The notes beneath the pieces were generated by a model. The model made no database searches. It was given only the letters and a program-made list of their open reading frames with translations, and was not told where the DNA came from. Of a stretch of DNA of 14,611 nucleotides, positions 1 to 14,611 are shown in pieces. Made by a program: the position numbers and the translations under genes. The stretch's first letter is position 1. Each line of letters starts with the position of its first letter. The stretch covers positions 1 to 14,611 of the forward strand of contig CAYLZE010000121.1 in assembly GCA_964388035.1 (NCBI GenBank), read 5' to 3'. Source of the stretch: an uncultured archaeon (GTDB taxonomy: Archaea; Asgardarchaeota; Lokiarchaeia; Sigyniarchaeales; SOKP01).

Positions 1-608
1 ATGAAATTATAAAAAAAAGGGGGATTTTATAATTTTTCATTCATTTATGAAATTATCCGCTTCTGGATTTATTGTATTATACTACATCTTTTCATAAAGA
101 AAGAAAATTCACTCTTTTTTTAATATTAAAAATTTAATATAAAACCTAGAACTAATAATTTGGAAAAACTTTTCAAAAATGAGAGAAAGAATCTCGAGAA
201 AGTTAATAGTTCCATTTCGTACTTGAAGGAAATATCTACATTATTAAGAAAAATATGCATTATTCGGGGAAATTCCTCACAGACTTCTCTTAAAAGTTTC
301 AACTTTATCTCTAACTATCATTTATCTTCGCTATATTTCGAATAAAATATATATAGGACATTTTACCTTCTTTTCTATAATTTTTCTGAGAAATCAGTAT
401 GGCGAGATTCGCCCTTTTTTATGGTTTAATTTTCAGATAATGTAGCTCTATTTAATTTTTTTTGAAAGGGTAATCAAATTTAAAGCCTCAAATACTATAA
501 TTATTGAATAATATAGGATTTACCATTTTGAACGAGAAAGAGTTCTTATCACACTCATTTTTTAATTAAAACATTAATTTAAAATATGTAAAGCAAAGGT
601 AAGATTTA

Positions 609-1271
609 ATGAATAATAAAACTAAGACTAGAAAAATTGCCCGTTCTAAGGAAGAAAAAGATAAGCAGTTTCAGAGAATTTTAGATAAAGGAAGGGAATT
701 ATTTGTATCTTTAGGAACGGATGGTCTTAATACGCGTACTCTTGCTAAACATTTAAAAATGTCACAAGGAAATCTTTATACCTACGTAAAGAGCAAAAGA
801 GAACTATGGATCGCTATTCGCAGAGAGGATTTTAAAAAATTTAAGGAGGAAATGGAACAAGTGGTTGAGGATCATAAGGGGTCCTATTTTTCTCTTTTAG
901 AAGAATTGATTTTATTTTTCTTTGAATTTTCCCGCACTGAACCACGCCGATTTAAAATGATGTTCGTGATTCCTGCCCCTTCCTCTAAGATTGTTGGACC
1001 CATTGAAAAAAATTATGAAGTGATTAATCCTTTAGATGTTGTTCGGAATGTCGTGCAAAAAGCGATCGAAGCAAAAGAATTAAAAGTGGATAATGTCGAA
1101 AATTTTATCTATTTTTATTATGCCATAGCATATGGAGCGGCTCATGTTATGAGAGATCTCCCTAAAGATGATAATATTATGGAGCCGATCAATATGAGTT
1201 CAAATTATGATTCAGTAGAGAGTTTTAAAAATTACGTGATAGAGCAAATGAGAATCTTATGTAAAGTATGA
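609..1271 (+). CDS. TetR/AcrR family transcriptional regulator (220 aa)
   Basis: N-terminal TetR HTH signature ILDKGRELF-x3-GTDGLNTRTLAKHLKMSQGNLYTYVKSKRELW; helical C-terminal ligand-binding region; typical length. Confidence 0.95.
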   Translation: MNNKTKTRKIARSKEEKDKQFQRILDKGRELFVSLGTDGLNTRTLAKHLKMSQGNLYTYVKSKRELWIAIRREDFKKFKEEMEQVVEDHKGSYFSLLEELILFFFEFSRTEPRRFKMMFVIPAPSSKIVGPIEKNYEVINPLDVVRNVVQKAIEAKELKVDNVENFIYFYYAIAYGAAHVMRDLPKDDNIMEPINMSSNYDSVESFKNYVIEQMRILCKV

Positions 1272-1430
1272 CTTGATGATATATCTATGTTCCTTAGAAT
1301 CGTAATTTTTTCCTTACCAGAACTTTTTTCAACCAATATGATGCATCTTTAGAAAATAGTTATTATTTAACTACACTTACTATTAATTTAAAGTGTTATT
1401 GTCATTACAATCTATAATATTAAAAAAATA

Positions 1431-2894
1431 ATGATATCTATGTTTAAACCAATTCTTTTAGATTTTGAGGAAGAAAGTGCAAAAATTACGAAATATGGTA
1501 AAAATTTTTTGATGGATTTTCCCAATTACCAGTACCATCCTTCGATCATCCATTTGCAAGGGAGTCCTTTTGAAATGGGATATTCCTACGGGTATCTTCT
1601 TGCAGATCGCATTCAAGAATTTTTAAGTGTTTATGGTACTCCTGTTGCCGCGATATTTGGAGGATGGAATATCGAATCTGGAAAAGTCCCCAAACTACGG
1701 CAAGTGAATAAAGGGATAGAGCGCATTTCCTTTTTCATTAACCGGTTCCAAATGCCAGCTATTGAGACCCAAGCTCCCGAGTTATTAGAGGAAATGAAGG
1801 GCATCTTCGAGGGAGTTAAAGCAAGGGGTTCTAAGATCACATGGGAACATCTATGTGCTCTCAATTGCAGCCCTGAACCTCAATACGTTGCACAGTATTT
1901 GGGTGGAGGATGCAGCAGTTTTTCAGCATGGAACACGGCAACCAAGGATGGAACTCTAATTCATGCTGCAAATTTGGATGAAACTCATTTTGATTACCTA
2001 CATAAGGCTCAAATAGTAATGGTTTGCAAGCCAGAGAACGGAAATAGTTTTGTGGGCGTGGCAGCACTGGGTTCTCTTAATCCCCCAAGGTGGTTAAATG
2101 ATAAGTTTTTAAGTTTTAGTGAAATGACGTCGATCTCCTCAAACATGAATTGGCCTCAAATTCCAGGTAACATGGTCAGACGAATGATTTGCCAACATGC
2201 TTCTAGTCTAAGTGAGGTATATAATATCTTGAAAAATTATGGAGGATCCACAGGATGGAATAATATGATTTGTGAGGGAAAAGGGTCCGATCCACATGGG
2301 ATCGTGATTGAAGTTTCGGGAACGGAAATTGCACAACGGGAAGCAGATCCGGAATTTCCCGATGTCATCTGGTCTACGAATTATTATAATTGCTATCCTG
2401 GTTGGCAAGGCTATGAAGGGCATAATATGGTTCCAGGGCAAATTATGGCATTTCAAAAATTGGGACAAAATCTTTTCGTGGTGAATCAAGAGAAGATTGA
2501 AAGTTGGGAAGAAGTGGATACGATCGAAAAATGGAGAAAAAAAATAAAGTGTCCCAGATATGAAAAATATCGCGAATTACTCGAGAAGAATTTTGGAAAT
2601 CTTGATCTCAAAATAGCATCTGAAATTCAAAGCGTATATGAAATGACGCTGGGACAAGTGGAGCCAATAGGTCAAACAGAAATAAAAAGAATTCAAATAT
2701 GTCCTCCCTTCGAGGATATTTTTGGAAATGTGAGACCGGTCATCATGGAGGAATGTCCAAGCACCAATAGTACTCTTTTTATTCCGAGTAAAAGGGAAAT
2801 ATGGGTAGCGGCAGGAGCAGTTCCAGCACAAAATGGGCCGTACTGGAAAATTAGTCTACTTAAGCACTTGGAAATGCTGGAGAAACAGGCTTAA
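1431..2894 (+). CDS. C45-family (AAT / acid-ceramidase-like) Ntn hydrolase/acyltransferase proenzyme, 487 aa
   Basis: Alpha-subunit motifs LQGSPFEMGYSYG and PELLEEMKGIFEG; predicted autocleavage site GGG|C161-SSFSAW followed by ATKDG-x3-HAANLD; later WNNMI, VIEVS, STNYY and PRY motifs. No signal peptide seen. Alternative ATG at 1440. Confidence 0.88.
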   Translation: MISMFKPILLDFEEESAKITKYGKNFLMDFPNYQYHPSIIHLQGSPFEMGYSYGYLLADRIQEFLSVYGTPVAAIFGGWNIESGKVPKLRQVNKGIERISFFINRFQMPAIETQAPELLEEMKGIFEGVKARGSKITWEHLCALNCSPEPQYVAQYLGGGCSSFSAWNTATKDGTLIHAANLDETHFDYLHKAQIVMVCKPENGNSFVGVAALGSLNPPRWLNDKFLSFSEMTSISSNMNWPQIPGNMVRRMICQHASSLSEVYNILKNYGGSTGWNNMICEGKGSDPHGIVIEVSGTEIAQREADPEFPDVIWSTNYYNCYPGWQGYEGHNMVPGQIMAFQKLGQNLFVVNQEKIESWEEVDTIEKWRKKIKCPRYEKYRELLEKNFGNLDLKIASEIQSVYEMTLGQVEPIGQTEIKRIQICPPFEDIFGNVRPVIMEECPSTNSTLFIPSKREIWVAAGAVPAQNGPYWKISLLKHLEMLEKQA

Positions 2895-2931
2895 AAGATT
2901 AATTTTTATTAAAAGGAATAATTTTTAAAAC

Positions 2932-2940
2932 AAAAAAAAA
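2932..2940 (-). terminator. Oligo-T terminator candidate between the convergent hydrolase and transporter genes
   Basis: A9 on + (T9 on -) about 25 nt past the stop of 2965..4374; T5 runs on + follow the hydrolase stop. Confidence 0.45.
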
Positions 2941-2964
2941 GTAAATTATTTTATCTTTCTAATT

Positions 2965-4374
2965 TTAAAGGTTTAATTCAGCTAATTTTTCCTTATTTTC
3001 TTTAGTTTTTTCATTGGTCAAGGAATAAAATAAAGTAAAAATCACGGAGCTCGCCAGTAATATTATTGCAGGAAGCCAACTCATCATTGCTATGATACCT
3101 TGCTTGGCCGAAAGTGGTAACGTATAGAAATCAGCATCAGGATTGAAGAAAGTAATAGTGTGAATAATTGCTATGATAAAAGGAGTCATCAAAATTCCAA
3201 ATCGGTTTAAAAAGGCATAGATTCCCCCATATATGCCTTCTTCTCTAACTTTTGTTTTCAAGGTTATTTCATCGATGACGTCACTGAAAACAGGGAGGCT
3301 TACGATCGAGTTAGACCCTTGACCCAGTCCCAGAACAATTCCCATGATTATTGCCATGGTAAAATCTGTCACGAAGAACGCAATACAGAAACCACTGATC
3401 TGAACAAAAATTCCTGCGATAAAGGTGTATTTATTTCCCAATTTCTTCATGCTAGCATACCAAATGGGCATGGAAATGAAAGTAAAAAGGAAATACACTA
3501 CCGTCAAAATCCCCATGTTTTCGATCCCCAGATTTAATATGAAAATGATCCAATAGACTAAGGTAGATAATAACAAGGTAAAAGCCATTTGATTACATAT
3601 TCCTATGCAGGAATAAGCCAGGAGATTTTTATTTTTCAAAGCTGTCTTTAGTGCTTTGAAAAAAGCGGGTTGTTCTCGCTTCTGAGCTAAGTCCATTGCA
3701 TGAGAAATCATGTCTTTATCTTCCCGAACACCGTAAAGGCCTAGAAATATGGATGCAAACCCGGGAATCATTAAAACGAGGGCAGCAAGTAAATAACTAC
3801 TGGCTTCTCTTTCGACTATGAACAAGGGAGGTAAGATGCTTGGTAACACGTACCCTATCGCTAAAGTTATCGCACTTAGCCCTGAAACTTTACGGCGTTC
3901 TGAATCAGTTCGGAATTTCTCGGGAAATAGGGCTGTTAAGGGCGCACCTACCATTGTCCAGCACAACTCGTGAATCAACAAAATTACCGTGAACCAAATG
4001 AAAATAATAGTCTGAGAACCATGAGGTGGAGTCCAGATGAGAAGAAAAGTGATAGCTGTCGGGAATGCTCCTGCTACTATCCATGGAAAGCGCCTTCCCC
4101 ATCGCTTGGTAATACGAGTAGGTTTATCTGAAAGGTGTCCTATGAGAGGATCATTAAAAGCATCCCATAGAAAAAATAAACCCATGGCTAAAGCAATTAA
4201 TCCGGGATTAAGACCGATGACGACTTCATAAAAGAAAAAATAATAATACGCTATCATGTTCCATGTTAACATGAGGTTAACATTCATGGAATTGTAGGAC
4301 AAATGCTTAAGAAGGGAATATTTTTGCTTTTCTTCTTTTTCTATTTTCTTTGTACTCAAATCATTTTTTGGCAT
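2965..4374 (-). CDS. GPH (glycoside-pentoside-hexuronide):cation symporter, MelB/MFS_2 family, 469 aa
   Basis: About 12 hydrophobic segments; WDAFNDPLIGHLSD, TKRWGRRFPWI, ERRK and SDVIDE...REEGIYGG are GPH signatures. Confidence 0.95.
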   Translation of the reverse strand: MPKNDLSTKKIEKEEKQKYSLLKHLSYNSMNVNLMLTWNMIAYYYFFFYEVVIGLNPGLIALAMGLFFLWDAFNDPLIGHLSDKPTRITKRWGRRFPWIVAGAFPTAITFLLIWTPPHGSQTIIFIWFTVILLIHELCWTMVGAPLTALFPEKFRTDSERRKVSGLSAITLAIGYVLPSILPPLFIVEREASSYLLAALVLMIPGFASIFLGLYGVREDKDMISHAMDLAQKREQPAFFKALKTALKNKNLLAYSCIGICNQMAFTLLLSTLVYWIIFILNLGIENMGILTVVYFLFTFISMPIWYASMKKLGNKYTFIAGIFVQISGFCIAFFVTDFTMAIIMGIVLGLGQGSNSIVSLPVFSDVIDEITLKTKVREEGIYGGIYAFLNRFGILMTPFIIAIIHTITFFNPDADFYTLPLSAKQGIIAMMSWLPAIILLASSVIFTLFYSLTNEKTKENKEKLAELNL

Positions 4375-4423
4375 GTAAACTTCACATTATAAAACTAATT
4401 TAGAAATCTTTGTTTGGAAAGGA

Positions 4424-4438
4424 ATTTAAATTTTATCT
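4424..4438 (-). promoter_or_regulatory. Archaeal BRE/TATA candidate for the GPH transporter 2965..4374
   Basis: Minus strand reads AGATAAAA-TTTAAAT about 50 nt upstream of the ATG at 4374. Confidence 0.5.
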
Positions 4439-4596
4439 CTCGCGAACAGAATTTCTTTCTGAAATTCATCTAAAAAATGGGCTAATTTTCATCCTCTCTT
4501 TTATAGTTAATGAATTGTCAACATTTTTCTTTTTTTCAGTGGAAAATTATTTTTGAGCAATGAGTCTTTCATCACTTAACATTGGAGTGAATTTTA

Positions 4597-5499
4597 ATGA
4601 TCTCTCAAACCTCTTCAAAGTTTCGACTCATGGCTTTATTTTTACTGATCTTGGCAACTATGTTATGGGGCAGCAGTTTCATCATTACTAAAATTGTAAC
4701 AAAAAATATTCCCATTTTTTTTTATTTGGGATTGAGGTTTACACTTTCGCTCTTAGGATTAATCCCGTTTTTATTTCTTGTTAAAAAAGTTGAAAAAAAG
4801 AATATAATCATGGGAGTAGTCACGGGAATCATTTTTTTTTTAGGCATGCTATTTCAAACCTATGGTATTCAAGAAACAAGTGCTGGAAAAACAGGTTTTA
4901 TAACGGGGCTCTCCACGGTCATGGTACCTTTCATGATTGGATTTAAGAGTCATCAGCGCTTAAAAAGAAAAATATGGATAGCCGTTCTATTATCTGTAAT
5001 TGGAATGGCTCTCCTTCTATTGGAAGGAGAATCGGGATTATCATGGGCAGATGTATTAATTTTAATATGTGCCTTTTTTTTTGCCCTTTATATCGTGTTG
5101 AATGATAGATACGTTAAACTGGTAGATGTGTATCTATATACAATTATACAGCTAACACTGGTAAGTTTATTAAGTTTTGTTAGTTCATTTCTATTACAAG
5201 AGCCATGGGAATTAACATCCTTTGATTTCAATTTTTGGATACTCATAATATATTTAGGTGTGATTGTGGCAGCATTTGCATTTATATTTCAAAATTGGAG
5301 TCAAAAACACTTGACTCCTTCGCAAACTGCTATTATTTTCACTTTAGAACCAGTATTTGGACTCCTTTTTGGAATATGGATTGGGAATGAAACTATCTCA
5401 CTATTGGGGGGAATAGGATGTGGATTGATATTCTCTGCCATATTTATAAGTTCGTTTAAAGATCAAGTCTCAGATTTGGTCAGCGAACAGGTGGGTTGA
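4597..5499 (+). CDS. EamA/DMT family transporter (300 aa)
   Basis: ATMLWGSSFIITK, LRF, FQTYGIQETSAGKTGFITGL, FQNWSQK...TAIIFTLEPVFG...GNE; about 10 TM segments in two repeats. Confidence 0.95.
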   Translation: MISQTSSKFRLMALFLLILATMLWGSSFIITKIVTKNIPIFFYLGLRFTLSLLGLIPFLFLVKKVEKKNIIMGVVTGIIFFLGMLFQTYGIQETSAGKTGFITGLSTVMVPFMIGFKSHQRLKRKIWIAVLLSVIGMALLLLEGESGLSWADVLILICAFFFALYIVLNDRYVKLVDVYLYTIIQLTLVSLLSFVSSFLLQEPWELTSFDFNFWILIIYLGVIVAAFAFIFQNWSQKHLTPSQTAIIFTLEPVFGLLFGIWIGNETISLLGGIGCGLIFSAIFISSFKDQVSDLVSEQVG

Positions 5500-6211
5500 A
5501 ATGCAATTTCTTCTACTTCCAAAATTAAGGTTCAAATTTCACTTTAAATAAATTAAAACACCTTTTATCCCGAATTAGATCCCTCACTTATCTTTTATTT
5601 CCCAAATAATGGTTCAAACACAATGTTTCCAAGATTATTCTTGAATTTAAATGCCAATTTCACAAAATCACCTTGCTTTACAAGCTTTTCAAGGAATTCA
5701 AGGTGGCATGTTTCGCCTAATGATTTTTTAAGAAGAAATTCGATAAATTCGTAGCTAGAATTTAGATTGAATTAAAAATAAGTAGGAAATAGGATTTAAT
5801 AAAGCAGAAACTGATATGAATCTACTTGGCCCGAACATTCTTTTTGGTGCTTGGCCTTCTTAATCATTTTCAATCATTTTCACTCTACTTAACGCATTAG
5901 TTTAATATGGAAAAACAGCTCGTCTTTAAAAGGATAAGTTTTTTAAATCTTTGATTAAAATTTCTTACCATTTTTCAGATAAATTCAATTAAGTTAAAGA
6001 TTGAGGAGATTAAACAAATTGAAATTATTCTTCTTTTCTCTATTCCATATTATTTTCCTTCTATTAAAAAATAGATTAGCATGTTAGAAATTGTGATTCA
6101 TTTCTTAAATGACAATATTAAAAATGGTTAGTAACAATAGAGCAAGTGAAGGATTTAAAAAGTCTAAGAATGAAATCTAATTAACCGATGAAAAGGGTAT
6201 TATATGAAAGG

Positions 6212-7135
6212 TCAAAAAAGATATTGACCACACCCTTGCGAGGAAGCTTTTTTCAGTAAAAAGTAACCCTTATTACAAATTAACACTTGTTTTCCACATT
6301 CAGGGCACGAGGTTACTCTCACATTCTTACAATTTTTACACCATTTTACCGTTGTTAAGTGAGGAGATAATAGATTTTTTTCATTATACAATTTTCTTTT
6401 TGTTTGATGCTTATTCATTTTTTCCATTTTACGCCGACTTCTATCTCTTTCTAACATTTCGTGACGTTTAATGTTTCCGTTTTTATACTTTAAGATAGTA
6501 TCTTTATCAAATTTTTCATCCAAAATAGCATTCCCTACTTGAATTTTATCTCGCAAGGATCGCTCCGAGACATTGGTAATAGTAGCTGCTATACGTGTAA
6601 ACCGTATTTTTTTTCGTTTAACCTCCTCATCCTCTTTATTCATTGAATCAATTTGAGAACTGTCTTCCTCATTTTTTTTAAGATGAACTCCTCCGTGCTT
6701 ATTCTGCTTATAATTCATGAGTATAGCTCCTCTTTTCGTGCTGGGATTAAGTTCTTCATAAATCCTTTTCCACTTAGCCATGGCTATATCCACTTCATAG
6801 GGGGAAAGATCTTTTCGGCGTAAATTCTCTTGGATTTCTATGCTCAATTCTTCCAATTCATTCGTGTTGAGCTTCGTGATGGCGGGAATATACTTCCACC
6901 CCAACTTTTTACAAGCCGTTAATCGCCTGTAGCCTGCGATTAGCTTATAATCCTTATTAATAAGAATTGGATGAAATAAGCCCAAATTTTTAATTGAATC
7001 CATTAAATCATGCAATTCTTTTCCAGAAGTAATACGAACTCTTTCCTTTTCATTTATAATGATCTTATCAATCTCTATATGTTCAAGATCGGGAATCAAA
7101 GCTAAATTTTCAAGGGAGATTTTGCGTTGTATCAT
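6212..7135 (-). CDS. ParB/RepB/Spo0J-like protein with central HTH and Cys-rich C-terminal domain (307 aa)
   Basis: LMDSIKNLGLFHPILI, LIAGYRRLTA (GxxRxxA arginine patch), EIQENLRRKDLS; HTH-like FTRIAATITNVSERSLRDKIQVG; C-terminal CxxC-x7-CxxC-x6-C-x14-C. Confidence 0.92.
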   Translation of the reverse strand: MIQRKISLENLALIPDLEHIEIDKIIINEKERVRITSGKELHDLMDSIKNLGLFHPILINKDYKLIAGYRRLTACKKLGWKYIPAITKLNTNELEELSIEIQENLRRKDLSPYEVDIAMAKWKRIYEELNPSTKRGAILMNYKQNKHGGVHLKKNEEDSSQIDSMNKEDEEVKRKKIRFTRIAATITNVSERSLRDKIQVGNAILDEKFDKDTILKYKNGNIKRHEMLERDRSRRKMEKMNKHQTKRKLYNEKNLLSPHLTTVKWCKNCKNVRVTSCPECGKQVLICNKGYFLLKKASSQGCGQYLF

Positions 7136-7206
7136 TTTTATTTATTTATTTGAATTAGCACTCGTTGAACAATAATCATTGATTGGTGAATAAATTATTA
7201 CCAAAC

Positions 7207-7222
7207 TATTTAAACTTTTCTC
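7207..7222 (-). promoter_or_regulatory. Archaeal BRE/TATA promoter of the parB-like gene
   Basis: Minus strand GAGAAAAG-TTTAAATA, a near-canonical BRE+TATA about 70 nt upstream of the ATG at 7135. Confidence 0.6.
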
Positions 7223-7465
7223 AAAATACATATCTTCTTAAAAGATCAATAAGAAAAGGGTAAATAATGCAAAATTCCATCTATTTAAATAAAGAGATAA
7301 AATTCTCAATGCTTCCATCTTTGAATTAAAGTAATTTAATGTTGAGACTCTATTAAAGCTATTCTGCGAACTAATATAAAAAGCTGTCATAAGCGCTTTT
7401 TTATTCCTTAAGTCCATTCTTTAAATTATCCAAGAATTATACTACTAACTTTGAAAAAACAATAG

Positions 7466-7505
7466 ATTTATATATAAATTATTATACAATTATTTTTATA
7501 TAAAT
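7466..7505. repeat. 40-bp imperfect AT-rich inverted repeat containing two TATA-like palindromes
   Basis: ATTTATATATAAAT (7466-7479) and TTTATATAAA (7495-7504) are each palindromic; together the arms pair at 16 of 18 positions around a 4-nt centre. Confidence 0.55.
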
Positions 7506-7605
7506 ATAATCTTTATTAATTATAATTTCTTACAAAAAATCACTTGAATGTTTTTTTGTTATAAAATTTGACTATTTATTAATTTAAAATTGAGGTTTTA
7601 AAAAA

Positions 7606-8367
7606 ATGCAACTCCAAGATTTGTCCACATTAGATATATTGGAAGGATTTATGAGTCTGAGCTACGTTATCATCACACTTATAATGGCAATAAAAGTTCT
7701 ATGGAAATATAAAACGACCAAAGACAAAGTATTTATTACTGTTGGGGGAGCTCTTCTATTTTTAAGTTCTGGTTTATGGGGGCTTACTTTTTCATTCTTA
7801 TCCATTCTCCTAATTAACCAACCCCTTAGCAGATCTACTTATTTATCTCTTAATACTGTCTTTGGTTCAGCGGCTATACTTTGTTGGATGTATTCCTTTA
7901 GTGAGTTATGTTATCCCGATTTAAAAAAGAAAATTCTCTCATTCTACTTAAGTATTTGTGGAGTATATGAAGTTTTTCTAATTTCTTTTCTCATTGTTGA
8001 ACCGACTATTATCGGAACAGTAACTGGACCCCTTAATCAAGAATTGACGATATATCCTATTATATTTTCTATATTCTTATTACTTTCAACATTAATCTCA
8101 GGAATTCTTTTTGTTCGTGAATCCTTAAAAGCTGAAAAGAAAAGCATACAGATAAAGGGTAGATTTTTATTATTAGCATTTCTTTCCTTTACATTTGGCG
8201 AGATTCTTGATACTATATTACCTAAAGAAGCAGTAGTTATCATTATTGTCAGATTGATCATCATATCTAGTGTTTTTGAATATTATTTGGGCTTTTTCCT
8301 TCCAAAGTGGCTTGAAATAGCATTGATAAAAGAACAAGTTAGAATGGTACAGGAAATAGCAAAATAA
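7606..8367 (+). CDS. Uncharacterised seven-transmembrane protein (253 aa)
   Basis: Seven hydrophobic segments with basic loops (KYKTTKDK, LKKK, KAEKKSIQIKGR); ends in YYLGFFLPKWL plus a short tail; no cytoplasmic effector domain. Confidence 0.85.
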   Translation: MQLQDLSTLDILEGFMSLSYVIITLIMAIKVLWKYKTTKDKVFITVGGALLFLSSGLWGLTFSFLSILLINQPLSRSTYLSLNTVFGSAAILCWMYSFSELCYPDLKKKILSFYLSICGVYEVFLISFLIVEPTIIGTVTGPLNQELTIYPIIFSIFLLLSTLISGILFVRESLKAEKKSIQIKGRFLLLAFLSFTFGEILDTILPKEAVVIIIVRLIIISSVFEYYLGFFLPKWLEIALIKEQVRMVQEIAK

Positions 8368-8390
8368 TCAATAAATCGCAACGTTTTCTA

Positions 8391-8398
8391 TTTTTTTT
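8391..8398 (+). terminator. Oligo-T terminator candidate after the 7TM gene
   Basis: T8 run 24 nt after the stop at 8367. Confidence 0.5.
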
Positions 8399-8974
8399 AA
8401 ATTTACATTGCAAATTTGGCAGATGCAAATTCCTTCATTTTAAATTTTATACATAATATATCAATGAAACTTTATCCTATTTATTTCAAATGAATTTGAA
8501 TATACATTTTTCCTTATTAGTAATATAGATCGAATAATACACGATTGTACTGGTCTTTCATTTTTTGGAAAGTTAAATAAATTTACAATCCTAATCAAGC
8601 TTGGAAAATATTATGATATGACTCGTTTAAAATATCAACCTGAATTGAGTTGAATGAGATTTAATGATTATGAGATAAATGGCTCCTTCTCTAATTTTAA
8701 AAAATAAAACTAAAAAAAGGTTGAATTGGATCGGAAATCGATTTAAAAGTAAATAAAATTTAAGAGAATAACGATATTTAGCGTCAATCCTTACTCTTGC
8801 TCTTGTAGCTTTGAATCGGCTTCCCCCCTCAACTTTGACGATTCTTTATTATTCAGAATTTTATAATTTTTGACTCTAATTGGTTAAAATAATTTATTAT
8901 TAAAAAATTATAGAATTTACATTTAATTTTTAGTAATAAATTCTATAATAATAGAATTGAACTTTTGTAATAAA

Positions 8975-9811
8975 ATGAATGGGATAGATCTTAGTGTAAC
9001 TGGATAAAAGACGAAAGAGTCAATCTTCAAGTACGATTGGAAGAATGCAATATTATATGCCTTGAATATCGGATCCACGCCTGATGAGCTTTCCTTTATT
9101 TATGAGCGCGCAATTGAGGGTCTAAAAGTATATCCCAGTTTCGCAACTATCGCCACTTTTACTTCACTTCCAAATCCCGATATTAGGGTTGAGATTTCAA
9201 GATATATTCATGGAGAACAGCTCATTCGAATCCATGCATTCCTCAAAAAGAAAGATAAAATTAATCGTGTTGGAGTAATTACAAAAATCTATGATAAAGG
9301 GAAAGGAGCGGTGGTTCATTCGCTTGTAACAGGTCATAATATGAAGGGAAATCACCTTTTTGATACAAAATGGATCCATTTTTATTTAGGAGGCGGCGAA
9401 TTCGGAGGCGAAAGGGGTCCAGAACCTGAAGTCATAATGCCACCCGAAGGAAAAGAGCCCGATTTCAGCATATCCTTTAAAACTCATGAGAATCAAGCCG
9501 CTCTTTATTGGCTTAAGGGAAATCTTAATCAGATTCACATTGATAAAAAGTTTGTTATTAGGGCGGGGCAAAAAAAGCCATTCTTACATGGTTTATGCAC
9601 GTACAGATTCGCCATAAGAGCCATAATACAAGGTGCATGTGAAGAGGAATTGAATCGCTCTAAAGAATTCAAGGCACGATTTTCTGAAGTTGTTTTTCTG
9701 GGAGAAATTCTAACTATCGAAGGTTGGAAAGTAAATAATCGGAAATATATCATTCAAGCAAAAACAAAAAGAGTTCCTGTACTAACTAATGCATATGCAT
9801 TAATTGATTGA
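8975..9811 (+). pseudogene. Double-hotdog enoyl-CoA hydratase 2 / MaoC-family gene, disrupted
   Basis: ATG at 8975 is in frame with the 9062 ORF and reads MNGIDLSVTG*KTKESIFKYDWKNAILYALNIG with TAA at 9005-9007. Family motifs IHGEQ, IYDKGKGA, GGGEFGG, LHGLCT and KARFS are present, but the catalytic motif is degenerate (YWLKGNLNQIH). Confidence 0.85.
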
Positions 9812-10006
9812 TTTTTATCCGTAAAAACTTGGTTTAGATAAAAAAGTAGAAATACAATAAATGTTTTTCAGAAAAAGAAGGGTATAAAACCGTTTTTCAT
9901 CCGATAATCTTGATAATTTTATTACATTTTCTTTCTTAAAAATAATTATATCTATAAAAACCTATTTAATTCAATTAGATTCCATCCTTTTAGAGAATTA
10001 ATAATA

Positions 10007-11284
10007 ATGCTAACTATTTTACTTGATTTATTTTCTCAAATTTCTCTCAAATGGATTGATGATTGTAAAGATATTACTCGTGCTGAAGAATATCAAGGAT
10101 TACTTCAGATTTTTCCAAATTTAAAGACCTTTTTTGAGGAGGGAAAAGGTAGAGATTCTTCTGAGTTCAATAGAACGCTAAGTCATATTTTTCGATGCCT
10201 TAAGATATTTTCTTTATTGAAAGAAGGGTCAGTAACCTTCCATAGTACACTTTCTCCAATTTCCCATGAAAAGTTAAAGCGAAAAATTGATGATTTATCC
10301 TATAAAAAGGAAAATTTACTGCCACTCGTCTTAATTTATCACGATATTGGAAGATTTTTCGATCGAAAAAACCATCCAAATGAAAGTTACCTTAAGCTTT
10401 CACAAAATAATTTACTTTCTCCATATCGGTTAAATGAAACTGAACAAATTATAATTTCCAAAGTCATACAATATCATTTATTATTCGCAGCAATTTATAC
10501 GGGAGAATCTACTTTTTACGGAATTCATTCTCTATTAAACGATGAGGAATTCCAAAAAATAAGGTTAAAAGAAGATTCTACCAATGAATTTGTAGATCTC
10601 TTGGAGGTTTTTACATATATTGATGTTTTGGGTTATCCATATGCTAACATTTATGATCATTATCTTGATTATTACGAACAAATAAATCAAATTTTAAAAG
10701 ATCTTCTAAATTCGCATCAACAAAAAGAAACCATTTTAAATTCTGCTCTCCAGATATCAGAAGATTGGATAGAGTGGCGGATATCAGGAGGATTGCGTAT
10801 TTTCCAATTTATTGGAACCAAACCTCATCTTACTCGCGATTTCTATTTTAATAAACTAGAAAATAGTATCAAACACGTGAAGCTTGATTATATAAAAAAT
10901 AAGGATTGGTTCGAACTCAAAAAGGAATACCTAATTTACTCGTGTAGAGTTCAAATAAAATATGGATTGGGCGTTCTCATTCTTTTGGCATTTGGTAATT
11001 TTATTAGAAAACCGATGGAGGAAAATCAAGATGTCTCCCCAAAATTGCTTCTCTTTTGGATTTTAATTTCAAAAGAAATAAAGGAGCGTTCAAAAGGACG
11101 GGAAAATTATCTTTGGAATATCTTTTTTACCGGATTACCACATTGGTCTGAATGGAATAAAAATATGATTGAAAAATTAAATGAAAAAAATATTAAATCC
11201 ATAATTGAAAATTGCACGGAAAAATTAAATGGAGCTAAAGAAGAAGTAGATCTTCATCTAAACTTTAAAATAATCACCATATAA
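10007..11284 (+). CDS. HD-domain metal-dependent phosphohydrolase with unknown C-terminal half (425 aa)
   Basis: H60 (TLSHIFR), H112-D113 (LIYHDIGR), H123 (NHPNES), H157 (VIQYHL), D206 (TYIDVLG) in HD-superfamily order and spacing. Confidence 0.8.
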   Translation: MLTILLDLFSQISLKWIDDCKDITRAEEYQGLLQIFPNLKTFFEEGKGRDSSEFNRTLSHIFRCLKIFSLLKEGSVTFHSTLSPISHEKLKRKIDDLSYKKENLLPLVLIYHDIGRFFDRKNHPNESYLKLSQNNLLSPYRLNETEQIIISKVIQYHLLFAAIYTGESTFYGIHSLLNDEEFQKIRLKEDSTNEFVDLLEVFTYIDVLGYPYANIYDHYLDYYEQINQILKDLLNSHQQKETILNSALQISEDWIEWRISGGLRIFQFIGTKPHLTRDFYFNKLENSIKHVKLDYIKNKDWFELKKEYLIYSCRVQIKYGLGVLILLAFGNFIRKPMEENQDVSPKLLLFWILISKEIKERSKGRENYLWNIFFTGLPHWSEWNKNMIEKLNEKNIKSIIENCTEKLNGAKEEVDLHLNFKIITI

Positions 11285-11308
11285 ATTAACTTCAAGCTAT
11301 TATCACCC

Positions 11309-11327
11309 TTCCTCATTAGTCGAGGAA
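11309..11327. terminator. Hairpin between convergent HD and GPH genes
   Basis: TTCCTC-N7-GAGGAA stem 25 nt after the HD stop, next to A-rich runs (T-rich on -). Confidence 0.3.
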
Positions 11328-11468
11328 AAGGAAAATAGAATAAAATAAAATCATACACCAATAGGTAAATTCGATCAAATTTCACTAAATATTTAATAAA
11401 GAGAAATAAAATCTTGATAAATTAAAAAAAAATCGAAATTTTTTTATAATCTTTCTTTAATTAAGTCA

Positions 11469-12911
11469 TTAAATTCCCAGTTTTTCTAATTCATTGTCGA
11501 TTTGTTTTTTCTTCTCAGGAGATAAATCATAAACTTTCCAAAAGATGATTGTAGAGATAATGACTAAAATAGCCGGTAGAAGCCCAAAATGTCCAATTAT
11601 TCCTATTCGTGCTGAAAAGGGTTGATTTCCCGCTCCTAATTCGGCATTAAAATTAGTTATTGTATGAATAACAGCAAAGATTAAGGTGGTGAAGATAAAT
11701 ACAAATCTTGCGAAAAATGTCCTTATTCCCAGATATACTCCAGATTGTCGTTGTTTAGTAATTAAGGTTAATTCATCGCTAACATCAGCAAATAATGGCC
11801 ATATTACGACATGCAAACCGCCATTTCCAATTCCAAATATGAAAAGTAAGATTATAAGAAAAACAATCAATGCATCGCCAGTTTCAATAACATATAATCC
11901 ATAGGGTAGGATCATAAATAAAGCTGAAGCACATACAATATTTGATATGATAGTTACAGGTTTTAATCCTTTTTTCTTTATAATCTTGGTCCAAATGGGA
12001 ATAAAAACAAATACCCCAAGAATCACTCCGAGTTGGAAGATTACTATCATATCTGAAGACTCTAGCATTATGTAACGCACGAAATAAGGAAGAGATGTTC
12101 CTGCTAAGGAACCCATGGCGATAAACACAAAATACATTATAATATATGCAATAAAATTTCTGGCAGTTAAACTCTGTTTTAAGGAAGTGAAAAAGGAAAG
12201 TCTTTCTTCCATCTGTTCTTTTCTTTTTTCGGCAGATTCCAAGTAAAATTTAGTTAATTCTGGATCATCTTTCACCCCTGGAATCCCTAACAACATGGTA
12301 ACAATACCTAATATTGCGAGAACAAGTCCCATGAAGCCATAGGAACCCCTATTACCGAAAGTGAATAAGAGAGGCGGCAGTACCCCCGAAATCACAACAC
12401 CGATATTCCTTGTAATGGCGCTAATTTGAGCATTAGAAACTCTTTCCTCATTAAGCTGAAACTTTTCAGGATATTCTCCAAAATAATTGACATAAAAAAT
12501 GGAAAAAAAAGTATCACCGATACACAGAAATACCACTAACCAAATAAATAAACCAAATTCTCCAAAATTCGGGGGACTATACACTAAAGAATAAAAAAGG
12601 AACATGGGAATTCCCGTTCCGATAATCCAAGGCATCCATTTCCCCAATTTTTTCGTGAATCTGAAGGTTCTATCTGTAAGATATCCTAATAACGGGTCAT
12701 TTATCGCATTCCAAAGAGCGAAGATAATCTGAGCCGCCAAAATATACCAAATACCTAAAAAGGTCTCTGTTTCGTAAAAGAAAATGTAGAGACTTAAAAA
12801 GCCGGATTGAACCAACTCCTGTGAAAAACCAATAGTATTGTAAGATAAAATATTCCATTTACTATGTCTTGTTTTGGGAATACCTTTCATTTGGGTTATA
12901 TTTTCACTCAT
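11469..12911 (-). CDS. GPH/MFS_2 family transporter, 480 aa
   Basis: WNAINDPLLGYLTD, TKKLGKWMPWI, EERV, ADVSDE...RQSGVYLG; about 12 TM segments. Confidence 0.95.
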   Translation of the reverse strand: MSENITQMKGIPKTRHSKWNILSYNTIGFSQELVQSGFLSLYIFFYETETFLGIWYILAAQIIFALWNAINDPLLGYLTDRTFRFTKKLGKWMPWIIGTGIPMFLFYSLVYSPPNFGEFGLFIWLVVFLCIGDTFFSIFYVNYFGEYPEKFQLNEERVSNAQISAITRNIGVVISGVLPPLLFTFGNRGSYGFMGLVLAILGIVTMLLGIPGVKDDPELTKFYLESAEKRKEQMEERLSFFTSLKQSLTARNFIAYIIMYFVFIAMGSLAGTSLPYFVRYIMLESSDMIVIFQLGVILGVFVFIPIWTKIIKKKGLKPVTIISNIVCASALFMILPYGLYVIETGDALIVFLIILLFIFGIGNGGLHVVIWPLFADVSDELTLITKQRQSGVYLGIRTFFARFVFIFTTLIFAVIHTITNFNAELGAGNQPFSARIGIIGHFGLLPAILVIISTIIFWKVYDLSPEKKKQIDNELEKLGI

Positions 12912-12958
12912 TTTTTTTCTAAATTTTGAATTGTTAATATTATAGTTCGTTAAGGATA

Positions 12959-12974
12959 TATTTAAAATTTTGTT
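12959..12974 (-). promoter_or_regulatory. Archaeal BRE/TATA candidate for 11469..12911
   Basis: Minus strand AACAAAAT-TTTAAATA about 48 nt upstream of the ATG; suggests transcription separate from the upstream paralogue. Confidence 0.45.
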
Positions 12975-13141
12975 AATTTTTAATACTATAATTTATATCC
13001 ATTTTTTATATATAATCTTTTGATAAGAATTATTATAGAGATTTAAAATTAGAGTGAGAGCTTAAATCTATTTAATAATGATAGGAGGATTCTATTCATT
13101 AGAACTTTGAATAACCATTTCAACTAAAACTCTTGATAAGT

Positions 13142-13157
13142 AAAAATAAAAAAAAAA
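13142..13157 (-). terminator. Oligo-T terminator candidate directly after 13158..14507
   Basis: A-rich tract on + (T10-A-T5 on -) immediately after the stop codon. Confidence 0.5.
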
Positions 13158-14507
13158 TTAAGATTGTATTTTTGCTCGTTCCTTTTCCCATTTAAAGTCA
13201 AGAGTTATGAATTTTTTTGTAAAGAGAAGGGCGATTAGAATTACAAAAGAACACCACACTCCCCAGAGAACATAACCCCAAGAGAAATCTTGTCCGGGTA
13301 CGTTTGGCAAACCTAATATAAAACCTGTAACGAATAAAGCAATGGCTTGGAAAATATTCAGCAGGATTTGGGGAAACCCTGCATAGAGCCCAGATTTCCG
13401 TCCTTCACCAAATTTAACCTCTGCATCTTCCGCAGTATCTGCCAGCCATATATATGGAAAGAGATAATAACCCCCGAGAAATGCTGCAATTCCTAAAATG
13501 AAGAGAATGGCAACGATTAATCCTACTCCACCAGGAATGAGTCCAATTAAAGAAAAGGGCAATATGATGATTCCTGTAATGAGGATAATTAAGAAAGTCT
13601 GTTTTTTCCCTTTTTTATCGATCAATTTCTTCCACATGAATAGGAATACCACAATACCCAATAGAAGTGCCACGGCAGCAATGTACATGTCCGTCCCTCC
13701 GAATTTTAATACTTCTGTAATGAATCCTATGGCTGTGGGTGTGATCATGCCGATTGCCAAAAATGCAATGGCTTGCAGCCAACAGACATTCATGAAATTC
13801 TTATCTTTTAATACTTTCCTTAGATCCTCCTTGAAATGCATTTCTGCTCCTTGAATTTTCTCTACGGGCAAGGCAAGAGCGCAAATGTAAAATAAAGCGA
13901 TGACTAATGCGCCAAAACATATGATTATTACCGTGAAAGCAGGATCAATTTGATTAGTTGCTTGAAAAGAGTTTATGATAGGTGGAAATACTATTAAAGT
14001 AAAAATGACCGCGATTCCCGTCCCAACAAAACTGAATAAATTTTGAAAAGCAGAAGCTTTGGGTCTTTCATTCACGATGAATTGTTCGGAGACCCATGAT
14101 TGATATGGTGTCGTTAATCCTCCATAGGACCATTGGAAGACTGCATCCCAGATAATAATCCAAACAAATAGAATTAAACTACCAGGATTTTGAAGAAATA
14201 ACATTGGTAAGAGGGCAAAAATGAAGGACATTCCCGTAAGTGGAGCATAAACAAACATGAAAGGTTTTCTACGTCCAAATTTAGTCTTAGTTTTGTCTGA
14301 TAGCCATCCCATAAAGAATTGTCCACCAGCAATGCTCAATTTGCCAATCGCAGTTCCTATACCACTTAAGATTGGAAGAAGGCCATATGCCGTAATATAA
14401 AGATAGAGAATTCCAAAGTCAATTATATCTAAAACGATTCCAGCACTAAATCTCGGGCTTCCATAAATGACAAATTTTTTAATTGAAGTTTGGTTTGTTG
14501 AATTCAT
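13158..14507 (-). CDS. Divergent GPH/MFS_2 family transporter, 449 aa
   Basis: GWLSDKTKTKFGRRKPF, TPYQSW...ERPKASA, LADTAED...RKSGLYAG; about 12 TM segments; lacks the DxxNDP helix-II motif. Confidence 0.92.
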   Translation of the reverse strand: MNSTNQTSIKKFVIYGSPRFSAGIVLDIIDFGILYLYITAYGLLPILSGIGTAIGKLSIAGGQFFMGWLSDKTKTKFGRRKPFMFVYAPLTGMSFIFALLPMLFLQNPGSLILFVWIIIWDAVFQWSYGGLTTPYQSWVSEQFIVNERPKASAFQNLFSFVGTGIAVIFTLIVFPPIINSFQATNQIDPAFTVIIICFGALVIALFYICALALPVEKIQGAEMHFKEDLRKVLKDKNFMNVCWLQAIAFLAIGMITPTAIGFITEVLKFGGTDMYIAAVALLLGIVVFLFMWKKLIDKKGKKQTFLIILITGIIILPFSLIGLIPGGVGLIVAILFILGIAAFLGGYYLFPYIWLADTAEDAEVKFGEGRKSGLYAGFPQILLNIFQAIALFVTGFILGLPNVPGQDFSWGYVLWGVWCSFVILIALLFTKKFITLDFKWEKERAKIQS

Positions 14508-14611
14508 TATAATACAATTATAATTTTAGTTTTGATTCTATAAAAAGTTCATGTTTTAATTGAGTGTATTTTTGATTTTTTCCTTTTGACTGAAATTTAA
14601 AAATCATTTAT

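What the first reader, a model, noticed from the sequence alone, without database searches (positions are those of the whole stretch)
6212..7135. Orphan ParB-like CTPase with an HTH and a nested six-cysteine C-terminal domain
Seen: intact ParB CTP-binding motifs (GYRRLTA, ENLRR), a charged linker, an HTH-like segment, a basic helix, then WCKNC-x7-CPECG-x5-C-x14-CGQY at the extreme C-terminus (6212-6343). There is no parA/MinD, integrase or replication gene in the window, and the gene is monocistronic. Established: bacterial ParB is a CTP-gated DNA clamp with NTD-HTH-dimerisation architecture, and orphan ParB-fold proteins such as Noc, VirB and KorB act in regulation or nucleoid organisation. 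Inference: a metal-binding (Zn or Fe-S) module may replace the dimerisation domain. An inner CPxCG knuckle is nested within an outer CxxC...C...CxxY set, and six Cys would allow a binuclear or inter-subunit site. This would be a metal- or redox-dependent CTP clamp regulator in an archaeon, an architecture I do not recognise as characterised.
Basis: partly seen in the sequence, partly recalled or inferred. Interest (0 to 1): 0.75.

Follow-up and report, generated by a model that had tools for sequence, protein, structure and literature searches.

The report
Asgard ParB-like protein with six-cysteine tail
An Asgard archaeon encodes a ParA-less relative of the bacterial DNA clamp ParB. Its usual dimerising tail is replaced by a small module with six invariant cysteines that probably binds metal, the family comes largely from mobile elements, and here it travels with a dedicated TetR repressor; no such ParB variant turned up in the libraries and papers searched, though it belongs to a protein class already known to diversify in this way.

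Summary
Window 6212-7135 (-) is an intact 307-aa gene with three parts:
- a ParB N-terminal domain with GYRRLTA and ENLRR motifs;
- a helix-turn-helix;
- a C-terminal module, C-x2-C-x7-C-P-x-C-x6-C-x14-C.

About 60 sequence clusters share this architecture. Across 59 aligned tails (19% mean identity) the only invariant columns are the six cysteines. The tail has no Pfam family. With a deep alignment it folds confidently (pLDDT 94.5) into a three-stranded sheet.

The organism is an Asgard archaeon. Its genome has two copies of this gene and no other ParB. No parA lies near either copy.

- The wider family sits mostly in mobile-element settings (integrase, primase-polymerase, ORFans). It is patchy among 400 Asgard genomes, multi-copy, and has decayed copies.
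- The window's subclade lies among catabolic and transporter genes and is paired with one TetR lineage. The window's TetR (609-1271) is that orthologue. The promoters share a TATA box followed by an operator-like element.

Best reading: a mobile-element-derived, ParA-independent, nucleotide-gated DNA-binding regulator whose metal-bound tail replaces the ParB dimerisation domain. Metal identity, dimerisation and nucleotide use are untested. It is a new variant of a known kind.

The parts
6212..7135 (-). Gene for the 307-aa ParB_N-HTH-six-Cys protein (P0001)
   Evidence: ORF list and translation; 15 close and about 60 distant homologues.
6779..7087 (-). ParB N-terminal (ParB-CTPase fold) domain, residues 17-119
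   Evidence: PF02195 E 1.5e-12. TIGR00180 59.3 bits against a cut-off of 58.45, N-domain only. Best PDB sequence matches are Noc and ParB at E 1e-18 to 1e-15. Foldseek top hits are Noc, pNOB8 ParB-N, M. xanthus ParB-CDP and KorB.
6914..6934 (-). Box II / P-motif GYRRLTA (residues 68-74)
   Evidence: Aligns to GERRWRA of Noc. G68 is invariant and R71 is at least 90% conserved in 44 sequences.
6815..6829 (-). Box III ENLRR (residues 103-107)
   Evidence: Aligns to ENLQRE of Noc. N104 is invariant; E100, E103 and R107 are at least 90% conserved.
6617..6721 (-). Variable charged linker, residues 139-173
   Evidence: pLDDT below 50 in the full-length model; length-variable and gappy in alignments A1 and A2.
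6482..6601 (-). HTH DNA-binding region, residues 179-218 (helices 179-187, 191-205, 211-218)
   Evidence: pLDDT 86-98. S190, E191 and R192 at the start of the recognition helix are invariant or nearly so in the subclade. Weak HTH_23/17/28 hits at the same place in homologue P0020.
6374..6466 (-). Long basic helix, residues 224-254
   Evidence: One continuous helix at pLDDT about 96-98 in the model from the deep alignment. The sequence is Lys/Arg-rich and poorly conserved.
6212..6343 (-). Six-cysteine C-terminal module, residues 265-307 (C266, C269, C277, C280, C287, C302) plus stop codon
   Evidence: All six Cys are invariant in 44 and 59 sequences. pLDDT 89-97, a three-stranded sheet. No Pfam family above threshold. 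A profile of the module alone recovers only ParB_N proteins of this family.
7170..7188 (-). Operator-like element CACCAATCAATGATTATTG, 35-53 nt upstream of the ATG
   Evidence: Nearly the same element, as part of 26-35-bp palindromes, lies upstream of the orthologues in L005 and L004 and of the own-genome paralogue. It is unique in the window and has one exact copy in the 5.47-Mb genome. The protein that binds it is unknown.
7207..7214 (-). TATA-like box TTTAAATA, 18 nt upstream of the operator-like element
   Evidence: Read from the sequence. The same AAAGTTT(T)AAATA context precedes the palindrome in L005, and similar boxes do so in L041 and L004. Promoter function is inferred.
609..1271 (+). 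TetR-family regulator, orthologue of the TetRs that sit head-to-head with the ParB-like gene in related genomes
   Evidence: TetR_N. It is 47-53% identical to the ParB-adjacent TetRs of L004, L005 and L006. Those TetRs have this gene and the paralogue-adjacent C9 TetR as their two best hits in the own genome.

Best explanation
The gene encodes a ParA-independent member of the ParB-CTPase fold.

Shown:
- The N-terminal domain keeps the phosphate-binding and catalytic boxes.
- A central HTH and a long basic helix follow.
- An invariant six-cysteine mini-domain ends the protein where canonical ParB has its dimerisation domain.

Inferred mechanism:
- The protein binds a specific DNA site through the HTH.
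- It binds a nucleoside triphosphate, most likely CTP, to engage its N-domains, acting as a DNA-bound switch or clamp in the manner of Noc, KorB, VirB and BisD.
- The cysteine module binds metal. The outer four Cys (C266, C269, C287, C302) form a structural Cys4 site, most likely Zn. The exposed CPxC knuckle (C277, C280) either completes a shared site with a second subunit or contacts a partner. The tail would thereby supply the C-terminal closure that the missing dimerisation domain normally gives.

Origin and role:
- The family arose on Asgard mobile elements.
- The window's subclade has settled among catabolic and transporter genes as a two-gene module with a dedicated TetR repressor.
- It most likely acts there in local transcriptional control rather than in segregation.
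For: - Domain identity: PF02195 and TIGR00180. Noc and ParB are the best PDB matches by sequence (E 7e-18 to 3e-11) and by fold. Box II and Box III residues are conserved across 44 sequences.
- HTH and helix are modelled at pLDDT above 90.
- Tail: six Cys invariant at 19% mean identity, confident fold, and sub-threshold similarity only to Zn-binding knuckle or cross-brace families such as DZR, HVO_2753_ZBP, ANCHR B-box and RpoP.
- The 8-Cys variants P0085 and P0147 insert one extra CxxCG knuckle next to the CPxC pair, as if completing a second site in cis.
- No ParA: none in the window. The nearest to the paralogue is 58 kb away. These two genes are the only ParB_N genes in the genome.
- Mobile-element origin: integrase, NikA-like and Mrr genes around three copies in G249. 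Primase-polymerase, group II RT, DDE transposase and ORFans surround distant members. Intact full-length genes occur in only 4 of 400 Asgard genomes, often in 2-3 copies, with stop-containing fragments elsewhere. The window's clade is nested within the family.
- TetR module: a head-to-head TetR in 4 of 7 loci, with the orthologous TetR 5 kb away in the window. The two own-genome pairs are equally diverged (TetR 46.3%, ParB 46%).
- A TATA box plus an operator-like element is shared upstream.
Against: - No nucleotide, metal, DNA or dimer interaction has been measured or confidently predicted.
- Nucleotide specificity of orphan ParB folds cannot be read from sequence (PMC12704722).
- I had no model coordinates, so the Cys pairing rests on secondary structure only.
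- The best structural matches of the tail are [4Fe-4S]-binding gamma subunits of glycyl radical enzymes (Z 4.5-4.8), so Zn is not secured.
- The shared operator may belong to the TetR rather than to this protein.
- In the window the TetR is not adjacent, and only one half of the palindrome is well kept.
- Context is known for only 14 family members, and the tree is a quick search with modest support.
Confidence: 0.5

Rival explanations
1. A maintenance or conflict protein of mobile elements, not a host regulator. The family would serve the plasmids, proviruses or integrated elements that carry it, for example in ParA-less centromere binding, silencing of element genes, or exclusion of competing elements. 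The window's copy would then be a recently captured or decaying passenger whose link to host genes is incidental.
For: Distant members lie in mobile-element contexts. The family is patchy and multi-copy, with pseudogene fragments among 400 Asgard genomes. The best viral-family matches are ParB-like PHROGs 3264, 4715 and 12047. The nearest relatives of the N-domain include ParB-methyltransferase fusions typical of phages. The 2025 survey finds orphan ParB folds enriched on mobile elements.
Against: The window's subclade (12 clusters) is intact. It keeps all motifs at 42-53% identity across genera. It lies among catabolic and transporter genes with no integrase, repeat or compositional break. 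It keeps a conserved TetR partner and promoter element. All of this points to selection in the host setting.
Confidence: 0.2
2. The tail is an iron-sulfur module rather than a zinc module. The outer C-x2-C...C...C set would hold a [4Fe-4S] cluster, as in the gamma subunits of benzylsuccinate synthase, alkylsuccinate synthase and 4-hydroxyphenylacetate decarboxylase. That would make DNA binding or clamp closure sensitive to redox state or oxygen in this anaerobe.
For: The only PDB chains that align to the whole Cys module are HPAD gamma (2y8n_B: Z 4.8, rmsd 1.6 A, 40 residues, 22% identity) and MASS gamma (9o8u_F: Z 4.5, rmsd 2.0 A, 40 residues, 20% identity). MASS/BSS gamma uses a CX2CXnCXnC motif for a [4Fe-4S] cluster (PMC12358834), and the outer four Cys fit that pattern. 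The hosts are anaerobes rich in Fe-S proteins (general knowledge).
Against: These Z scores are within the noise band of that search. Foldseek found nothing significant. At sequence level all weak similarities are to zinc knuckles and ribbons, and none are to Fe-S families. CPxCG is a classic zinc-knuckle signature. Six invariant Cys, not four, need explaining.
Confidence: 0.15
3. An enzyme rather than a switch. The ParB/Srx fold would act here as a nuclease or NTP-dependent enzyme, like the pNOB8-type ParB-N 'nuclease', Osa or the serine kinases, with the HTH and Cys module only targeting it to DNA.
For: The pNOB8-like ParB-N 'nuclease' is among the structural and sequence matches (5k5d: E 7e-6 by sequence; Foldseek rank 3). 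PHROG 12047 and others carry the label 'ParB-like partition nuclease'.
Against: Matches to the CTP-clamp proteins Noc and ParB are about 12 orders of magnitude better than to the nuclease-labelled, sulfiredoxin or kinase members. Box III, which is often lost in non-canonical orphans, is intact here. An HTH follows the N-domain as in clamp-type ParBs.
Confidence: 0.08

Closest known systems
Noc / chromosomal ParB (Spo0J) CTP-dependent DNA clamps
   Same: Closest by sequence and fold in the N-domain. The GxRRxxA and ENxxR boxes are kept. An HTH follows the N-domain. Like Noc, it works without ParA.
   Different: There is no HTH_ParB or ParB C-terminal dimerisation domain by Pfam, and no (L/F/I)G(K/R)G(L/F/I) ParA-binding motif. 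A disordered linker of about 35 aa separates the N-domain from the HTH. The tail is a six-Cys module. The Noc model scores 62.7 bits against a cut-off of 315. The host is archaeal.
KorB with its clamp-locking repressors KorA and TrbA (plasmid RK2)
   Same: A ParB-CTPase-fold protein used for gene regulation, encoded with a dedicated small repressor, and of mobile-element origin (PMC11790492). KorB is among the fold and sequence matches. Here a specific TetR lineage co-occurs and co-duplicates with the gene.
   Different: The similarity to KorB is weak (E 3e-5). The partner is a TetR, not a KorA or TrbA homologue. KorB also partners the ParA-type IncC, whereas no ParA is present here. No interaction has been shown.
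Orphan ParB-CTPase-fold fusions surveyed in PMC12704722 (2025)
   Same: It fits that paper's general picture: no ParA, links to mobile elements, and a lineage-specific C-terminal fusion.
   Different: The archaeal fusions reported there are CBS, ASCH, MT-A70 and HTH. That survey works from Pfam domains, and the six-Cys tail has no Pfam model. Its only mention of zinc is in its reference list.
Zinc ribbons and cross-brace zinc modules (DZR, HVO_2753-like, B-box), and the Rad50 zinc hook as a working analogy
   Same: CxxC and CPxCG knuckles on beta-hairpins. Weak profile similarity. A two-Cys knuckle at a hairpin tip could share a metal between two subunits, as the Rad50 hook does (my analogy, from general knowledge).
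   Different: No family reaches its threshold. Six Cys is neither a single Cys4 ribbon nor a complete eight-ligand cross-brace. No hook-like dimer was predicted or measured.
Gamma subunits of glycyl radical enzymes (HPAD, BSS, MASS), small [4Fe-4S] domains
   Same: Best structural superposition of the whole Cys module. The outer Cys follow CX2CXnCXnC.
   Different: Z is only 4.5-4.8. There is no sequence-level relation. Those proteins are enzyme accessory subunits, not DNA-binding proteins, and they lack the inner CPxC pair.

Membership tests
ParB-CTPase fold (Pfam ParB_N, PF02195) | Match to PF02195 above the gathering score | tested here: met
   47.9 bits against 26.3, residues 17-105.
ParB-CTPase fold (Pfam ParB_N, PF02195) | Box II P-motif GxxRxxA | tested here: met
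   GYRRLTA aligns to GERRWRA of Noc. G68 is invariant and R71 is at least 90% conserved.
ParB-CTPase fold (Pfam ParB_N, PF02195) | Box III ENxxR with the catalytic Glu and Asn | tested here: met
   ENLRR aligns to ENLQRE. N104 is invariant; E103 and R107 are at least 90% conserved.
ParB-CTPase fold (Pfam ParB_N, PF02195) | Binds and hydrolyses CTP (or another NTP) | not testable with these tools
   The survey states that sequence and AlphaFold3 do not predict specificity reliably.
Canonical ParB/Spo0J of a ParABS system | TIGR00180 full-length match | tested here: inconclusive
   59.3 bits against a cut-off of 58.45, but only profile positions 7-112 of 186 are matched.
Canonical ParB/Spo0J of a ParABS system | ParB-type HTH (PF17762) and C-terminal dimerisation domain (PF23552) | tested here: not met
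   Neither is found in P0001, although both are recorded for the canonical ParB P0016. The tail is the six-Cys module.
Canonical ParB/Spo0J of a ParABS system | N-terminal ParA-binding motif (L/F/I)G(K/R)G(L/F/I) | tested here: not met
   Absent from the N-terminus as read. The motif definition is from PMC12704722.
Canonical ParB/Spo0J of a ParABS system | Adjacent parA gene | tested here: not met
   No CbiA or AAA_31 match on contig C121. The nearest on C9 is 58 kb from the paralogue. None lies next to the homologues examined.
Noc (TIGR04285) | Score above the family cut-off | tested here: not met
   62.7 bits against a cut-off of 315, N-domain only.
KorB-like regulator with a clamp-locking partner | A dedicated repressor gene conserved beside the ParB-like gene | tested here: met
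   The orthologous TetR is head-to-head in L041, L004, L005 and L006 and lies 5 kb away in the window. An AsnC-family gene takes that place in L003. This is co-occurrence only.
KorB-like regulator with a clamp-locking partner | Physical binding of the partner to the closed clamp | not tested
Zinc ribbon / zinc knuckle domains | Match to a curated Zn-ribbon family above threshold | tested here: inconclusive
   Only sub-threshold hits: DZR in 13 of 47 members, the best being ANCHR B-box at E 8.4e-5, and Cas12f TNB at E 0.008.
Zinc ribbon / zinc knuckle domains | Tetrahedral Cys4 metal site | not testable with these tools
Only DSSP topology was used.
GRE gamma-subunit-type [4Fe-4S] domain | CX2CXnCXnC motif on the same small fold | tested here: inconclusive
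   The outer four Cys fit the motif. The structural matches have Z 4.5-4.8 and rmsd 1.6-2.0 A over 40 residues, which is not above background.

The most novel reading that the evidence does not exclude
An archaeal counterpart of the KorB/KorA long-range silencing system with a new closure device. In this reading, a ParB-type NTP-gated sliding clamp is closed at its C-terminal gate by a metal ion shared between the CPxC knuckles of two subunits, as in the Rad50 zinc hook; alternatively the gate is controlled by a redox-sensitive Fe-S cluster. The clamp would be loaded at, or locked by, a co-evolving TetR repressor at a promoter-proximal operator. The whole module would have been domesticated from Asgard mobile elements to control catabolic and transport genes.
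Probability: 0.12. Interest if true: 0.8.

Novelty: new variant of a known kind. Interest (0 to 1): 0.55.

Why it matters
ParB-type CTP switches have only recently been recognised as a general regulatory device. All characterised clamps close through a helical or lysine-rich C-terminal dimerisation domain. A family that replaces this domain with an invariant six-cysteine metal module would show either a new way to close or gate such a clamp, or a new output domain. It would also link clamp function to metal or redox state. The family lives in Asgard archaea, where chromosome organisation and the biology of mobile elements are almost unexplored experimentally. The conserved TetR pairing offers a simple two-protein, one-promoter system that can be rebuilt in vitro. 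The tail also deserves its own domain model, because domain-based surveys currently miss it.

Tried and rejected
- Homodimer prediction of residues 175-307 with four Zn gave no verdict (ipSAE 0.09-0.10, controls not run). It counts neither for nor against dimerisation.
- The first structure model, from 15 sequences, left the tail at pLDDT 40-55. Only the 59-sequence alignment gave a confident tail.
- Foldseek against the PDB with the C-terminal model found nothing at E <= 0.001. The VIA second look found only WW-like and Rpb9-like three-stranded sheets at Z 2-3.
- A search for terminal inverted repeats, or any repeated flank that would mark a single-gene mobile unit, found none. The flanks are unique in the genome, and the paralogue matches only inside the coding region at 64%.
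- There is no Rfam match in 5300-9100.
- The 712-bp and 470-bp flanks show no remnant of neighbouring genes from related loci.
- The IMG/VR scan with subclade peptide patterns returned only ParB-methyltransferase fusions without the Cys module. Alignment A2 was too diverse for that tool.
- tblastn against 50,697 phage records found no hit that covers the tail. The best hit is a cyanophage ParA-ParB pair.
- PADLOC matched only a methyltransferase model through the ParB N-domain.
- The upstream 253-aa gene (7606-8367) was tested as a possible degenerate TetR. It is a multi-pass membrane protein with no family match.
- The operator-like motif is not a dispersed, parS-like repeat: it has one exact copy and three copies with 3 mismatches in the genome.
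- The positional enrichment of a degenerate version of the motif is circular, because the motif was derived from those same regions. I do not count it as evidence.
Full report
**1. The observation.**
Window 6212-7135 on the minus strand is an uninterrupted 307-codon ORF.
- Pfam places a ParB N-terminal domain at residues 17-105 (E 1.5e-12, 47.9 bits against a cut-off of 26.3).
- NCBIfam gives N-domain-only matches to Noc, parB_part (59.3 bits against 58.45), PRTRC ParB and RepB.
- A profile of the family against all PDB sequences puts Noc and chromosomal ParBs first (E 7e-18 to 3e-11). The printed alignment lays GYRRL-A on GERRWRA and E-ENLRR on IENLQRE.
- The C-terminal string reads W-C-x2-C-x7-C-P-x-C-G-x5-C-x14-C-x2-Y, exactly at 6212-6343.
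- The gene is flanked by 712 bp and 470 bp without ORFs of note. Its neighbours are convergent on one side and divergent on the other, so it is monocistronic.

**2. More than chance.**
- A word-indexed search found 15 relatives at 42-53% identity, named in three sources as Promethearchaeota, Lokiarchaeota or Hermodarchaeota MAG proteins.
- An exhaustive profile search of 1.84 billion cluster representatives found 69 at E < 1e-30. About 60 representatives carry the same tail pattern.
- In 44 full-length sequences, down to about 25% identity, the invariant columns are S47, G68, N104, P131 and all six cysteines.
- In 59 aligned C-terminal halves (mean column identity 19%), the six cysteines are the only invariant columns.
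- A profile of the 48-residue module alone, searched among longer proteins, recovered only ParB_N proteins of this family. That tool's reach for so short a query is limited.

**3. Structure.**
- With 15 sequences, AlphaFold2 modelled the N-domain and HTH well and the tail poorly.
- With the 59-sequence alignment of residues 171-307, the model reached mean pLDDT 94.5. It has HTH helices 179-187, 191-205 and 211-218, one long basic helix (224-254), a short dip in confidence, and then a three-stranded antiparallel sheet (272-276, 283-288, 292-296) at pLDDT 89-97.
- DSSP also reports single bridges at residues 265 and 300.
- From this topology I infer that C266/C269 (just before strand 1), C287 (end of strand 2) and C302 (beside the 265-300 bridge) gather at one end of the sheet. 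C277-P-x-C280 forms the tip of the strand 1-2 hairpin at the other end.
- The full-length model matches Noc, the pNOB8-type ParB N-domain, M. xanthus ParB-CDP, C. crescentus ParB and KorB by Foldseek.
- The tail has no significant Foldseek match.
- In an exhaustive structural scan, the only chains aligned over the whole module are the [4Fe-4S]-binding gamma subunits of 4-hydroxyphenylacetate decarboxylase (Z 4.8, rmsd 1.6 A, 40 residues) and of (1-methylalkyl)succinate synthase (Z 4.5, rmsd 2.0 A, 40 residues).
- The latter family uses a CX2CXnCXnC motif for its cluster (PMC12358834), and the outer four cysteines fit that pattern. These Z values lie within that search's background.
- At sequence level, every weak similarity is to zinc knuckles, ribbons and cross-brace modules.
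- Zinc is therefore the more likely ligand and an Fe-S cluster is a live alternative.
- Two natural variants are informative. P0085 and P0147 carry eight cysteines, the extra pair being a CxxCG knuckle inserted right after the CPxC pair. P0054 has two complete modules in tandem.

**4. Genome and family context.**
- The window is a whole 14.6-kb contig of a 5.47-Mb Asgard assembly (96.7% complete, 7.3% contamination).
- That genome has just two ParB_N genes: this one and a 46%-identical paralogue on contig C9.
- It has twelve ParA/MinD-type matches. None is on the window's contig, and the nearest on C9 is 58 kb from the paralogue.
- Among 400 Asgard species genomes, intact full-length members occur only in the window's own taxonomic family, in four genomes with 2, 1, 2 and 3 copies. 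Several other genomes hold partial or stop-containing fragments.
- The three copies in G249 lie in related integrated elements with a tyrosine integrase, a NikA-like protein, an Mrr nuclease and many ORFans.
- More distant members sit near a 770-aa primase-polymerase and a Rad51-fold (RadA/KaiC-like) gene, near a group II intron reverse transcriptase and a 2,763-aa ORF, next to a DDE transposase, or among ORFans.
- Viral-family profiles labelled ParB-like match the N-domain and HTH. The nearest non-family relatives of the N-domain include ParB-methyltransferase fusions and forms with a different, cysteine-free tail.
- A quick maximum-likelihood tree of the N-domain plus HTH places the window's 12-cluster clade (SH-aLRT 88) deep inside the six-Cys family.
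- The family thus looks mobile-element-borne in origin, and the window's clade is a derived, host-resident lineage. This is an inference from 14 contexts and a tree with modest support.

**5. The TetR partnership.**
- In the window's clade the surroundings are metabolic: acyl-CoA synthetase, enoyl-CoA hydratases, M20 peptidase, Pab87-type peptidase, PLP enzymes, and MFS and EamA transporters.
- A TetR gene lies head-to-head with the ParB-like gene in four of seven loci, including the own-genome paralogue. An AsnC-type gene takes that place in one locus, and one locus is cut by a contig end.
- In the window the divergent neighbour is instead an unannotated multi-pass membrane protein. However, the TetR at 609-1271 is the orthologue of the ParB-adjacent TetRs.
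  - It is 47-53% identical to them.
  - They find it and the C9 TetR as their two best matches in this genome, ahead of all other TetRs.
- The two TetRs of this genome are 46.3% identical and the two ParB-like proteins are 46% identical, as expected if the pair was duplicated or acquired as a unit.
- Upstream of the window's gene, a TATA-like TTTAAATA (7214-7207) is followed 18 nt later by CACCAATCAATGATTATTG (7188-7170), 35-53 nt before the ATG.
- Nearly the same element forms part of a 35-bp palindrome in L005, a 27-bp one in L004 and a 26-bp one before the paralogue.
- The element is not dispersed in the genome. Which protein binds it, the TetR, the ParB-like protein or both, cannot be decided here.

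**6. What it most likely does.**
The safest statement (about 0.9) is that this is a DNA-binding ParB-CTPase-fold protein with a metal-binding tail. Beyond that I commit, at about 0.5, to a ParA-independent, NTP-gated DNA switch or clamp used for local regulation.
- It resembles Noc, KorB, VirB and BisD in principle.
- The cysteine module replaces the canonical C-terminal dimerisation domain.
- The TetR is a functional partner, by analogy with KorB and its clamp-locking repressors KorA and TrbA (PMC11790492, PMC13584720).

Rivals, all scored in the report sections:
- a purely element-serving maintenance or conflict role;
- an Fe-S, redox-sensing tail;
- an enzymatic (nuclease-type) role.

**7. 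Novelty.**
- A 2025 survey of the fold (PMC12704722) shows that ParA-less ParB folds are common and often on mobile elements.
- It also shows that they are fused to lineage-specific domains. In archaea it lists CBS, ASCH, MT-A70 and HTH.
- It does not report a cysteine-rich or zinc fusion. Because it is Pfam-based, it could not have seen a tail without a Pfam model.
- No other paper found by my searches describes the architecture.
- I therefore class it as a new variant of a known kind. It is interesting to specialists in ParB switches and Asgard biology, but it fits an already established pattern of diversification.

Noticed in passing
window 609-1271 (+) versus 6212-7135 (-): The TetR orthologue that is head-to-head with the ParB-like gene elsewhere is convergent with it here and 5 kb away. 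A C45-family acyltransferase/hydrolase (1431-2894), a GPH/MFS_2 symporter (2965-4374) and an EamA transporter (4597-5499) lie between them. This suggests an inversion or insertion that split the pair.
   Followed up: partly
window 5500-6211: A 712-bp stretch downstream of the gene has no ORF above 43 aa, no Rfam match and no protein-level remnant of neighbouring genes from related loci. That is unusually long for an intergenic region between convergent genes.
   Followed up: partly
window 2965-4374, 11469-12911, 13158-14507 (all -): Three MFS_2/GPH-type symporter paralogues lie on one 14.6-kb contig. I did not examine this.
   Followed up: no
window 7606-8367 (+) and 10007-11284 (+): Two ORFs have no Pfam, NCBIfam or PHROG match. 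One is a 253-aa multi-pass membrane protein divergent from the ParB-like gene. The other is a 425-aa protein.
   Followed up: partly
L045, L046, L047 (G249 contigs C23, C32, C24): Three related integrated elements occur in one Asgard genome. Each carries a six-Cys ParB-like gene preceded by a conserved ORFan of about 230 aa. One element has a tyrosine integrase, a NikA-like protein and an Mrr-type nuclease. A stop-containing ParB fragment lies 1 kb from the intact copy on C23.
   Followed up: partly
P0085, P0147, P0165 and P0054 (metagenomic homologues): These are tail variants. The first three are eight-Cys forms with an extra CxxCG knuckle. P0054 is a 412-aa form with two complete six-Cys modules in tandem.
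   Followed up: partly
P0030, P0033-P0035, P0038, P0045: A sister group has the same N-domain and HTH but a cysteine-free C-terminal domain of about 60 aa with a conserved W-x-E-I...E-P-x-E-I pattern. In the tree it is nested among the six-Cys forms, which implies tail swapping.
   Followed up: no
L048 (JGI 3300042087 contig): A distant family member lies 5 kb from an ORF of at least 2,763 aa and 3 kb from a split group II intron reverse transcriptase. This recalls the giant-gene elements reported for Heimdallarchaeia (PMC8813620).
   Followed up: no
Asgard family f13 (28 of 31 genomes): A different, nearly universal ParB_N protein of about 364 aa is present in another Asgard family. It matches only the N-domain of the profile and looks vertically inherited, unlike the patchy six-Cys family.
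   Followed up: no
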